In this document: positions 1-64,000 of the stretch, piece by piece | Position numbering within the stretch: the stretch's first letter is position 1 | Layout of the letters: the number at the start of each line of letters is the position of its first letter | Source of the DNA: an uncultured Chloroflexia bacterium | Lineage (GTDB): Bacteria; Chloroflexota; Limnocylindria; Limnocylindrales; CSP1-4 | Length of the DNA: 64,000 nt | NCBI GenBank assembly: GCA_963813335.1 | Contig: CAWEYL010000003.1 | Coordinates: 128,001 to 192,000, forward strand | Direction: 5' to 3' | The notes under the pieces: generated by a model | What the model saw: the letters and a program-made list of their open reading frames with translations, nothing else | The model's database searches: none | What the model was told of the DNA's origin: nothing | Made by a program: the position numbers and the translations under genes

Positions 1-2970
1 GAGCACATCGGCCTCGCCGTGGGCGAAGGTCAGCATCACGGTCTCGAGCGCGCCCTCGCCCATCTGCCCGTGGCCGACGACGAACCGGGCGCCTGGCAGC
101 ATCCGCCGGAGCTGCTCCGCCTGGGCCTCGATGGTCTCGACGCGGTTGTGGACGTAGAAGACCTGCCCGCCGCGGTCGAGCTCGCGCAGGATCGCGTCGC
201 GCACCAGCCCGGCCGACGCCTCGGCGACGCGGGTCTGGATCGGCAGCCGGTCCTCCGGCGGCGTCTCGATCGCCGACAGGTCGCGGATCCCGGCGAGGGC
301 CAGGTTGAGCGTCCGCGGGATGGGCGTGGCCGAGAGGGTCAGCACGTCCACCTCGGAGCGGAGCCGCTTGAGGCGCTCCTTGGCGGCCACGCCGAACCGC
401 TGCTCCTCGTCGACGACGACCAGCCCGAGGTCCTTGAAGCGCACGTCCTGGCTGAGCAGCCGATGCGTGCCGATGACGATGTCGACGGTCCCCGCGGCCA
501 GCCCCTCGATGGTCGCCGCCTGCTCCTTCGCCGATACGAACCGCGACAGCAGCCGGACCTCGAGCGGGAACGCCGCGAAGCGTTGGCTGAACGTCTCGTG
601 GTGCTGCGCGGCCAGCACGGTGGTCGGGACCAGGACGGCCACCTGGCGGTCGTCCTGGGTCGCCTTGAACGCGGCCCGGAGCGCGACCTCGGTCTTGCCG
701 TAGCCGACGTCGCCGACGACGAGGCGGTCCATCGGGCGGATCCGCTCCATGTCGGCCTTGACCTCGAGCGCCGCGCGCAGCTGGTCGACGGTCTCCTCGT
801 ACGGGAACGAGGCCTCCATCTCGGCCTGCCACGGCGTGTCCGCGGCGAACGCGTGGCCCTGCGCGGAGGCCCGGGCCGCGTACAGCGCCAGCAGCTCCTC
901 GGCGAGGTCCGTGACGGCCTTGCGGACGCGCTGCTTGGTGCGCAGCCACTCGGTCCCGCCGAGCTTGGAGAGCGACGGCCGCTCCGCCCCCGAGTAGCGG
1001 CTGACCCGGCCGATCTGCTCGACCGGCACGAAGATCCGGTCGCCCGCCGCGAACGAGAGCTCGAGGAAGTCGCGCTCGTCGCCGGTCCCGGACGACCGCC
1101 GCGTCATCTGCTCGTAGCGGGCGACGCCGTGGTCGATGTGGACGACGAGGTCGCCCGGGGTCAGCCGCTCGAGGATGTCGCGCGGTACGACCCGTCGCAG
1201 CGCGCGCGGCCGCCGGACGCGGACGGTCCCGAACAGCTCACGGTCCGTGACGAACGTCAGGCCCTCCGGCCCGCCGGTGAAGCCGCCGTTGAGGCTCCGG
1301 TCGACGATCGCCACGGCGCCCGGCGGTGGCGGCTCGGCGACGCGATCGACGACCGCGACCGACTGGCCCGCCTCCTCCAGCAGGTCCGCCAGCCGCGGTG
1401 CCTGGTCCGAGGCCAGGACGACCCGGGCGCCGTCCGCGCGCCAGCCCGCGACCGCGTCCACGACACCCGCTGCCCGACCGAACGGGAGCGTGGGCTCGCG
1501 CCAGCCGAAGACGTCGCCCGACGACAGCGCCCCGCGGGCCATCGCGGTCCCGACGGCCGGGTCCGACTCCCACGTCAGCTCCAGGGTCCGCGACCCGGTG
1601 AGCCGCGCCTTCCAGTCGCGTGACTGGAGATAGGTCGAGGGCCAGTCCTTCGGCAGCTCGCCGGCCGCGATCAGCTCGGCGCGCCGCTCGTCGGCCTGGC
1701 GCCACAGGAACTCGGCGGCGTCGGCGATGTCGCCGGGCTCGTCGATGACCAGCAGCGTGCCGGGGCCGAGGTGGTCGAGGCCCGTGGCGGGGGCGAGGTG
1801 GGCGGCCCAGACCTCGGCCGCGTCGCCGACGACCATCGCCCGGGTCTCGCCGGCCGGCTGCGTGGCCGCGCCCAGCCGTGCGTCCTCGGCGCCCTCGAAG
1901 CGCGTCAGGTCCGCGTCGAGCCGCTCGGGCAGCCGGGCGGCGGTGCGGCCAAGGCCGGCCCGGATCGCCGAGGCGCCCTCGGCCGGCAGCAGGAACTCCG
2001 ACGCGGGCAGCAGGACGGCGTCGTCGACGGCGCGGACCGTCCGCTGGTCGGTCGGGTCGAAGGCGCGCAGCGAATCGATCTCGTCGCCGAAGAACTCGAT
2101 GCGGATCGGCAGCGGCAGCGAGGGCGGGAAGACGTCGACGATGCCGCCGCGCTTCGCGAACTCGCCGCGGCCGGCCACCTCGAGCACGGGCACGTAGCCG
2201 AGGCCGAACAGGTCGCGCAGGAGCGCGTCCTGGTGGAGCCGCACCCCGCGCCGGAGCCGGCGCGGCTCGGCCGGCAGGTCGTCCGGGGCGAGCGTGTGCT
2301 GGAGCAGCGCCTGGACGCCGGCGACCAGCACCCTGGCCCGGCCGCTGCGCCACGCGGCCAGCGCCGCCACCCGGGCGGCCGTCTCGTCGGCGACGAGCTC
2401 GCTGCGCTCGTAGGCGAGCGCGGTCCGCGGCTCGAGGACGACGACCTCCTCCGGGTCGCCGAGCCAGGCGCCGAGCTCCTCGGCCACGCGATCGCCGATC
2501 TCCGCGTCGCGGGCGATCCAGGCCAGCCGCTCGCCCGTGTCCGCGAGCGCGAGCGCCGCGGCGAGGTACGACTTCGCGCCGTGCGGCACCGCGACCAGGC
2601 CTGCGTGTCGGCCGACCCGGCGCGGGTCGTCGGCCGCGCTGCCCAGCCGTTCGCGCAACGATGCGAACGAGCCGGTCGCTGCCAGCAGCGGCGGCAGCGA
2701 CGCCAGGTCCGGCAGCTGGTGCCGGGTGGACGTGCGGGGCTCGGCCGCGGCGCGTCGGCGGGGCGCCGGCCGGCGGACCCGGGCATCGCCCCGCGCCTCG
2801 GCCCGCCGGGCGTCCTCGGCCTCGGCGTCGACCGCCGCGACGTCGAAATCGACGAGATCCTCGTCGGCGGGTGGCCGGTGCCGGGCGGCCAGCGTCGAGG
2901 CGGCCTGCTCGGCGAGGCGTCGGTCGCGGCCGCGTCGCCCGCGGATCGGCGGGGTGGCCCGCTCAGCCAC
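1..2970 (-). CDS. mfd: Transcription-repair coupling factor (3' part runs off the window)
   Basis: Manual minus-strand translation gives DVGYGKTEVALRAAFKA, LVPTTVLAAQH and VVGHGQMGEGALE. The putative GTG start at 2970 overlaps the pth stop. Absent from the ORF track because it is open-ended. Confidence 0.95.
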   Translation of the reverse strand, partial: MAERATPPIRGRRGRDRRLAEQAASTLAARHRPPADEDLVDFDVAAVDAEAEDARRAEARGDARVRRPAPRRRAAAEPRTSTRHQLPDLASLPPLLAATGSFASLRERLGSAADDPRRVGRHAGLVAVPHGAKSYLAAALALADTGERLAWIARDAEIGDRVAEELGAWLGDPEEVVVLEPRTALAYERSELVADETAARVAALAAWRSGRARVLVAGVQALLQHTLAPDDLPAEPRRLRRGVRLHQDALLRDLFGLGYVPVLEVAGRGEFAKRGGIVDVFPPSLPLPIRIEFFGDEIDSLRAFDPTDQRTVRAVDDAVLLPASEFLLPAEGASAIRAGLGRTAARLPERLDADLTRFEGAEDARLGAATQPAGETRAMVVGDAAEVWAAHLAPATGLDHLGPGTLLVIDEPGDIADAAEFLWRQADERRAELIAAGELPKDWPSTYLQSRDWKARLTGSRTLELTWESDPAVGTAMARGALSSGDVFGWREPTLPFGRAAGVVDAVAGWRADGARVVLASDQAPRLADLLEEAGQSVAVVDRVAEPPPPGAVAIVDRSLNGGFTGGPEGLTFVTDRELFGTVRVRRPRALRRVVPRDILERLTPGDLVVHIDHGVARYEQMTRRSSGTGDERDFLELSFAAGDRIFVPVEQIGRVSRYSGAERPSLSKLGGTEWLRTKQRVRKAVTDLAEELLALYAARASAQGHAFAADTPWQAEMEASFPYEETVDQLRAALEVKADMERIRPMDRLVVGDVGYGKTEVALRAAFKATQDDRQVAVLVPTTVLAAQHHETFSQRFAAFPLEVRLLSRFVSAKEQAATIEGLAAGTVDIVIGTHRLLSQDVRFKDLGLVVVDEEQRFGVAAKERLKRLRSEVDVLTLSATPIPRTLNLALAGIRDLSAIETPPEDRLPIQTRVAEASAGLVRDAILRELDRGGQVFYVHNRVETIEAQAEQLRRMLPGARFVVGHGQMGEGALETVMLTFAHGEADVL

Positions 2971-3658
2971 CGGCGCCGCCCTCCTCGGACGGGCGGACCT
3001 TGCGCCAGCCGGTCTTCGTGCGGCGGACGCCGTCCGCACCGGGTGGCCCGTCGACCTCGCCGGGTGCGGCGAGCCGGTCGGTGTCGGCCGGCCGGAGCTC
3101 GAACTTGTTGAAGTGGTTGGCGGCCTTGCTGGTCCCCTCGCGAGCCCACGCCTCCACGGCATCCGCGGCCGCATCGAGCAGCTCGTCGAGCCGCTGCTGC
3201 TCGTCGGGCGCGAACTTCGACAGCACGTGGTCGATCGCCGTCCGGTCCGGCTCGCCGATCCCGACGCGAAGGCGACTGAACTTCTCGGTGCCGAGCTCGT
3301 CGACGATGGAGCGCAGGCCGTTGTGGCCGCCCGGGCCGCCGCCCTCGCGGAAGCGGAGCTTGCCGAACGGCAGGGCGAAATCGTCGGCGACGACCAGGAG
3401 GTCGACCAGCGGGGCGTGCTCGCGCTGCAGGACCTTGCGGACCGCGCGGCCCGAGTCGTTCATGTACGTCAGCGGCTTGACCAGCGTCAGGTCCAGGCTG
3501 CGGTAGCGGCCGCCGACGACATTGGAGGCGTCGCGCTGGCGGCCCTTGCCGGTCCAGCCGGCCCGCTCCGCGATGCGGTCCATCACGAGCCAGCCGACGT
3601 TGTGGCGCGTCCCCGCGTACTGCGACCCGGGGTTCCCGAGCCCGACCACCACCTTCAA
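2963..3658 (-). CDS. pth: Peptidyl-tRNA hydrolase
   Basis: Motifs VVGLGNPG..YAGTRHNVG, KPLTYMN.SG and GGHNGLRS; TTG start preceded by GGAGG. Confidence 0.95.
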   Translation of the reverse strand: MKVVVGLGNPGSQYAGTRHNVGWLVMDRIAERAGWTGKGRQRDASNVVGGRYRSLDLTLVKPLTYMNDSGRAVRKVLQREHAPLVDLLVVADDFALPFGKLRFREGGGPGGHNGLRSIVDELGTEKFSRLRVGIGEPDRTAIDHVLSKFAPDEQQRLDELLDAAADAVEAWAREGTSKAANHFNKFELRPADTDRLAAPGEVDGPPGADGVRRTKTGWRKVRPSEEGGAGG

Positions 3659-3785
3659 GATCCAGGACCTCCGCGGACAGCACGACAGGGCCCGAATCCC
3701 GTCCGACGCGGTCGGCGGGAGGGCCTGTCGCGATGGTACCGGACGCGGTCGAGCGGCGCGTCGGCCCGGTCGCCCGCGGTCCGGG

Positions 3786-4340
3786 CTAGTCGCGGTCGAG
3801 CAGCTCCCGCTCCAGCGCCCGCATCGCGTCGCCCTCCCCCGGATCCGCGTGGTCCCAGCCGCAGACGTGGAGCGTCCCGTGCGTGACGAGGAGGCGCAGC
3901 TCGTCGCCGGCCGACCAGCGGACGTCGCCGGTCTGGCCGCCACGGCCGGCGGTCGCCTGCTCGATCGCCCGCTCCACCGACACGACGATGTCCCCGAGGT
4001 GGACGCGCGCACCCGGTGGGAGCGCGAAGGCGGGCTCGGCGGCCGAGGCGTCCGACCGGTCCGGCCCGCCCCGGTGCGTGGGGAACGCGGACGGTGGCAG
4101 CAGCGGGAACGACAGCACGTCCGTCGGCCCGGTCGCGCCCATGTGCGTCGCGTTGAGCCCGGCCAGCTCGGCGTCGTCGGTGAGGATCAGGCCGATGGAT
4201 GCGGGTCCCGGCGCGCCGCCCGCGGCGAGCGCCGCCGCGACCGCTCGCGCCAGCCGCACGGACGCGATCGGGACCGCGACGCCGTCGCGGATCTCGAGGT
4301 CCAGGCGCCACGGCGCGAGATAGAGCGCCCGGCGGCTCAC
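3786..4340 (-). CDS. ybeY: rRNA maturation endoribonuclease YbeY
   Basis: TDVLSFP, LGDIVVS and HGTLHVCGWDH (H3xH5xH) motifs; GTG start overlaps the upstream stop. Confidence 0.93.
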   Translation of the reverse strand: MSRRALYLAPWRLDLEIRDGVAVPIASVRLARAVAAALAAGGAPGPASIGLILTDDAELAGLNATHMGATGPTDVLSFPLLPPSAFPTHRGGPDRSDASAAEPAFALPPGARVHLGDIVVSVERAIEQATAGRGGQTGDVRWSAGDELRLLVTHGTLHVCGWDHADPGEGDAMRALERELLDRD

Positions 4341-6481
4341 GAGACCTGGTTTCGCCTCGACTCGATCTCGACGACCTTGCTCTGCGGGTAGGCGATCCGG
4401 GTGTGGTACATGCCCAGCAGCTGGGCCACGAACGCCTCGCGGATGCGCTCCAGGTCGCGCAGGGTGAGGTCGCACTCGTCGAACTGGCCGTCGGCGATGC
4501 GCTCCTCGATGATCCGGGTGACCATCGCCCGGATCGCCGGCTCGTCGCGCAATTCGAGGGAGCGGACCGAGGCCTCGACGCTGTCGGCCAGCATGATGAT
4601 CGCGGCCTCGCGCGACTGCGGCTTGGGGCCGCTATGGCGGAACGGCCGCTCGTCGACGGCATCGGCCGCCTGGCGGCCCTCCGCGGTGGCCAGGCCGCCG
4701 TACGGCTCTGCCGCGCGCTCGCGGGCGCGGCCGTAGAAGTAGCCCATGATCGCGGTCCCGTGGTGCTGCGGGATGTAGGCGATGAGCGCCTTCGGCAGCC
4801 GGCTCTTGTAGGCGAGGTCGATGCCGTCGGCCACGTGCTGTTTGACGATCGCCGCGCTGACCTCGGGGTCCAGCGTGTCGTGGACGTTGTCGCCGCCGGC
4901 CTGGTTCTCGATGAACCCGAGCGGGTTGGCCAGCTTGCCGATGTCGTGGTAGTACGCCGCGACGCGGGTGACCAGTGGGTCGCCGCCGATCGACTCGGCC
5001 GCCCGCTCCGCGAGATTGCCGACCATCAGCGAGTGGTGGTAGGTCCCGGGCGTCTCGACCAGCAGGCGGCGGAGCAGGGGCTGCGACGGGTTCGCCAGCT
5101 CGAGCAGCTGGAAGACGGTCAGGATCCCGAAGACCGAGCCGAGGACCGCGAACGTGCCGACCGCCGCGACGCCCGAGCCGAGCGCCGAGGCCGCCGACGC
5201 GAACCACAGCTGGATCACGCCCTGGACGTCGCGCGCGCCGAGCAGCGAGAAGGTCGTGACGACCATGGCGTTGACCACGAAGACCGCGAACGCCGCCTGG
5301 ACGAACACCTGCAGCCGGTCGCCCTTGCGGATCATCACGATGCCCGTCAGGCCGCCGAGGAGGACGTACGACGTCAGCTCGAGGGAACCGCCGTTGACGG
5401 CCCCGGCGATGACCGCGATGAGCCCGATGACGACCGTTGCCAGCGACGCGTCGAGCAGAATGGCCAGGAGCATCCCGATCGCGGCCGTGGGCAGGAAGAA
5501 CTGGAGGATCGACCGACCGGCAGTGATCTTGAGCGCGAGGGTCGCCCCCACGACCAGCAGCCCGGTCAGCACCAGGACGTTGTCGCGATGCCAGAGCGTC
5601 GGGCGGAAGCGCCAGAGCCAGCCGAGCAGCAGGCCGACGATCAGGACGGACAGCAGGAACCAGCCGAAGAAGCTCGCGACGTCGGGCCTCGAGGTCTTGA
5701 GCCCGAGCGCGACGATCTTCTCCAGGGCATCCGCCGAGACCCGTTCACCGGCCGGGACGATCTTCTCGCCCTGCAGGACGGAGACCATCACCGGCTGCAC
5801 GGCGGCCGTCGCCTTGGCGATCTCCTGGTCGGTCAGCTCCTGGCTGAACGACGAGTTGGGGACCACGAGCGGGCCGATCAGCTCCGCCGCCAGCGCGCGC
5901 TCCTTCTCGTTGAGCCCCCCGGCCATCAGCCCGGCCAGCCTCGTCCGGGTCTCGGCGACCTCCGTGTCCTTCAGCGGCGCCCGCAGGAGCGCATCGAGGA
6001 CGCGCGCCGACTCGGTGCGGATCACCGACCAGCGGCCGGGGTCCATCGCGAGCAGGGTCGCCTGGGCGGAATCGGTGAGACCGGAGATGGCCACCTGCAG
6101 GAGCGAGGTGCGCTGGTCGGGCGTGATCTCCGCGGAGAACGCGGTATCGACCCGCTGCACGCGCTGCTCGAAGGCGACCTGCTGCTCGTCCGCGAGCGCG
6201 ATGGCCTTCTCGGTCGTGAAGTCGTACTGCGGCGCGACGTTCTTGGCGGCGTCGGCCCGGGCGGCGGCCGTGCGGCTGTCGCTCTGGAACTCGAGCGTCT
6301 TGGGCGCGACGATGTCGCGCGGCGCCAGGTCGCCGGCGGCGACCGTCAGCGTCGGCTGCGGCAGGATGTCGGACCCCAGGATCGCGGTGAGGACCGCGAT
6401 CAGGATCCCGGCCGCGATCGCGAGCCGGACGGCGTCCTTGCGGGTGAACCGGGCGATCGCCTCGGCGCGCTGGGTCAGCAT
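4337..6481 (-). CDS. 7TM-HD membrane phosphohydrolase (PgpH-like cyclic dinucleotide phosphodiesterase)
   Basis: N-terminal TM, extracellular domain, several TMs, then PGTYHHS, YYHDIGK, QHHGT and MLADSVEA; upstream of ybeY as in Firmicutes. Confidence 0.88.
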   Translation of the reverse strand: MLTQRAEAIARFTRKDAVRLAIAAGILIAVLTAILGSDILPQPTLTVAAGDLAPRDIVAPKTLEFQSDSRTAAARADAAKNVAPQYDFTTEKAIALADEQQVAFEQRVQRVDTAFSAEITPDQRTSLLQVAISGLTDSAQATLLAMDPGRWSVIRTESARVLDALLRAPLKDTEVAETRTRLAGLMAGGLNEKERALAAELIGPLVVPNSSFSQELTDQEIAKATAAVQPVMVSVLQGEKIVPAGERVSADALEKIVALGLKTSRPDVASFFGWFLLSVLIVGLLLGWLWRFRPTLWHRDNVLVLTGLLVVGATLALKITAGRSILQFFLPTAAIGMLLAILLDASLATVVIGLIAVIAGAVNGGSLELTSYVLLGGLTGIVMIRKGDRLQVFVQAAFAVFVVNAMVVTTFSLLGARDVQGVIQLWFASAASALGSGVAAVGTFAVLGSVFGILTVFQLLELANPSQPLLRRLLVETPGTYHHSLMVGNLAERAAESIGGDPLVTRVAAYYHDIGKLANPLGFIENQAGGDNVHDTLDPEVSAAIVKQHVADGIDLAYKSRLPKALIAYIPQHHGTAIMGYFYGRARERAAEPYGGLATAEGRQAADAVDERPFRHSGPKPQSREAAIIMLADSVEASVRSLELRDEPAIRAMVTRIIEERIADGQFDECDLTLRDLERIREAFVAQLLGMYHTRIAYPQSKVVEIESRRNQVS

Positions 6482-6507
6482 GGGTCGGTCATCGGACGGT
6501 CGGGAGG

Positions 6508-6987
6508 CTAGTGCGTGCCGCCGTCGTGGGCGACGAGGTCGGCTTCCGCGAGGGCCTTGGCGACCAGGCCGCTGACGACCTTGCCGTCGGCGCGGCCGCG
6601 GATCCTCGGCGAGAGCCAGCCCATGACCTTGCCCATGTCGCGGGCGGAGGTGGCCCCGGTCGCGGCGACGGCCTCGTCGACGAGAGCGGCGATCTCCGCC
6701 TCGCCCAGGGCCTGCGGCAGGTACTCGGTCAGGATGGCGATCTCGGCCTCCTCCTTGGTCGCGAGGTCCTCGCGGCCGGCGCCACGGAACGCCTCGACCG
6801 ACTCACGGCGGGTCTTCACCTCGCGCGCGAGCACGCCGACGAGCTCGTCGTCGGTGAGCGGCCGCTGGTTCTTCTTCTCCAGGTTGTAGGCGGCGTTCGT
6901 CGCCATGCGCAGCACGTCGCGGCGCAGCGTATCGCCACCGCGCATCGCGGCGGTGATGTCGTCCTGGAGTCGGTCTCGAAGGGACAC
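6508..6987 (-). CDS. GatB/YqeY domain protein
   Basis: REVKTRRESVEAF, EIAILTEYLPQ and DMGKVMG motifs; downstream of rpsU. Confidence 0.9.
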   Translation of the reverse strand: MSLRDRLQDDITAAMRGGDTLRRDVLRMATNAAYNLEKKNQRPLTDDELVGVLAREVKTRRESVEAFRGAGREDLATKEEAEIAILTEYLPQALGEAEIAALVDEAVAATGATSARDMGKVMGWLSPRIRGRADGKVVSGLVAKALAEADLVAHDGGTH

Positions 6988-7097
6988 CGGTACTGGCTAC
7001 CTCGGGCGGGCGGTTCGGCCGTGGTTCACGGCGTGGCGCCGGGACGCCCGTGGGGCGCGGGTGGCATCGGGAGGGCGCGCGCGGCGCGCGTCCCGGG

Positions 7098-7283
7098 TCA
7101 GCCGACCTGCGTTCGGGCGTTCTTCTTGCGCTTCGCTTCCTTGCGCTTGCGCTTCACGGACGGCTTCTCGTAGTGCTCGCGTCGGCGAGCCTCCGCGAGG
7201 ATGCCGCTCTGCTGGATCTTCTTGTTGAAGCGGCGCAGGGCGCTTTCGAACGTCTCGTTCTCTCCCACTCGGACTTCAGCCAA
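7098..7283 (-). CDS. rpsU: 30S ribosomal protein bS21
   Basis: [27 protein letters not shown]; TTG start after GGAGGTG. Confidence 0.96.
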
Positions 7284-7408
7284 TCGGTGTTCACCTCCCC
7301 AGGCCTGGAGTTCGTGGCTCTCGCGCGGGCTCGTGGCCAGCCGGCCCGACGCGTGCTCAGCGGTCCCCCGCCGAAGCCGCCGGAGTGTAGCCGAGCCCCC
7401 GGGGTCGG

Positions 7409-7720
7409 TCAAACGGTCGGAAGGTGCTGTCCGAGCACGAAGATCCAGTACGCGTCGAGCGCCGCGACCACCGCCCAGAACCCGACGATGAGCGTCGGAC
7501 GACGCAGGAAGCACTTGCTCCACGACACGCCGAGCGAGATCGAGCGCAGATACAGCCCGATCGCCACGATCGCGACGACCAGCACGAAGACCGCGGGCGT
7601 CACCAGCCACGCGATCAGACCGATCGTCCCCATGCGGCAGAACGTGAAGGCCAGCCGCTCGTACTTCTCCGGGCGGGTGAGCGGCGGGCGGGCGTAGCTG
7701 GTCGGTCCGACGGTGGTCAT
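7409..7720 (-). CDS. Small membrane protein (about 3 TM), last gene of the Lgt-like/radical SAM operon
   Basis: 103-aa hydrophobic ORF; ATGA overlap with the radical SAM stop. Confidence 0.75.
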
Positions 7721-9285
7721 GCGGGTGCCTCGCTCGAGAGCGGCCGCAGGTCATCGAGGGCGATGAGCTCGCGAGCCGGGACCATGCCCGCCGACGTGTG
7801 CCGTCGCAGGCCGCCGAAGATCTGTCGGGCGCAGAACGGGACCCGGACAGGGTTCGCCTCGCCATCGGTCGAGCCGACGTGCACGCAGCACTGCTGCAGG
7901 CGCTCGATGTTCAGGGTCCAGGGGTCCATGAACGTCTTGATCGAGACCCGTTTGACCCGCAGCGCGATGTCGGTCATCGGGGCCTGGCCGCGGTCGGTGA
8001 TCCAGCGGCCGAGGCTCTTGATGAAGCCCGAGACGCCGAGGTCGCAGACCTCGCAGATGTCGAGCAGGTAGTCGATGACCTCCTTGCGGCTGACCATCGC
8101 CGTCTCCGACAGCAGGCCCGTGAGCGACTCCCAGAGCGCGTCGTCCGGGGCCAGCCGGTTCCCGAACACCGCCATCCGCTCGGCCAGCCGGTCGCGGCCG
8201 ATCAACTGCACGATCGAGCGGTGCGAGCCGTCGTCGCCGCGGACGAAGTAGGTCAACGACGAGCAGTCGGGATGGCTGCACGGGAGCGCGATGAAGTCGT
8301 CCGGCCCGACGCGGCCGGCGGTCTGCTCGCCCAGCCGGCGGATGGTCCCGGTCGTCGTCGAGCGGTCCATCGGGTCGATGGCGTGCGCCCGGCCGGTCGT
8401 GAACATGGGCTGGATCGCGACGCCGGCGACGTAGTCGGTGGCGAAGGCGTGCTCGACGACCGCGCCCACCTCGTGGTCGTTCACCCCCTTGGCGACCGCC
8501 ATCGCGAGCGTGGTGAAGATCCGCTCGCCGGTCAGGCGCTCGATGGCGAGCCGCTTCACCTCGCGCAGGTCCTCGCCGCGGTGGTACAGGTGCGTCGCGA
8601 GCTCGAAGCCGTCGAACTGGAGGTACACCTCGACGCGGTCGCGGAGGCTGGCGAGCTCGGCGAGGAAGCGGTCGTCGCGGGCGACGCGGATCCCGTTGGT
8701 GTTGAGCACGACGCGGGTCACGGGCGATCTGGTCGCCTCCCGGATGATCTCGACGATCTCGGGATGGACGGTCGGCTCGCCGCCGGACAGCATCAGGGCG
8801 TCGATCCGCCCGCCCTCCCGCTCGATCGCGGTGTCGAGCGAGCGGACGATGTGGGGCAGCCGCGCGTGGCGATTGATCCCGGGCCCGCTGCCGGCGAAGC
8901 ACGTCGGGCAGTGGAGGTTGCAGTTCTCCGTGACGTCGATCAGCAGGATGCAGCTGTGCTGCGTCTGGAGGTCGCCCAGGCCGTCCATGTAGCCCATCGG
9001 GATCGGGCGCAGGTTACCGGGCGTATCCGGGGTGATCTCACGGGTAGGGATGCGCCAGTGCTGGAGCTCCTCCCAGAGGTCGCGGTCCTCCTCGTAGAGG
9101 CTCACCACCTCGCCGTGCCCGCGGCGGCAGATCCGGCGCAGGTAGACGGCGCCGTCCATCGCCACGAGGTTGCCCTGGAGGATGTCCGTCTCGTAGTCGA
9201 TCTCGCGGTCGGGATCCTCGCTGAAGCAGCGCCCGCAGATGGTCAGGACCATCCGCAGCGGGAGATAGGGTCGGAGGGCGAGCAT
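7717..9285 (-). CDS. Radical SAM enzyme, Tes/GDGT-MAS (MJ0619)-like family
   Basis: N-terminal CGRC...CRRGH metal site; CNLHCPTC radical SAM motif; [14 protein letters not shown] and YLQFDGF; C-terminal FMD...CCVH...PFC. Confidence 0.85.
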
Positions 9286-9290
9286 CGGAT

Positions 9291-9844
9291 CTAGATCGAG
9301 CCGGCGACCGGCAGGCACAGCCCGCTGATCCCGAGCAGGACGATGACCGGCACGACCAGGAGGAGTCGTGAGCGCGCGGCCGGGGCGCGCGGGATCGGGA
9401 TGCAGGGTGCGCATGACCAGGAACGAGCAGAGCAGCCCGAAGAGCAGCACGACCGTAAGGATCACCTGCGCGAACGGGCCGTAGCCGTATCGTCGACGTG
9501 CGGAGGAGGAACGGGATCGCGAAGAGGAGCCAGACGATGCCATAGGCGCCGAGGACGATCCGCCTCGCGGTCGATCGGACCGGGGCGATCGCCTCGTCCT
9601 GTCGCTGACGGGAATTGGCGAGCGCGAGAGCCTCGCGCACCTCCTCGGCGGTGAACCCGCCGGCGATCGCCGACCGCTCGATCGCGGCATCCGTGAACCC
9701 CGGCCGGATCGCCTGGATCCAGGTGACCAGCTGCTCCACGCGCGTCCCCGTCTGCCACGGCCCGCCGGGCGTGATCGGCGGTGGATCGGCGCTTCCCGGG
9801 TCGGCCGGGCCTTGGGCGCCTGCTGGCGTGCCGTCGTCGGTCAT
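9291..9844 (-). pseudogene. Membrane protein (about 3 TM) interrupted by two apparent +1 indels (near 9490 and 9365)
   Basis: Hydrophobic segments continue across three frames (IVWLLFAIPFLL / YGYGPFAQVILTVVLL / LLVVPVIVLLGISGLC*). Span is 554 nt = 552+2. ATGA overlap with the lgt-like gene. Confidence 0.65.
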
Positions 9845-10665
9845 GACAGTCCCTCCATCCGTACGGGGATCGGCGTGGGCGGCGCGGGGATGCGGTAGGC
9901 GTCGCGGCGGACCTGCCGGGCGAAATGCAGCAGGAGCAGGCCGACCATCGGGATGAGGACCCACTGGGGTCCGCTGAGACCGAGCGCCTGGGGCTCGTTG
10001 CCTCGGACGAACTCGACGAGGAATCGGAAGACCCCGGCCGCGAGCAGGTAGAGCTTCACGGCGTCGCCCGGGACCACGACCCGGTCCCGGTAGCGGAGGA
10101 TCACCGCGATGGCGACCAGGTTGAAGAGGATCTCGTACAGCATCGAGGGATGCATCGGGACATCGCAGCCGGGACAGCGGGCGAACGCCGCGGCGGCCGC
10201 CGGGCTGACCGAGATGCCCCACGGCAGGTCGGTCGGCGTGCCCAGCGGCAGCTCGGACAGGAAGCAGCCGATCCGCCCGATGACGGTCGCGACGGGGATC
10301 GCCAGGAGATAGCAGTCGCCGGTCGAGCGGGTGTAGCCGAAGGCCCGCTTCGAGAGCACGATCGCGATGTAGCCGCCGGCGATCGCGCCCAGGATGCTCT
10401 TGCCGCTGTGCTCGATCACCTCGCTGAACGGCTGGGTCGCGAGCGCGTCGTAGACCTCGAGGTGCTCCCAGGACGTGATCACCCGGGCGCCGATCGCGCC
10501 GCCGAGGACCGCCGCGAGCGAGATCCACACGATCGGTCCGCCGAGCCAGTCCCGCCGCCGCAGCTCCCGGTAGTAGATCGCGAGCCCGACCGTCAGCGCC
10601 AGCACCGTGAACGCGTCGTGCGTCATCACGGTCAGCGGGCCGAGCTGGAACAGGACGGGATGCAT
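9841..10665 (-). CDS. Prolipoprotein diacylglyceryl transferase (Lgt)-family paralogue
   Basis: MHPVLFQLGP, GGAIGAR, GRIGCFL, LPWGI, HPSMLYE and FRFLVEFVR. The canonical SFHGG motif reads KSILGA. Confidence 0.85.
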   Translation of the reverse strand: MHPVLFQLGPLTVMTHDAFTVLALTVGLAIYYRELRRRDWLGGPIVWISLAAVLGGAIGARVITSWEHLEVYDALATQPFSEVIEHSGKSILGAIAGGYIAIVLSKRAFGYTRSTGDCYLLAIPVATVIGRIGCFLSELPLGTPTDLPWGISVSPAAAAAFARCPGCDVPMHPSMLYEILFNLVAIAVILRYRDRVVVPGDAVKLYLLAAGVFRFLVEFVRGNEPQALGLSGPQWVLIPMVGLLLLHFARQVRRDAYRIPAPPTPIPVRMEGLS

Positions 10666-10810
10666 CGGCGCTATCCAGTAGCCGGCATGACGACGGATCG
10701 GTCGCGGGCTCGACCGATGGACGCCGCTCCGGTCCGCACGTTACACGCACCGGCAAGGCGTCACATCTCGGCTGTTCGGGCCCGCGCCCGCGCGCTACCC
10801 TCGTTCCGCG

Positions 10811-12469
10811 ATGTCCACCCTGCTCGACCTTCTCGATCACGCGGTCACCCGCTATGGCGAGCGCGGCGCGCTCGCGCTGCGGCTTGACGACGGCTCGACG
10901 ACCGAGTGGACCTACCGCGAGCTCGCCCGGCGGGCGCGGATCGCCGCGTGGCGGCTCCGGGCGATGGACCTGGAGCCTGGCGACCGGATCCTGACCTGGT
11001 CGCCGTCGACGCCCGAGCTCCCGGCCGCCTACTACGGGGCGATGGCCGCGCGGCTGGTCCTCGTGCCGCTCGACCTGCGGATGTCGCCCGCCGCGGTGGA
11101 AGGGATCGTCGCGGCGTCGGGGGCCCGGCACCTCATCCTGGGCACGGGACGCGACGCGCCTGACCCGCGCGAGGCCGGCCTCGACCATTTCCCGACCACG
11201 ACCGTCGAGGCGCTCTGCGCCGAGCCGGCGCCCCACGACCCGGCCTTCCCGCCGGACTGGGAGTCGCGCCAGGCCGCATGGGCGCGCCCGGCCGCGGACG
11301 AGGTCTTCGAGCTCGTCTTCACGTCCGGCACCACCGGCACCCCCAAGGGCGTGACGTTGACCCACGACAACGTGGTCGCCTCGATCGAGTCGTTCCACCG
11401 GATCGTCCCGCCCATGGAGCACCGCCTGGTGTCGCTGCTCCCGCTCTCGCACCTGCTCGAGCAGGCCGTGGGGCTCTACTACGCGCTGGATGTCGGGGCC
11501 GACATCCTCTACGTGCGCAGCCGGAACCCGCGCGTCATCTTCGATGCGCTGCGCGACCAGCGCGTGACCTCGATGGTGGTGGTCCCGCAGGTCCTCGACC
11601 TGTTCTGGAGCGCCATCGAGCGCGAGGTCGCCAAGCGCGGCCGCACGGCGGCCTTCGACCGGCTCCGCTGGATCGCGCGCCACCTGCCGATGCGGTTGCG
11701 CCCGCGGCTGTTCGGTGCCATCCACGGGCAGCTCGGCGGGCATTTCCGCCTGTTCCTCTCGTCCGGGGCGTTCCTGCCGCCGTCGCTGCAGCAGGCGTGG
11801 GAGGACATCGGCGTCACGGTCCTGCAGGGCTACGGCGCGACCGAGACCGGGACCGGGACGTGCACGACGCTCGCCGACCACGGGCCGGGGACCGTCGGGC
11901 GCGCGCCCGCGGGGATCGAGATGCGCCTCGCACCCGACGGGGAGATCCAGTTCCGCGGCCGGACCGTGTTCGACGGCTATTGGCAGAACCCCGAGGCCAC
12001 CACGGCCGCGTTCACCGACGACGGCTGGTATCGCACCGGGGACGTCGGCCACCTCGACCCGGACGGCCGGCTCATCCTGTCGGGCCGGAGCCGCGACATG
12101 ATCGTGCTGCCGAACGGGTTCAACGTGTATCCGGAGGACATCGAGAACGCCCTGCGCATCGCCGGGATCCGCGACGCGATCGCGGTCGAGACGAGACCCG
12201 GCCGGATCGAGGCGATCGTCCTGACCGGCAGCGCCAGCCCGCTGCCGGGCGCCGCAAGCGCGTCCGGCGGGGTGCACCCCGACCACCCTGCCGAGATCCG
12301 GGCAAGCATCGACGCGGCGGTGAAGGCGGCGAACGCGACGCTCGGCCCGAACCAGCGGATCGTGGGCTGGCGGCTCTGGCCGGAGGACGACTTCCCGCGA
12401 ACGCACACCCTCAAGATCAAGCGCGGACCGATCCAGGCCTGGGCCGCGGTCGAGGGCGAGCGCGCCTGA
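10811..12469 (+). CDS. AMP-dependent ligase, long-chain acyl-CoA synthetase-like
   Basis: FTSGTTGTPKGV, QGYGATE and GWYRTGD motifs. Confidence 0.88.
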   Translation: MSTLLDLLDHAVTRYGERGALALRLDDGSTTEWTYRELARRARIAAWRLRAMDLEPGDRILTWSPSTPELPAAYYGAMAARLVLVPLDLRMSPAAVEGIVAASGARHLILGTGRDAPDPREAGLDHFPTTTVEALCAEPAPHDPAFPPDWESRQAAWARPAADEVFELVFTSGTTGTPKGVTLTHDNVVASIESFHRIVPPMEHRLVSLLPLSHLLEQAVGLYYALDVGADILYVRSRNPRVIFDALRDQRVTSMVVVPQVLDLFWSAIEREVAKRGRTAAFDRLRWIARHLPMRLRPRLFGAIHGQLGGHFRLFLSSGAFLPPSLQQAWEDIGVTVLQGYGATETGTGTCTTLADHGPGTVGRAPAGIEMRLAPDGEIQFRGRTVFDGYWQNPEATTAAFTDDGWYRTGDVGHLDPDGRLILSGRSRDMIVLPNGFNVYPEDIENALRIAGIRDAIAVETRPGRIEAIVLTGSASPLPGAASASGGVHPDHPAEIRASIDAAVKAANATLGPNQRIVGWRLWPEDDFPRTHTLKIKRGPIQAWAAVEGERA

Positions 12470-12479
12470 GGGCGAGGGA

Positions 12480-13022
12480 CTAGTTGCCGACCGGGTACGG
12501 GATGCCGATGGTCTCGAGCGCGGCCTGGACGTCCGGTGCGGACGGATCGGTCGAGGCGCCGGGCAGCCAGTCGTAGACGATGACCGTCGTGCCGACGCCG
12601 CGGATCACGTGGACCGTGCCGAGCGGGGTCTGGACGCGGCCGGGGCCGGTCTCCAAGTACAGCCGCTGTTCCGCGGCGGCCTCGGCCGCTCGCGACGTAT
12701 CGCGCAGCTCATAGACGACGATGTAGCCGTGGGTCGGGTCGGCCGGGAGGGCCGCCTGGTAGACGGCCCGTGGCGCGTTGGCCAGGATCGGGCCCTCGGC
12801 CGGCCGGTACGGGACCTGCGAGTCGAGGAGCTGGATCTGGTGCTGGGCGAGCGCGGCCGCGATCTCGGCGCGGGTCTGGCCGACGGCGGGACTGACGTCG
12901 AGGTTCGGCGCCGTGGACGGCGGCGGGTAGGTGGTCGTGCCGCCCGTGCTCGGGGCCGCGCAGGCGGCGGCCGCCACCGCGAGGCATGCGGCGAGGACGA
13001 TCGCGCGAGCGCGGCTCGTCAT
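12480..13022 (-). CDS. Putative lipoprotein
   Basis: Signal peptide ending AAAC; ATGA overlap with the HIT gene stop. Confidence 0.7.
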   Translation of the reverse strand: MTSRARAIVLAACLAVAAAACAAPSTGGTTTYPPPSTAPNLDVSPAVGQTRAEIAAALAQHQIQLLDSQVPYRPAEGPILANAPRAVYQAALPADPTHGYIVVYELRDTSRAAEAAAEQRLYLETGPGRVQTPLGTVHVIRGVGTTVIVYDWLPGASTDPSAPDVQAALETIGIPYPVGN

Positions 13023-13366
13023 CCCGGCGGCCATTCGAAGGGGCGGCCGCCCATCAGGTGGAGGTGCAGGTGGTCGACCGTCTGGCCGCCCCACCGTCCG
13101 ACGTTCGTCACCAGCCGATAGCCCGAGTCGGCGATGCCCTGCTCCCGGGCGACGGCGGCCGCGACCGCGAACAGCCGACCCAGCAGCGGGCCGTCCGCCT
13201 CGGTCAGGTCTGCCGCCGACGCGATGTGCTCGCGGGGGATCACCAGGATGTGCGTCGGGGCGCGCGGCGCGACGTCGCGGAACGCGATCACGTGCTCGTC
13301 CTCGTGGACGCGCGTGGACGGGATCTCGTCAGCGACGATCCGGCAGAACAGGCACGCGTCGGGCAC
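13019..13366 (-). CDS. Histidine triad nucleotide-binding protein (HinT-like)
   Basis: CLFCRI and GQTVDHLHLHLMGGR..WPPG. Confidence 0.93.
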   Translation of the reverse strand: MPDACLFCRIVADEIPSTRVHEDEHVIAFRDVAPRAPTHILVIPREHIASAADLTEADGPLLGRLFAVAAAVAREQGIADSGYRLVTNVGRWGGQTVDHLHLHLMGGRPFEWPPG

Positions 13367-13383
13367 GGCTCCTCCTTGCTCGC

Positions 13384-13842
13384 TCACCACAGTATCGGCT
13401 TGGAGCTCATCAGGAAGCCGATCGTGCCGACGAGGCCGGCCATCAGGTACGACACGTAGCGCTGCCGGCGGGCGCGGTCCTTCCAGACCTCGTCGTCCGC
13501 CGCGGCCGTCACGCCGACCAGCCGCCGGAGGTTCGGTCGCTGGACGAAGAACGCGATGGCCAGGTTCGCGAAGTAGATCGTGAGCGCCAGCAGCAGCCAC
13601 GGCTGCTGGAGCATCGTCGAGCCGAGGACGGCGACGAGCCCGAGCCCGGTCAGCGCCAGCCCGAGCCCGATGACGAGCGTGCCATGGCTCTGGCCCCAGA
13701 GCAGGACGTGCACCACCCGGTTGTCCGAGTCGACGGTCGCGCGCCGCGTCCGCAGCGCGAACGGCAGCAGGATCGACGGCAGGAACAGGCTGATCGCGAG
13801 CGTGATGTGCGTCACGAGCAGGATCGGGAAGAGGTTCGGCAT
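13384..13842 (-). CDS. Membrane protein (4 TM, DUF2269-like)
   Basis: Four hydrophobic segments and C-terminal LMSSKP; TACAAT lies 8 nt upstream of the ATG. Confidence 0.65.
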   Translation of the reverse strand: MPNLFPILLVTHITLAISLFLPSILLPFALRTRRATVDSDNRVVHVLLWGQSHGTLVIGLGLALTGLGLVAVLGSTMLQQPWLLLALTIYFANLAIAFFVQRPNLRRLVGVTAAADDEVWKDRARRQRYVSYLMAGLVGTIGFLMSSKPILW

Positions 13843-13870
13843 GGAGCGCGATTGTAGGGTGGCGGACCGC

Positions 13871-14821
13871 TCAGGCCGGTCGGTGCGCCTCCAGCGCGAC
13901 CCAGTCACCTTCGTCGAGACGGCGGTCGACGACCAGCCCCGCCGCCTCGAAGGCGGCGCGGACCTCGGCCTCGCGGTCGATGAAGATCCCCGACGCGACG
14001 AGGATCCCGCCGGGCCGCAGCTCGTCGTGCAGCGGCGCGGCCAGCGGCACGAGCACGCCGGCGATCAGGTTGGCCACGACGACGTCGAACGCCGGTTCGC
14101 CGCTCGGCAGGCTGCCCACGCGAGCGCGGATCCGCCGCGCGATGCCGTTCCGCTTCGCGTTGGCCGCGGTGGCCTCGATCGCGATCGGGTCGATGTCGAC
14201 GCCGACGGCCCGTGCCGCCCCGAGCCGGATCGCCGCGATGGCCAGGATCCCGGAGCCGCACCCGACATCGAGGACGCGGGCGCCGCCGAGGGCCGTGCCG
14301 CGGTCGGCGACCGCCTCGAGTGCCGCGAGGCACAGCCGCGTCGTCGGGTGGAGCCCGGTCCCGAACGCCATCCCCGGGTCCAGCGCGAGCACGAGCTCGT
14401 CCGCCACGGCCTTGTGGCGTCGCCAGGTCGGGCGGATGACCAGTCGCCGACCGACGCGCAGCACCGGGAAGTACGCCTTCCAGGCATTAGCCCAGTCGGC
14501 CTCGTGGACGATCCGCGTGCGGAGCTCGCCGATGGGCCGCAGCCCGAACGCCTGGAGGTGGCCGAGCGCGTCGGCGATCGACGCCGCCTGGGCCTCGGCC
14601 GCCGCGGGGTCACGGGCCGGGAGATAGGCGCGGATCGTGGCCGGTCGGGTCGGGTCGATCCGCGCGCCGAGGCCCTCCTCGACGAGCTCGAAGGCGGGCT
14701 CCACGGCCACGCCGCCGGGTGCCGCCCGTCCCAGGATCTCGCTGATCGCCTCGACCGCCTCGACGTCCGCCTCGACCGAGAGCTCGAGCCAGGCGCCCTG
14801 TCCGTCCGCCGCCGCGCTCAC
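13871..14821 (-). CDS. prmA: Ribosomal protein L11 methyltransferase
   Basis: DPGMAFGTGLHPTT and VLDVGCGSGILAI; follows dnaJ. Confidence 0.95.
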   Translation of the reverse strand: MSAAADGQGAWLELSVEADVEAVEAISEILGRAAPGGVAVEPAFELVEEGLGARIDPTRPATIRAYLPARDPAAAEAQAASIADALGHLQAFGLRPIGELRTRIVHEADWANAWKAYFPVLRVGRRLVIRPTWRRHKAVADELVLALDPGMAFGTGLHPTTRLCLAALEAVADRGTALGGARVLDVGCGSGILAIAAIRLGAARAVGVDIDPIAIEATAANAKRNGIARRIRARVGSLPSGEPAFDVVVANLIAGVLVPLAAPLHDELRPGGILVASGIFIDREAEVRAAFEAAGLVVDRRLDEGDWVALEAHRPA

Positions 14822-15930
14822 CCCAGCCCGAGCTTCTCGCGGATGCCGCCGGCGCCGTGGACCTCTTCCCCGCCCTCGGCGGCCAGCTCGGTCAGCAGCT
14901 CGCGCTGGCGTTTCGTGAGCTTCGTCGGCACGACCACGTCGACGAGCACGTGGAGGTCGCCCTTCGAGCCCGCCCGACGGAGATGGGCGACGCCCTTGCC
15001 GCGGAGGCGGATCTCCGTGTCGGGCTGGGTGCCCGGCTTGATCTCGACCTCCTCCTCGCCGTCGACGGTCGGGACCTTGATCTTCGTCCCGAGGGCGGCC
15101 TGGGCGATCGTCACGGTCGCCTCGAAGTAGAGCTCGGTGCCGTCGCGCTTGAGGGTCGGGTGCTCGGCGACATGGACGGCGACGTAGAGGCTGCCGGGCG
15201 GCCCGCCACGCGGCCCCACCTCACCCTCGCCCGAGAGGCGGATCTGGTGGCCCTCGTCGATGCCGGCGGGGATCGTGACGCGCAGCGTCCGCTTGCGCTC
15301 GGTGCGGCCGTCGCCCTTGCACGTCTCGCATGGCGTCTCGACGATCTTGCCTTCGCCGCGACAGCGCGGGCACGCCGCCACGTTGACCATCTGGCCGAGC
15401 ATCGTCTGGCGGACGCTGCGGACCTCGCCGCGGCCGTTGCACTGCGGACAGGTCGCCGCCTCGGTGCCCTCCTTCGCGCCCGTGCCATGGCAGGTCTCGC
15501 AGGACTGGAGGGCGCGGAACTCGATCTCGCGCTCGACGCCCCTGACCGCCTCCTCGAAGGTGATCCGCAGGTCGTAGCGCAGGTCCGCGCCGGGCTGCGG
15601 GCGTCCGCGCCGGGCCGCGCCGGCCGCCTGCCCGCCACCGAAGAACGCGTCGAAGATGTCGGAGAAGCCGCCGAAGCCCTCGAAGCCGGGCCCTGGACCG
15701 CCGCCGACGCCCGCCTTGCCGAAGGTGTCGTAGCGCTGGCGCTGTTCCGGGTCGGACAGGACCTGGTAGGCCTCGTTGATCTCCTTGAAGCGCTCGTGTG
15801 CCGCCGGGTCCTGGCTGACGTCCGGGTGCCACTGCTGGGCGAGCTTGCGGAAGGCGCGCTTGATCTCGGCGTCGGACGCGTTGCGCGCGACGCCGAGGAG
15901 GGCGTAGTAGTCCTGTTCGGTGGTGGCCAT
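14818..15930 (-). CDS. dnaJ: Chaperone DnaJ
   Basis: J domain with HPD, G/F-rich region and four CxxCxGxG repeats. Confidence 0.97.
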   Translation of the reverse strand: MATTEQDYYALLGVARNASDAEIKRAFRKLAQQWHPDVSQDPAAHERFKEINEAYQVLSDPEQRQRYDTFGKAGVGGGPGPGFEGFGGFSDIFDAFFGGGQAAGAARRGRPQPGADLRYDLRITFEEAVRGVEREIEFRALQSCETCHGTGAKEGTEAATCPQCNGRGEVRSVRQTMLGQMVNVAACPRCRGEGKIVETPCETCKGDGRTERKRTLRVTIPAGIDEGHQIRLSGEGEVGPRGGPPGSLYVAVHVAEHPTLKRDGTELYFEATVTIAQAALGTKIKVPTVDGEEEVEIKPGTQPDTEIRLRGKGVAHLRRAGSKGDLHVLVDVVVPTKLTKRQRELLTELAAEGGEEVHGAGGIREKLGLG

Positions 15931-16022
15931 CGAGCGCCAAGGATACGGGAGGTCGCGGTCGCGCCCCGGACGGTCCGGTCGGCGCGCTACGCTGCGCGGG
16001 TCGACCGCCCGCCGGAGGACCG

Positions 16023-16853
16023 ATGACCGAGGCGCCCCGCCTGTCCGTCGCCATCACCGTCGACCACGACGCCATGTCCGATTCGATCCGCCGCGGCGAC
16101 CCGCCGGTGAAGCTGAGCCACGCCGAGTTCGGGCCGCGCGTGGGGTCGAAGCGGCTGCTCGAGCTGTTCGCTCGGCGCGGCATCCCGACGACGTGGTTCG
16201 TGCCCGGCCACACGCTGACGACCTTCACCGATGACACCGAGGCGCTGGTGGCCGGCGGCCACGAGATCGCCTGCCACGGCTGGTTCCACGAGGACTTCGC
16301 GACGCTCGCGAGCGACGAGGCGACCGAGATCCTGGAGCGCGGGGTCGAGGCGGTCTGGGCCGTGACGGGCGCGGCGCCGGCCGGGTTCCGGGCGCCGTAC
16401 TGGTCGATGGGGGCGAGGACGGCCGAGCTGGTCGAGCGGGCCGGGTTCGCCTACGACAGCTCGCTGATGGCCGGCGACTACGCGCCGTACCGCGTACGTC
16501 ACGGCGACCGGCACTCCCCGGCAGACGGGAGCTCTTGGGGCCGGCCCGGTTCGCTGGTCGAGGTGCCGGTCTACTGGGCGATGGACGACTGGCCGCACTT
16601 CGAGCCGCGCGAGGGCGGCGGCGGGCTGTCGGCGCCGTCGGCGGTGCTGGAGATCTGGACCGAGGAGCTGCGCTACGCCTCGGAGCACGCGCCCGGCGGC
16701 CTGGTCATGGTGACGGTGCATCCCGAGTGCATCGGGCGCGGCCACCGGATGGCCATGCTGGAGCGCTTCATCGACGCGGCCGAGGCGATCCCGGGCGCGA
16801 CCTTCGAACGGCTGGATGCCGTCGTCAGCCGGTGGTCGGCCGCGAATCCGTGA
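16023..16853 (+). CDS. Polysaccharide deacetylase (PgdA/PuuE-like)
   Basis: TVDHD, TWFVPG, HEIACHGWFHE, GFRAP and YDSS motifs. Confidence 0.87.
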   Translation: MTEAPRLSVAITVDHDAMSDSIRRGDPPVKLSHAEFGPRVGSKRLLELFARRGIPTTWFVPGHTLTTFTDDTEALVAGGHEIACHGWFHEDFATLASDEATEILERGVEAVWAVTGAAPAGFRAPYWSMGARTAELVERAGFAYDSSLMAGDYAPYRVRHGDRHSPADGSSWGRPGSLVEVPVYWAMDDWPHFEPREGGGGLSAPSAVLEIWTEELRYASEHAPGGLVMVTVHPECIGRGHRMAMLERFIDAAEAIPGATFERLDAVVSRWSAANP

Positions 16854-17413
16854 CCGCGGGTCGGACGCGGTCGGGCTTCCTGCTGACGATCGTGGCCGGC
16901 CTGTTGGCAGCCTGTACGTCCGTGACGCCCACGCTGCGTCCGACGCCTCTGCCGTCGATCGCGTCCGCCAGCCCCGCGGCCGTCGGCGTTCCCGTCTCGG
17001 TGCGGTTCGCCGGCAAGATCAACTGTGCGACATTTCCGTATTCCTGCTCCGGGATCCTGAGCGTGCTTGAGCCTGGCGTCGCGGTCGACGAGACCTGGCG
17101 GCCGCCGGCGTCCGACGTCAGGTGGCTCCCCAGGTCCGGCGGATACGACAAGGACACGGACCACCTCGACCCGACCGCGGTCGGTGCCGTTCCGACCCTG
17201 GCGGTCGGGACCCATCAGGTCGTCATCTCGCTCCTCGGATCGTCCGACGCGATCTCCTTCGCGCCGGATGGCACGATCGCCACCGACCTGCTTTCCCGCT
17301 GCTCCGCCGACGTGGATGTCACGCCGTCCACCAGTCAGGTCTCGATCCTGGTCACCTTCACGCCCGACGGGCAGACCTACGGCGGGACCTGCACCGTCAA
17401 GGTCGAACCTTGA
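16850..17413 (+). CDS. Putative lipoprotein
   Basis: GTGA overlap with the upstream stop; lipobox LAAC. Confidence 0.65.
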   Translation: MTAGRTRSGFLLTIVAGLLAACTSVTPTLRPTPLPSIASASPAAVGVPVSVRFAGKINCATFPYSCSGILSVLEPGVAVDETWRPPASDVRWLPRSGGYDKDTDHLDPTAVGAVPTLAVGTHQVVISLLGSSDAISFAPDGTIATDLLSRCSADVDVTPSTSQVSILVTFTPDGQTYGGTCTVKVEP

Positions 17414-17414
17414 G

Positions 17415-17972
17415 CTAGCTCGGGCATTCGAAGACGGTCCCGGTCACGTCCATCGTGCCCTTGAGATGGATGACGCCGTCCGTGCCGGTCACGTCGTTGT
17501 CGAGCGTCCAGCCGCACGGGAGCTGCGTCCCGCTGGCGTCCTTCATGTGCACCTGCGCGCCCGTGCCCTTGTACGAGCCCGACTTGAGCTCCGGTGCGCC
17601 ACTCGTGAACGTGATCGTCCCGTCGGCGAGGACCGAGATGCTGCCGAACGTCCCCTTGTCCGAATTCAAGGTGACGCCGCCGGTGCCGATATCCGCGGCG
17701 TTCCCCGGCTGCCAGGTCCAGGTCGCGTCGTAGAGTCCGGAGCTGACCAGGCTGCCGGTGACGTTGGTCCCGCCCGGCGAGCCAGCGCCGCCACTGTCCA
17801 CCGATGCGCCTGCACCCCCGGCTCCCGCGCCAGCGCCCGCGTCGGACGCCGTCGGGCCGCCACCGGCCCCGGCGGACGGACTCGAGGCATTGCCGCATGC
17901 GGCAAGCCCGAGCGCAACGGCAAGGAGGATGGGGGCGGATCTCCAAGCCGAAGGACTGACCGACTGGTGCAT
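17415..17972 (-). CDS. Putative lipoprotein
   Basis: Lipobox LAAC, G/A/S-rich linker and a beta-rich domain. Confidence 0.7.
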   Translation of the reverse strand: MHQSVSPSAWRSAPILLAVALGLAACGNASSPSAGAGGGPTASDAGAGAGAGGAGASVDSGGAGSPGGTNVTGSLVSSGLYDATWTWQPGNAADIGTGGVTLNSDKGTFGSISVLADGTITFTSGAPELKSGSYKGTGAQVHMKDASGTQLPCGWTLDNDVTGTDGVIHLKGTMDVTGTVFECPS

Positions 17973-18086
17973 CTCAGGCCCTCCCGGCTCGCGGGGGGCT
18001 CAGCGCAGTGGTGAGACCACGCCGCGGCCGCGAATCCTAGGCTTGCCGGGTCTCGCGGTCAACGAGGTCAGTGCGGCAATCCCAGC

Positions 18087-18695
18087 ATGGGAATGAGCGG
18101 GTGCCCCTCGCCAGGAGCAGGAGTTTCGTCGCGACCAGCAGGTCGGCTCTCTACGATGTGGGACGTGGCAACGACGTACCGCTACCTTGCCGTGGGGTAT
18201 GAGGACGCGAGTATCCGGTCCTGGTTCGCGAACCTCGGTGCTGCCCCGTTCGTGGTCGACGCTGGGCGAGGCGCGTGGCTGCACTTTCGCGAGCTCGGTC
18301 CGCTTCTTCAGGACGACACGGGCAGCGTGGATGTCGAGGGGTCGCCCTTGGTCTCGCTCTTCTCGGCGATGGAGAGGCGTGGAGTCGTGTGGGCGGCCGG
18401 TGAAGTCCATTTCCTGACAAAGGGGCTTCCCCGTGCCTTTCCCGCCCTGGAGCGGGTGCGGCTCCAGTTCGAACGATGGATCCGATCGTTCGACCTCGTT
18501 TCGGATGGGAGACCTGGCGAATGGGATTACTTCCTGGAGGGCTCCCTACGCAATCACAGCGGGCCTATCTATGCCCTTCCTGATGCGATGGCCGCGCTTC
18601 GCGAAGGCATGTACTTCGTCTCGGAGGGCGATGGCGATGAGGTCCTCGATGTGCTTTGTCGCTCGCTGTCATTGCGAGGCATGGTCTGCAAGTAG
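18087..18695 (+). CDS. Hypothetical protein (start uncertain, possibly near 18156)
   Basis: Protein-like composition; visibly more A/T-rich than neighbouring genes. Confidence 0.6.
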   Translation: MGMSGCPSPGAGVSSRPAGRLSTMWDVATTYRYLAVGYEDASIRSWFANLGAAPFVVDAGRGAWLHFRELGPLLQDDTGSVDVEGSPLVSLFSAMERRGVVWAAGEVHFLTKGLPRAFPALERVRLQFERWIRSFDLVSDGRPGEWDYFLEGSLRNHSGPIYALPDAMAALREGMYFVSEGDGDEVLDVLCRSLSLRGMVCK

Positions 18696-19367
18696 TCGCG
18701 CTCGGCCGAGAACCGCGTCGAACATCGACGGCGTGAGCCTCCCGGTGAAGGTGTTCTGCTGGCTTGGGTGGTAGGAGGCGAGCAGCGCGTACGGGCCGAC
18801 CCGAGCCTCCGCCATGTGACCGAACCTTGGCCGCGGCGCGACGACATGCCCCAGCTCCGCGAACGCTCGGATCGCCGCGTCCCAACCGAACTGGCCGAGC
18901 GCCACCACCACCCTCACCGACTCGAGCAGCGCCAGCTCGCGGACCAGGAACGGCGAGCAGGCGTCACGCTCGTCGGGCGTCGGCTTGTTGGCCGGCGGCG
19001 CGCAGCGGACGGCCGCGGCGATGTAGACATCGGTCAGCGTCAGCCCGTCGTCCGCGTGCCGGCTCGACGGCCGGTCCGCCAACCCCGACTCGAACAGCCG
19101 CGCCCACAGGAAGTCGCCCGACGCATCGCCCGTGAACACCCGCCCCGTCCGGTTGCCGCCGTGCGCCGCGGGCGCCAGCCCCAGCAGCAGGATCCGCGCG
19201 TCCGGATCGCCGAACCCGGGCAGCGGCCGGCCCCAGTACGTCTCGTCGCGGAACCGCGCGACCTTCTCGGCCGCGACCCGCTCGCGCCATTCGACCAGCC
19301 GCGGACAGCGCCGGCACGCGACGATCTCGCCGGACAGCGCCGCGAGGGCCGCCCGGTCGGTGCTCAC
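18669..19367 (-). CDS. Uracil-DNA glycosylase family 5 (UdgB-like)
   Basis: CRRCPRL, GLAPAAHGGNRTGRVFTGD and YHPSQQNT. Confidence 0.93.
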   Translation of the reverse strand: MSTDRAALAALSGEIVACRRCPRLVEWRERVAAEKVARFRDETYWGRPLPGFGDPDARILLLGLAPAAHGGNRTGRVFTGDASGDFLWARLFESGLADRPSSRHADDGLTLTDVYIAAAVRCAPPANKPTPDERDACSPFLVRELALLESVRVVVALGQFGWDAAIRAFAELGHVVAPRPRFGHMAEARVGPYALLASYHPSQQNTFTGRLTPSMFDAVLGRARLLADHASQ

Positions 19368-20164
19368 TTGAGCAGCAGCTTGTCGAGCCGCCGTGAGGTC
19401 ACCGCCAGGCCGACCAGCCCCATCACGCTCAGGTATGCCACGTGGACCAGCAGGACCGGGCTGATGGCCCCGACCGTCAGCGACCGGATGAGGTCGACGC
19501 CCTGGTACAGCGGCGTCAGGCGGACGAATACCTGCAGGCCGGGCGGATAGGTCTCGATCGGGTAGAACGTCGCCGAGAACAGGAACATCGGCAGGATCAC
19601 CAGCTGGATCAGGTCGAAGTCCTGCCATGTCTTCATGAACGAGGTGGCGGCCATGCCGACCGCGCCGAACGCGAACCCGACGAGCAACGCCGCGGGGCCG
19701 GCGAGGATCACCCACGGCGAGACGACCAGCCCGAGCAGCGCCATCACGACCATGAACCCGATCGCGTACAGCCCGCCACGGATGAGCGCCCAGCCCAGCT
19801 CGCCGGTCGCGACATCGCCCGGCGACAGCGGCGTCGCGAGGATCGACGTGAAGGTCTTGTTGTAGTTGAGTTTGAAGAAGAAGTTGAACGTGCTCTCGGC
19901 GATCGCGCCGTTCATCGCGGCCGTGGCAAGCAGCGCCGGTGCCACGAAGAGCTGGTAGCTGATCGGCTGGCCATCGGGCCCCGGCACGGTCCCGATGAGC
20001 GCCCCGAGCCCGAACCCGATGCTGAGCAGGTAGAACAGCGGCTCGAAGAACCCCGAGAAGATGACCATCCAGCCGTGCCGGTAGACGTAGAGGTTGCGCT
20101 CGATCAGGCGCAGCGAGCGGCGGCTGCCGATGAGGAAGGTCGAGGTGATCGGGAGCGCCGTCAC
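19364..20164 (-). CDS. ABC-2 transporter permease (NodJ-like)
   Basis: EPLFYLLSIGFGLG, FVAPALLA and PMFLFSATFYP. Confidence 0.9.
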   Translation of the reverse strand: MTALPITSTFLIGSRRSLRLIERNLYVYRHGWMVIFSGFFEPLFYLLSIGFGLGALIGTVPGPDGQPISYQLFVAPALLATAAMNGAIAESTFNFFFKLNYNKTFTSILATPLSPGDVATGELGWALIRGGLYAIGFMVVMALLGLVVSPWVILAGPAALLVGFAFGAVGMAATSFMKTWQDFDLIQLVILPMFLFSATFYPIETYPPGLQVFVRLTPLYQGVDLIRSLTVGAISPVLLVHVAYLSVMGLVGLAVTSRRLDKLLLK

Positions 20165-20985
20165 CTGGGCACCATCCGCTTCTCGAGGAGCCGGAGGAGC
20201 GCGACGACCCCGATCGCGAACATGATCGACAGGTAGGCCACGTCGATGACCGCGGCGAGCGGGTCGGCCGACACGGTCCCCAGCGACAGCGCCCGGGTCA
20301 GCTCGACGCCGTGGAACAGCGGCGTCAGCCAGGCGACGACCTGGAGCGGCTCCGGCAGCGAGGAGATCGGGTAGAAGGTGCCGGAGAACAGGAAGAGCGG
20401 CAGGATCCCGAACCGGAAGATCGCGTTGAACTTGTTGGGGTTGTACTGGGTCGTGGCGAAGGCCGCGATCGGGGCCGCGAACGCCATGCCGGTCAGGACC
20501 GCGGCGGGGATGGCGAGGACGATCGTCGGAGCGGCGGCGGCTCCGAAGGCGATGATGACGAGCGTGAAGACGGTCGAGATCATCGTCAGTCGCGCCGCGA
20601 TCCAGGCGAGGTTGCCGGCCGCGATGTCACGGACCGAGATGGGCGTCGCGGCCATCGCGTGGAAGACCTTGTTCCACATGATCCCGGCCATGATCGGGAA
20701 GGTCGCCTCGAAGGCCGCGGACTGCATCGCCGTGGCCGCCAGCAGGCCCGGTGCCAGGAACTGGATGTAGGTGACGCCGCCGAGGGCGGCGTTGCTGCCG
20801 GCGTCGACGTACGTGCCCAGGCCGAGGCCCATCGCGGTGAGGAACAGCACCGGCGACAGGAACGAGCTGAACACGCTCGCGCGGAACGTGCGCTTGTACG
20901 AGAGCCAGCGATGCTCGAAGACGTGGACCGCCGGCGAGTCGGATCGCGGGTCGGCCGAGGGGCGCGCGGGCGCAGCGGCGGTCAT
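20161..20985 (-). CDS. ABC-2 transporter permease
   Basis: FLAPGLLA and PLFLFSGTFYP; overlaps the next gene by 4 nt. Confidence 0.9.
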   Translation of the reverse strand: MTAAAPARPSADPRSDSPAVHVFEHRWLSYKRTFRASVFSSFLSPVLFLTAMGLGLGTYVDAGSNAALGGVTYIQFLAPGLLAATAMQSAAFEATFPIMAGIMWNKVFHAMAATPISVRDIAAGNLAWIAARLTMISTVFTLVIIAFGAAAAPTIVLAIPAAVLTGMAFAAPIAAFATTQYNPNKFNAIFRFGILPLFLFSGTFYPISSLPEPLQVVAWLTPLFHGVELTRALSLGTVSADPLAAVIDVAYLSIMFAIGVVALLRLLEKRMVPR

Positions 20986-20997
20986 CGGTCCGTCCGC

Positions 20998-21933
20998 CTA
21001 CTCGATGAGCGAGCGGCCGGTGAGCCGGAGGAACACGTCCTCGAGCGACGACCGGCGGACGAGGACGGCCTCGGGTCGAAGCCCGCGCTCGTGGACGGCC
21101 GCGACGGCGGCCTCGCCGTCGTCGGTGTACAGCAGCACCCGGTCTGCCAGGTGCTCGATCCGCTGGGCGATCCCGTCGAGCCGGCCGTCCAGCGTCTCGG
21201 CGAAGCCCGGCTCGAAGCGGAGCTCCGTGACCTCACGGGTCGAGTACTGCTCGATCAGCGATCGCGGGCTGCCCTCGGCGACGATCCTCGCCTTGTCCAT
21301 CACGACCAGCCGGTCGCACAGCTGCTCGGCCTCGTCCATGTAGTGGGTGGTCAGGACCAGGGTCACGCCACGCTGCTTGAGGCGGTACAGGCGGTCCCAC
21401 AGGAGGTGGCGTGCCTGGGGGTCGAGGCCCGTCGTCGGCTCGTCGAGGAGGAGCAGGCTCGGCTCGTTGATGAGCGCCCGGGCGATCGTCAGGCGCCGCT
21501 TCATGCCACCCGACAGCGGCTCGACCTCGTCCTTCGCGCGCTCCGTGAGCTGGGCGAAATCGAGGAGCTCGTCGGCCCGCCGGCCGATCTCCTTCCAGTC
21601 GAGCCCGAAGTAGCGCCCGTAGATGAGCAGGTTCTCGCGCACCGTCAGCTCGGTGTCGAGCGTGTCCTGCTGCGGCACCACGCCGAGCCGGGCGCGGATC
21701 CGCGGACCGTCGGTGGTCGGGTCCATGCCCATGACCGTGAGCTCGCCCGACGTCATCGGCGAGACGCAGCCGATCATCCGCATCGTCGAGGTCTTGCCCG
21801 CGCCATTCGGCCCGAGGAATCCGAAGGATTCGCCGGGGGCGACATCGAAGTCGACGGCGTCCACCGCGGTGAAGTCGCCGAAGCGCTTGGTCAGGCGGCG
21901 GGCATGGATGAGCGCGGGGTCGGGATCGGGCAT
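20998..21933 (-). CDS. ABC transporter ATP-binding protein (NodI-like)
   Basis: GPNGAGKT, LSGGMKRR and LDEPTTGLD. Confidence 0.93.
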   Translation of the reverse strand: MPDPDPALIHARRLTKRFGDFTAVDAVDFDVAPGESFGFLGPNGAGKTSTMRMIGCVSPMTSGELTVMGMDPTTDGPRIRARLGVVPQQDTLDTELTVRENLLIYGRYFGLDWKEIGRRADELLDFAQLTERAKDEVEPLSGGMKRRLTIARALINEPSLLLLDEPTTGLDPQARHLLWDRLYRLKQRGVTLVLTTHYMDEAEQLCDRLVVMDKARIVAEGSPRSLIEQYSTREVTELRFEPGFAETLDGRLDGIAQRIEHLADRVLLYTDDGEAAVAAVHERGLRPEAVLVRRSSLEDVFLRLTGRSLIE

Positions 21934-22016
21934 CGGACGGGGCATGGTACCGCGTCGCGACGCTGGACAAAACGTGCTACGCTGCGGTAGCACGGAATCA
22001 GAAGACCCCGCGCGAC

Positions 22017-22517
22017 ATGCAGGAGTCCCTCATGGCCGAGATCCCGAAGCCGGTCGCGGAGCTGCTCGATGCGGCGCTCGTGGGCGAGCTCACCGTCGTC
22101 GACGGCGACGGCCGACCCGTCACCTACCCGCTCATCCCGCTGTGGGACGGGGAGCGCGTGTACATGACCTCGTCGATCCTCTTCAGCCGGAAGCTCGAGC
22201 ACATCAACAGCAATGCCAAGGTGTCGGTCTCGATCACCGACCCCATCGCGGTCGGCGGCCGGCGCGACCGCGCGCTGATCCAGGGAGACGCCCGCGTCAT
22301 CGACGACGACCCGCACGGCGGATGGGAGCGCCTCCTCCCGATCTGGGAGGCCAAGGAGCCGGCGATCGTCGCGTTCCTGAAGGTCCGGGTCGCCCTGCCG
22401 CTGTTCTTCGAGCGCGCGCTCATCGAGGTCACCCCGCGGCGCGTCCTGTACTGGTCGGACGGCGACGCCGCGACGGCACCGCAGGAGACCCTGGTCTCCG
22501 TCGGGGAGGCGGCGTGA
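22017..22517 (+). CDS. Pyridoxamine 5'-phosphate oxidase-like (split-barrel flavin/F420-binding) protein
   Basis: LTVVDGDGRPVTYP and KLEHINSNAKVSVSI pattern. Confidence 0.8.
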   Translation: MQESLMAEIPKPVAELLDAALVGELTVVDGDGRPVTYPLIPLWDGERVYMTSSILFSRKLEHINSNAKVSVSITDPIAVGGRRDRALIQGDARVIDDDPHGGWERLLPIWEAKEPAIVAFLKVRVALPLFFERALIEVTPRRVLYWSDGDAATAPQETLVSVGEAA

Positions 22518-23899
22518 TGCGCAGCACCGACGGTCTCGACGCCCGCGCCGGGCTCGACAAGCTGGCCACCTTCCCCTACCAGATCGCCACGTGGGTCGGC
22601 GACGACGGGTACCCGGTCAGCGTCGCCGTCGACGCCCGGGTCAGCCCGACCGAGCTGGTCGCCAGGTTCCCCCGCCCGGCGGGCCTGGTCGTCCCGACCG
22701 ACCGTCCCGTGTCGCTGACCGGGTCGCACATCCGCCCGCAGCCTGGCTACGGCTACGACGAGCGCCGGCACGTCACGGTGTGGGGTAGCGCGACCGCGTC
22801 CGACGGCGGGTTCGCCGTGACCGCCACCCGGGCGTGGGGCTGGGACGAGAGCGAGGTCCCGTTCTTCGAGTACTCGGAGCGTTCGGTCGGCCAGTCGCGC
22901 AAGTACTTCGACGCGCTCTCGGTCGAGCGCGGGACGCCGGTCCGCCCGAAGCTGTCGCTCGGGTTCCTGACGCTCCGGGCCACGCGGCTGCCGTTCCTCA
23001 CCGCGACCATCGTGCCGGTCGTGCTGGGCATCCTGATCGCGGCGACGCACGGCTCGTTCGACCTGGTCGCGGCGCTGCTCACGATCATCGGCGCGTCGTT
23101 CGTCCAGCTCGGGCTCAACGTCGCCAACGACGTCTTCGACACGGCGCTTGGTGCCGATGACGCGAACGTCACGCCGACCCAGTTCAGCGGCGGCTCGCGG
23201 GTCATCCAGTACGGGCTGGTGAGCTTCCGCCGGATGGCGACGATCGCGACGCTCTGCTACGTGGCGGCTGGCGCGATCGGGCTGATCCTGCTCGCGACCC
23301 ATGGCTCGACGGCGCTGCTCGTCATCGGGGTGCTGGGGTTCGTCTTCAGCATCGGGTACACGGCGCCGCCGCTGAAGTTCGTCTATCGCGGCCTCGGCGA
23401 GATCGTGGTCGCGGTCGGATTCGGGCCGATGATGCTGCTCGGCGCGTACGTCGTGCAGACCGGCGGGACCCTCGCCTGGGAGCCGTTCGTGGCGTCCATC
23501 CCGGTCGCTCTGCTCGTGGCGCTGATCCTGTACGTCAACGAGATCCCGGACCGTCGCGGCGACGCGCTCGCGGGCAAGCGCACCCTGCCGGTGCGGTTCT
23601 CCCGGACCACGGTCATCGCCGGGTACGACATGGCCGTCGCGGCCGCGTATGTCGTCGTGGTGCTCGCCGTCGTGGCCGGCATCCTGCCCGTGCCCGTCCT
23701 GCTGATGCTCCTGACGATCCCGCTCGCGCTCAAGGTGTCGCGCGGCCTGCTGCCGTACTACGACAACCCGTACGGGCTGATGTCGATCATGGGCGTCAAC
23801 GTCCAGCTCCACCTGCGGGCGGGCCTGCTCCTGTTCGCGGGCTACGCGATCGTGCTCATCGTCGGGGCCGTCGCGCCGGAGGTCCGCCTCTTCATCTGA
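22517..23899 (+). CDS. MenA/UbiA-family prenyltransferase with an extra soluble N-terminal domain of about 150 aa
   Basis: RLPFLTA, NVANDVFD, GGSRVI, YTAPPLK.YRGLGE and NEIPDRRGD..GKRTL; TGATG coupling to the upstream gene. Confidence 0.85.
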   Translation: MRSTDGLDARAGLDKLATFPYQIATWVGDDGYPVSVAVDARVSPTELVARFPRPAGLVVPTDRPVSLTGSHIRPQPGYGYDERRHVTVWGSATASDGGFAVTATRAWGWDESEVPFFEYSERSVGQSRKYFDALSVERGTPVRPKLSLGFLTLRATRLPFLTATIVPVVLGILIAATHGSFDLVAALLTIIGASFVQLGLNVANDVFDTALGADDANVTPTQFSGGSRVIQYGLVSFRRMATIATLCYVAAGAIGLILLATHGSTALLVIGVLGFVFSIGYTAPPLKFVYRGLGEIVVAVGFGPMMLLGAYVVQTGGTLAWEPFVASIPVALLVALILYVNEIPDRRGDALAGKRTLPVRFSRTTVIAGYDMAVAAAYVVVVLAVVAGILPVPVLLMLLTIPLALKVSRGLLPYYDNPYGLMSIMGVNVQLHLRAGLLLFAGYAIVLIVGAVAPEVRLFI

Positions 23900-23926
23900 G
23901 CCGTCGGGCGAGCCCGCCGGGCCTCG

Positions 23927-24685
23927 TCAGGCGAGGCCGCGGGCGGCCCAGGCCCTGGCCGGGATCACGAACGGCCCGGCTGGCAGGCGCTCGCGGAGCC
24001 GCTCCCGAAGCTGGGCTTGGGCGTCCGAGGAGAGCCCGGCGGTGTAGGCGCCGGCCGGGCCGGCGCCGCCGGCGAACGGCGCCCACCAAGCCTCGAAGTC
24101 GGGGTGCTCGAGGTCCGCGGCGAAAGCGGTCTCGGCGACCTCGCGGAGCCCGGCCGACCGGAACAGCCGCCCGAGATCGCCCTCGGTCACGCCGGCGAGC
24201 TCGGATTCATCGTCCACATCCGGGTCAAGTTCTCGGGCGACCTCCCAGAAGAGGCCCAACGGTCCCGTCCCGCCGCCGTGGTCCCAGACGCATGCGACGA
24301 CCGCGCCGCCAGGGCGGGTGACGCGGCGCATCTCCGCCAAGCCAAGGATCGGGTCGGCCATGAAGTGCACCACCAGCTGGGCGAGGGCGGCGTCGAACGT
24401 GTCGTCCTCGAACGGGAGGTCCTCCGCGGATGCCTGGCGGACGTCGACGCCGGGGTAGCGCGCCCGGACGGCCTCGACGAAGGAGACCGACGGGTCGACC
24501 GCGGCGACCGACCCCGGGCCGAGCCGCCCGACCAGTTCGCGGGTGAGCGCGCCCGGGCCACAGCCGACATCGATCGCGCGCTGGGGCGGCGCGATCCCCG
24601 CCAGGTCGGCGAGCTGCGCCGACAGCAGCATGGAGTACCGTCCCATGAACCGGTCGTAGGCGTCCGCGGCGACATCGAAGCTCAT
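23927..24685 (-). CDS. Class I SAM-dependent methyltransferase
   Basis: YDRFMGRYS, DVGCGPGALT and AEDLPFED. Confidence 0.9.
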   Translation of the reverse strand: MSFDVAADAYDRFMGRYSMLLSAQLADLAGIAPPQRAIDVGCGPGALTRELVGRLGPGSVAAVDPSVSFVEAVRARYPGVDVRQASAEDLPFEDDTFDAALAQLVVHFMADPILGLAEMRRVTRPGGAVVACVWDHGGGTGPLGLFWEVARELDPDVDDESELAGVTEGDLGRLFRSAGLREVAETAFAADLEHPDFEAWWAPFAGGAGPAGAYTAGLSSDAQAQLRERLRERLPAGPFVIPARAWAARGLA

Positions 24686-24742
24686 GGGGTCACGGTACCG
24701 CGCGATAAGCCATCGATGGGCGCCGATCCGGAACATGGCGCG

Positions 24743-25526
24743 GTGGATGTGGTGCGGTTCGGGCTTGGGATCCGGGCGCTGCGGCGCAAGCGAGCCTGGA
24801 CGCAGAAGCGGCTGGCTGCTGAAGCGTGCGTCTCGAGGTCCGTCATCGTGCGGATCGAACGCGGTCGCGCCGATCGCGTCGCGGTCCACACCCTGGTTCG
24901 GGTCGCTGCCGCTCTCGGGTCATCGATCTCGGTGAGGCTCCTCTGGCAGGGTGAGGGTCTCGACCGCCTGCTCGACGCGTCGCATGCCGACATCGTCGAG
25001 CGCGTGGTCCGCCTGCTGTCGAGTGACGGCTGGGAGGTGACGACCGAGGCGTCCTTCAACGTCGACGGCGAGCGTGGGTCGATCGATGTGCTCGCGTTCC
25101 ACGCTGCGACGGGCGCGCTGCTCGTCATCGAGGTCAAGTCGGTCGTGCCGGACATCCAGGCGACGCTCCACGGCCTGGATCGCAAGTTCCGCGTCGCGCG
25201 GCGGGTTGCCGCCCAGCGGGGCTGGGAGGTCCGAACGGTATCGCGCGTCCTCGTCCTGCCCGACGATCGGACCTCGCGGCGACGCGTCCAGGCACACCGA
25301 GGCGACGTTCGACGCGGTCGTGCCGGCCAGAACCGTCGAGATCAAGCGGTGGCTTCGGGCGCCGGCCGATGCCGTCGCGGGGATCCTGTTCCTGTCAGAT
25401 GACCTTCACCCGGTCACTCGTCACCGCGTCAGCTCACCACGGGTCCGGCCCGTGGCAAGCCCACGCACGGATCGTGGACGGGAAGAGGTCGGAATGAGTC
25501 AGATGGATCCTCAAGCGGTCATCTGA
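24743..25526 (+). CDS. XRE-type HTH + PD-(D/E)XK nuclease-fold protein (apparent +1 frameshift near 25298)
   Basis: IRALRRKRAWTQKRLAAEACVSRSVIVRIERG, then E..F..GERGSIDVLA..LLVIEVKS. The C-terminus (EATFDAVVP..GILFLSD) continues in another frame. Confidence 0.75.
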
Positions 25527-25567
25527 CCGCGTGCCGGTGACCAACGACCGCCTGAAGGACATGCGCC
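25394..25567. repeat. 174-bp element, copy 1 (imperfect 31-bp inverted arms plus an internal CAGATG/CATCTG hairpin)
   Basis: Arms GTCAGATGACCTTCACCCGGTCACTCGTCAC and GTGACCAACGACCGCCTGAAGGACATGCGCC; matches 36399-36572. Confidence 0.8.
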
Positions 25568-25681
25568 GGAAACCCGGGCGTGAGGGAGTCCGCAGGCGGG
25601 TCTGCGGGACCTGGGCGGAAGCGGGGCAGCGGGGAGTCCGGGCCGCGGCCGGAACCCGCGGCCGGAACCCGCGCGAATCGA

Positions 25682-25706
25682 AGAGCCCGGCCGGAGGCCG
25701 GGCTCT
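25682..25706 (-). terminator. Hairpin terminator downstream of dnaK
   Basis: Stem AGAGCCCGGC / GCCGGGCTCT. Confidence 0.75.
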
Positions 25707-25731
25707 GTGTGTCAGCGAGTGCCCTGAAGGC

Positions 25732-27669
<1,938 letters not shown>

Positions 27670-27702
27670 GGGTGGGTGCTCCTTGATGAGTGCTGGGAAG
27701 GA

Positions 27703-28338
27703 CTAGTTGGGACGTTGCTTGTGGGTGCCGCGGGCGGGCTCGCCAGCCCCGGTCGGCGGTGCCGGGGCGGCTGCGGGCTCGAGGGGAGCGTCGGGTGGCG
27801 GCGCCGCCACGGCGACGAGTGCCGCGCGCAGGACCCGGTCGCGCAGTCGATAGCCGCGACGCAGCTCGTCGACGATCTCGCCCTCGGGCCGGCCGGTGCC
27901 GGGCACGTTGACGATGGCCTCGTGCTCGCGCGGGTCGAACGGGCGGCCCGGCATCGCGTCGATCGGGGTCACGCCTTCGGACTCGAGCAGGACGCGCAGC
28001 TTGCGGTCGATGGCCGCGATCCCGTCGAACCACGGGTCGGTCGAGATCGACTCCGGTCGCGCCTCGATGGCGAGGTCGAAGTCGTCGGCGACGGTCAGGA
28101 CCTTGCGCAGGAGATCCTCGCCGGCCAGGCCGAGGTCGCGCTGCCGCTCCTCCTGGCTGCGGCGGCGAAAGTTCTGGAACTCGGCCCGCTCGCGCTGGAG
28201 GGCGTTGAGGTACTCCTCGCCGCTCGCGCGGGCGTCGGCCAGCTCGGTCTTCAGGCTCTCGATGTCGGCAAGCAGCTTGGCCGGGGAGATGTCGATCTCC
28301 TCCACGCGCTGCTGCCCGCGGGTCTTCCCGCTAGGCAT
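27703..28338 (-). CDS. grpE: Nucleotide exchange factor GrpE
   Basis: AEFQNFRRR, FDPREHEAI and GYRLRDRVLRAALV. Confidence 0.95.
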   Translation of the reverse strand: MPSGKTRGQQRVEEIDISPAKLLADIESLKTELADARASGEEYLNALQRERAEFQNFRRRSQEERQRDLGLAGEDLLRKVLTVADDFDLAIEARPESISTDPWFDGIAAIDRKLRVLLESEGVTPIDAMPGRPFDPREHEAIVNVPGTGRPEGEIVDELRRGYRLRDRVLRAALVAVAAPPPDAPLEPAAAPAPPTGAGEPARGTHKQRPN

Positions 28339-29398
28339 ACAGGTGGTCCACCAGTTCGTTCATCAGGCCGGACACGAAGCGGACCGTGCCGATCGCCTGG
28401 GAGTAGCTCATGCGCGTCGGGCCGAGGACGCCGACGACGCCGATCGCCCGGCCCGCCCGCCCGTAGGGGGCGAGGACCAGCGAGACGTCGCGCATCTCGA
28501 TCGGCCCGTTCTCATGGCCGATGTAGACCCGGATCCGGCCCGCGTCGGCCACGTCGCCGACCAGCTGGCCGAGATAGGTCCGGTTCTCGAGCGCCGAGAA
28601 GACCCGTCGGAGCTTGTCGCTCTGGGCGAACTCGGGGGCGTCCATCACGTTGAGCAGGCCGTCGCTGAAGACCTCCTCGATCGCCTCGGCGTCGTAGTCG
28701 CGGACGATGCGGACGATCCGGTCGCCGATCCGCTTCGCCAGCGCGTCGACGCGGTCGGTCTCGCCGAGGCGAGCGAGGACCGTCTCCGCGTTGCCCGCCG
28801 TCTGGTTCGCCAGCTTGTCGTTGAGCAGCGCGGCGACGCGGTTGAGCGTCGGCTGGTCGATGTGGTCGTCGTCCGCGAGCGTGACGAGCGCCTGCTTGAT
28901 CGCCCCTTCGCGCAGGACGAGGATCAGGCTGGCCATCCGCTCGTTGATCGCGACCAGGTCGACGCGCCGGATGTGCGCGGCGCGGGGCTTGGCCGGCGTG
29001 GCCAGGCCGGCCGAGCGGGTGACGCTCGCGAGCGTGGTGGCCGCGAGGCGGAACCAGTGCTCGCTGGCGAACTCGACCTGCCCGAACTGGTGGCGGATCA
29101 TCAGCTGCTCGACGGCCGGCAGCGGCACCGCATCGACGATCGATTCGACATAGAAGCGGTATCCGGCGTCGGTGGGGACGCGACCGGCCGAGGTGTACGG
29201 GTGGGTCAGGAGCCCGGCGCCCTCGAGCTCGGCGAGGATGCTGCGCACGGTCGCGCTCGACACACCGAGGCCGTAGCGCTCGACGAGCGCCTGCGAGCCG
29301 ACGGGGGTCGCGGTGGTGACGTATTCCTCGATGACGGCCCGAAGGATCGCCTGTGTGCGGAGGTCCAGGGGGCCGATGGGGCGGGTCCGTCGCGCCAA
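28331..29398 (-). CDS. hrcA: Heat-inducible transcription repressor HrcA
   Basis: VSSATVR, PYTSAGRVPTDAGYRFYV and LGPTRMSY. Confidence 0.97.
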   Translation of the reverse strand: MARRTRPIGPLDLRTQAILRAVIEEYVTTATPVGSQALVERYGLGVSSATVRSILAELEGAGLLTHPYTSAGRVPTDAGYRFYVESIVDAVPLPAVEQLMIRHQFGQVEFASEHWFRLAATTLASVTRSAGLATPAKPRAAHIRRVDLVAINERMASLILVLREGAIKQALVTLADDDHIDQPTLNRVAALLNDKLANQTAGNAETVLARLGETDRVDALAKRIGDRIVRIVRDYDAEAIEEVFSDGLLNVMDAPEFAQSDKLRRVFSALENRTYLGQLVGDVADAGRIRVYIGHENGPIEMRDVSLVLAPYGRAGRAIGVVGVLGPTRMSYSQAIGTVRFVSGLMNELVDHLYA

Positions 29399-29416
29399 GG
29401 CCGGTCTCCTACGTGG

Positions 29417-29443
29417 TTAGCACTCTAACGGTGAGAGTGCTAA
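29417..29443. promoter_or_regulatory. CIRCE element (HrcA operator)
   Basis: Perfect TTAGCACTC-N9-GAGTGCTAA upstream of hrcA. Confidence 0.98.
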
Positions 29444-29532
29444 CGAGGTGCGGGCATCGTAGCAGTCGCGTGGCGTGAGTGTCAACGCGCCGAGGCGGTC
29501 TCGCGCGGCGGTCTCGCGCAGCCGGACCGGGC

Positions 29533-30798
29533 TCAGACCAGGCGCTCGAAGAGCTCGTTCGAGAGGAGCCGGCCGCGGGTCGTCAGCACGACCCGGTCGT
29601 CCGGCGTGACATCGATCAGCTCGGCGGTGAGCGCCCAGCCGAAGGCGTCCCCCAGCGGCGGCTCGTGGGCCGTCGCGAGCGGGATGCCGGTGTCGAGCCG
29701 GAGCCCGAGGATGACCCGCTCCGCGGCCGCGGTCTCCGCGTCGATCTCCTCGGCGCCGCCGGGCGGCAGCGCCGGGGGCGACCCGTCGGCCGGCGTGAGC
29801 GCGGCCACGTAGCCGTCGAGGCGGGCCGCGTTCCAGCGGCGGGTCGCGCCGTCGAACGCGTGCGCGCCGGGGCCGACCGCCTCGTACGGGAGGCGGCCCC
29901 AGTACGTCAGGTTGTGGCGGCTCTCGTGACCCGGGCGCGCCCAGTTGCTGATCTCGTAGCCGTGGAACCCGGCTTCCGCGAGGCGGACCACCGCGTGGTG
30001 GTACTGCGCGGCCGCGCGGTCCTCGTCCTGCCCAGGCCGGGCGATCTCGCGCCAGCGGCGGGCGCCGCGCGTCGTGGGCAGGTGGTCGCCGTCAGGGCCG
30101 GTCAGGCCCTCCGCATCGGGGTCGTCGAGCGTCAGCCCGTACAGCGAGAGGTGGTCGGGATCCAGCTCGAGCGCGGCGTCCAGCGTCGTCATCCAGGTCG
30201 CGACCGAGCCGTCGGGCAGGTCGTAGAGGAGGTCGAGGCTGACCGAGCCGATGCCCGCCGCCCGGGCCTCGGCCACCGCGTCGACGACGTCCGCGGCGCG
30301 ATGGCGCCGGCCGATCCGCTTGAGCTCGCGGTCGTCGAGCGACTGCGCGCCCAGCGACAGGCGGTTGATCCCGGCGGCCGCCCACGCGGCCGCGTCGCCG
30401 CGCTCGTCCGGACCGGGGTTGGCCTCGAGCGTGACCTCGGCGTCGGGTGCGAGGCCGAACCGGTCGCCGACCAGCGAGACCAGGCCGCCGATCGTCTCGG
30501 GCGGCATCAGCGACGGCGTGCCGCCCCCGAGATAGAGCGTCTGGAGCGGCGGCCGTCCGGCCGATCCGGATCCGCCGAACGCCGCGTCGAGGGCGTCGGC
30601 GCGGAGGCCGATCTCGGCCCTGAGGGCCGGCACGAAGGCGTCGATCCTGGCGGTCGGCCCGCGCGCCGCGGCCCCGGCGTAGACGACGAAGTCGCAGTAC
30701 GGGCAGAGCGAGACGCAGAACGGGACGTGGACGTAGAGCGCGACGGGCGGCCCGGCGGCAGGCGCGTCGGTGCTCGACGCTGCCCCGGCCGCGGTCAT
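29533..30798 (-). CDS. hemW: Radical SAM heme chaperone HemW (HemN-like)
   Basis: LYVHVPFCVSLCPYCDF, GGGTPS and YEISNWA...HNLTYW; lies between lepA and hrcA. Confidence 0.9.
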   Translation of the reverse strand: MTAAGAASSTDAPAAGPPVALYVHVPFCVSLCPYCDFVVYAGAAARGPTARIDAFVPALRAEIGLRADALDAAFGGSGSAGRPPLQTLYLGGGTPSLMPPETIGGLVSLVGDRFGLAPDAEVTLEANPGPDERGDAAAWAAAGINRLSLGAQSLDDRELKRIGRRHRAADVVDAVAEARAAGIGSVSLDLLYDLPDGSVATWMTTLDAALELDPDHLSLYGLTLDDPDAEGLTGPDGDHLPTTRGARRWREIARPGQDEDRAAAQYHHAVVRLAEAGFHGYEISNWARPGHESRHNLTYWGRLPYEAVGPGAHAFDGATRRWNAARLDGYVAALTPADGSPPALPPGGAEEIDAETAAAERVILGLRLDTGIPLATAHEPPLGDAFGWALTAELIDVTPDDRVVLTTRGRLLSNELFERLV

Positions 30799-30802
30799 GG
30801 CA

Positions 30803-31558
30803 TCAGCGCTCCCGGGACCCGATGACCCGCCAGCCCTCGGGGACGCGGCGGCGCTTCTCGATCTCCTCGACCTCGCGGCCGCGCGGCTTCGTCTGACCGG
30901 TATGGCCGGTGCACAGGAAGACCGCGAAGCGGGTGATCGCATGGCCCAGGAAGGCGGCGGCGATCCCGCCGGTCCAGGCCGTCAACCAGCCGCCGACCAG
31001 GCCCATGCCGAGAGCCAGGATCAGCAGGTAGCGGTCGCGGCCGGGCGCCCCCAGCCGGGTCGTCAGCGCGTACAGGAGCGCCTGGATCAGGTTCGCGACC
31101 GTCGGCTCGAGGCCGGTCGCGAGCAGGAGCCCGAAGAGCGCGCCGCGGAAGGCGACCTCGTCGATGAAGGCCGTGGCGACCGAGTTGAGCAGGGCGCCCG
31201 GGTAGGACCACGGCTCCGGGAAGCGGATGCGGTGGTAGCGGACCGTCGCGAAGGCGACCGCGATCCCGACGCCCGCAAGTCCATAGATGAGCCCGCCGAA
31301 GAGCGCGCCGAGCCGGTCGCCCGAGCCCAGGAACAGCGTCTGCTGCGGGGACGGATGGACCAGCACGATCCCCACGGCGAGCGCCGCGCCGATCCCGTAC
31401 CAGGCCAGCCGGCGCCGCGCGCGCGGCCGCTCCCCGTTCTGCTCCGCCTCGTAATACTCGGCGGTACCGAAGCGCTCGGCGTCCAGCCGCAGCATGACCA
31501 GCAGCAGGGCCAGGCCGATGACGATGAGGGTCCGGGCGATCTCGACGAGGTCGTCCAC
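30803..31558 (-). CDS. CPBP/Abi-family intramembrane protease-like protein
   Basis: DEVAFRG motif (EE to DE variant), several TMs and a late His. Confidence 0.7.
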   Translation of the reverse strand: MDDLVEIARTLIVIGLALLLVMLRLDAERFGTAEYYEAEQNGERPRARRRLAWYGIGAALAVGIVLVHPSPQQTLFLGSGDRLGALFGGLIYGLAGVGIAVAFATVRYHRIRFPEPWSYPGALLNSVATAFIDEVAFRGALFGLLLATGLEPTVANLIQALLYALTTRLGAPGRDRYLLILALGMGLVGGWLTAWTGGIAAAFLGHAITRFAVFLCTGHTGQTKPRGREVEEIEKRRRVPEGWRVIGSRER

Positions 31559-31567
31559 GTCGGTCGT

Positions 31568-33385
31568 CTAGCCCTCGTCCATGCGGAGCATCGCCAGGAA
31601 CGCCTCCTGGGGGATCTCCACCGAGCCGACCCGCTTCATCCGCTGCTTGCCCTCTTTCTGCTTCTCGAGGAGCTTGCGCTTGCGCGTGATATCGCCACCG
31701 TAGCACTTGGCGAGCACGTTCTTCCGCATGGCGCGGACCGTTTCACGCGCAACCACGTTGGAGCCGATGGCCGCCTGGATCGGGATCTCGAACATCTGGC
31801 GCGGGATCAGCTGCTTGAGCCGCTCGGCCAGCTGGCGCCCGACCGACTGGGCGCGGTCGCGGTGGACGATGAGCGACAGGGCATCGACCGGCTCGCCGTT
31901 GACGAGGATGTCGACCTTGGCGAGGTTGGCCGGCCGGTAGCCCAGCTCTTCGTAGTCCATCGACGCGTAGCCCTGGCTGCGGCTCTTGAGCTGGTCGAAG
32001 TAGTCGACGATGAGCTCCGCCAGCGGCATCTCGAAGTGGAGGACGACCCGCGTCGGGTCGAGGTACTCCATGTTGCTGAAGTCGCCGCGGCGGTTGGTCG
32101 AGAGCTCCATCAGCGGCCCGATGTACTGGCTGGGCGTGACCACGCTGAGCTTGACCCACGGCTCCTGGATCTCCTCGATGTCGGTGGGGTTCGGGAGCAG
32201 CGCCGGATTGTCGACGACGAGCTCGCCGCGGCCGAGCGTCCGGATGACGTGGTATTCGACCGACGGCGCCGACGCGATGAGATCGAGGCTGAACTCGCGC
32301 TCGAGGCGCTCCTGCACGATCTCCATGTGGAGGAGGCCGAGGAAGCCGCAGCGGAACCCGAACCCGAGCGCCACCGAGCTCTCCGGCTCGTAGGTGAAGC
32401 TGGCGTCGTTGAGGTGGAGCTTCTCGAGCGCGTCGCGCAGGAGCGGGTAGTCCTCGCCGGACACCGGGTAGATGCCGGCGAACACGAGGCTCTTGGCGGG
32501 CTGGTAGCCGGGCAGCGGGACATCGGCGGGGCGGGTCGCGCTCGTCAGCGTGTCGCCGACCTGGGCGTCGCGGACACTCTTGAGCCCGGTGGCGACGTAG
32601 CCCACCTCGCCCGCGACGAGCTGCTGGACCGGGACCAGCTGCGGCCGGAAGACGCCGAGCTCGAGCGGGTCGGCGGTCACGCCGCTGCCCATCAGCAGGA
32701 CCGCGTCGTTGTGGTGGATCGTGCCCTGGGCGAGCCGCACGTAGACGATGACGCCCTTGTACGCGTCGTAGTGGCTGTCGAAGATCAGGCCCTTGAGCGG
32801 CGCCTTCGGGTCGCCCTTTGGCGCCGGGATGCGAGCGACGATGGCCTCGAGGATCTCGGCCACGCCGGTGCCGTCCTTGGCACTCGCGAGGAGGACCTCC
32901 TCGCGCGGGATGGCGAGGACGTTCTCCAGCTCGTCCATGATCGTCTCGGGGTCCGCGGACGGCAGGTCGATCTTGTTGAGGACCGGGATGAGCGTGAGGT
33001 TCTCGCGCAGCGCGAGGTGGACGTTGGCGAGCGTCTGCGCCTCGATGCCCTGGGTGGCGTCGACGACCAGGATCGCACCCTCGCAGGCCTGGAGGCTGTG
33101 GCTGACCTCGTAGGCGAAGTCCACGTGGCCGGGCGTGTCGATGAGGTTGAGGCCATAGACCAGGCCGTCGTTCGCGGTGTACTCGAGCCGCGCTGAGCGG
33201 GCCTTGATCGTGATGCCCTTCTCGCGCTCGAGGTCCATCGAATCGAGGACCTGGCTGGTCATCTGGCGCGCGTCGATCGTGTGCGTCATCTCGAGCAGGC
33301 GGTCCGCGAGCGTGGACTTGCCGTGATCGATGTGGGCGATGATCGAGAAATTGCGCAGGCGTTGCTGCGGGATGGGTGTGCTCAC
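31568..33385 (-). CDS. lepA: Elongation factor 4
   Basis: [18 protein letters not shown] and [18 protein letters not shown]. Confidence 0.98.
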
Positions 33386-33543
33386 GACGCCGGAGTGTAG
33401 TCGTCGGACCTTCACGACGCCGTCGTGCGCTCACGCAGGATCACCATGGTCGGAAGAAGGCCGTGCCCAAGCCATTGCGTCCGGCGACGGGTCCAATGGG
33501 CCATTGCGTCGGGTCGTGGTGAAGTTGAACATGGCAGCGGGCG

Positions 33544-33915
33544 ATGCTCACGCGTACCCGCTGGTCGATCTTCGTCCTCGTCGCCACTGTGACGGTGGCA
33601 GGCGCTCTTGCAGGCTGCATGCGAGAGGATCAAGGCGAGGGCATGACGATCTGGAACCAGACCTCGGCGACCGTCGACGTCAACTACCGACGGATCGTTG
33701 GCACGACCGAGATGGAGGACCCCGTCATGACGGTCCCTCCCGGCCAGCGGGTCAACGTCGTCGGCCTGCACCAGGCCGAAGGGAAATGCATCCGCGGCAC
33801 CCTGGTCGCGATCCTGGACGGCCGGACGATCGCCACGCTGTCGCAGCCGTGTCGGGGCGTCGAGTGGGTGATCACGAGCCCGGAGATGTCCGTGTCCAGG
33901 GTCTCACCGTCATAG
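33544..33915 (+). CDS. Putative lipoprotein
   Basis: Lipobox LAGC after a hydrophobic signal. Confidence 0.6.
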   Translation: MLTRTRWSIFVLVATVTVAGALAGCMREDQGEGMTIWNQTSATVDVNYRRIVGTTEMEDPVMTVPPGQRVNVVGLHQAEGKCIRGTLVAILDGRTIATLSQPCRGVEWVITSPEMSVSRVSPS

Positions 33916-33942
33916 CCGCGGGCGCCATCCGGCGGCGGCCGC

Positions 33943-34626
33943 TCAGGCGCCGAGGCCGAACCCGAACGCCGACATCGCCTTGAGCAGGAACCAGATCCCG
34001 AACACGAGGCTGATGGCGATCATCACCACGCGGCTGTGGCGCGTGAGCGCGTCACCCGCTCGGGCGAGCAGCACGTCGGCCCGGGCGGGCGAGACGACCG
34101 CTGCCAGCAGCGCGAGGAGATGGAGCGCCTCGGCCGCCACGACCCAGACGACGAACACGGCCCAGCCCGCCGCCGGGGCCAGCTCGGCGTCCTGGATCGC
34201 CCCGATCGCCCCGAGCGTGAAGGCCCAGAGCTTGGGGCTCAGGGCGACGAGCCCGGCGCCCATGAGGAACGCGCGACCCGCGCCGATGCCGTCGACCATC
34301 GTCATCCAGCGCGGTGGCGGGGCGTCCTCGTCCGGCTGGTTCGCGACCTTGCGCGCCGCCGAGACCAGGAGCAGCACGCCGACGACCAGGAGGAGGGCGC
34401 CCTCGACGGGACTGATGCCGGTGGCGGCATCGTCCATCGCCCGCTCGAGGATGAGCCCGAACACCGCGTACTGGACGAGCCGCACGAGGGTCATGCCCGC
34501 GATCCAGGCCCCGGCCCTGGCCCGACCGCCTGCCGACCGGAGCATCAGGATCGTGATCGCGACCTGGATCGGCAGCACGGCCGTCGCGATGGCGAGCGGG
34601 ATGAGCGTCGTCCAGAGCTCGGTCAT
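33943..34626 (-). CDS. GAP/Sap-family (LysE superfamily) membrane protein
   Basis: About 6 TM; PPRWM and SPK motifs. Confidence 0.75.
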   Translation of the reverse strand: MTELWTTLIPLAIATAVLPIQVAITILMLRSAGGRARAGAWIAGMTLVRLVQYAVFGLILERAMDDAATGISPVEGALLLVVGVLLLVSAARKVANQPDEDAPPPRWMTMVDGIGAGRAFLMGAGLVALSPKLWAFTLGAIGAIQDAELAPAAGWAVFVVWVVAAEALHLLALLAAVVSPARADVLLARAGDALTRHSRVVMIAISLVFGIWFLLKAMSAFGFGLGA

Positions 34627-34703
34627 GGTCGGTCAGTGTGCCTGACGGATCGTCGGCCTCGTGCGGCCCCTTGTCCCTGCCTCGTGGATCGGCTGGCCGC
34701 CGC

Positions 34704-34747
34704 TTGACAGCGGCCGCCGGTGGCGCTATATCGTGACGCGATATAGC
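34704..34747 (+). promoter_or_regulatory. Sigma70-type promoter with an overlapping palindromic operator
   Basis: TTGACA-17-TATATC; GCTATATCG-N5-CGATATAGC at 34725-34747. Confidence 0.75.
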
Positions 34748-34763
34748 CTGCCGGGAGGTAGAC

Positions 34764-35324
34764 ATGCGGACCGTCGTCCACGGCTGGAGCAGCCTCGGGT
34801 TCCTCTCGAGGGTCGCGATCCTCGTGCTGACCGGGGTCGCCTGGGCCGCGCGCTCGCTGCAGTCGATCCTCCTCGACCCCGACTACTGGGACCCCGTGAC
34901 GGCCAACGACTACGTCTCGATCTACCTCTACAGCCTCGCGTGGCTGCTGACGGCCGTCTCGCTCCTGATCCTGCGCGAGGTGGCCCGCCCGGCGCGCGAC
35001 CTCTCGGTCGCCATCGTCGTCGTCGCTGTCGCGTGCGTGGTGACCGGTGTCGCGAACGGGATCGAGGATGCCCTGGGGGTCAGCGGGTTCGGCATGGTGT
35101 ACGTCATCGGCATCCTGACGAGCGTCATCGGGATGATCGCGATCGCCGCCATGCTTCGAGGGACGCCAGCCGGCCGACTGGCGTTCGTACCCGCGATCGG
35201 CGCCCTCACGATGCTCCTGATGGTCCTCGGTGGCGGCATCCTCGGCCTGGCGGCCTGGGGCGGGTTCGCGGCGGTCCTGGCCCGCGAACGGTCGAAGCCC
35301 AGCGGATCGCCGGCGGCCGCCTGA
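34764..35324 (+). CDS. Hypothetical membrane protein
   Basis: GGAGGT RBS; 5-6 TM. Confidence 0.75.
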   Translation: MRTVVHGWSSLGFLSRVAILVLTGVAWAARSLQSILLDPDYWDPVTANDYVSIYLYSLAWLLTAVSLLILREVARPARDLSVAIVVVAVACVVTGVANGIEDALGVSGFGMVYVIGILTSVIGMIAIAAMLRGTPAGRLAFVPAIGALTMLLMVLGGGILGLAAWGGFAAVLARERSKPSGSPAAA

Positions 35325-35333
35325 CCGCCACGT

Positions 35334-36278
35334 TCAGGCGGCCTGGGCCGCCAGGACCGTGACGCCGACGATGATCAGGATCACGCCGGCCACCTGGATC
35401 CGCGCGAGCCGCTCCCCGAACAGGACGTAGGCCGCGACCGCGCTGATGGCGGCGAACTGGCTGCCCATGACCGCGACGATCGGGATGCTCTCGCGGGCGC
35501 CCCATGCCGAGGCCGTCGCACCGAGCATCTCGCCGATCCCGGCGATGACCAGCAGCGGCAGCGCCGCGCGCGTCGTGCGCAGGCGGCCGGACAGCGCGAC
35601 GGGCAGCGTGATGATCCCGACGCCGACCACCCGCGCGGCGAGCGCCACCCACACCGGCGGCAGGACCGCGGCCGCCCGGCCGCTGGCGACGAGCCCGACG
35701 CCGAAGATGAGTGCCGCGCCGACGGCCAGGATCGCGCTCTTGCGGAGGTCGCCCGGCGCCATCGGCGGCGTGTGGGTCATCGGCCCGGGCGCCTCGGCCA
35801 CCTCGGGGAGCGGCGCGTCGAGCGCCCCGGCGACCAGCCCGAGATCGCCGACCGGGACGTCGGTGGTGGCGCGCTCGATCGATGACATGACCACGCCCGT
35901 GGCGATGATGGCCAGCGCGAGGCCCGCCAGCAGGCCGACGGTATCGCCGAGTGCGATGGCGATGACGGCGGCGACCGCGCCTTCGGTCGCGACGATCGGG
36001 GCGACGATCGAGACCTTGCCGATCGTGAGCGCCGCGTAAGCGAGCATCAGACCGAGGCAGTAGCAGAGCCCCGCGACGAGCAGCAGCACGAAGACGAAGG
36101 GGTCGAACGTCGGGGGGAGCGCGGTGGCGAGCGCAAGCGGCAGGCCGACGACCGTCCCGATGACCATGACCCATGCCAGCACGACGATCGAGCCGAGCAT
36201 CCGGCTCGAGCGCGACGAGCTGAGCGTGGCAGCCGACCACAGGACGGCCGCGGCGAGGCCGCCGAGGATCGCAGTCAC
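35334..36278 (-). CDS. EamA/DMT family transporter
   Basis: About 10 TM, GKVSIVAPI and LFGERL; start chosen from an upstream CACACT box. Confidence 0.85.
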   Translation of the reverse strand: MTAILGGLAAAVLWSAATLSSSRSSRMLGSIVVLAWVMVIGTVVGLPLALATALPPTFDPFVFVLLLVAGLCYCLGLMLAYAALTIGKVSIVAPIVATEGAVAAVIAIALGDTVGLLAGLALAIIATGVVMSSIERATTDVPVGDLGLVAGALDAPLPEVAEAPGPMTHTPPMAPGDLRKSAILAVGAALIFGVGLVASGRAAAVLPPVWVALAARVVGVGIITLPVALSGRLRTTRAALPLLVIAGIGEMLGATASAWGARESIPIVAVMGSQFAAISAVAAYVLFGERLARIQVAGVILIIVGVTVLAAQAA

Positions 36279-36398
36279 GTGCCAAGTGTGGCGGGTGCGA
36301 TGTGTTGCCGTCGCCGGTTCGTCGATTCGTCGACTCGTCGAGTCCAAGGTGCGCGAGTGGCAGGCAATGCGACTGTCCTGTGAGACCTCGCCGTTTCG

Positions 36399-36572
36399 GT
36401 CAGATGACCCTCAGGTGGTCACTCGTCACCGAACGAACGGCGGAGTCCTGTCGATCGAACCTGCCTCGTGCGTGGACCCCGGCCGGACTGGCCACGGGAC
36501 CTGCCAGATGCGCGCCTGGTGATTCATCTGACAGGAATGTCGTGACCAACGACCGCCTGACGAGCATCTGAC
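36399..36572. repeat. 174-bp element, copy 2 (gene-less)
   Basis: Arms GTCAGATGACCCTCAGGTGGTCACTCGTCAC and GTGACCAACGACCGCCTGACGAGCATCTGAC; same length and hairpin offset as copy 1. Confidence 0.8.
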
Positions 36573-36748
36573 AGGAACCAGTCCTGCGTCGCAGGCTGCT
36601 GGTCGGCGCAGCCGATCCCTGCCCCTCGCGGTCCCTGCTGCTCCCGGTCCGGCCGGGGACCTGTGGTACCATCCGCCTTCGCGTCCGGCGCTCACCCCGT
36701 GCCGCGCGTCACGTCGACCACCACCATCACACCAGAGGTCAGCCCACC

Positions 36749-37408
36749 TTGGCCAAGACGCCCCGCACCTGGACGGGCGCTCGTACGCCGTCAGGACTCA
36801 AGCGAGTCCGTCAGGCCGCGAGCCGCCGTGAGGTCCTCCAGCCGCGCCGCAGTGCCGCGAAGACGTACGTCGCGAAGGCCCTCATGGCCGCATCCGCGCC
36901 GGCCGACGAGGGACTCGATGCGAACTTCGCCCTCCTCGAGGCGCTGAGCGCGCTCGATCGGGCGGCCAAGGCTGGTGCCATCCACCCGAACGCCGCCGCT
37001 CGCCGCAAGTCGCGCCTGACCCGCAAGGTCAACGCCGCGGTCGGTGGCGCGCACGTCCAGGTCGGTGGCCGCGTCGTCAAGACGACCGGCAAGGCCGCGG
37101 CCGCCAAGGCTGCCAAGGCCCGCATCGCGGCCGGCAAGGCCGACAAGGCCAAGGGCGCCCAGACCGCCGCCGGCAAGGCTCGCGCCGCGCTGAGCAAGAC
37201 GGCCCGCGCCGAGGCCGCCGCCGCCAAGGCCGCCGCCGCCGCAGCCGCGGAGACCACCACGGCCAGGGCCGCGACGAAGGCCCCGGCCAAGGCACCGGCG
37301 AAGAAGTCGACGGCGAAGGCGACCGCCGCCCCGAAGAAGACGGCGACGAAGGCCCCCACCGCGACCGCCAAGGCCGCCCCAAAGGCGAAGAAGGCCGACG
37401 CCAAGTAA
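36749..37408 (+). CDS. rpsT: 30S ribosomal protein bS20 with a long Ala/Lys-rich C-terminal extension
   Basis: KRVRQ..RSAAKTYV..LDRAAKAGAIHPNAAARRKSRL, then about 120 aa of A/K-rich tail. Confidence 0.9.
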   Translation: MAKTPRTWTGARTPSGLKRVRQAASRREVLQPRRSAAKTYVAKALMAASAPADEGLDANFALLEALSALDRAAKAGAIHPNAAARRKSRLTRKVNAAVGGAHVQVGGRVVKTTGKAAAAKAAKARIAAGKADKAKGAQTAAGKARAALSKTARAEAAAAKAAAAAAAETTTARAATKAPAKAPAKKSTAKATAAPKKTATKAPTATAKAAPKAKKADAK

Positions 37409-37427
37409 CGGTCACCAGCCCACGACG

Positions 37428-37455
37428 ACGCCCCGACCGACGGTCGGGGCGTTTC
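37428..37455 (+). terminator. Hairpin terminator after rpsT
   Basis: ACGCCCCGACC-gac-GGTCGGGGCGT followed by TTC. Confidence 0.8.
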
Positions 37456-37490
37456 GATTCGTGGCGGGTTCGGGCGGCCAGCGGCCGGCG

Positions 37491-40674
<3,184 letters not shown>

Positions 40675-40696
40675 GGCAGCCTCGATCCCGCGGCCG

Positions 40697-41716
40697 TCAG
40701 GCCGCGACGGGCAGGCGGGCCGCCACGAAGGCGATGAGGTCCGCGATGCGGCAGCTGTAGCCCCACTCGTTGTCGTACCAGGCGATGACCTTGACCATGT
40801 TCCCGCCCAGGACCATGGTCGACGCGGCGTCGATGATCGACGAGCGCGAGTCGCCCTTGAAGTCCATCGAGACGAGCGGCTCGTCGGAGACGCCGAGGAT
40901 GCCCTTGAGCGGGCCGGCGGCCGCCGTGCGGAACGCCGCGTTGAGCTCCTCGACGGTGGTCGGCCGGCTGACCGTCGCGGTGAAGTCGACGACGCTGACC
41001 GTCGGGGTCGGGACGCGCAGGCTGAAGCCGTCGAACTTGCCCTTCAGGTCCGGGATGACCAGGGCGAGGGCCTTCGCCGCGCCGGTCGTCGTCGGGATGA
41101 TGTTCTGGCCGGCGCTGCGAGCGCGGCGCGGGTCCTTGTGGGCGACGTCCAGGATGCGCTGGTCGTTGGTGTAGCTGTGGATGGTGTTCATCAGCCCCAG
41201 CTCGATGGTGAGCAGGTCGTGGACGACCTTCGCCGCGGGGGCCAGGCAGTTGGTCGTGCAGCTGGCGTTGCTGATGACGTGATGGGTCGCCGGGTCGTAG
41301 CGGTCCTCGTTGACGCCGAGGACGATCGTGATGTCCTCGTGCTTCGCGGGGGCGCTGATGATGACCTTCTGGGCGCCGGCCGCGATGTGCGCCTTGGCCT
41401 TCTCGGCGTCGGTGAAGAGGCCCGTGCTCTCGAGCACGATGTCGACGCCCAGGTCGCCCCACGGCAGGTTCGCCGGGTCCCGCTCGGCGAGGATCTTGAT
41501 CTCGCGCCCGTCGATGACGATCGAGGAATCGCCCGCCGCGACCTCGCCCGGGTAGGCACCGTACGTCGAGTCGTGCTTGAACAGGAGGGCGTTCATCTCC
41601 GCGTCGACGAGGTCGTTGACGGCGACGACCTCGATGTCGGGGGCGCGCTCGATGAGGGCCTTGAGCGACTGGCGGCCGATGCGGCCGAAACCGTTGATGC
41701 CGACGCGGGTGGACAT
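40697..41716 (-). CDS. gap: Glyceraldehyde-3-phosphate dehydrogenase, type I
   Basis: [22 protein letters not shown] and WYDNEWGY. Confidence 0.98.
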
Positions 41717-41742
41717 TCGAGACCTCCTGGTTGGTTGGGCGA

Positions 41743-42807
41743 TCAGGCGGGTAGGGCGTGTGCGGATGGGCCGTCCGATCGTGCGCTCGGCCCTGGGGGA
41801 CGGACAGGCCCATCGGTCGCGTTCGCAGGGTCCGAATGGACGTTGACCAGCGGATAGGCACCGGCGAGCGAGACGTCCCCACCGAGGAGCGGGGCGAGGA
41901 TCTCGACGCGGCGGGCGACCCCCTCGAACGCCTCGCTGGCGATGGCCTCGCGGACCGGCCCGAGGAGCCGCTCCCCCTGCGCGTCGGCGATGGCCCCGCC
42001 GATGATGACCCGGTGCGGGTTGAAGGTGTTCACGAACCCGACGCAGGCGACCGCGATCGCGCGACGGGCGCGGGTCATGAGCGCGCTGCAGGTCGGGTCG
42101 CCGGCGTCCTCGCCGGCTGCCACGTCCCGCGCGGAGAGCGCGTCGCTGCCGACGTCGGCGGCGCGCGCAGCCAGGGTCCCGCGATCGCCGGCATCGACCG
42201 CCGCGCGTGCGTCGCGGGCCAGGGCGGTGCCGGATGCGACCGCCTCAAGGTGACCGATGCCGCCACAGCCGCAGCGCGGCCCGTCCATCATCACCGGGAC
42301 GTGCCCGAGCTCGCCGGCGAGCCCGTCCGGCCCGTGGAAGAGGCGGCCGCCGCTGACGATGCCGCCGCCGATCCCGGTCGAGACGGTCAGGTAGATGAAG
42401 TCGTCGCAGCCGCGGCCGGCCCCGAAGGTCGATTCGCCCAGGGCGGCGACGTTGGTGTCGCGGTCGAGGAAGGTCGGCAGGCCCAGCGCCGCCTCGACGT
42501 CACGGGCGAGCGGGATGTGGTGGAACTCCGGTCCGAGGTTCGGCGGCTCGACGACGGTCCCCGTGAAGGGATCCACCGGGCCGGGCGCAGAGATGCCGAT
42601 CCCGGCCAACCGGTCGACCACGTCCGCCGGGGCGGCGGATCGGGCCGTCCGGAGCGCGGCGATGCACGCTGCGACGACCGCCGCAGGCCCATCGGCGCAT
42701 GGCGTGACGGTGGCATTACGGGCGAGTCGCGAACCGTCCGGGAGGACGACCGCGGCCCGGATGTGGGTCCCGCCCAGGTCGAGAGCGAGGACCGGTCGTG
42801 GGGACAG
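41743..42807 (-). CDS. ROK family sugar kinase (glucokinase-like)
   Basis: [11 protein letters not shown] lies in frame upstream of the ORF-track start; also STGIGGG, GELGH and [10 protein letters not shown]. Probable CTG start. Confidence 0.88.
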
Positions 42808-42972
42808 GATGGACTCCGGTGGTCTTCGACGCTGGAAAGCCCCGCCATTCTAGCAAAGCCGGGGTGCCCTCCCGGGGTTGCGGACGGGTCGTCGTGCGGT
42901 GATGGCGCGGTCGCGGGACCGCGCGGAGGACCCGCCAGGGCCGGCGTGGTCGGGGCGTCGGCCGGGAATCGA

Positions 42973-43002
42973 CAGGGCCCCCGCCGTCTGGCGGAGGCCC
43001 TG
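42973..43002 (-). terminator. Hairpin terminator after the DUF5679-like gene
   Basis: CAGGGCC.CCGCC-gtct-GGCGG.GGCCCTG. Confidence 0.65.
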
Positions 43003-43027
43003 AAGGCTTCGCGTCGCGAGGGTCGCG

Positions 43028-43168
43028 TCAGGCGCCGATCCGGAAGACCTTCCCGCCGCAGATCGGGCAGGTGCCCTGCATGGCCGGCTTGCCATTCTTC
43101 ATCGTGATCCGCGTCGGATTGACGACTTCGACCTTCTTCTTGTCCTTGACGCAATACGCCTCGGCCAT
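43028..43168 (-). CDS. 46-aa DUF5679-like small basic protein
   Basis: MAEAYCVKDKKKVEVVNPTRITMKNGKPAMQGTCPICGGKVFRIGA with a GAGGAGGAG RBS; too short for the ORF track. Confidence 0.88.
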   Translation of the reverse strand: MAEAYCVKDKKKVEVVNPTRITMKNGKPAMQGTCPICGGKVFRIGA

Positions 43169-43230
43169 CTGGCTCCTCCTCGGGATGTGCGCGTCACGGG
43201 AACGTTCGTCCCGCGTCCGCCTGGGCTGCC

Positions 43231-44109
43231 TTAGGTGTCTGGTTCGTTCCGCCAGAGGGAGGGTCGCCAGCGATCGGTCGCCGCGGCCCGCTTCTGACGA
43301 TCCATCTCGGCCAGGATGAGCAGGCTCTCAAGACCTGTCTCGACACAGGCCGCCTCGGCCGTATCCTTCGCCTCCCCGCTGACGAACTCGCCAGTCGTCC
43401 GGTTGGCATAGACCGCACAGACGACGCCGGCTCGACAGCTGGCGAGGGTTGCGAGCACGAGGAGTGCCGACGCCTCCATCTCGAAGTTCATGACGCGCTG
43501 CCGCGCCATCTCTTCAGCGAGGTCAGGGTAGCGGATAGGCAGCTGCGGGATCGGGCGTCCCTGCGCGCCGAAGAATCCCGGCGCCGTGGCGGTCACACCC
43601 ACGTGATGGGGGTGCCCGAGCCGCGACGCGGCCTCGATCAGGGCGCTGACGGCCTCGTAGTCCGCGACGGCCGGGTAGCCGTCGTGGACGAAGAAGCTGG
43701 TCGTCGCCTCCAGGCGGACGGCTCCGGTGGTGATGACGAGATCGCCAAGGCGCATCTCCGGCTGGAGCGCCCCGCACGAACCGACCCGGATGAACGTGGG
43801 CCGCTCCGTGATGGCCAGGATCTCCGCGACGACGATCTCGACGTTGTCCGTGCCGATGCCCGTGGAGACGACCGACACGCGTTGGCCGCGGTATCGCCCG
43901 GTGACGGTGGCGAATTCGCGGTGCTGATGCTCCAGCTCGATGGAATCGAGGCGCGTTGCGATGCGGCTGGTTCGGTCGGGGTCACCGGGGAGGAGGATGT
44001 ACTCGGCCAGTTCGCCTGGACCGAGTCCGATGTGGTACTGCCGTTCACCGGCTGGGATCGCGATCCTGCGATCCCGAGGGGATTCGACGCGGGGATCCGC
44101 GTTCGGCAA
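43231..44109 (-). CDS. udp: Uridine/nucleoside phosphorylase
   Basis: QYHI, PGDPDR, HREF, FIRVGSCG and NFEMEAS. Confidence 0.85.
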   Translation of the reverse strand: MPNADPRVESPRDRRIAIPAGERQYHIGLGPGELAEYILLPGDPDRTSRIATRLDSIELEHQHREFATVTGRYRGQRVSVVSTGIGTDNVEIVVAEILAITERPTFIRVGSCGALQPEMRLGDLVITTGAVRLEATTSFFVHDGYPAVADYEAVSALIEAASRLGHPHHVGVTATAPGFFGAQGRPIPQLPIRYPDLAEEMARQRVMNFEMEASALLVLATLASCRAGVVCAVYANRTTGEFVSGEAKDTAEAACVETGLESLLILAEMDRQKRAAATDRWRPSLWRNEPDT

Positions 44110-44215
44110 GACCGCTCCCTCGCTCGTATCGCCGTTCCGCAGGCGCGAAACTCGGCCGAGGATAGTCCCGCCTTCTCGCGAGCGTCAAGCCGCGTCGATC
44201 GTGCACGGATCGTGC

Positions 44216-47080
44216 TCAGCCGGCCCGGCCGACGCCGGGCGGCCCGGGAGCGGGCGGCGGCGGGCCGGCGAACGCGGCCAAACGGGCGGCCACACGACCC
44301 GACAGGCGGCGCCGGAGGAGCCGGCGGCGGGCCAGCGTGACGAGCAGCGAGGCCAGCGTGAGCGCGGCGAGCGTGCCCAGTCCGGCGACACCCGTCAGGT
44401 CGTGCCCCGGGAATGGGCCGAAGCCTGCGGTCGCCGGAAGGGTGGCGCTCGTCCCGGGGCCGGCGGCGATCACCGCCGGGTCGCCGCTCGGCGTCGCCAG
44501 CGCCGCCGCAGCGGTCGGGTCGCCCGCGAGCACGATCCCGGCGGGATCGTCGGCGACGACCGTCCAGCCGCGCTCCGTCGAATCGACCCGGCCGACCACG
44601 TTCACCACATCGTCCGGCTCGATCAGCGGCAGGAGCTCGGCGGCGGCGTCGTGCAGGACCACCGGACCCGTCGCGGTCCCGTCGTCGAGCAAGAAGCCGT
44701 CCGGGAGCAGGCCGCTGACGATGCCGCCCACGCGCACGGTCGTGCCGTCATGGCCGGCCAGGTCCACGAGGTCGGCGTCGGGCACGGCCGGCGCCGCACC
44801 GGTCGGCGCCGCCGCCGACCCGGGACCGGCGGTCGGACCGGAGACGCCGGCATCGCCGCTCGAGCCCGTTCCGGACGTTGCGCCGCCGGTGCCCGTTCCG
44901 GGTGCGGCTGTGGCCGCGTCCACGCGCATGTCCCCCCGCCCGCGTGGAAGGATCGCGTAGCGCCGGTCCTTGGCGGTCGGGTACGGGCGGCGGACGATGC
45001 CGACGACGGTGGCCAGGTGGCCCTCCAGGACCGACGCCACCGGGATGCCGGCACCGGCCTGGCCGAGCACGACCACCCGTTCCTTGCCGACGAGCAGCTC
45101 CGCGCGCCATCGGTCGCCGAGCTTGTTCACCGTGTCGATCCGCCCGCGGACCGTGACGAGGCGCCACTCCTGGGCGAGCCCGGGCGAGCGGTACAGCAGC
45201 AGTGGTGCCGGGACCGTGGCCGTGCCGAGTCGCTCGATGGCGGTGGCCGCCAGCCTCGGTGCGCCGTACGACGTGCCGACGCTGCCGTCGACGCGGACGC
45301 GAGTGCCGACCGCCGGTGCCGTGGCATCCGAGGGCGCGCGGACTTCGATCGCGCCCGACGTGTCCTGCACCACGAACAGCTTCCCGGTCCCGTCGAGCAG
45401 CGTGGCGGGCGCGGTCACGACCGCCACGATGGCGACCGATCGGCCGCTGGTCCGCTTCGCCGCGGCGATCGAGATCGGCCGGATCGGGGAGGCGCTGGCG
45501 GACGGCCCGGCGGTCGGCGTCGGACGAGCGGTGGGCCTCGGCGTGGGCGTGGCACCCGGCGTGACCACGACGACGTCAGCGACGTCCCGAAGGCAGATCC
45601 GGTAGCCGTCCAGCGCCCCGCTGCGCGTCGACCGCTGGCCGCCGATCCCCGTGATCCGGTACGTGCCGCCGACGGCGAAGGTCGAGGCCGCGATCCCGCT
45701 CGAGGAATCGGCGAGGACCTTGATGGCCGGGCCTTCGCTCGGCTGCAGCGTGACCGTGACGTCGCCGCTCGACGACGTGGTCGGGCGAGCGTCGACGCGG
45801 CCGGTCGCGACGAGGATCCGTCCTTCGGTGGACTCGTCGAGGCCCGTCGGCCCGAGGGCCGTCGGTTCCGGAGGCGCCGCGGTCCCGGTCTCCACGATGC
45901 CGCCCGCCACCGGCCGGACCTCGAGCTGGCCGTATGGCGCCGCCAGCGGTCCCGTGACCTGGAGCGTCGTGCCGCGCGTCGGCTCGGTCGTGCCTGCTGG
46001 GAGCCGGACGGCGAGACCGCCGGTCGGATCGGCGATCGCGACGAGCGCCGGCGTCCCGAGCCGGCCGGCCTCGACCGTGATGGTCCCCGTGACGGTCACG
46101 ATCGTTCCGATCGGCAGGAGGCGAGCGGCGGCGAGATCCGTCGTCGCGGCCGGCGTGGGCTGCGGTGTCGGAGTCGGTGTCGGCTCGGGAGTCGGGGTGG
46201 GCACGGGAGTCGGGGTCGGGGTCGGCGTGGGCGCAGGCGTCGGCGTCGGGGTCGGCGTCGGCGTCGGCGTCGGGGTGGGCACGGGAGTCGGGGTCGGGGT
46301 CGGCGTCGGGACGGGGGTCGGGATCGGGGTGGGCGTCGGCGTCGGGACGGGGGTCGGAGTGGGCACAGGGGTCGGGGTGGGCACAGGGGTCGGGGTGGGC
46401 GTCGGGGTGGGCGTGGGTACGGGCGCAACCTCCGGGACCGGCGGCGCCGAGAGACCCTGCGGCGACGGCGCGGCCTGGACGAACCAGTCCACCGAGTCGT
46501 CGTTCGTGTCCCAGCCGTTCCCCAGTGCGCCGCCGGGTGCGCGCTCCAGGCTCGAGCCGGCCGCGGGCGCCGGTGCGGGCGAGCCCTCGACCACGTCGTT
46601 CGCCGCGTCCCCCCAGCCGACGGCGTCGACCACGGCGCCCCCGACGACGCGCAGCGCGATCGTCCCGCCGGTCGCGGCGAACCCGCCGGAATACGTCAGG
46701 TCCGCGGCCGCCGCGAACGCGCCCGCGGTATTCGCGAGCAGGATCCGCTTCCCGGGATCGAGGATCGTGGAGACCGTCCACGTCCCCTTTCGCGTCACGG
46801 TCGAGCCCGAGGACGTCGCGTAGACCACCTCGAGGCCGGCCAAGTCGACCGCACCGGTCCCCTGGTTGGCTACCTCGACGAACTCGTCGGATGCCGAAGC
46901 GCCACCCGTCTGGATCTCGCTGACGACCAGGGTCGACGTCGGCCAGGCCACCGATGCCGCCAGGGCGATCGGCACGCCCGCCGCACCGCCAGGGACCAGC
47001 CCCGAGGCGGCGATCAGGGCGACCACGAGCACGAGATGTCCCACCCGGACGCGAACCATGACGACCTCCCGGCGGGACAC
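44216..47080 (-). CDS. Surface protein: lamin-tail domain, Pro/Thr linker, repeated OB-fold-like domains and a C-terminal anchor
   Basis: [18 protein letters not shown] (LTD), (PT)n, repeated VTGTIT..D.TGG..V units, then a C-terminal TM with an Arg-rich tail. Confidence 0.8.
46150..46422 (-). repeat. Coding (Pro-Thr)n low-complexity tandem repeat
   Basis: Repeated GTCGGG/GTGGGC hexamers. Confidence 0.9.
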
Positions 47081-47206
47081 GGGCGGCGGTCATCGGCGGT
47101 CGCGACATCGTCGCAGCCCGCGCTTATCTGCGGCTCACCGCGGGTCCGGACCGCGGTTGGACTACCATGCGTGCCACCGTCCGGACGACATCGACAGGGA
47201 GAGACC

Positions 47207-47902
47207 GTGGCTCGCGCCAAGAAGACCGATCGCGCCGAAGCGCGCCGCCGCCATCGCGCCGAAGCCGCCGAGGCTGCGGGCGAGGCCCCGGTCGACGGCG
47301 CCGCCGCTCCGCGCTCGGCGTCGCGCTCCTCGACCCCGGCGTACTCGGCCCCGGGGGGCCGGGTGGGCATCAGCCAGTCGTTCCGCCTGGCGTTCCATCC
47401 GCTCAACATGCGCGAGGACATCGCGGCGCTGCCCTGGCTGCTTCGCTCGAGGGCGTTCCTGATCCCGCTGGCGGTCACCCTCGCCTCGACGGTCATCGTC
47501 CTGGTCTCCGGCGGTCCGACGAACATCGTCGCGGCCTTCCTGTTCGCCTACTTCGTCCAGACCCCGCCCATCGGCGGCGCGCTGATCGCGGGCTTCCTGG
47601 CGCCGCGCGCCAGCTGGCTGCTCGGGCTGATCGTGTCGCTGATCGCGTCCGCCGGCTACGCGGCGATCATCCTGATCCTGACGGCCGGCATGCCGGACCA
47701 GGCCGCCGCCCTCCAGACGGTCCCGGTCGAGGCGTTCCTGCTGGCGCCGGTCCTGGGCGCGTTCTTCGCGGCCGCCGCCGCGTGGTACCGCCGGTTCCTG
47801 CAGCTGTCGAACCCGAACCGCGGGCGTCGGGCCGAGGCCAAGCGCGGCGCCGACGGCCGATCGCGGACCAGCGGCTCGCAGAAGGCCCCGGTCAAGCGCT
47901 AG
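47207..47902 (+). CDS. Hypothetical membrane protein
   Basis: GTG start after GGGAGAG; basic N-terminus and 4 TM. Confidence 0.72.
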   Translation: MARAKKTDRAEARRRHRAEAAEAAGEAPVDGAAAPRSASRSSTPAYSAPGGRVGISQSFRLAFHPLNMREDIAALPWLLRSRAFLIPLAVTLASTVIVLVSGGPTNIVAAFLFAYFVQTPPIGGALIAGFLAPRASWLLGLIVSLIASAGYAAIILILTAGMPDQAAALQTVPVEAFLLAPVLGAFFAAAAAWYRRFLQLSNPNRGRRAEAKRGADGRSRTSGSQKAPVKR

Positions 47903-47915
47903 CGGCCCGCCCCGG

Positions 47916-50900
47916 TCAGCCGAGGCGGCGCATCCCGGCATAGCCCGTCTGGCGGACGCCGTCGGGGCGTTCCGGCCCACCGGCCGCCGCCGCGGCCTCG
48001 GGGAGTGCCTGGACGGCGTGCGCGACCACGTTCACGACCGAGCCGTCGCGCTGCAGGTCGCCATCGATGAGCAGCAGGGCGTGGCGGCGGACGACGGACC
48101 GCAGCCGTGCCCAGGTGTCCGGCCAGAGCGTGACGTTGACCATCCCGGTCTCGTCCTCGACCGCCAGGAAGACGGTCCCCTTGGCGGTCATCGGGTGCTG
48201 CCGCGTGACCACGAGACCGCCCAGCCGGACCGGCCCCGGGCGACGCTCGGCGAGGGTCGAGTTCGGGACCGCGCCGAGGCGGTCGAGGGCGCCCCGGAAG
48301 AGCGCCGTGACCTGCCGCCGCGCATCGAGCCCGATGACCGCATAGGCGTCGCCGATCCGCTCCGATTCGGTGAGCGGCGGGAGGTCGGGCACGGCCGTCG
48401 CCGGCAGCCGCAGGTCCAGCGGCCGGCCGGCCGCCGCGCCGCGCTTCCCGGCCGCGCGTCCCAGGGCCCGCAGCGCCCGCCCGTCGACGCGGCCGCGCGA
48501 CGATCCCGCCACCTCGCGCAACTGCCAGAGCAGCTCCCGCCGCGGCCGGCCCAGCGAATCGAGCCCGCCGGTCCGGATGAGCCGCTCGAGGACGTCCTCG
48601 GGGAGCCCGGTCCGCTCGACGACGTCGGCCAGGCTCGCGTACGGCCCGCGCGCGAGCTCCGCGTCGAGGAGCGCCTGGTGCTGCTCGCCGATCCCCTTGA
48701 CCAGGCCGAGGCCGAGGCGGATGCCCCAGCCGGCGGTGATCTCCGGCGTCCAGCGTTCCTGCGCGGCCGCGTCGGGGATGACGCAGGACGGTGACCGGAT
48801 GGGCTCGGGCCGGGCCGCGATCCCCGCGCCGTCGGGGAGCGGCTCGCCGGGCCGCCCCACCCACTCGGTGGTGGTCCGGTACGAGGAGGCGTTGATGTCG
48901 ACCGGCAGGACCGCGACGCCGTGGCGCTTCACGTCGTTGACGAGGACCTCGACCGGGTAGAAGCCCATCGGCTGGGCGTTGATCAGCCCGACCGTGAACT
49001 GGGCCGGGTAGAACAGCTTGAGGAAGGCCAATTCGTAGGCCGTCCGCGCGAACGCGGCCGCGTGCGACTTGGCGAACCCGAAGCTCGCGAACGCGGCGAC
49101 CTGGCGGAACAGCTCCTCGGCGGTCTCCTCGGCCATCCCCGGCTGGCGGAGCGCCCCGTCCACGAACTGGCGGTGGAGCTTCTCCATCTCGTGGCTGGAG
49201 CGCCACGTGCCCATCGCCCGGCGGAACCCGTCGCTCTCGGCGGCCGTGAACCCGGCCACCTCGATGGCGATGCGCATGACCTGCTCCTGGTAGAGGATCA
49301 CGCCCATCGAGTCGCGCAGCACCGGCTCGAGCGAGGGATGGAGATAGGTCACCGGCTCCAGGCCCTGCTTGCGGCGCAGGAACGGGTGGACGGCGTTCCC
49401 CTGGATGGGTCCCGGGCGGATGATCGCCACCTCGACCACGAGGTCGTCGAGGCTCTGCGGCCGCGACTTCGGGAGCGTCTGCATCTGGGCCCGGCTCTCG
49501 ACCTGGAAGACGCCCACGGTGTCGGCCGCCTGGAGCATCTCGAAGACCTCCGGGACGTCCTCGGGCAGCCGGTCGAGATCGAGGCAGACCGCGCAGTCGT
49601 GCTCGATGAGCTGGAGGGTCTCGTCCATCGCGGCGAGCATCCCGAGGCCCAGCAGGTCCAGCTTGATGAGCTTGAGCGTCTCGACGTCGCGCTTGTCGAA
49701 CTGGACGACGACCCGGTCCGCCATCGTCGCCCGCTCGAGCGGCGCGATGTCGATGAGCGGCGCCGCGGTCACCAGCATCCCGCCCGAGTGGATCGAGAGG
49801 TGGCGCGGGAAGCCGTCGATGCGGGCGCAGAACTCGAGCCAGCGCTCCCAGTCGCTCAGGCCGACCGTCGAGCCGCCGCGGGGCTGCGGGGGCGGCTCGG
49901 GCTCGACCCGCGCCACCGATGAGCGGCTCGCGGCCGCGCCCTGGTCCGCCCGTCTCGGTGCCGGCGGCCCTGACGGATCTGCGAGCTCCGCTCCGAGGTC
50001 CGAGGCGGAGCCCCGCGACGCCATCGGCCCGAGGATTCTGCCCAGCTTGTCGGTCCGTCGCGGCGGCGTCTCCAACTGGCCGCTCTCGGGATCCACGGCC
50101 CGACCCTCCACGAGCGCCGGCGGGAGGATCCGGTCGCGGTCGGCCTCGTAGCCCGTCCCGCGTCCGGCGCGCAGCCAGGCGACGCTCGCGGTGGAATCGC
50201 CCGGTCCCCCTTCATCGTCCGACGGGCCACCGCCGCGGACCGCCGTCCGCGGGGCCAGCGGGTCGTCGTCGCCGAGCCAGGCGAAGGGTCGTGGCGCATC
50301 CGGGTCGTCCGGCGCCTTCGGCTGCCGCCAGGGCGGCACCTTGCCGACGAGCGGGACCCGCTGCTGCAGCTGGCCCATCCGGTCGACGAGGCCGTGGGCC
50401 TCGGCCCGCTCGACGGCGAGGATCTCGCCGGGCGATCCGTCCCCCGCGCGCCGGAAGAACTCGGCGAACCCGCCGTCGGCCTCGAGGTCGCGACGGACCA
50501 TGACCGAGTCGTACGTCTCGAGCGCCTTGGCGACCCGGTCGACCAGCGGGCGCGGGAACCCGAGCGCGTACCCCACCTCGCGGACCGCGGACCGCGCCCG
50601 GTACGTCACGAGGTTGCAGACCATCCCGGTGTGCTCGGGTCCGTAGCGCCGGTAGATGTACTGGATGACCTCCTCCCGGCGCTCCGAGCTGAAGTCGATG
50701 TCGACATCCGGGTAGGTCGTCCGGCCCGGATTGATGAACCGCTCGAACAACAGGTTGTGGGCGATCGGCTCGACCCGGCTGATCCCGAGCGTGTACGACA
50801 CGATCGAGCTGGTCGCGCTGCCCCGGCCCTGGGCCGGGATCCCCTGCTCCTTCGCGAAGCGCATGAGGTCCCAGCAGATGAGGAAGAACTCGGCGAGGCC

Positions 50901-52116
50901 GGCCCGCTCGATGACGTCGAGCTCGTGCGCGAGCCGGGTCACGACCGCCGAGGTCATCGGGTGGTAGCGGCGGCGCGCGCCCGCCCAGCACAGCTCCGAG
51001 AGATAGGAGAACGGCGTCTCCTGGTCCGGCACCGGGAAGCCCGGGAAGCGGTACTGCTCGAACCCGAGGTCGACCGAGCACGACGCCGCGAGCTCCACGG
51101 AGGTCGCGATCCCCTCCGCCCAGGCCCTCGCCGTCAGCGGGTCGCCGCCCGCGCCAGGGCCCGGCGGCAGCCGCGCCAGCTCCTCCCCGGACTTCAGGTA
51201 CGACTCGCCGTCGGCGCGGCGCAGGGCCCCGAGCGTCTCGAGGGTCCGGCCGTGGCGGATGGCGGTCAGGACATCGGCCAGCTCGCGGTCCTCGGGGCGG
51301 GCGTAGTGGACGTCGTTGGTGACCACCACCGGCAGCCCCAGCTCGTCGGCCAGCGCCGCCGCTCCCGCAACGAGCCAGTCGTCGTCGGCGAGGAGGTGGT
51401 GCGAGAGCTCGATGAAGAAGCCGCTGCCGGCCGGCCCGTCGCCGCGGCCGAAGAGGCGGGCGTAGCGTTCCGCGACCGCCCGCGCGCCCGCCCGGTCGCC
51501 CACGCGCAGGCGGCGCACCAGCTCCCCGTCGCGGCAGCCCGACAGCGCGACGAGTCCCTCGACGTGGTCGGCCAGGAGCGCCTGCGAGAAGCGCGGCATC
51601 CCCTTCGTCCCGGCCAGGTTGGCGTGCGAGACGAGCCGGCACAGGCTCCGCCAGCCGATCGCCGAACGCGCCAGCAGCACGAGGTGCGGACCGCGCGCCC
51701 GCTCGCCGACGCCGCGCAGGTCCTCCTTCACGGGCTCGCGATGGCCGGGCAGGCGCGGGCGCTCGGGCCGTGGCCGGCGCGGGAGGCCGTCGAGGGCGCC
51801 GCCGGCCGAAGCCTCGCCCGCGCCCCGACCGCCCGCCGTGCCGTCGCGCACGCCGGGGCGCGATCACGACCCGGTCGCGATCGGGGGCGGCCGCGTCGAG
51901 CAGCTCGATCTCGAGCCCGACGACGGGGTGCAGCCCGACGGCCTCGGCCGCCCCCACGAAACGGACCGTGCCGTACAGGCCGGCATGGTCGGTCACGGCC
52001 AGCCCGCTCATCCCCAGCTCGACCGCCCGCGCGACCAGGTCGTCCGGTGGCGAGGCGCCATCGAGGAACGAGAAGTTGGTGTGGCAGTGCAGTTCCGCGT
52101 ACGGGGTCGGGGCCAC
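47916..52116 (-). CDS. dnaE2: Error-prone DNA polymerase III alpha, with an apparent +1 frameshift near 51800-51850
   Basis: YAELHCHTNFSFLDGAS, GRGSA, PDVDIDF, FPRHLSIHSGG, QPMGFY and TRQHPMTAKGTVF; SOS box upstream. Confidence 0.92.
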
Positions 52117-52160
52117 GAGACGCTCCGGGGTCGCCGGGCTGGAGGGGGCCTGTCAGTATA

Positions 52161-52172
52161 GAACATCCGTTC
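52161..52172. promoter_or_regulatory. LexA (SOS) box upstream of dnaE2
   Basis: GAAC-ATCC-GTTC abutting a minus-strand TATACT -10 box. Confidence 0.85.
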
Positions 52173-52189
52173 TGTCTTGACCAGCCCAC

Positions 52190-53761
52190 GTGGCACCGGG
52201 ACCAACGGCGGGATGGACAAGACGCCGGCGAGGCGCTTTCCTGTGCAGGTGCGACCGAACCCCAGCCCGCCGGTTCGCCACGATCTGGCTCGCCCTGCTC
52301 CTCGCCGTCGTCACGACCCCGCTCGTGGCCATGGCCGGCCATGTCCAGGACGCGAACGCCGCGACACCGATCCGCCCGCGCATCACCGGCATCAAGCCGC
52401 TGACCAAGGAGGTCTACGGCTACCTGCCCTACTGGCGACTCGATAGCACGACGGTGGACCATCTCCAGTACGACCTCGTCTCGACGATCGCGTTCTTCGG
52501 CCTGGGGATCCTCGCCAACGGGAACATCGACACGTCCTGGGTCGGTTACAAGGAATACGTCGGTGACGACGCCGCAGCGGTCACCAACGCCGCCCACGAC
52601 AAAGGCGTGCGGGTGGTCCCCACGTTCCAGTTGTTCGACGGCGGGGCGCTCCACAAGATGACCGCGTTCCTCGGCAGCGACGCCGCACAGGCCACCTTCA
52701 TCGCGCAGGCGCTGGACCTGATGGCCGCCCGCAAGGCGGACGGCGCGAACCTCGACTTCGAGCCGATGCCGGCCTCGATGACGCCCGCCTACCTCACCTT
52801 CGTCGCGAAGCTCCGGACCGCCATGCGGACCCGTTTCCCGGGGTCGACGTTGGTCAACTCGACATCCGCAGGCGCCGGTGCGGACCTCGTGGCCGGCCTC
52901 GTGCCCCTGGTCGACAAGCAGATGATCATGACCTATGGCTACCGGACCGCGACGGCCACGGTCGCCGGCGCCGTGGCGCCCCTGGCCAGCGCGGCCCGCA
53001 ACGTCAACATCCACATCACCCGGATCCTGAAGTCGGCGCCGGCGGACTCGATCCTGCTGGGCGTGCCCTATTACGGGTTCGACTGGCCGGTCACGTCGGC
53101 CGTCCCCAACGCGACGGTCCAGACGGACAAGACCACCTACGGCGCCGCGAAGAGCATCACGTATGCCGCGGCCCGCGACTACCTCGCCGCCCACCCGACG
53201 ATCGTCCGCCACCACGACACCGTCGAGGGCAGCGCGTTCTACATCTATCGCGACTCGGTCAAGAAGACCTATCGCGAGGTCTATTTCGACGACGAGCGGA
53301 GCCTCGGCGCCAAGTACGACTACGCCCTGGTCCAGGGCCTCGGCGGCATCGGGATCTGGACCCTCGACAACGACAAGGGCTACACGGCGCTGTGGAACGT
53401 CCTGCGCCAGAAGTTCTATGCGCCCGTCCGCTCGACGACCATCACCGCGTCGATCTCAGGCCTGCACCGGACCGCGGGTGTCGTCTGGCTGACCGTCCAC
53501 GGCCGTGTCCGCAACACGGGCACGGTGCCGCTCACGGGCCGCTGGTGGTGGTCGATCACGGACCCGAAGGGCCACATCGTCGAGTCGGGCAAGTGGGCGC
53601 CATCGACGATCTACCCGACGCGCTCCCTGGCCCACGGCCGCGTCGTCCGCCTGGGGCTCGCCAGCAGTCTCCGCGCCGGCACCTACACGCTGCGGATCTA
53701 CTTCAAGACGGCGAGCCGCAGCTGGCGTTCGCCGGTCGTCGGATTCCGCCAGCCGTACTGA
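52190..53761 (+). CDS. Secreted glycoside hydrolase family 18 with a C-terminal beta-rich domain (start uncertain)
   Basis: VYGYLPYW, DGANLDFE, IMTYGY, LGVPYYG and GGIGIWTL. Confidence 0.85.
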   Translation: MAPGPTAGWTRRRRGAFLCRCDRTPARRFATIWLALLLAVVTTPLVAMAGHVQDANAATPIRPRITGIKPLTKEVYGYLPYWRLDSTTVDHLQYDLVSTIAFFGLGILANGNIDTSWVGYKEYVGDDAAAVTNAAHDKGVRVVPTFQLFDGGALHKMTAFLGSDAAQATFIAQALDLMAARKADGANLDFEPMPASMTPAYLTFVAKLRTAMRTRFPGSTLVNSTSAGAGADLVAGLVPLVDKQMIMTYGYRTATATVAGAVAPLASAARNVNIHITRILKSAPADSILLGVPYYGFDWPVTSAVPNATVQTDKTTYGAAKSITYAAARDYLAAHPTIVRHHDTVEGSAFYIYRDSVKKTYREVYFDDERSLGAKYDYALVQGLGGIGIWTLDNDKGYTALWNVLRQKFYAPVRSTTITASISGLHRTAGVVWLTVHGRVRNTGTVPLTGRWWWSITDPKGHIVESGKWAPSTIYPTRSLAHGRVVRLGLASSLRAGTYTLRIYFKTASRSWRSPVVGFRQPY

Positions 53762-53829
53762 GCGCGACCCGGACGAAATCCGTCCGTCCGGCCTCGAAAC
53801 ATCCGGGGCGGGTCCCGCGTCTCTTGGCC

Positions 53830-53955
53830 ATGCACGCACCCATCCGCCCCGTGGCGACCATCGCACTGCGAAGTGCGTTGATGGTCGCGCTGGCGATGAT
53901 GCTGATCATGGTCCTGCTGCCGATGGTCCTCTCGGTCGAGGCGTCCGGCAGCTAA
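53830..53955 (+). CDS. 41-aa single-TM small protein
   Basis: MHAPIRPVATIALRSALMVALAMMLIMVLLPMVLSVEASGS. Confidence 0.5.
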   Translation: MHAPIRPVATIALRSALMVALAMMLIMVLLPMVLSVEASGS

Positions 53956-54064
53956 CCTACCAACAAACGTCTCGGCGCCTGGGGGCCTCGAGACGATCCG
54001 GCGGCGGCGATCGCGATGATCGACGTCGACCAGTCGGGGAGCCGGTGAGCGACTCTGCCGACCA

Positions 54065-54100
54065 AAGGACCCCCGTCGCTTGGGGGCGACGGGGGTCCTT
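54065..54100. terminator. Strong 15-bp hairpin
   Basis: AAGGACCCCCGTCGC-N6-GCGACGGGGGTCCTT. Confidence 0.75.
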
Positions 54101-54137
54101 CCATGCCCGGGCCGCGATACGGCGGTACGCTTCGGCC

Positions 54138-54629
54138 GTGATCCCGCGCTGGCGTCCCGTCGTCGTGCTGCTCGTGGCCCTGCTGGTCACCGCGTGCGGG
54201 TCGGCCGCGGCGTCACGGCCCAGCACGGCGCCGGCGCCCGGCAGCGACGTCCCCGCGGCCTCGGAGCCCGCCACGGCGGCCCCGCCCGCCGAAGGCCAGA
54301 GCGACACCGAGTGGGGGCCGATCTGGGACACCGTCCCGTCGGGCTTCCCGACCTACCCGGGCTCGAAGGTGACCGAGGTGGGCACGGACCCCGCCAGCGA
54401 GGTGCGCGTGATCGACGGCGTCGAGCCGACGGCCATCGCGTCATGGATGGACCAGCACCTGCAGGCTGCGGCATTCCGCACCGACGGGTTGTCCGGCCCG
54501 TTCGAGGACGGGAGCTACGTCGTCGACGCCAGCGGCCAGGCCGGTTGCCGGGTACAGGTGCGGGTCGCCCCGACCGGGGGCACCTCGACGATGGTCGTCC
54601 TGTACGGGGCGAGCTGCCCTCACGGATGA
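54138..54629 (+). CDS. Putative lipoprotein
   Basis: Lipobox VTAC; TACGCT lies 6 nt upstream of the GTG. Confidence 0.7.
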   Translation: MIPRWRPVVVLLVALLVTACGSAAASRPSTAPAPGSDVPAASEPATAAPPAEGQSDTEWGPIWDTVPSGFPTYPGSKVTEVGTDPASEVRVIDGVEPTAIASWMDQHLQAAAFRTDGLSGPFEDGSYVVDASGQAGCRVQVRVAPTGGTSTMVVLYGASCPHG

Positions 54630-54715
54630 CCAGCGGCTCACCCACCGCCCGCACTATGCTGCTGACCGCGACCGGTCCGGGACACCCGGTCGAGCCAGCC
54701 TGGGGGAGGCGCTAC

Positions 54716-54820
54716 GTGCAGAAGGCACAACCACGGGACCTGGGGGCGCTCGTGCTCGTGGTGGGGATCCTGGTGACGCTCTTCGTCGTCAGCCTGCTGG
54801 TCGGCGCCCCCGCGCGCTGA
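54716..54820 (+). CDS. 34-aa single-TM small protein
   Basis: GGAGG RBS and a hydrophobic stretch; convergent overlap with the TetR gene. Confidence 0.4.
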   Translation: MQKAQPRDLGALVLVVGILVTLFVVSLLVGAPAR

Positions 54821-55370
54821 GGCCGTCGAGGATCGTCGCGACGCCGCTGGCGTACGCCTCGTCGAGCGTGCCGCCCAGTCGGAAGGCGCCCGCCAGTTCC
54901 ATGCTCACGAACCCGTGCGCCCACGCCACGAATGTCCGCGCGGCCGAAAGGGCGTCATCGGGCCCCACGAGGACGGTCATCGCGTCGACGATCGGACGTG
55001 CCAGCTCGGCGAGGGCGTCGGGATCGGGCTGGAGGTCGGGCGAGAGGTGGGCGAAGAGGAGCCCGTAGCCGTTCGGGTTCGCGAGCACGAATCCGCGGTA
55101 GGCGTGGGCCGTCGCGGTGACGTCCGCGCGCGGGTCCCCGCTCGACACGGCCAGGGAGAGCCGGCGAGCCAGGTCGGCGGTGACCGCGTCGCCGACCGCG
55201 CGGATCAGGGCGGCGCGGTTCGGCACGTGCTTGTAGAGGGACGGGCCGCGGATCCCGACGCGCTCGGCGACGCGGCTCATGACGACGGCGTCGAGGCCGT
55301 CCTCCTCGAGGATCGAGCGTGCCGCGGACAGGATCGCGTCACGCGACGTCCGGGCCGGTGCTGGGCTCAT
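54789..55370 (-). CDS. TetR family regulator (WHG-type C-terminal domain)
   Basis: HTH VAERVGIRGPSLYKH; AWAHGFVSME. Confidence 0.9.
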   Translation of the reverse strand: MSPAPARTSRDAILSAARSILEEDGLDAVVMSRVAERVGIRGPSLYKHVPNRAALIRAVGDAVTADLARRLSLAVSSGDPRADVTATAHAYRGFVLANPNGYGLLFAHLSPDLQPDPDALAELARPIVDAMTVLVGPDDALSAARTFVAWAHGFVSMELAGAFRLGGTLDEAYASGVATILDGLSARGRRPAG

Positions 55371-55377
55371 GGCCGCG

Positions 55378-55424
55378 AGTATAGCCTATTGACATTAGCC
55401 ATCAAGGCTATATAGTGTAGCCAT
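55378..55424. promoter_or_regulatory. Divergent promoters with a probable TetR operator
   Basis: TTGACA..TATAGT on plus, TATACT on minus, and palindrome TAGCC-N5-GGCTA. Confidence 0.7.
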
Positions 55425-55466
55425 CGAGCGCGAGGAGCGCGCTCTCAGCTGCCGGAGAAGATCGAG

Positions 55467-55910
55467 ATGACCGCACCCATGACGACGACCCAGACCGCCG
55501 GCCCGGCGCAGGCAAGCGCCTCGGCGAACGTTTCGACCCAGCTGGCCTGGATCCGGCCGTGGCTCCGGCTCGAGGGGGTCGCCGTGCTGGCCGCCGGGCT
55601 GGCGGGCTTCCTGGCCCTCGGGCTTCCGTGGTACCTCTTCGCCGTCTTGCTGCTGGTGCCGGACGTCTCGGCGATCGGCTACCTGCGCGGGCCGCGCATC
55701 GGGGCGATCGTCTACAACGTCGCCCACGACCTGGCCAGCGGGGCGGCGGTCGCTGGCATCGGGCTGGCCACCGGGAGCGTGCCGGTGATGGCCATCGGGG
55801 CGGTCCTGGTGGCGCACTCCGGCATGGACCGGGCGGCCGGCTACGGGCTGAAGCTGCCGACCTCGTTCCAGGACACGCACCTCGGCCGCATCGGCCGGCG
55901 CTCGGCGTAG
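55467..55910 (+). CDS. DUF4260-like membrane protein
   Basis: LRLEG, PDVSAIGYL.GPR.GA.VYN..H and MDRAAGYGLK..F..THLG. Confidence 0.85.
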   Translation: MTAPMTTTQTAGPAQASASANVSTQLAWIRPWLRLEGVAVLAAGLAGFLALGLPWYLFAVLLLVPDVSAIGYLRGPRIGAIVYNVAHDLASGAAVAGIGLATGSVPVMAIGAVLVAHSGMDRAAGYGLKLPTSFQDTHLGRIGRRSA

Positions 55911-55911
55911 C

Positions 55912-56160
55912 TCAGTCGTACAGGCGCTCGAGGTGCCACGTGCCCGCGACGCGGTCGAGGTAGACGAGGGCGAGCCAGCGCTCGCCGACCACCTTCACGT
56001 AGTCGCGGGCGATCGGGTCGCGCCACCAGGCCTCCTCCACCCGCCAGCGGTTGCAGACCTCGACCGCCTCACGCCGGCCGTTCCAGCTGATGGCCGTGAG
56101 GCGGCCGTCGGGATCCAGCTCGACCTCGATGCGCGGATGCTCGCGCAGCAGCCGGCTCAC
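55912..56160 (-). CDS. DUF6504-like small protein coupled to imuB
   Basis: WRVEEAWW..RDY..WHLERLYD; GTGA overlap with the imuB stop. Confidence 0.75.
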   Translation of the reverse strand: MSRLLREHPRIEVELDPDGRLTAISWNGRREAVEVCNRWRVEEAWWRDPIARDYVKVVGERWLALVYLDRVAGTWHLERLYD

Positions 56161-57434
56161 GGGACGGCCTCGCCGTCCAGTGCGACCCCCTGCCACGACC
56201 AGCGGTCCTCGGGGAGCGGCGCCTCGGGGTCGGCGATGGCGACCCGCCGGACGCGGTCCTCCCCGTAGGTCAGCGCGAGCCGCGCCAGCTGCCAGCCCAG
56301 CCGGGCCGTCCGCGCGGCCTGCGGCACGAACAACGGGAGCTGCTGCCCGGCGGCCGGGGTCGTGCCCCGCAGCTCGAGGTCCAGGCGCGCGACGGCGGCC
56401 GGCGGCGGCTCGCGTTCCAGGCGTGCGAACAGGAGGCGCTCGATCGCCTCGGGGTCCGCGGTGGGCTCCGGGAAGCGCTGCTCGACCTCGATCCGCGGCG
56501 CGGTCCCGGCCGCAGCGAACGCCAGGTCCAGCTCGAGCGTCAGCGTCGCGCGGTCCGCGGCGAGCCCCCGGCCCGTGAGCTGCGCGGTGAGGGCCGCCAC
56601 GAGCCGGTGCAGGACGAAGCGGAGCGGCTCGAGGTCCTCGACCGGCGGCTCGATGGGCAGTGCGAGGGCGAGCCGCTCGGGGGCGCGACGGGCACGGAAC
56701 GGGTCGGTCTCCTCCCCGCTCGCCCGCGCATGCAGCCTCGCCCCCTCGTCGCCGAACCGGGCGATCAACGCGCTCCGCGGCACGTCGGCCACGGCGCCGA
56801 TCCGGCGCAATCCGAACCTCGCGAGCCTGGCGCGGATGTCTGGGTCGGTGGTCAGCAGGCCTGACGGGCGATCGGCGAGGAACGCGGCGTCGTCGCCGGA
56901 CGGGACGATGACCGGGGCGTCGGGGCGGGCCGTGACCGCCGCGATGGTGGCCGCGAAATGCGTGCCGGCGATGCCGACCCGGAGCGGCGGGCCGGGCGCC
57001 GGCCACTCCCCGGGGAGCGCGCCACGGACCGCGGAACCGGCACGCTCGACGAGGACGGGCTCGGGACCCCACAACGGCCCCAGCCCATCGATGCCGAGCT
57101 CGAACTGGCCGAACGCCGCGTCCGTGGGGTCGCCGCTCCCCGCCAGGCTCGGGCTGAGCCGCCCGAGCGCCTCGAAGACGGCCTCGACCGCCTCCCGGTC
57201 CGCGTCGAGGTCGGGCTCGAGGAACGTCGCCTCAGGGGCGAGCCGGTGCGCGCTCCCCAGCGGCTGCCCGCGCCGGACGCCGAGCGCCCTCGCGTCCGGG
57301 CTCGCGTCGATGACCGGACCCGGGTCCCATGGCCGGCCGCCCAGCACGAGCGGGCCGGTCGGGAAGGGCTCGGATCGGCGGGCCCGTGCCAGGCCCAGGG
57401 GGAGATGCGGCACGAAGAGGTGGAGACGTCGCAT
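56157..57434 (-). CDS. imuB: ImuB-like inactive Y-family polymerase
   Basis: ARALGVRRGQPL, VGIAGTHFAA, FGLRRIG..LIARFG and clamp-motif-like QLPLF. Confidence 0.8.
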   Translation of the reverse strand: MRRLHLFVPHLPLGLARARRSEPFPTGPLVLGGRPWDPGPVIDASPDARALGVRRGQPLGSAHRLAPEATFLEPDLDADREAVEAVFEALGRLSPSLAGSGDPTDAAFGQFELGIDGLGPLWGPEPVLVERAGSAVRGALPGEWPAPGPPLRVGIAGTHFAATIAAVTARPDAPVIVPSGDDAAFLADRPSGLLTTDPDIRARLARFGLRRIGAVADVPRSALIARFGDEGARLHARASGEETDPFRARRAPERLALALPIEPPVEDLEPLRFVLHRLVAALTAQLTGRGLAADRATLTLELDLAFAAAGTAPRIEVEQRFPEPTADPEAIERLLFARLEREPPPAAVARLDLELRGTTPAAGQQLPLFVPQAARTARLGWQLARLALTYGEDRVRRVAIADPEAPLPEDRWSWQGVALDGEAVP

Positions 57435-58338
57435 GGTCGTGGTCTCGCGATCGGGGGGCCTCTGGTACGGGGGCTGGACGGTGGAGCGCGGGGGCCTGGT
57501 CGAGCAGCAGGGCGTCGCGGGCGAGACACGCGTCCCGCTCGCCGCCCTCGGCGTAGAGGATGCGGAGCGTCGCCGTGCGCCCCGGCGGGCCGTGGCGGTT
57601 GTGCGCGACGAGTGCCTCGGTGCGCTGGCCGACCACGTCGCGGCCCAGGCGGACCCACGACCGGCGGGCCAGCTCGAGCCGGATCCCGGTCGACTGGTCG
57701 ACCGCGGTCGCCAGGCCACCGGCGAGACCGGGCGCATCGAGGATCAGCAGCAGGATCTCCGCACGCCGGGCGAGCGCGGCGAGCCGGTGGAGCCGGTCGG
57801 CGATCCGGCCCGGCTTGTCGGTCCTGGCCAGGCGGCCGCCGGGCAGGTCGAGGACGAGCAGGTCGACCGAGCGGCCGGCCAGCAGCGAGCCCGCGATGCG
57901 CAGGCCCTCGTCGAGGCTGGCCGGGGTGATGACGACCAGCCATTCGAGCCGGACGCCGCGGGCGGCCGCCTCGACCGGGTCGAAGCTGCGCGACAGGTCC
58001 AGCCAGGCCACGACCGAGCCCTCCGACTGGGCCTCCGCGGCGACCCGCAGCGCGACGGTGGTCCGGCCGCTCGAGCCGTCGCCGCGGATGGCGACGCTGG
58101 CCGAGGTGGGGAGGCCGCCCGGGCCGAGGATCGCGTCGAGCGCGGCGAACCCGGTGTGGATGACCCGTTGGCTCGGGAGCGGCGCCAGGGCCGGCTCGGG
58201 CGCCACGGCCAGGGCGCCATCCGTGGCCAGGGCGAGCGCCCCGTCGGTGGCCGCGAGGGCCCGCCTCGGAGCTGCGGCACCCCAGCGAGCCTGGAGGCCC
58301 GCGAGCGCGGTGTCCACATCTCCACGGGGGGTCGTCAT
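57232..58338 (-). CDS. imuA: ImuA/RecA-like protein
   Basis: TGFAALDAILG.GGLP, degenerate Walker A GDGSSGRTT and FDPVEAAARGV; SOS box upstream. Confidence 0.78.
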   Translation of the reverse strand: MTTPRGDVDTALAGLQARWGAAAPRRALAATDGALALATDGALAVAPEPALAPLPSQRVIHTGFAALDAILGPGGLPTSASVAIRGDGSSGRTTVALRVAAEAQSEGSVVAWLDLSRSFDPVEAAARGVRLEWLVVITPASLDEGLRIAGSLLAGRSVDLLVLDLPGGRLARTDKPGRIADRLHRLAALARRAEILLLILDAPGLAGGLATAVDQSTGIRLELARRSWVRLGRDVVGQRTEALVAHNRHGPPGRTATLRILYAEGGERDACLARDALLLDQAPALHRPAPVPEAPRSRDHDHATSPPLRAASPPGPGTGPPIRALPDRPARAGRPAMGPGSGHRREPGREGARRPARAAAGERAPARP

Positions 58339-58353
58339 CGGACGTCGATACTA

Positions 58354-58365
58354 GAACATCTGTTC
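58354..58365. promoter_or_regulatory. LexA (SOS) box upstream of imuA
   Basis: TA-GAAC-ATCT-GTTC-TA. Confidence 0.88.
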
Positions 58366-58393
58366 TATCTCATCAACCCCTGTCGTCGCCTGG

Positions 58394-58627
58394 ATATGCA
58401 CGATGTCCGGCCAGGAGTCGCATCCAAATCTCGATGCACCTCGGATGCATATCGCGGGTGGCTCGAGCCGCAGTCTGCCGGAGTCGGTCGCCGGAGCCAG
58501 GGTGGCCGGGGCCCGCGGGTGGCTCGAGCGGCGGTGGCGATCTCGTATCGGCCACGCATCGGGCTCCATATGCAGCCGAGGTGCATACCGATCCGGGAAC
58601 ACACCCCCCTCCGCGAATCGTGCATAT
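58394..58627. repeat. 234-bp inverted-box element
   Basis: ATATGCACGAT-N29-ATGCACCTCGGATGCATAT, mirrored by ATATGCAGCCGAGGTGCAT-N30-ATCGTGCATAT. Confidence 0.75.
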
Positions 58628-58648
58628 GTCCGCAGGAGGGCCGGACGG

Positions 58649-58714
58649 GCGCCGCGCCAGGCGGGCGCCGCGCCGGGCGAGCGCCCGCGCCGGGCGAGCG
58701 CCCGCGCCGGGCGG
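58649..58714. repeat. About four copies of a 16-17-bp GC-rich tandem repeat
   Basis: GCGCC(C)GCGCCGGGCGA units. Confidence 0.7.
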
Positions 58715-58792
58715 GTGCCGATCGGGCGGACGCCGACCGCGTCACAGCCCGGTCACGCGAAGCGCCTAGCGTCAGCGCCTACCATGCTGCCG

Positions 58793-59536
58793 ATGCCCGC
58801 CACGACCACCGAGCCGCGCCCCGAACGCCCGATCCTCGTCGTCGACGACGACGCCAAGATCGTCCGGCTCGTGCGTACCTACCTGGAGCGCGAGGGCTAC
58901 GCGGTCGTCGCGGCCGCGGACGGCCCGGCCGCGCTCGATGCCATCGAGACCCACCGACCCGCCCTGGTCGTGCTCGACCTGATGCTCCCCGAGCTGGACG
59001 GACGGGCCGTCATCCGCGCGGTCCGGCGCGACGACGAGGCGGCCGCGACGCCGATCATCATCCTCTCGGCACGGGGCTCCACCATCGACCGGATCGCCGG
59101 CCTCGAGGACGGCGCCGACGACTACCTCCCCAAGCCCTTCTCCCCCGCCGAGCTGGTCCTCCGGGTGAAGTCGATCCTGCGCCGCGCGGCGCCGGCCGAC
59201 GCCACCGCTACGACGCGCCCGCCACTGGTCCACGCCGACCTCACGCTCGACCGCGACCGCTACGAGGTGACCCGCGACGGCGAGCCGATCCCGCTGACCC
59301 GCGTGGAGTTCCGGCTGCTCGAGGCCATCCTCGCCGCAGACGGCCGCGTCCTCACCCGCGACCAGCTCCTCGACTCGGTCTACGGCGACGACGGCGCCGA
59401 GATCCTGGACCGGACCATCGATGTCCACGTCGGCCGCCTCCGCGACAAGCTCGGCGACGACGCCGACCGGCCGCGCTACGTCGCCACGGTCCGCGGCGTC
59501 GGCTACCGCGCGGCCCGCACCGGTCCGGGCGCCTAG
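58793..59536 (+). CDS. OmpR-family response regulator
   Basis: ILVVDDD, LDLMLP, GADDYLPKPF and TVRGVGYR. Confidence 0.95.
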   Translation: MPATTTEPRPERPILVVDDDAKIVRLVRTYLEREGYAVVAAADGPAALDAIETHRPALVVLDLMLPELDGRAVIRAVRRDDEAAATPIIILSARGSTIDRIAGLEDGADDYLPKPFSPAELVLRVKSILRRAAPADATATTRPPLVHADLTLDRDRYEVTRDGEPIPLTRVEFRLLEAILAADGRVLTRDQLLDSVYGDDGAEILDRTIDVHVGRLRDKLGDDADRPRYVATVRGVGYRAARTGPGA

Positions 59537-59539
59537 CCG

Positions 59540-60598
59540 ATGGGTCGCGGGATCGCGGTCCGGATCGCCCTCGCGGCCCTGGCCTCGGCCGCGGTCGGCC
59601 TCGCGATCCTCGCCATCGGCGTCACCGTGGTCGGGGCGGACATCTTCACGACGCTCATGGTCGAGGCCGGCGAGCCCGCCGACCACGCCCGGTCGATGTA
59701 CGACCAGTCCGTCACGGTCGTCGTGATCGCCGCCGTCGGGGTCGCCGCGACCGCCAGCATCCTCCTCGCGGTCCTCCTCGCCCGGATGCTGGCGCGGCCG
59801 CTCGCGGAGGTCGGCACCGCCGCCCGTCGGGTCGCCGAGGGCGACTACGCCGCGCGCGTCCCGCGCGAAGGGCCGGACGAGCTGGTCAGCCTCGCCGATT
59901 CGTTCAACCAGATGGCGGCCAGCCTCGAGCGCCAGGAAGCGATGCGGCGCGACTTCATCGCGAACGCCGCCCACGAGCTGCGCACGCCCCTGACCAACCT
60001 GCAGGGCTACCTCGAGGCGCTGCGCGACGGGGTCATCACCCCGGACCGCGCGACCTACGAGTCCCTGTGGGACGAGGCGGAGCGGCTGGTCCGGCTCTCG
60101 CGGTCGCTCGATTCGCTGGCCGAAGGCGACGCCGCCGGGCCACCGACCCTCGTCGAGCTCGACCTCGCGGCGGCGATCCGCGGCGCGCTCGACCTGGCCC
60201 TGCCGGGGCTGGAGCGGGCCGGACTGACGGTGCTCGTCGACGTCCCGGAGCACCTGCCGGCGCGGGCGAACGCGGACCAGCTGGCCCAGGTGCTCGCGAA
60301 CCTGCTCTCCAACGCGGCCCGCTACACGCCGTCGGGCGGCACGGTGACGGTCCGGGCCGAGCGCCGCCCGGCCGACCTCCTGGTCTCGATCGAGAACAGC
60401 GGCGAGGGGATCCCGGCCGACGACCTCGACCGCGTCTTCGAGCGCTTCTACCGGGTCGAGAAGTCGCGCGACCGCGAGCGCGGCGGGGCCGGCATCGGGC
60501 TGGCGATCGTCAAGCAGCTCGTCGAGTCCGCTGGCGGGAAGGTCGGCGCCGAATCGGCCGCCGGCCGGACGCGGTTCTGGTTCAGCCTGCCGGCCTGA
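59540..60598 (+). CDS. HAMP-domain sensor histidine kinase (BaeS-like)
   Basis: 2 TM, HAMP, HELRTPL, NLLSNA and GAGIGLAI. Confidence 0.95.
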   Translation: MGRGIAVRIALAALASAAVGLAILAIGVTVVGADIFTTLMVEAGEPADHARSMYDQSVTVVVIAAVGVAATASILLAVLLARMLARPLAEVGTAARRVAEGDYAARVPREGPDELVSLADSFNQMAASLERQEAMRRDFIANAAHELRTPLTNLQGYLEALRDGVITPDRATYESLWDEAERLVRLSRSLDSLAEGDAAGPPTLVELDLAAAIRGALDLALPGLERAGLTVLVDVPEHLPARANADQLAQVLANLLSNAARYTPSGGTVTVRAERRPADLLVSIENSGEGIPADDLDRVFERFYRVEKSRDRERGGAGIGLAIVKQLVESAGGKVGAESAAGRTRFWFSLPA

Positions 60599-60710
60599 CG
60601 CAGCGCGTCGCGGAATCCCGCCCCGTTCACCTCGCGGCGGCGGGCGGCTTCGAGTTCCCAGGCGGTCATCGGCTCCATTCGGCAATCTCCACGTGGCGTC
60701 GGACAGGACG

Positions 60711-60792
60711 CTTGATGTCAAGTCTCTTGATATCGAACGACCACGTTACCCTAGCGCGAGAGATATCTTGATGTCAAGAGACTTGATATCGA
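60711..60792. promoter_or_regulatory. Two tandem double operators, probably for the MarR regulator
   Basis: CTTGATGTCAAG-N3-CTTGATATCGA at 60711 and 60767. Confidence 0.75.
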
Positions 60793-60833
60793 CCTTCTTG
60801 ACGTGGAGTGAGGGCCAGCCGATACTCCCGGCG

Positions 60834-61370
60834 ATGGATGCCACCGACGCCCTCGACGAGCTCGACGCCCAGCTCGAGGTCTGGGCGCGCGAGATCCCCG
60901 ACCTCGAGCCCGTGACCGAAGGCATCGTCGAGCGCATCCAGACGCTGGCCAAGGCGTTCGACCGCTCGCTCGACGAGACCCTCGCGGAATCCGGGCTCAA
61001 CCGGCACACGTTCCACGTCCTCGGCAAGCTCCGCCAGGTCGGCCCGCCCTACCAGCGCTCCGCGGGCGCGCTCGCGGCGCGGATGCGCCTCTCGAGCGGC
61101 GCGATGACCAATCGCCTCGACCGGATGGAGGCGGCCGGCCTCATCCGCCGGCTGCCCGACCCGCACGACCGGCGCGGCACGCTCGTCGAGCCGACCCAGG
61201 CCGGCCACGACATCTGGGACCGCACCGTCGGCACCCAGGCGCAGCGGGAAGCGAAGATCGCGTCCGTCATCGACGCGTCCGAGCGGGCGGAGCTGCATCG
61301 GCTGCTCCGCTGCCTGATGCGGGCGTTCCCGGGCAAGGGGCACGCCGTGGAGCCGCCCGCCGACGACTGA
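60834..61370 (+). CDS. MarR family regulator
   Basis: LSSGAMTNRLDRMEAAGLIRR.PDPHDRRG. Confidence 0.92.
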   Translation: MDATDALDELDAQLEVWAREIPDLEPVTEGIVERIQTLAKAFDRSLDETLAESGLNRHTFHVLGKLRQVGPPYQRSAGALAARMRLSSGAMTNRLDRMEAAGLIRRLPDPHDRRGTLVEPTQAGHDIWDRTVGTQAQREAKIASVIDASERAELHRLLRCLMRAFPGKGHAVEPPADD

Positions 61371-62271
61371 TCAGGCCGGCGCCGGCAGGCCGATCGCGAT
61401 CATCCCGACGAGGATCCCGCCGAGGCCGACCCACTGGACCGGCTTGAGCCGCTCACCGAGGAACGCCACGGCCGCGATGATCGTGACCGCCGGACCGAAC
61501 GAGGAGGCGAGCCCGACCATCCAGGTCGGCGCGGTCTCCAGGCCGAGCACGAAGAAGACGAGGCCGAGCACGTCCAGGGTGCCCGCCGCGATGACGCCGA
61601 GGACGACGGTCCGCCTCGACCACGGCGGGCCGTCGGTGGGGAGCGCGGCCGCGCGACGACCGGCTCGCGCCAGGACCACCAGGATCCCGATCGACAGCAG
61701 GGCGTTGAACCCGCGGGCCATGATCAGGAGCGGCAGCCAGTCGATGGTCTCGAGCGCGATGTCGGTGACGATCGACATGGTGCTGAAGAGGACCAGCGCG
61801 ATCACGGCGAAGACCACCCCGGGACCCGCGAACCGGGTGCCGCGCAGGCCGCCGTCGAACGCGACCCCGGTCAGGATCACCCCGACCGTCGCGACGGCCG
61901 CGCCGAACGCCTGGACGGTCGTCAGGGTCTCGCCGCGGATGGACGACGGCGAGGACGACAGTGAGGCCGCCGTACGCGGCGACCATGCCGCTGACCACCG
62001 AGATCGGCCCGATCTGCAGGCCGGTGAAGTACGACAGGTAGGCGCCGGCGCCGATGAGCCCGAGCACCGCCGCGACCGCGACCGAGGGCGCGTCGAGCGG
62101 GAGGACCGCACCGGTCAGCAGTCCCAGGGCCGCGAACTCGACGGCGCTCACGATCTGCAGCCCGGCCGTCACCCGCAGGCTGCCGATGACCCGGCTGGCG
62201 AGGGCCGTGATGACGTCGAGGGTGCCCCAGGCAAGAGCGGCGCCGAAGCCGGCGAGCAGGCCGAAGGGCAT
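61371..62271 (-). CDS. EamA/DMT transporter with an apparent +1 frameshift near 61941
   Basis: N-half ORF to LAVV and C-half from IRGETL; span 901 nt. Confidence 0.8.
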
Positions 62272-62406
62272 CGGCGGAGCCTAGCCGGGGCGCCGGCCGC
62301 GAGGGAGCCGGTTGCGCCCACCGCGTCCGCCGGCCGGGCCGGTCCGCGGGGGGTCGCGTGCTACACTCTGCCACCGTCCGGACGCCTCGCGCGACCGACG
62401 TCCCGT

Positions 62407-62482
62407 GGGGATGTAGCTCAGCTGGAAGAGCACCGCGTTCGCATCGCGGGGGTCAGGGGTTCGAGTCCCCTCATCTCCACCA
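62407..62482 (+). tRNA. tRNA-Ala (CGC)
   Basis: Cloverleaf, anticodon CGC, G3:U70 pair, GGTTCGA T-loop and encoded CCA. Confidence 0.97.
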
Positions 62483-62517
62483 CCTCCCCACACCTGCTCG
62501 GGTATGAGGCGCGCCGC

Positions 62518-63036
62518 GTGCGGATCCTCCTGGTCGGCCTGATGGGCAGCGGCAAGTCGACGGTCGGACGGCGCCTGTCGGCACGGACCGGGTGGCCGTA
62601 CCTCGACAACGACCAGCTGGTCGCCGAGGTCGACGGCCGGACCGCCCCGGAGATCATCGAAGCCGAGGGCGAGGCGGCGCTGCATACCGTGGAGGCCGAG
62701 GCTTTCGAGCTGGCCCTGACCAGGCCCATGCCCGTGATCATCGGGCTGGCCGGCTGGCTCGTGACCGACGAGGCGCGGCGGGCGCGCATCCGCGACGCGG
62801 GGACCGTGGTCTGGCTGCGGGCCGACCCGGCGATCCTCCTCCTGCGGGCCGGGTCGGGACGCGGCCGTCGGCCCGAGGCCCTCGCAGCCGACTGGATCGA
62901 GCGGACCGCCGCGGAGCGCGCGCCGATGTTCGAGGACGTGGCGGACTTCGTGATCGACGTCGACAAGCTCGCACCGAACAAGGTCGTCGAGCGGATCCTG
63001 GCGGCCGTCCCGTCCGCCCTCGATGAGCGCGGGTGA
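62518..63036 (+). CDS. Shikimate kinase-like protein
   Basis: LVGLMGSGKSTVGRRL..YLDND..EGEAAL and VVWLRA. Confidence 0.8.
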   Translation: MRILLVGLMGSGKSTVGRRLSARTGWPYLDNDQLVAEVDGRTAPEIIEAEGEAALHTVEAEAFELALTRPMPVIIGLAGWLVTDEARRARIRDAGTVVWLRADPAILLLRAGSGRGRRPEALAADWIERTAAERAPMFEDVADFVIDVDKLAPNKVVERILAAVPSALDERG

Positions 63037-63082
63037 AGTCCCAGATACGCGGCAGATAAGAGCGCCACGTCACGATGCCGGC

Positions 63083-63709
63083 ATGACGTCGGCCAGGGAT
63101 CCGGAGATCGAGCTGACCCGGCGGACGCTCGAGGCGCTCCGCGGCCTCGACCCGTCCGGGACGTGGGACGACGTGGCTCCGTCGGTGCTGCCGCTGCTGA
63201 AGCGCGTCAGCCACCCATACCCGCCGGATGCCGCACCGATGCACCTGCGCGTCCCGCCCGGGATCTGGACCGGCTTCGGCGTCGACATCGGCCCCGCCTG
63301 GGCGCACGTCTCGCGGGGCCTGTTCGCGCGCTGGGGCATCGACGAGGCGACCCTCCTCGGGACGGCGCTCGACAACCTGCGTCGCCGGGCGATCGAGCAG
63401 CCGCCCCAGGTCGAGCGTGCGACGGTGGTCGGCGCGCCGATCATCGTGATCCAGGCGCAGGGCTGGGGCTCGGCGCTGGTCCTCGCGCCGGACCGCCTTG
63501 CGGCGATCCTCGGACCGGAGCCGCGGACCCTGTTGACCCCGGTACGGAATGCGCTCGCTGCCTTGCCGCGCGACGTCGACATCGAGCTCGCCGCGCTGGT
63601 CTGGGAGACGTTCACCGAGGAGTGCGCGGACGAGCTCGACATCGACCCGTTGTCGTGGGACGGCCAGACGGTCACGGCCTTCGGCGCCGGTCCGGTCCTG
63701 GTGAACTAG
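63083..63709 (+). CDS. Hypothetical protein (DUF1444-like)
   Basis: WGIDEATLLGTALDNL, GSALVLAP and PVRNAL patterns. Confidence 0.6.
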   Translation: MTSARDPEIELTRRTLEALRGLDPSGTWDDVAPSVLPLLKRVSHPYPPDAAPMHLRVPPGIWTGFGVDIGPAWAHVSRGLFARWGIDEATLLGTALDNLRRRAIEQPPQVERATVVGAPIIVIQAQGWGSALVLAPDRLAAILGPEPRTLLTPVRNALAALPRDVDIELAALVWETFTEECADELDIDPLSWDGQTVTAFGAGPVLVN

Positions 63710-64000
63710 CCTGCGAGCGCCCCGTGCAGCTCCATCGAGTGGTCGCGCAGCCAGTGCCGCCACGTGACGTGGTCGGGGCGCTGCCCGGCGACGACGGCCC
63801 AGAAGCGCGGGCCGTGGCCGAAGACGCGCAGATGCGCGAGCTCGTGGATCACGACCGTCTCCAGCGCCTCTGGTGGAGCGAGGACCAGGCGCCACGAGAA
63901 GGAGAGCCGGCCCGCGCGCGAGGCGCTCCCCCAGCGCGACCTCGGATCCCGCAGGGCCACGGCGACGGGCTCGACGCCCATCGCCGATGCGTGACCCGCC
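63706..64000 (-). CDS. YgjP/M48-like zinc metallopeptidase (5' part outside the window)
   Basis: SRWGSAS, VVIHELAHL and HGPRFW. Confidence 0.88.
   Translation of the reverse strand, partial: AGHASAMGVEPVAVALRDPRSRWGSASRAGRLSFSWRLVLAPPEALETVVIHELAHLRVFGHGPRFWAVVAGQRPDHVTWRHWLRDHSMELHGALAG

Follow-up and report, generated by a model that had tools for sequence, protein, structure and literature searches.

The window analysed here is a stretch of 64,000 nt from an uncultured Chloroflexia bacterium, a soil Chloroflexota (GCA_963813335.1 CAWEYL010000003.1:128001-192000). It harbors a cassette of four co-directional genes on the minus strand, coding for an Lgt-family paralogue (LgtL), a variable membrane protein (MemB), a radical SAM protein similar to Tes/GDGT-MAS and a small membrane protein (small103) (Table 1). 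As noted in the preliminary description, ATGA overlaps couple LgtL to memB (9841-9844) and the radical SAM stop to the small103 start (7717-7720), the memB stop codon (TAG) is separated by 5 nt (ATCCG) from the radical SAM ATG at 9285, and an acyl-CoA ligase gene lies divergently to the cassette. The placement of the genes between HIT and rpsU was imprecise: in three cassette-free genomes of the same genus (L151-L153), rpsU is found approximately 170-260 nt from the ligase gene, indicating that the cassette is a presence/absence block of about 3.4 kb between these two genes. For the same reason the ligase belongs to the genomic backbone and is no member of the unit. Flanking repeats and mobile-element genes were looked for at the cassette and none were found.

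Table 1. Features of the cassette and its flanks (positions counted from the first nucleotide of the window)
Feature	Position	Strand	Basis
LgtL, Lgt-family paralogue, 274 aa, first cassette gene	9841..10665	-	Pfam LGT; radical-SAM-linked subfamily
memB, variable membrane-protein gene	9291..9844	-	Frame plot, translations, intact genes in relatives
Tes/GDGT-MAS-like radical SAM, 522 aa	7717..9285	-	NCBIfam, phmmer, AF2 model, Foldseek
small103, 103-aa membrane protein	7409..7720	-	Conserved downstream position, alignments
Acyl-CoA ligase (AMP-binding), flanking backbone gene	10811..12469	+	Pfam AMP-binding 221 bits
rpsU, backbone gene for ribosomal protein S21, flanking	7098..7290	-	Translation; tblastn 95-98% matches in relatives
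Promoter-like site TTGACC-17-TACACT	7384-7412	-	Sequence pattern

The second gene, described beforehand as one of four tightly coupled genes, is present but does not form a single open frame in the window. GC3 and translation locate two +1 frameshifts at about 9490-9493 and 9366-9369, corresponding to two 1-nt insertions with respect to the single-frame gene of L014 and L016-L020. In the nearest relative, L013, memB is likewise shifted twice. The frameshifts in the window may represent an assembly error or a real pseudogene, public contigs leaving positions 9289-9522 uncovered, and memB may be dispensable or decaying in both genomes.

The linkage of the Lgt paralogue with the radical SAM gene, for which a survey of gene neighbourhoods had been proposed, proved strongly conserved across genomes and divergent clades. 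LgtL lies upstream of the radical SAM gene in 67 of the 68 informative orthologous loci and small103 downstream of it in 75 of 76, a recurrence indicating that the arrangement is more than chance. It persists across radical SAM clades sharing 31-35% identity and in at least two genomic contexts, 13 of the 49 loci with long flanks having a different one. The cassette is nevertheless missing from most genomes of the same genus (present in 6/25). Among 40 relatives and the window's own genome, a class of Lgt proteins scoring 110-116 bits coincides exactly with the orthologous radical SAM, both being present in the same six genomes. At the scale of the phylum (401 genomes sampled), 49 Chloroflexota genomes carry a Tes-like gene, and in 15 of these an LgtL is encoded on the same strand no more than 3 kb upstream of it.

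The radical SAM protein (Pfam Radical_SAM, 68.1 bits) is a full-length homologue of GDGT-MAS/Tes (MJ0619), in sequence (phmmer E 7.6e-36 to 7TOL across residues 39-486) as well as in fold. Its AF2 model (pLDDT 86, pTM 0.87) matches 7TOM in Foldseek with TM scores of 0.76/0.80 (E 1.3e-36, 22% identity) over the same four domains (rubredoxin, N-cluster, radical SAM core and C-cluster), the second-best fold being SkfB at a TM score of 0.35. Fourteen cysteines are invariant among 119 sequences. They include the CX3CX2C cluster (C122/C126/C129), the rubredoxin-like C17/C20/C53, accompanied by H57 conserved in at least 90%, and the C-terminal CC...C, three elements also present in GDGT-MAS. Additional invariant cysteines are found at 336, 341, 411 and 414, the last two forming a CxxC shared with several other clades, and the rubredoxin domain carries a 12-residue insert. 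The attribution to the MJ0619 family in the preliminary description therefore holds for homology and fold, but not for orthology with Tes: the protein scores 182.7 bits against the NCBIfam Tes model (NF045702, cut-off 450) and lacks several conserved residues. In MJ0619, the N-terminal auxiliary cluster, [Fe4S4]N, is bound by C73, C77, C80 and a His (PMC9433317); this motif is absent from the aligned radical SAMs of the window's clade, which have a different 19-residue stretch where most bacterial relatives keep GCPxDCGLCPxHxQH. Moreover, the positions of Met439 and Tyr459 are occupied by Lys and Val in the phmmer alignment (chain numbering is native + 20). Both residues are completely conserved across 1000 archaeal homologues, and an M439A variant is still active (PMC9433317). 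Judging from the alignment, a radical SAM devoid of the [Fe4S4]N cysteines, Met439 and Tyr459 may perform a different chemistry. The host is also different from that of GDGT-MAS, being a bacterium with ester-lipid genes in which the enzyme shares its operon with an Lgt paralogue. The top NCBIfam model is TrsS of the same superfamily (NF045646, 218.2 bits, below the cut-off of 490), but the sample's single true TrsS, P0238 with 595 bits, is placed on the opposite side of the tree. In the available text of the sole paper found bearing this name, TrsS is listed without a function.

LgtL is a member of the Lgt family by Pfam (LGT, PF01790, 116.2 bits with the cut-off at 24.9, covering 1-235 of 240), aligns with E. 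coli Lgt (5AZB), and has a seven-helix-type sequence with the HPSxLYE motif. It is distinguished from Lgt by THD in place of the WYG motif (Tyr26) and by an extra CPxC ahead of HPS. An identity as the housekeeping Lgt was rejected, as LgtL falls below the NCBIfam equivalog cut-offs (64.1 versus 118.9 for TIGR00544; 74.3 versus 334 for NF000778) and falls outside the group of housekeeping Lgts from related genomes. A canonical Lgt is encoded elsewhere in all five cassette genomes tested, and a single branch with SH-aLRT 100 separates 23 linked LgtLs from 30 other (canonical-side) Lgts, including those of the same genomes. Every LgtL-subfamily gene in this sample adjoins a Tes-like radical SAM gene and none stands apart from one. 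Invariant residues among 68 LgtL sequences are R131, C134, E138, C164, C167, H172, Y177, E178, R214, E218 and R221. The phosphatidylglycerol head-group network of Lgt comprises Arg143, Asn146, Ser198, Glu202, Tyr235, Arg239 and Arg246 (PMC8689077), of which LgtL keeps the equivalents of R143, S198, E202, R239 and R246 (five of seven). Asn146 is replaced by Cys and, in the window's sub-clade, Tyr235 by Ala; both are reported essential in E. coli Lgt (PMC8689077). Cys at the Asn146 position is common among canonical-side Chloroflexota Lgts too, and His103 is unconserved in canonical Chloroflexota Lgts as well.

MemB has a soluble part at its N-terminus, then three predicted helices, and carries ...VPVIVLLGISGLCLPVAGSI as its C-terminal motif. 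A lipobox-like pattern of Pro, hydrophobic helix and Gly-x-Cys ends the protein in 71 of 75 loci, the rest of MemB being hypervariable, and its density is 1.31 per kb in memB but 0.012 per kb in the remainder of these loci (approximately 100-fold enrichment). The motif departs from the canonical lipobox, [LVI][ASTVI][GAS]C (PMC12462473), by Gly at -2 and a frequently bulky residue at -1 (L, I, T, V or F). According to the positive-inside rule, the Cys should lie at the outer leaflet, like the active site of Lgt (PMC8689077). At 13 loci memB is present in 2-3 tandem copies, and 14 loci encode a domain of 135-169 aa after the Cys, an arrangement resembling a signal peptide, lipobox and mature protein. 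The idea that the Cys-bearing small membrane proteins could be acceptors gained real support for MemB, whose last helix carries the conserved Gly-x-Cys at its outer end. The other small protein, small103, has two invariant cysteines (Cys28 and Cys70) and 728 homologues, all unnamed; no Pfam or NCBIfam family matched it.

Bacterial Tes homologues have already been proposed as candidate enzymes for membrane-spanning or brGDGT lipids (Zeng et al. 2022, PMC8941075), and Chloroflexota are counted among their carriers (111 of 684 MAGs in a Black Sea survey, bioRxiv 10.1101/2024.06.25.600576). They belong to the same superfamily as the protein described here; both reports, in the text available, deal with the radical SAM only. 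Neither there nor elsewhere in the literature searched did we find mention of an associated Lgt paralogue, of a partner protein with a lipobox-like motif or of a missing N-terminal cluster, and no report of the Lgt paralogue paired with a Tes-like protein came to light. The joining of two fatty-acid tails by a bacterial radical SAM, a chemistry of the kind proposed below, has been shown for Mss (Sahonero-Canavesi et al. 2022, PMC13159169), which the published description sets apart as a distinct protein present where Tes homologues are absent. The conserved pairing of an Lgt paralogue with a Tes relative suggests a lipid or lipid-anchor pathway not described so far. The relevance to brGDGTs put forward earlier is unsupported, as nothing was found linking the cassette to these or to ether lipids.

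From the genes and their families, the fold, the linkage, the separate LgtL subfamily and the MemB motif, we infer an accessory four-gene operon for specialised lipid modification. At the outer leaflet, LgtL would bind a phosphatidylglycerol-type lipid and move its diacylglyceryl group onto the Gly-x-Cys cysteine ending the last helix of the translationally coupled MemB. Unlike Lgt, LgtL is encoded alongside a candidate substrate of its own, in which the Cys is close to the C-terminus instead of following an N-terminal signal peptide. We consider the chances even that MemB is the substrate of LgtL. The cytoplasmic radical SAM, probably docked to the membrane through the two-Cys small103, would abstract hydrogen from hydrocarbon tails and join or otherwise modify them, either on the donor lipid before transfer or on the anchor after it. 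The active site of LgtL facing outward and the radical SAM being cytoplasmic, the two steps would take place in separate compartments. The end product would be a lipid anchor or lipopeptide with coupled tails, macrocyclic or membrane-spanning. An action of the radical SAM on lipid tails appears somewhat probable: GDGT-MAS acts on phosphoglycerol-headed lipids and was crystallised with bound bacterial phospholipids (PMC9433317). The reading of the whole cassette as a dedicated lipidation system with tails modified by the Tes-like enzyme is more tentative, falling a little short of an even chance. Speaking against it are the separate compartments of the two steps, the frameshifted memB of the window and of L013, the departure of the MemB motif from the canonical lipobox, the replacement of Asn146 and Tyr235 in LgtL, the residues missing from the radical SAM and the scarcity of the cassette within the genus.

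The cassette could instead serve free lipids only, the Tes-like enzyme coupling acyl tails of glycerolipids into diabolic-acid-type or macrocyclic lipids, LgtL acting as a phosphatidylglycerol-binding partner or head-group processor, and MemB and small103 being scaffolds or regulators rather than acceptors. Such a pathway would agree with the GDGT-MAS fold, the lipid context of the superfamily and the membrane-spanning lipids proposed for bacterial homologues (PMC8941075). It would also fit two observations: both enzymes are intact in the window and in L013 although memB is broken there, and L081 lacks LgtL but retains the radical SAM and small103. We hold it to be unlikely, if far from negligible, since it leaves unexplained the Gly-x-Cys ending the last helix of an otherwise hypervariable MemB in 71/75 loci, the tandem memB copies and the mature-domain-like extension after the Cys, and since protein lipidation is the sole known role of Lgt (PMC8689077).

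A modification of peptides appears improbable. Here the target of the radical SAM would be a Cys of MemB or small103; the enzyme would create, for instance, a thioether or a carbon-sulfur link from tail to protein instead of joining two tails, and LgtL would supply or position the lipid. The invariant C28 and C70 of small103, the Cys of the MemB motif, the precursor-like variability and tandem copies of memB, the loss of one auxiliary cluster in a clade carrying the 411/414 CxxC, and the passage of the GDGT-MAS mechanism via a substrate carbon-sulfur bond (PMC9433317) would all be in line with it. The searches of the radical SAM for a SPASM or RRE-type peptide-binding domain nonetheless detected none, the only full-length structural match is a lipid enzyme, and the MemB Cys is predicted on the side of the membrane remote from the cytoplasmic enzyme. 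Finally, that the Lgt paralogue and the radical SAM are mere neighbours by descent, in a syntenic accident or decaying remnant, is very improbable: the accessory distribution (6/25), the frameshifted memB of the window and the search for flanking repeats and mobile-element genes that found none would suit it, but the linkage is kept in at least two contexts and across clades of 31-35% identity, the linked LgtLs form their own subfamily with no sampled member apart from a Tes-like gene, and the 4-nt start/stop overlaps are retained.

A lipid context for the dedicated lipidation system favoured here is also indicated by sister clades of Chloroflexota Tes-like genes, beside which CDP-alcohol phosphatidyltransferase genes were identified at three of the seven scanned loci without LgtL (L097, L105 and L112).

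The cassette comprises four minus-strand genes, called from third-position G+C and the ORF list: LgtL (an Lgt-family paralogue), memB, a gene for a Tes/GDGT-MAS-like radical SAM enzyme and small103. They lie in a region where the G+C of the window is 70-77% (first 10 kb); the source genome comprises 2.54 Mb in 7 contigs with a completeness estimate of 81%, and homologues of the window genes carry Limnocylindria or Chloroflexota source labels. The ATGA overlaps (9841-9844 and 7717-7720) and the 5-nt gap ahead of the radical SAM start reported in the preliminary description were all found. The four-gene operon that it claimed stands as four genes on one strand, but memB is broken by frame changes in the window, its reading frame moving by +1 twice, near 9490-9493 and near 9366-9369. 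The gene is likewise shifted twice in the nearest relative (L013) and reads in a single frame in six close relatives (L014, L016-L020). As 9289-9522 has almost no coverage by public contigs, the frameshifts in the window may be either sequencing error or real decay. Parts of the stretch occur in 20 public DNA runs from 16 studies, and the sequencing-run search listed no RNA runs containing it. One low-depth public contig (run X1) shows a compensating pair of indels inside the radical SAM gene at 8723-8728, with one nucleotide inserted and one deleted at a distance of 5 nt.

Coordinates of the cassette genes and of other features discussed in the text
Feature	Position	Strand	Basis
Lgt-family gene (LgtL), 274 aa	window 9841-10665	minus	third-position G+C, ORF list
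memB, membrane-protein gene	window, start at 9844	minus	third-position G+C, ORF list
Radical SAM gene, 522 aa	window 7717-9285	minus	third-position G+C, ORF list
small103, 103 aa	window 7409-7720	minus	third-position G+C, ORF list
Promoter-like site for rpsU	window 7384-7412		
ArsP_1 permease gene	L096 7377-8276		
ArsP_1 permease gene	L119 4679-5581		
ArsP_1 permease gene	L120 9639-10538		
Third-class Lgt examples (L114, L116)	G021:C4:66924-67652; G017:C1:214177-214905		

In three cassette-free genomes of the same genus (L151-L153), rpsU and the acyl-CoA ligase gene are ~170-260 nt apart and the gene order is unaltered (dnaJ, prmA, membrane protein, HIT, orf204, ligase, rpsU, yqeY, pgpH). The cassette is thus a presence/absence block of ~3.4 kb with the ligase gene on one side and rpsU on the other. 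Its placement between HIT and rpsU in the preliminary description is therefore right on the rpsU side, but the other neighbour is the ligase gene. The latter was rejected as a pathway member, being a backbone gene kept beside rpsU in these cassette-free genomes. A search for flanking repeats gave only short, imperfect matches without mobile-element signature, and no terminators were found in the terminator scan. In another locus lacking the cassette (L154, genome G010), FAD monooxygenase-like and MarR-like genes occupy the rpsU/ligase spot (5180-6953), and this intergenic site seems to be variable.

Linkage was counted in the best 80 of 242 relatives' loci, on one-genome-per-species contigs. 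The proposed association of the lgt-like and radical SAM genes is kept across genomes. Where 2.5 kb or more of upstream sequence is available, 67 of 68 orthologous loci have LgtL upstream in the same orientation (exception L081); where 400 nt or more is available downstream, 75 of 76 loci have small103 there (exception L084). Long flanks are available for 49 loci, of which 30 show the ligase/rpsU context of the window and 13 lack both genes. The cassette is a conserved, portable and translationally coupled module. In L081 (4781-7307), from a MAG labelled Actinomycetes, the radical SAM gene and a small103 homologue are present without LgtL and adjoin SelD-like and SelA genes. In L084 (2416-4499), divergent genes for a glycerol-3-phosphate dehydrogenase and a polyprenyl synthetase lie upstream of a zinc-ribbon protein/LgtL/radical SAM unit.

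The radical SAM enzyme matches only the generic Radical_SAM domain in Pfam. Of the NCBIfam models, TrsS scores highest (218.2 bits against a cut-off of 490), followed by Tes (182.7 against 450), and the Tes cut-off was reached by none of 80 full-length representatives drawn from the best 150. The sole strong match among solved structures is the archaeal GDGT-MAS (7TOL, E 7.6e-36, residues 39-486 vs 39-491), and an AlphaFold2 model built from a 57-row alignment (pLDDT 86, pTM 0.87) matches 7TOM with TM 0.76/0.80, the next fold scoring 0.35. These scores and matches indicate a full-length member of the GDGT-MAS fold that is not an orthologue of Tes or TrsS; the suggested membership of the MJ0619/Tes/GDGT-MAS family thus holds for the fold but not for orthology. 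Fourteen Cys are invariant in 119 clade sequences: C17, C20 and C53, which with H57 form a rubredoxin-like site; the radical SAM cluster C122, C126 and C129; C466, C467 and C485, matching the C-terminal cluster region of MJ0619; and C112, C336, C341, C411 and C414. The motif with the [Fe4S4]N ligands, which are C73, C77 and C80 in MJ0619 according to PMC9433317, is kept in most bacterial relatives, whereas the window clade and its 42-56% relatives have a Cys-free stretch instead and bear a 12-residue insert in the rubredoxin domain. Met439 and Tyr459, reported in the same paper as completely conserved across 1000 archaeal homologues, align with Lys and Val in the window enzyme. This GDGT-MAS-fold enzyme has an altered cluster set.

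LgtL passes the Pfam LGT model at 116.2 bits and does not pass the NCBIfam Lgt equivalogs. No second Lgt-family gene was found in the assembly of the window's genome, where LspA is present; because completeness is only 81%, the housekeeping copy (a canonical Lgt) probably went unassembled, and LgtL would be the sole Lgt there if the absence is real. Among 40 relatives and the window's genome, a canonical Lgt of ~200 bits occurs in most same-genus genomes, and the 110-116-bit class is restricted to six (the window's G000 plus G006, G014, G017, G019 and G021), which are also precisely the genomes with the orthologous radical SAM. The Lgt and radical SAM genes neighbour each other in all but G014, where they fall on two small contigs. 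More distant cassette genomes carry a canonical Lgt elsewhere in 5/5 cases. A branch with SH-aLRT 99 separates 23 radical-SAM-linked paralogues from 10 canonical Lgts. The tree was extended by 20 Lgt-family genes matching LgtL at E <= 1e-20, 19 from genomes without a Tes-like match and one (L174) at a second site in a cassette genome (G049); all of these grouped with the canonical Lgts, no Tes-like gene neighboured any of them, and the SH-aLRT of the split became 100. As these were quick IQ-TREE searches with groups preset by linkage, the split shows clustering, not direction. Judged by the residue roles given in parts of PMC8689077, LgtL retains the equivalents of Arg143, Ser198, Glu202, Arg239 and Arg246, and differs by a Cys in place of Asn146 and, in the window's sub-clade, an Ala in place of Tyr235. 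The Cys at the Asn146 position was rejected as a mark of lost activity: both it and the loss of His103 are also seen in canonical-side Chloroflexota Lgts, so that neither marks inactivity. LgtL represents a private Lgt subfamily, distinct from the housekeeping Lgt. A third Lgt-family class (~55-80 Pfam bits), unrelated to the cassette, is found in many same-genus genomes 10-30 kb from the canonical Lgt.

The main new point is the Gly-x-Cys motif of the gene between the two enzymes. The memB family has no counterpart in Pfam or NCBIfam, and searching MemB-type proteins and small103 against Pfam at E up to 1 gave sub-threshold noise only, including a 15-bit PGF-CTERM match on L102 that was discarded. 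MemB is hypervariable (25-45% identity between loci, or undetectable). However variable, the ORF that runs up to the radical SAM start closes with a helix that nearly always has Pro, about nine hydrophobic residues and Gly-x-Cys, followed by a tail of 5-15 residues. A scripted search located the motif between LgtL and the radical SAM gene in 71 of 75 loci (absent in L037, L049, L084 and L092), with 86 sites in 65,531 bp of such intervals versus 10 in the remaining 810,395 bp of these loci. Thirteen loci have two or three tandem memB-type genes, 14 have a domain of 135-169 aa after the motif Cys, and the intervening small proteins of distant cassettes (L093, L096, L101, L102) also have a Cys ending the last helix. 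By the positive-inside rule, MemB would have three helices with the N-terminus inside, placing the motif Cys at the outer leaflet, the side of the Lgt active site as described in parts of PMC8689077. The motif resembles the lipobox, given as [LVI][ASTVI][GAS]C in the abstract of PMC12462473, but has Gly at -2 and often a bulky residue at -1. Scanning elsewhere in the window's genome returned two matches (ALGACSGP and IAGACSGTT), both read as conventional lipoprotein signal peptides carrying Ala at -1. Judged from its sequence, MemB behaves like a candidate substrate, with a conserved short motif, a variable remainder and tandem copies.

The second small partner, small103, has 728 homologues, all unnamed and none with a family; an ESM Atlas search returned only unnamed clusters. 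Cys28 and Cys70 are invariant in the alignments. In one distant Lgt-linked group (L096, L119, L120) small103 is replaced by a predicted permease of the ArsP_1 type (PF03773), whose start overlaps the radical SAM stop in L096.

We tentatively favour, at somewhat below an even chance, a combined model in which LgtL would lipidate the Cys of MemB and the radical SAM enzyme would modify lipid tails, either of the donor or of the anchor. A free-lipid pathway in which protein lipidation is absent is somewhat unlikely. Nothing was found tying the cassette to ether lipids or to brGDGTs, the latter evoked in the preliminary description. Pfam HGD-D, used as a proxy for the ether-lipid enzymes PlsA/Ger, had no match in the window's genome, but this negative carries no weight, the Thermotoga control being also unmatched. 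Radical chemistry at a Cys appears improbable, and the absence of any functional link hardly credible. On the side of protein lipidation, a fuller scheme, unlikely as a whole, is that LgtL reads an internal or C-terminal lipobox-like signal on co-encoded fast-evolving substrates and that the Tes-like enzyme welds the attached or donor diacylglycerol tails, in a new protein or peptide lipidation that would yield a covalent anchor, either macrocyclic or membrane-spanning, or else release a tail-crosslinked lipopeptide. If true, a bacterial Tes homologue would for the first time have a function assigned to it, as would an Lgt paralogue with a substrate private to it.

Bacterial Tes homologues are widespread and often invoked as sources of membrane-spanning lipids for palaeoclimate proxies. 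Those of Chloroflexota and other bacteria are already in print as untested candidates (PMC8941075; 10.1101/2024.06.25.600576; PMC13459092), and the relevant parts of these three sources contain no experimentally shown function for them. In full-text literature searches, no paper was found that links Lgt to a Tes-like or radical SAM enzyme; the supplements of the Tes papers, outside those searches, may already show the clade in their trees and networks. The cassette is compact, conserved and portable, and its two enzymes, two small partners and built-in candidate substrate motif can be assayed as a unit; a private substrate of the LgtL subfamily would widen the scope of lipoprotein-type modification.

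Of 401 evenly sampled Chloroflexota genomes, 49 carry a Tes-like gene at E <= 1e-25, a tally that includes the window's genome and G266, the latter flagged as unpublished and counted here only. Fifteen of these 49 carry an LgtL-type gene at most 3 kb upstream on the same strand, and in another three the two genes are found on separate contigs. The radical SAM phylogeny called for in the preliminary description was obtained with bacterial homologues, and its Lgt-linked rows are mostly grouped, but this 56-row tree is unrooted and bacterial only. A branch with SH-aLRT 97 defines two groups, one of 20 rows (15 Lgt-linked, one at a contig edge, three without context, and L081) and one of 36, which includes 24 unlinked rows, TrsS-like and Tes-like representatives and one more linked pair (L101, L102). 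In five of seven unlinked Chloroflexota loci scanned (L099, L105, L108, L110, L112), a class I SAM methyltransferase with weak CMAS similarity adjoins the radical SAM gene, and a CDP-alcohol phosphatidyltransferase is nearby in three of the seven (L097, L105, L112). By its predicted gene content, the neighbourhood of this unlinked clade is a phospholipid setting, a second distinct lipid-type context. Tes-like matches in Chloroflexota MAGs thus have at least two contexts, Lgt-linked versus methyltransferase/CDP-alcohol-transferase-linked, and pooling them as 'brGDGT potential' is unwarranted. Both kinds are present in one Limnocylindria genome (G260; L109, L128), Lgt-linked on contig C9 and unlinked on C6, the unlinked copy belonging to the same clade as L108. 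Finally, the unlinked Tes-like gene in L112 is closely preceded by a gene for a group II intron reverse transcriptase/maturase (3524-5481).

Follow-up and report, generated by a model that had tools for sequence, protein, structure and literature searches.

A putative XRE-HTH/PD-(D/E)XK nuclease and a candidate cognate DNA repeat at the end of its gene in Limnocylindrales

In a 64,000-nt stretch of DNA from an uncultured Chloroflexia bacterium (the window), a gene for a helix-turn-helix (HTH) protein with a predicted PD-(D/E)XK nuclease fold ends inside an inverted-repeat element that also occurs free of the gene, and the same element stands at the 3' end of the gene in most related loci. On balance, we favour the reading that protein and repeat form a cognate pair, organised like REPIN/RAYT systems but built on a different enzyme, with mobilisation and cleavage of the element as presumed activities. 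The arms of the element co-vary and its sequence is constrained as DNA even where it encodes protein.

The gene and two element copies in the window

The HTH-nuclease gene opens with a GTG at 24743 (an alternative ATG start lies at 24716), and its product matches Pfam HTH_3 (PF01381) above cut-off (E = 3.1e-11) and an MmcB-like PD-(D/E)XK model under the Pfam cut-off (E = 0.024). An NCBIfam search of the product returned HTH models alone, all sub-threshold, and matches in a PDB sequence-profile search were confined to the HTH domain (C.AhdI, SinR and HipB among them). PADLOC gave HTH-domain matches together with weak PDC-S02 matches and no defence-system membership, and matches in the Protein Atlas were to unnamed HTH clusters only, with Chloroflexota as the commonest phylum. 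When the intact homologue P0001 (95% identical) was used as a tblastn query it aligned in two pieces, 24716-25303 (94%) and 25302-25523 (93%), with a frame break near 25301-25303, where the window gene has one extra base. Corrected for the +1 shift, the reading frame continues ...GILFLSDDLHPVTRHRV...MSQMDPQAVI and then meets the TGA stop. This frameshift marks either a pseudogene or an assembly error.

The final ~15 codons, tail and stop codon of the gene fall inside the element (Table 1). The first-pass annotation had proposed such an arrangement, with the FLSD..VTRH segment encoded by the left arm, the stop codon within the GTCAGATG...CATCTGAC hairpin and a second copy lacking the gene, and each of these points is borne out by the coordinates. 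Its element size of 174 bp gives way to a measured 184-190 bp, and the inverted arm that it placed downstream is present, with a match of 27/39 (ungapped) in place of 22/31.

Copies 1 and 2 align without any indel; a right-arm stretch is identical at 19/19 positions and the spacers look random. Over 37 nt, the right end of copy 2 matches the left end of copy 1 in reverse complement (78%), and left and right arms share a conserved mismatch (..CTCGTCA.. versus ..GTTGGTCA..). With up to 3 mismatches allowed, the 15-mer TTCCTGTCAGATGAC occurs four times in the window, always within copy 1 or 2 (0.75 expected; 0/100 shuffles reach four); the 13-mer alone is not significant, with two or more matches in 86/100 shuffles. 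Copy 2 is flanked by a minus-strand hydrophobic ORF on one side and by rpsT on the other (Pfam Ribosomal_S20p, E = 9.3e-17), and tblastn detected no homologue of the HTH-nuclease gene near it. A promoter and terminator scan around copy 1 returned 0 sites.

Table 1 The gene, the two element copies and their parts in the window. Both copies are seed sequences of model R1.
Feature	Position	Strand	Details
HTH-nuclease gene	24743..25526	+	XRE-HTH and predicted PD-(D/E)XK fold; HTH_3 match, tblastn, alignment A2, AlphaFold and Foldseek
Element copy 1	25386..25575	+	R1 148.4 bits, E 3.3e-37 (seed sequence); alignment A4; overlaps last codons, tail and stop of the gene
Left arm, copy 1	25389..25427	+	TTCCTGTCAGATGACC..GGTCACTCGTCAC; encodes F-L-S-D-D-L-H-P-V-T-R-H-R
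Central quasi-palindrome, copy 1	25461..25470	.	CCACGCACGG; family consensus CCAnGCnTGG
Inner inverted repeat, copy 1	25498..25527	.	GTCAGATG..CATCTGAC; stop TGA (25524-25526) in second half
Right arm, copy 1	25534..25572	-	Non-coding inverted partner of left arm; 27/39 match (ungapped)
Tandem array, 13 nt x 2.4	25643..25673	.	CCGCGGCCGGAAC; ~70 nt past right arm of copy 1
Element copy 2, gene-free	36391..36580	+	R1 133.8 bits (seed sequence); ~170 nt upstream of rpsT start
Left arm, copy 2	36394..36432		
Central motif, copy 2	36465..36475		
Inner repeat, copy 2	36504..36535		
Right arm, copy 2	36539..36577		
Tandem array, 16 nt x 2.4	36612..36650	.	~30 nt past right arm of copy 2

The element family and its gene in related loci

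Profile R1 was run on the best 80 of 220 relatives, all from Limnocylindrales/Chloroflexota MAGs; these 80 loci come from 77 assemblies, three of which contribute two loci each, a selection in which weaker paralogues may be missed. An element was found at the 3' end of the gene in 71/80 loci, and in three of the other nine the contig ends inside the gene. In 61/76 loci the best inverted partner of the coding arm within 300 nt downstream beat all 10 control 39-mers of the same gene. A regular expression for the C-terminal motif caught the core pattern in just 19 of 150 cluster representatives, and this result is unusable. Across the family, elements measure 140-205 bp and share one layout, in which the left arm is followed by a single spacer containing the central site CCAnGCnTGG, then the small inner inverted repeat and finally the right arm. 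Short tandem arrays abut the element ends and lie near 55/98 elements, compared with 14-16% of control segments. Paralogues of the gene carry different arm types, and a Q41 type and an L001-rpsT type exist besides the one modelled by R1.

The gene itself has conserved neighbours, with dnaK in the downstream flank of 47/80 loci and, in 30/80, a UbiA-like gene of 68% identity or more in the upstream flank. Identity of the HTH protein tracks that of the DnaK encoded next to it (Spearman rho 0.70, n = 32). These comparisons show the gene to be syntenic and vertically inherited and, because of this synteny and the tracking of its dnaK neighbour, not mobile.

In the 1.34 Mb of DNA around the gene loci to which the copy counts refer, R1 located 26 gene-free copies, plus one cut by a locus end. 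Thirteen of the 26 lie within ~300 nt upstream of the gene (in 12/80 loci) and four directly downstream of the gene-linked copy; the element population may thus be small and local, with most gene-free copies near the gene. They are intergenic, take either orientation relative to their neighbours, and retain the left/right asymmetry and the central motif. When their arms were compared with gene-linked copies, the copy of their own genome ranked first in 13 and second in 2 of 22 testable cases.

Presence of the gene-free copies differs between relatives. The site upstream of rpsT is filled in the window and in loci L040 and L001 and empty in L006, L014, L029 and L076, with different arm types at the same spot, and the spacer between a methyltransferase gene and dnaK is empty in L005 and filled in L011. 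A look-alike upstream of rpsT in L019 scored 8.7 bits with R1 and was left out of the count. No target-site duplication was visible at copy 2 or at the L011 insertion, where filled and empty flanks are too diverged to align. In L051 two copies that are ~99% identical over ~320 nt lie 9 kb apart with unrelated outer flanks, and tandem element copies occur in L007, L041 and L078. The arms of copies 1 and 2, and those of two copies in L011, are alike and the spacers have diverged; these copies are therefore not recent, and selection for a host function such as regulation could account for them equally well.

The idea that the gene end belongs to a discrete repeat element, one that occurs gene-free as well, with non-gene copies flanking the gene or dispersed and present or absent between relatives, thus holds across genomes. 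The contrary case, in which only two copies exist, copy 2 is a decayed gene end, and association and covariation are lacking, is contradicted by the 71/80 loci and by the arm covariation described below. The first-pass annotation had also likened the two copies to an autonomous/non-autonomous pair of the RAYT/REP kind. That likeness fits the gene-linked and gene-free copies, but the word autonomous does not, since the gene stays in conserved synteny, tracks dnaK and does not itself move.

Arm covariation, protein fold and probable DNA recognition

A covariation analysis, suggested in the first-pass annotation, found that the arms co-vary. Over 39 pairs in 47 elements of alignment A4, 75.7% of cells in the outer arms were standard pairs, a percentage somewhat inflated because the elements were picked for arm complementarity (at least 24/39), versus 34-42% with a slid partner. 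Changes on both sides were seen in 29/39 pairs, and the 192 double-change cells compare with 87.8 +/- 7.3 in shuffles, of which 0/500 reach the observed number. The inner inverted repeat is likewise paired in 67.1% of cells family-wide, against 29-42% in slid controls.

Codon use in the coding left arm was compared with that elsewhere in the same genes for 69 loci. Serine is TCA in 38/39 cases (6.7% of Ser codons elsewhere), aspartate is GAT in 34/35 (39% elsewhere) and arginine is CGT in 50/66 (9.4% elsewhere). Even where it codes for protein, the element is under constraint as DNA. This makes a clear example of an overlapping DNA element that keeps the end of a protein-coding sequence fixed in its nucleotides, and what annotation would take for a conserved C-terminal motif of the protein family is, in part at least, a signal in the DNA.

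The AlphaFold model of the protein has a pLDDT of 81, with a core above 90 and strands at residues 107-140 and 174-182. Foldseek matched it to the R2 endonuclease domain (R2 RLE, E 3.2e-5), SduA, Card1/Can2, XisH and NucS with probability 0.97-1.00; the matches to R2, XisH and SduA have E-values of 3.2e-5 to 1.5e-3, identities of 10-18% and TM-scores of 0.26-0.31 on the query. Residues of the D..ExK type are conserved across homologues, and E111, D124, E139 and K141 are invariant in 71/71. Among 29 family members, Pfam found HTH_3 in 29/29, sub-threshold MmcB-like matches in 22/29 and YhcG_C in 4/29, and no PD-(D/E)XK model at cut-off. From the modelled fold and these conserved residues, the protein is assigned to the PD-(D/E)XK nuclease superfamily, with an XRE/Cro-C1 HTH and invariant residues of catalytic type. 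The HTH/PD-(D/E)XK label of the first-pass annotation is upheld by HTH_3 and the fold matches, as is its remark that this is not a recognised type of transposase, for Pfam and Foldseek give HTH and PD-(D/E)XK only.

A homodimer model scored 0.64, against 0.00 for the best of 3 controls, with contact agreement between runs of at least 76% and a partner pLDDT of at least 73; the pass mark is one reached by 20/30 solved homodimers and 1/23 monomers, and the pass may reflect likeness because solved XRE dimers exist. The predicted interface lies at the HTH and linker, and the protein is probably dimeric. Residue 41 (R or Q), located where the recognition helix starts, had the top corrected mutual information with base column 16 of the non-coding right arm (normalised MI 0.88). 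In an underpowered phylogenetic control, supported branches gave four independent pairs, of which ~3.6 changed the same way and 0 the opposite way (sign test p 0.125). This putative link between residue and base offers a testable protein-DNA specificity code.

Several signals bear on whether the arms are read as DNA or RNA. Arm mismatches comprise 121 G.T and 150 A.C cells, about equal numbers; RNA helices tolerate G.U far better than A.C. Length variation is confined to the one spacer, which among the 47 elements is 46-48 nt (15 elements), 58-59 nt (5), 67-69 nt (24) or 79 nt (1) long, so that it steps by ~10.6 nt, one turn of the DNA helix, and the classes with a total length of 140 or 205 nt continue this series. 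The mismatch counts, the spacer steps, the fixed synonymous codons and the recognition-helix residue that tracks an arm base point to protein-bound double-stranded DNA over RNA. The first-pass annotation had offered a binding or cleavage site array or a structured RNA; the array option fits this evidence and the RNA option is unsupported.

A candidate enzyme-repeat partnership and its alternatives

In the cognate pair that we favour, the HTH dimer would read the arms on double-stranded DNA, which would require arms and inner sites to face one side of the helix, and the nuclease domain would cut within the element or next to it. With other arms as templates, repair or copying could then spread the element and keep all arms of a genome alike, and the inverted arms within one element would be homogenised likewise; such homogenisation would explain the arm covariation without selection for base pairing. 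Overlap with the coding end would tie the gene to one master copy. Spread of the element would presumably need host repair, because a hydrolytic PD-(D/E)XK nuclease cannot join strands alone. A bolder version is possible but doubtful: a new class of bacterial DNA repeat that propagates itself without transposase chemistry, in which a dimeric nuclease that reads duplex arms would cut, homology-directed repair would spread and homogenise the element, the gene would be linked to its repeat for good by having its own C-terminus encoded in the left arm, and the arrays at the ends would be scars of cutting and repair.

RAYTs act on single-stranded hairpins; the signals here point instead to helically phased recognition of duplex DNA. 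The enzyme also differs, being by Pfam and fold search an XRE-HTH protein with a PD-(D/E)XK nuclease and no HUH/Y1 transposase, and the element is larger (140-205 bp versus ~100 bp), has an inner repeat and a central palindrome, and in one copy includes the end of the coding sequence. A study of REPIN/RAYT systems describes a gene that is usually present once in an assembly, stays at its site and is passed on vertically, with cognate palindromic doublets flanking it, extragenic non-autonomous copies and a lineage-specific repeat type, and presents such a population of repeats, inherited vertically and maintained by an enzyme that does not jump, as an exception (bioRxiv 10.1101/2021.07.10.451892). 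The gene described here is similarly syntenic and vertically inherited, and its inverted-arm doublets lie mostly outside genes and flank it, although, in a departure from the definition, one of the arms is coding. Its gene-free copies are likewise extragenic, and their arms usually resemble the gene-linked copy of the same genome.

The predicted nuclease core shares its fold and its D..ExK-type residues with the R2 endonuclease domain, XisH and Shedu SduA, at low identity and modest TM-scores, and TnsA of Tn7 is a PD-(D/E)XK nuclease in a mobile-DNA context. To our knowledge, none of R2, XisH, SduA and TnsA is fused to an XRE-HTH or tied to a family of palindromic repeats. Listings and abstracts retrieved in a literature search contained no description of an HTH-PD-(D/E)XK gene tied to palindromic repeats, nor of such repeats in Chloroflexota or Limnocylindria, and the system looks like a new kind of enzyme-plus-repeat partnership. 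If so, it would be a second partnership of REPIN/RAYT organisation, on a hydrolytic PD-(D/E)XK nuclease and in a little-studied soil phylum, and this lifestyle would have evolved more than once, independently of HUH chemistry. A compact, predicted sequence-specific DNA-binding nuclease with long composite sites could also have practical interest.

The features could alternatively be purely regulatory, an explanation that we consider unlikely: the protein would be a transcription factor, the elements large operators for autoregulation and a small regulon that includes rpsT, and the nuclease-like domain a sensor or oligomerisation module, with no mobilisation. XRE-HTH proteins are typically repressors, and the PDB and PADLOC matches include HipB, SinR, C-proteins and CapH. 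Elements stand directly upstream of their own gene in 12/80 loci and upstream of rpsT in three (the window, L040 and L001), helical phasing of sites and a predicted dimer are classic features of repressor loops, and arms stay matched as spacers diverge. However, the near-universal site is at the 3' end, within the coding sequence of the gene and not at a promoter, and E111, D124, E139 and K141 are invariant throughout. Also at odds with operators are the differences between close relatives in site presence, the different arm types at one spot, the tandem copies, the near-identical pair with unrelated flanks in L051 and the tandem arrays at element ends.

Quite improbable, in our view, is that the elements form an ordinary family of MITEs mobilised by an unrelated transposase from another locus, with one ancient insertion that by chance hit the 3' end of the gene and became fixed, and with no part for the protein. 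Correia, ERIC, BIME/RIP (with an IHF site) and Rickettsia palindromic elements are short MITE-like repeats with terminal inverted repeats and no protein of their own; they are mostly intergenic and present or absent between relatives, those of Rickettsia can be translated in host proteins, and BIME/RIP and Correia elements have a central protein-binding site. The terminal inverted repeats, 140-205 bp size, intergenic position and presence/absence polymorphism seen here fit this picture. In contrast to those repeats, however, one copy here is fixed throughout the family as part of one particular nuclease gene, with its left arm held at the nucleotide level inside coding sequence, and the others follow its arm sequence (first in 13/22). 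Gene-free copies moreover cluster at the gene (13 upstream and 4 downstream of the gene-linked copy, of 26), arm types differ between paralogues, a residue of the recognition helix varies with an arm base, and neither a target-site duplication (the flanks being too diverged to align) nor a DDE parent was seen in the flanking DNA examined.

There is very little likelihood that the element is a structured RNA working with the nuclease, be it part of the 3' UTR or a guide-like RNA whose sequence overlaps the end of the gene in the manner of omega RNA and tnpB. As in IS200/IS605 TnpB (IscB) with omega RNA, a conserved non-coding element starts inside the 3' end of a nuclease gene. The long arms of the element co-vary, and single-sequence folds are somewhat stabler than shuffles, with modest z-scores of -1.9 to -3.3 on both strands. 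Yet both strands fold about alike, copies 1 and 2 fold differently, and RNAalifold on the aligned elements kept 10 pairs alone. Rfam at the gathering threshold found one tRNA, at 62407, and nothing else in the whole window, and at E up to 10 gave two chance-level matches near copy 1 and none at copy 2. Near-equal G.T and A.C counts, a spacer quantised by helical turns and gene-free copies in either orientation to their neighbours also argue against RNA. The TnpB/omega-RNA parallel of the first-pass annotation fails on these grounds, and the present system differs from TnpB/IscB in a fold that is not RuvC-like, in its lack of RNA-type covariation and in a gene that is not mobile.

An inversion switch, in which the arms would serve as recombination sites to swap the protein tail, was considered and rejected: the layout is unchanged in gene-free copies, a quasi-palindrome and not an inverted segment forms the central motif, and there is no adjacent recombinase gene. 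Finally, it is highly improbable that the gene-free copies, copy 2 included, are only what is left of gene duplicates after decay: a decaying paralogue with its own element (L069), a C-terminal gene remnant with an element (L074) and the FRSDD..VTRHR read in one frame of copy 2 speak for it, but around most gene-free copies the gene has left no trace and would not fit, tandem and upstream copies occur in both orientations, the non-coding right arm, central site and exact spacing are conserved, and orthologous sites are filled in some relatives and empty in others.

An inverted-repeat element at the 3' end of the HTH-nuclease gene

The first-pass annotation had described a helix-turn-helix (HTH)/PD-(D/E)XK nuclease gene whose 3' end runs into a structured repeat, and its anatomical account was borne out by our analysis. 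The left arm supplies the codons for FLSD..VTRHR, the stop codon lies inside the second half of the inner inverted repeat, an inverted right arm follows downstream, and a second copy occurs without the gene, flanked by a hydrophobic minus-strand ORF and rpsT (positions in the table). The two copies align without indels, with arms, central motif and inner repeat conserved and one stretch of the right arm identical at 19/19 positions, while their spacers differ as much as random sequence. Every one of the four occurrences of the arm motif falls within these copies (0.75 expected; four reached in 0/100 shuffles).

The window has a G+C content of 72%. The second half of the HTH-nuclease protein matched PD-(D/E)XK families below cut-off only (Pfam MmcB-like, E 0.024). 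A frame break occurs near 25301-25303, where one extra base splits the alignment with P0001, an intact 269-aa homologue of 95% identity, into two pieces; after read-through, the protein ends ...GILFLSDDLHPVTRHRV...MSQMDPQAVI. Relative to P0001, the extra base is a G within CGAGGCG that shifts the frame, and reflects either a true pseudogene or a homopolymer-type assembly error.

A scan of genome contigs with a 29-protein alignment identified 220 relatives; the best 80, which share 49-78% identity with the query, make up the set of 80 loci and come from 77 assemblies, all of them MAGs. When inverted partners were sought in the 300 nt downstream, the 39-nt coding arm outperformed every one of 10 control 39-mers of the same gene in 61/76 loci. 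An alignment of 47 elements (A4), picked for at least 24/39 arm matches, which inflates the paired percentage, gave 75.7% standard pairs over the 39 arm pairs versus 34-42% when the partner was slid by 1-3 columns. Both sides had changed in 29/39 pairs, and double-change cells numbered 192 versus 87.8 ± 7.3 when shuffled (observed value reached in 0/500). For example, where the window has GGTCAC.../...GTGACC, loci L007 and L008 have GAGCGC.../...GCGCTC-like arms, an arm change that follows a protein change from Val-Thr to Ser-Ala. Read in the same sense, left and right arms also keep a conserved difference (..CTCGTCA.. versus ..GTTGGTCA..), including in gene-free copies. A covariance model made from A4 (R1) placed an element at the gene 3' end in 71 of these best 80 loci; among the other nine, three genes are cut by a contig end and six gave weak or no matches.

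Positions and properties of the element, the HTH-nuclease gene and neighbouring features (window coordinates unless a locus is named)
Feature	Position	Strand	Length or remark
Class I methyltransferase gene	23927-24697; L005 10921-11670; L011 10879-11628	- (window)
XRE-type helix-turn-helix protein gene	start GTG 24743; TGA 25524-25526	+	Pfam HTH_3, E 3.1e-11
Extra base	25295-25307
Left arm	25389-25427		39 nt; TTyCTGyCAGATG ... CTCGTCAC; first part of element
Single spacer	after left arm		contains quasi-palindrome CCAnGCnTGG
Inner inverted repeat	25498-25527, after spacer		33-34 nt across the family; 67.1% paired versus 29-42% slid
Linker	between inner repeat and right arm		5 nt
Right arm	25534-25572		38 nt across the family; last part of element
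Housekeeping genes dnaK, grpE, hrcA, lepA	between copies 1 and 2
Second, gene-free copy	36391-36580
Tandem arrays	25643-25673, 36612-36650; L004 9577-9702, 10808-10990; L051 9647-9711, 18637-18729		also at many other loci
Conserved block before rpsT	36660-36700		outside element
rpsT (ribosomal protein S20)	36749-37408		219 aa
Dense G-rich array	46104-46463		12- and 18-nt periods
L007 gene-free element	L007 2431-2599
L028 grpE-dnaK-HTH gene region	L028 1300-4784

Duplex DNA versus structured RNA

The mismatch balance, a ladder of spacer lengths, fixed codons and residue 41 of the protein together favour the view that the element is a double-stranded DNA site for the protein. Paired arms might also be read as a structured RNA, a reading that fits less well. 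A strand-specific RNA helix is expected to tolerate G.U far more than A.C, whereas the arm cells contained about equal numbers of G.T (121) and A.C (150) alongside 1266 Watson-Crick pairs, and no Rfam family matched the element. Across the 47 elements, length varied in one spacer only, at 46-48 nt (15 elements), 58-59 nt (5), 67-69 nt (24) or 79 nt (1), and total-length classes of 140 and 205 nt prolong this ladder. Its steps of ~10.6 nt equal one B-DNA turn and are not multiples of three, so that coding offers no explanation. Within the coding arm, synonymous codons are fixed (69 loci): Ser is TCA in 38/39 cases versus 6.7% elsewhere in the same genes, Asp is GAT in 34/35 versus 39%, and Arg is CGT in 50/66 versus 9.4%.

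Of 140 variable protein columns, the one that scored highest in corrected mutual information against the non-coding right arm was residue 41, where the recognition helix of the HTH begins; its partner, arm column 16, is the last G of CAGATG (normalised mutual information 0.88). R occupies this position in 48 of 71 loci, Q in 17 and other amino acids in 6, and Q41 proteins go with CCATCCAGTC-type arms. A tree from which those columns were left out shows nine changes at residue 41 and eight at the arm base, with only four independent pairs on supported branches (~3.6 the same way, 0 opposite; p 0.125). The tracking of arm base 16 by residue 41 is suggestive only.

The nuclease family and its genomic setting

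The family comprises 2564 proteins with E ≤ 0.001 among 3817 candidates, and 667 clusters (50% identity) with E ≤ 1e-30; wherever the source states an organism, it is Chloroflexota or Candidatus Limnocylindrales. Two of the locus contigs (L066 and L070) are labelled Verrucomicrobiia, yet hold a typical Limnocylindrales locus (UbiA-like gene, HTH-nuclease gene and element), with faulty binning as the probable cause. In the AlphaFold model (mean pLDDT 81), an N-terminal HTH precedes an alpha/beta core, and the tail is disordered from about residue 231 onwards. Foldseek matched the core to PD-(D/E)XK nucleases, namely the R2 retrotransposon endonuclease domain (E 3.2e-5), SduA, Card1/Can2, XisH and NucS, and residues E111, D124, E139 and K141 were invariant in 71/71 translated loci. 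A homodimer model passed its controls, scoring 0.64 versus 0.00 for the best of three, with contact agreement of at least 76% between runs and partner pLDDT of at least 73, a mark reached by 20/30 solved homodimers and 1/23 monomers. The predicted interface is located at the HTH and the linker; because XRE dimers have already been solved, this pass may reflect only likeness to them.

A dnaK homologue was present in the flank of 47/80 loci, downstream and on the opposite strand in all except L028, and a UbiA-like gene (at least 68% identical) lay upstream of the HTH-nuclease gene in 30/80. Identity between HTH proteins correlated with identity between the neighbouring DnaK proteins (rho 0.70, n = 32). 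These stable neighbours and the tracking of DnaK identity indicate that the gene is vertically inherited and non-mobile.

L028 departs from the usual convergent layout: its HTH gene is inverted, so that grpE and dnaK precede it on the same strand, with an element between them. In the window, L001 and L002 the methyltransferase gene lies on the upstream side of the HTH gene, and in L005 and L011 on the downstream side. In L011, two elements whose arms are nearly identical flank the methyltransferase gene, a layout that hints at element-mediated rearrangements.

Gene-free copies and the proposed mechanism

Across 1.34 Mb around the gene, R1 detected another 26 elements, as well as one truncated at the end of a locus. 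Thirteen gene-free copies lie within ~300 nt upstream of the gene (12 loci, both orientations), four directly follow the gene-linked copy (L041, L073, L078 and L069, the last with a decayed paralogue), one accompanies a C-terminal gene remnant (L074), and about nine are intergenic, 1-9 kb from the gene. When gene-free arms were ranked by likeness, the gene-linked copy of the same genome took first place in 13 of 22 testable cases and second place in 2; four of the six others have shifted coordinates, and one belongs to a different arm type. The spacer upstream of rpsT is filled in the window, L040 and L001 (divergent arm type; R1 25.3 bits, E 2.1e-7, filters off) and empty, at only ~60-70 nt, in L006, L014, L029 and L076. 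Similarly, the methyltransferase-dnaK spacer is ~40 nt in L005 and ~280 nt, including an element, in L011. Two L051 copies 9 kb apart are ~99% identical over ~320 nt, with unrelated outer flanks. By contrast, both in the window pair and between the L011 copies the arms match and the spacers have diverged; therefore at least some copies are old, with their arms kept alike. No target-site duplication was seen at the second window copy or at the L011 insertion, where the flanks are too diverged to align.

This organisation agrees with that described for REPIN/RAYT systems, in which a non-jumping, vertically inherited gene has cognate palindromic doublets flanking it and in extragenic space (bioRxiv 10.1101/2021.07.10.451892). 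The enzyme here is an HTH + PD-(D/E)XK nuclease rather than an HUH transposase, so the system is not a member of that family. No report of such a nuclease/repeat system was found in open-access literature. We propose that an HTH-nuclease dimer would read the arms on duplex DNA, that its nuclease domain would cut in or beside the element, and that repair from other arms would spread the element and homogenise the arms, which would explain arm covariation without selection for pairing. A serious rival holds that the elements are operators with a purely regulatory role, which is compatible with the nuclease/repair model. Two further readings, that the elements are unrelated MITEs or that the gene-free copies are remnants of the gene itself, fit less well.

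The L007 gene-free element has CCACCTACCC-type arms, as found with Q41 proteins, and the local gene encodes R41 with CAGACG-type arms, a combination suggestive of another protein/repeat pair at a different site in this genome. A strongly conserved block (CTGTGrTACCATCCGCCTTCGCG) precedes the rpsT start by about 80 nt in the window and in L001, L006, L014, L017, L018, L019, L029, L032, L040 and L076, and is probably the rpsT promoter or leader. The window S20 protein carries a ~120-residue C-terminal extension rich in Ala/Lys (Pfam S20 domain at residues 11-95).

G+C-rich short tandem arrays (period 9-45 nt, at least two copies) were found within 120 nt of an end in 55/98 elements; applied to 180-nt segments chosen at random, the test was positive in 14.3%, and for crudely defined non-coding segments in 15.6%. 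Several begin within the last ~10 nt of the right arm (e.g. L004, 21 nt x 8.7). Such arrays could have been left behind by recurrent cutting and repair, or by slippage during replication of the palindrome. The window's dense G-rich array (TCGGGGTCGGCG-like) comprises 16 overlapping copies of repeat family D1.
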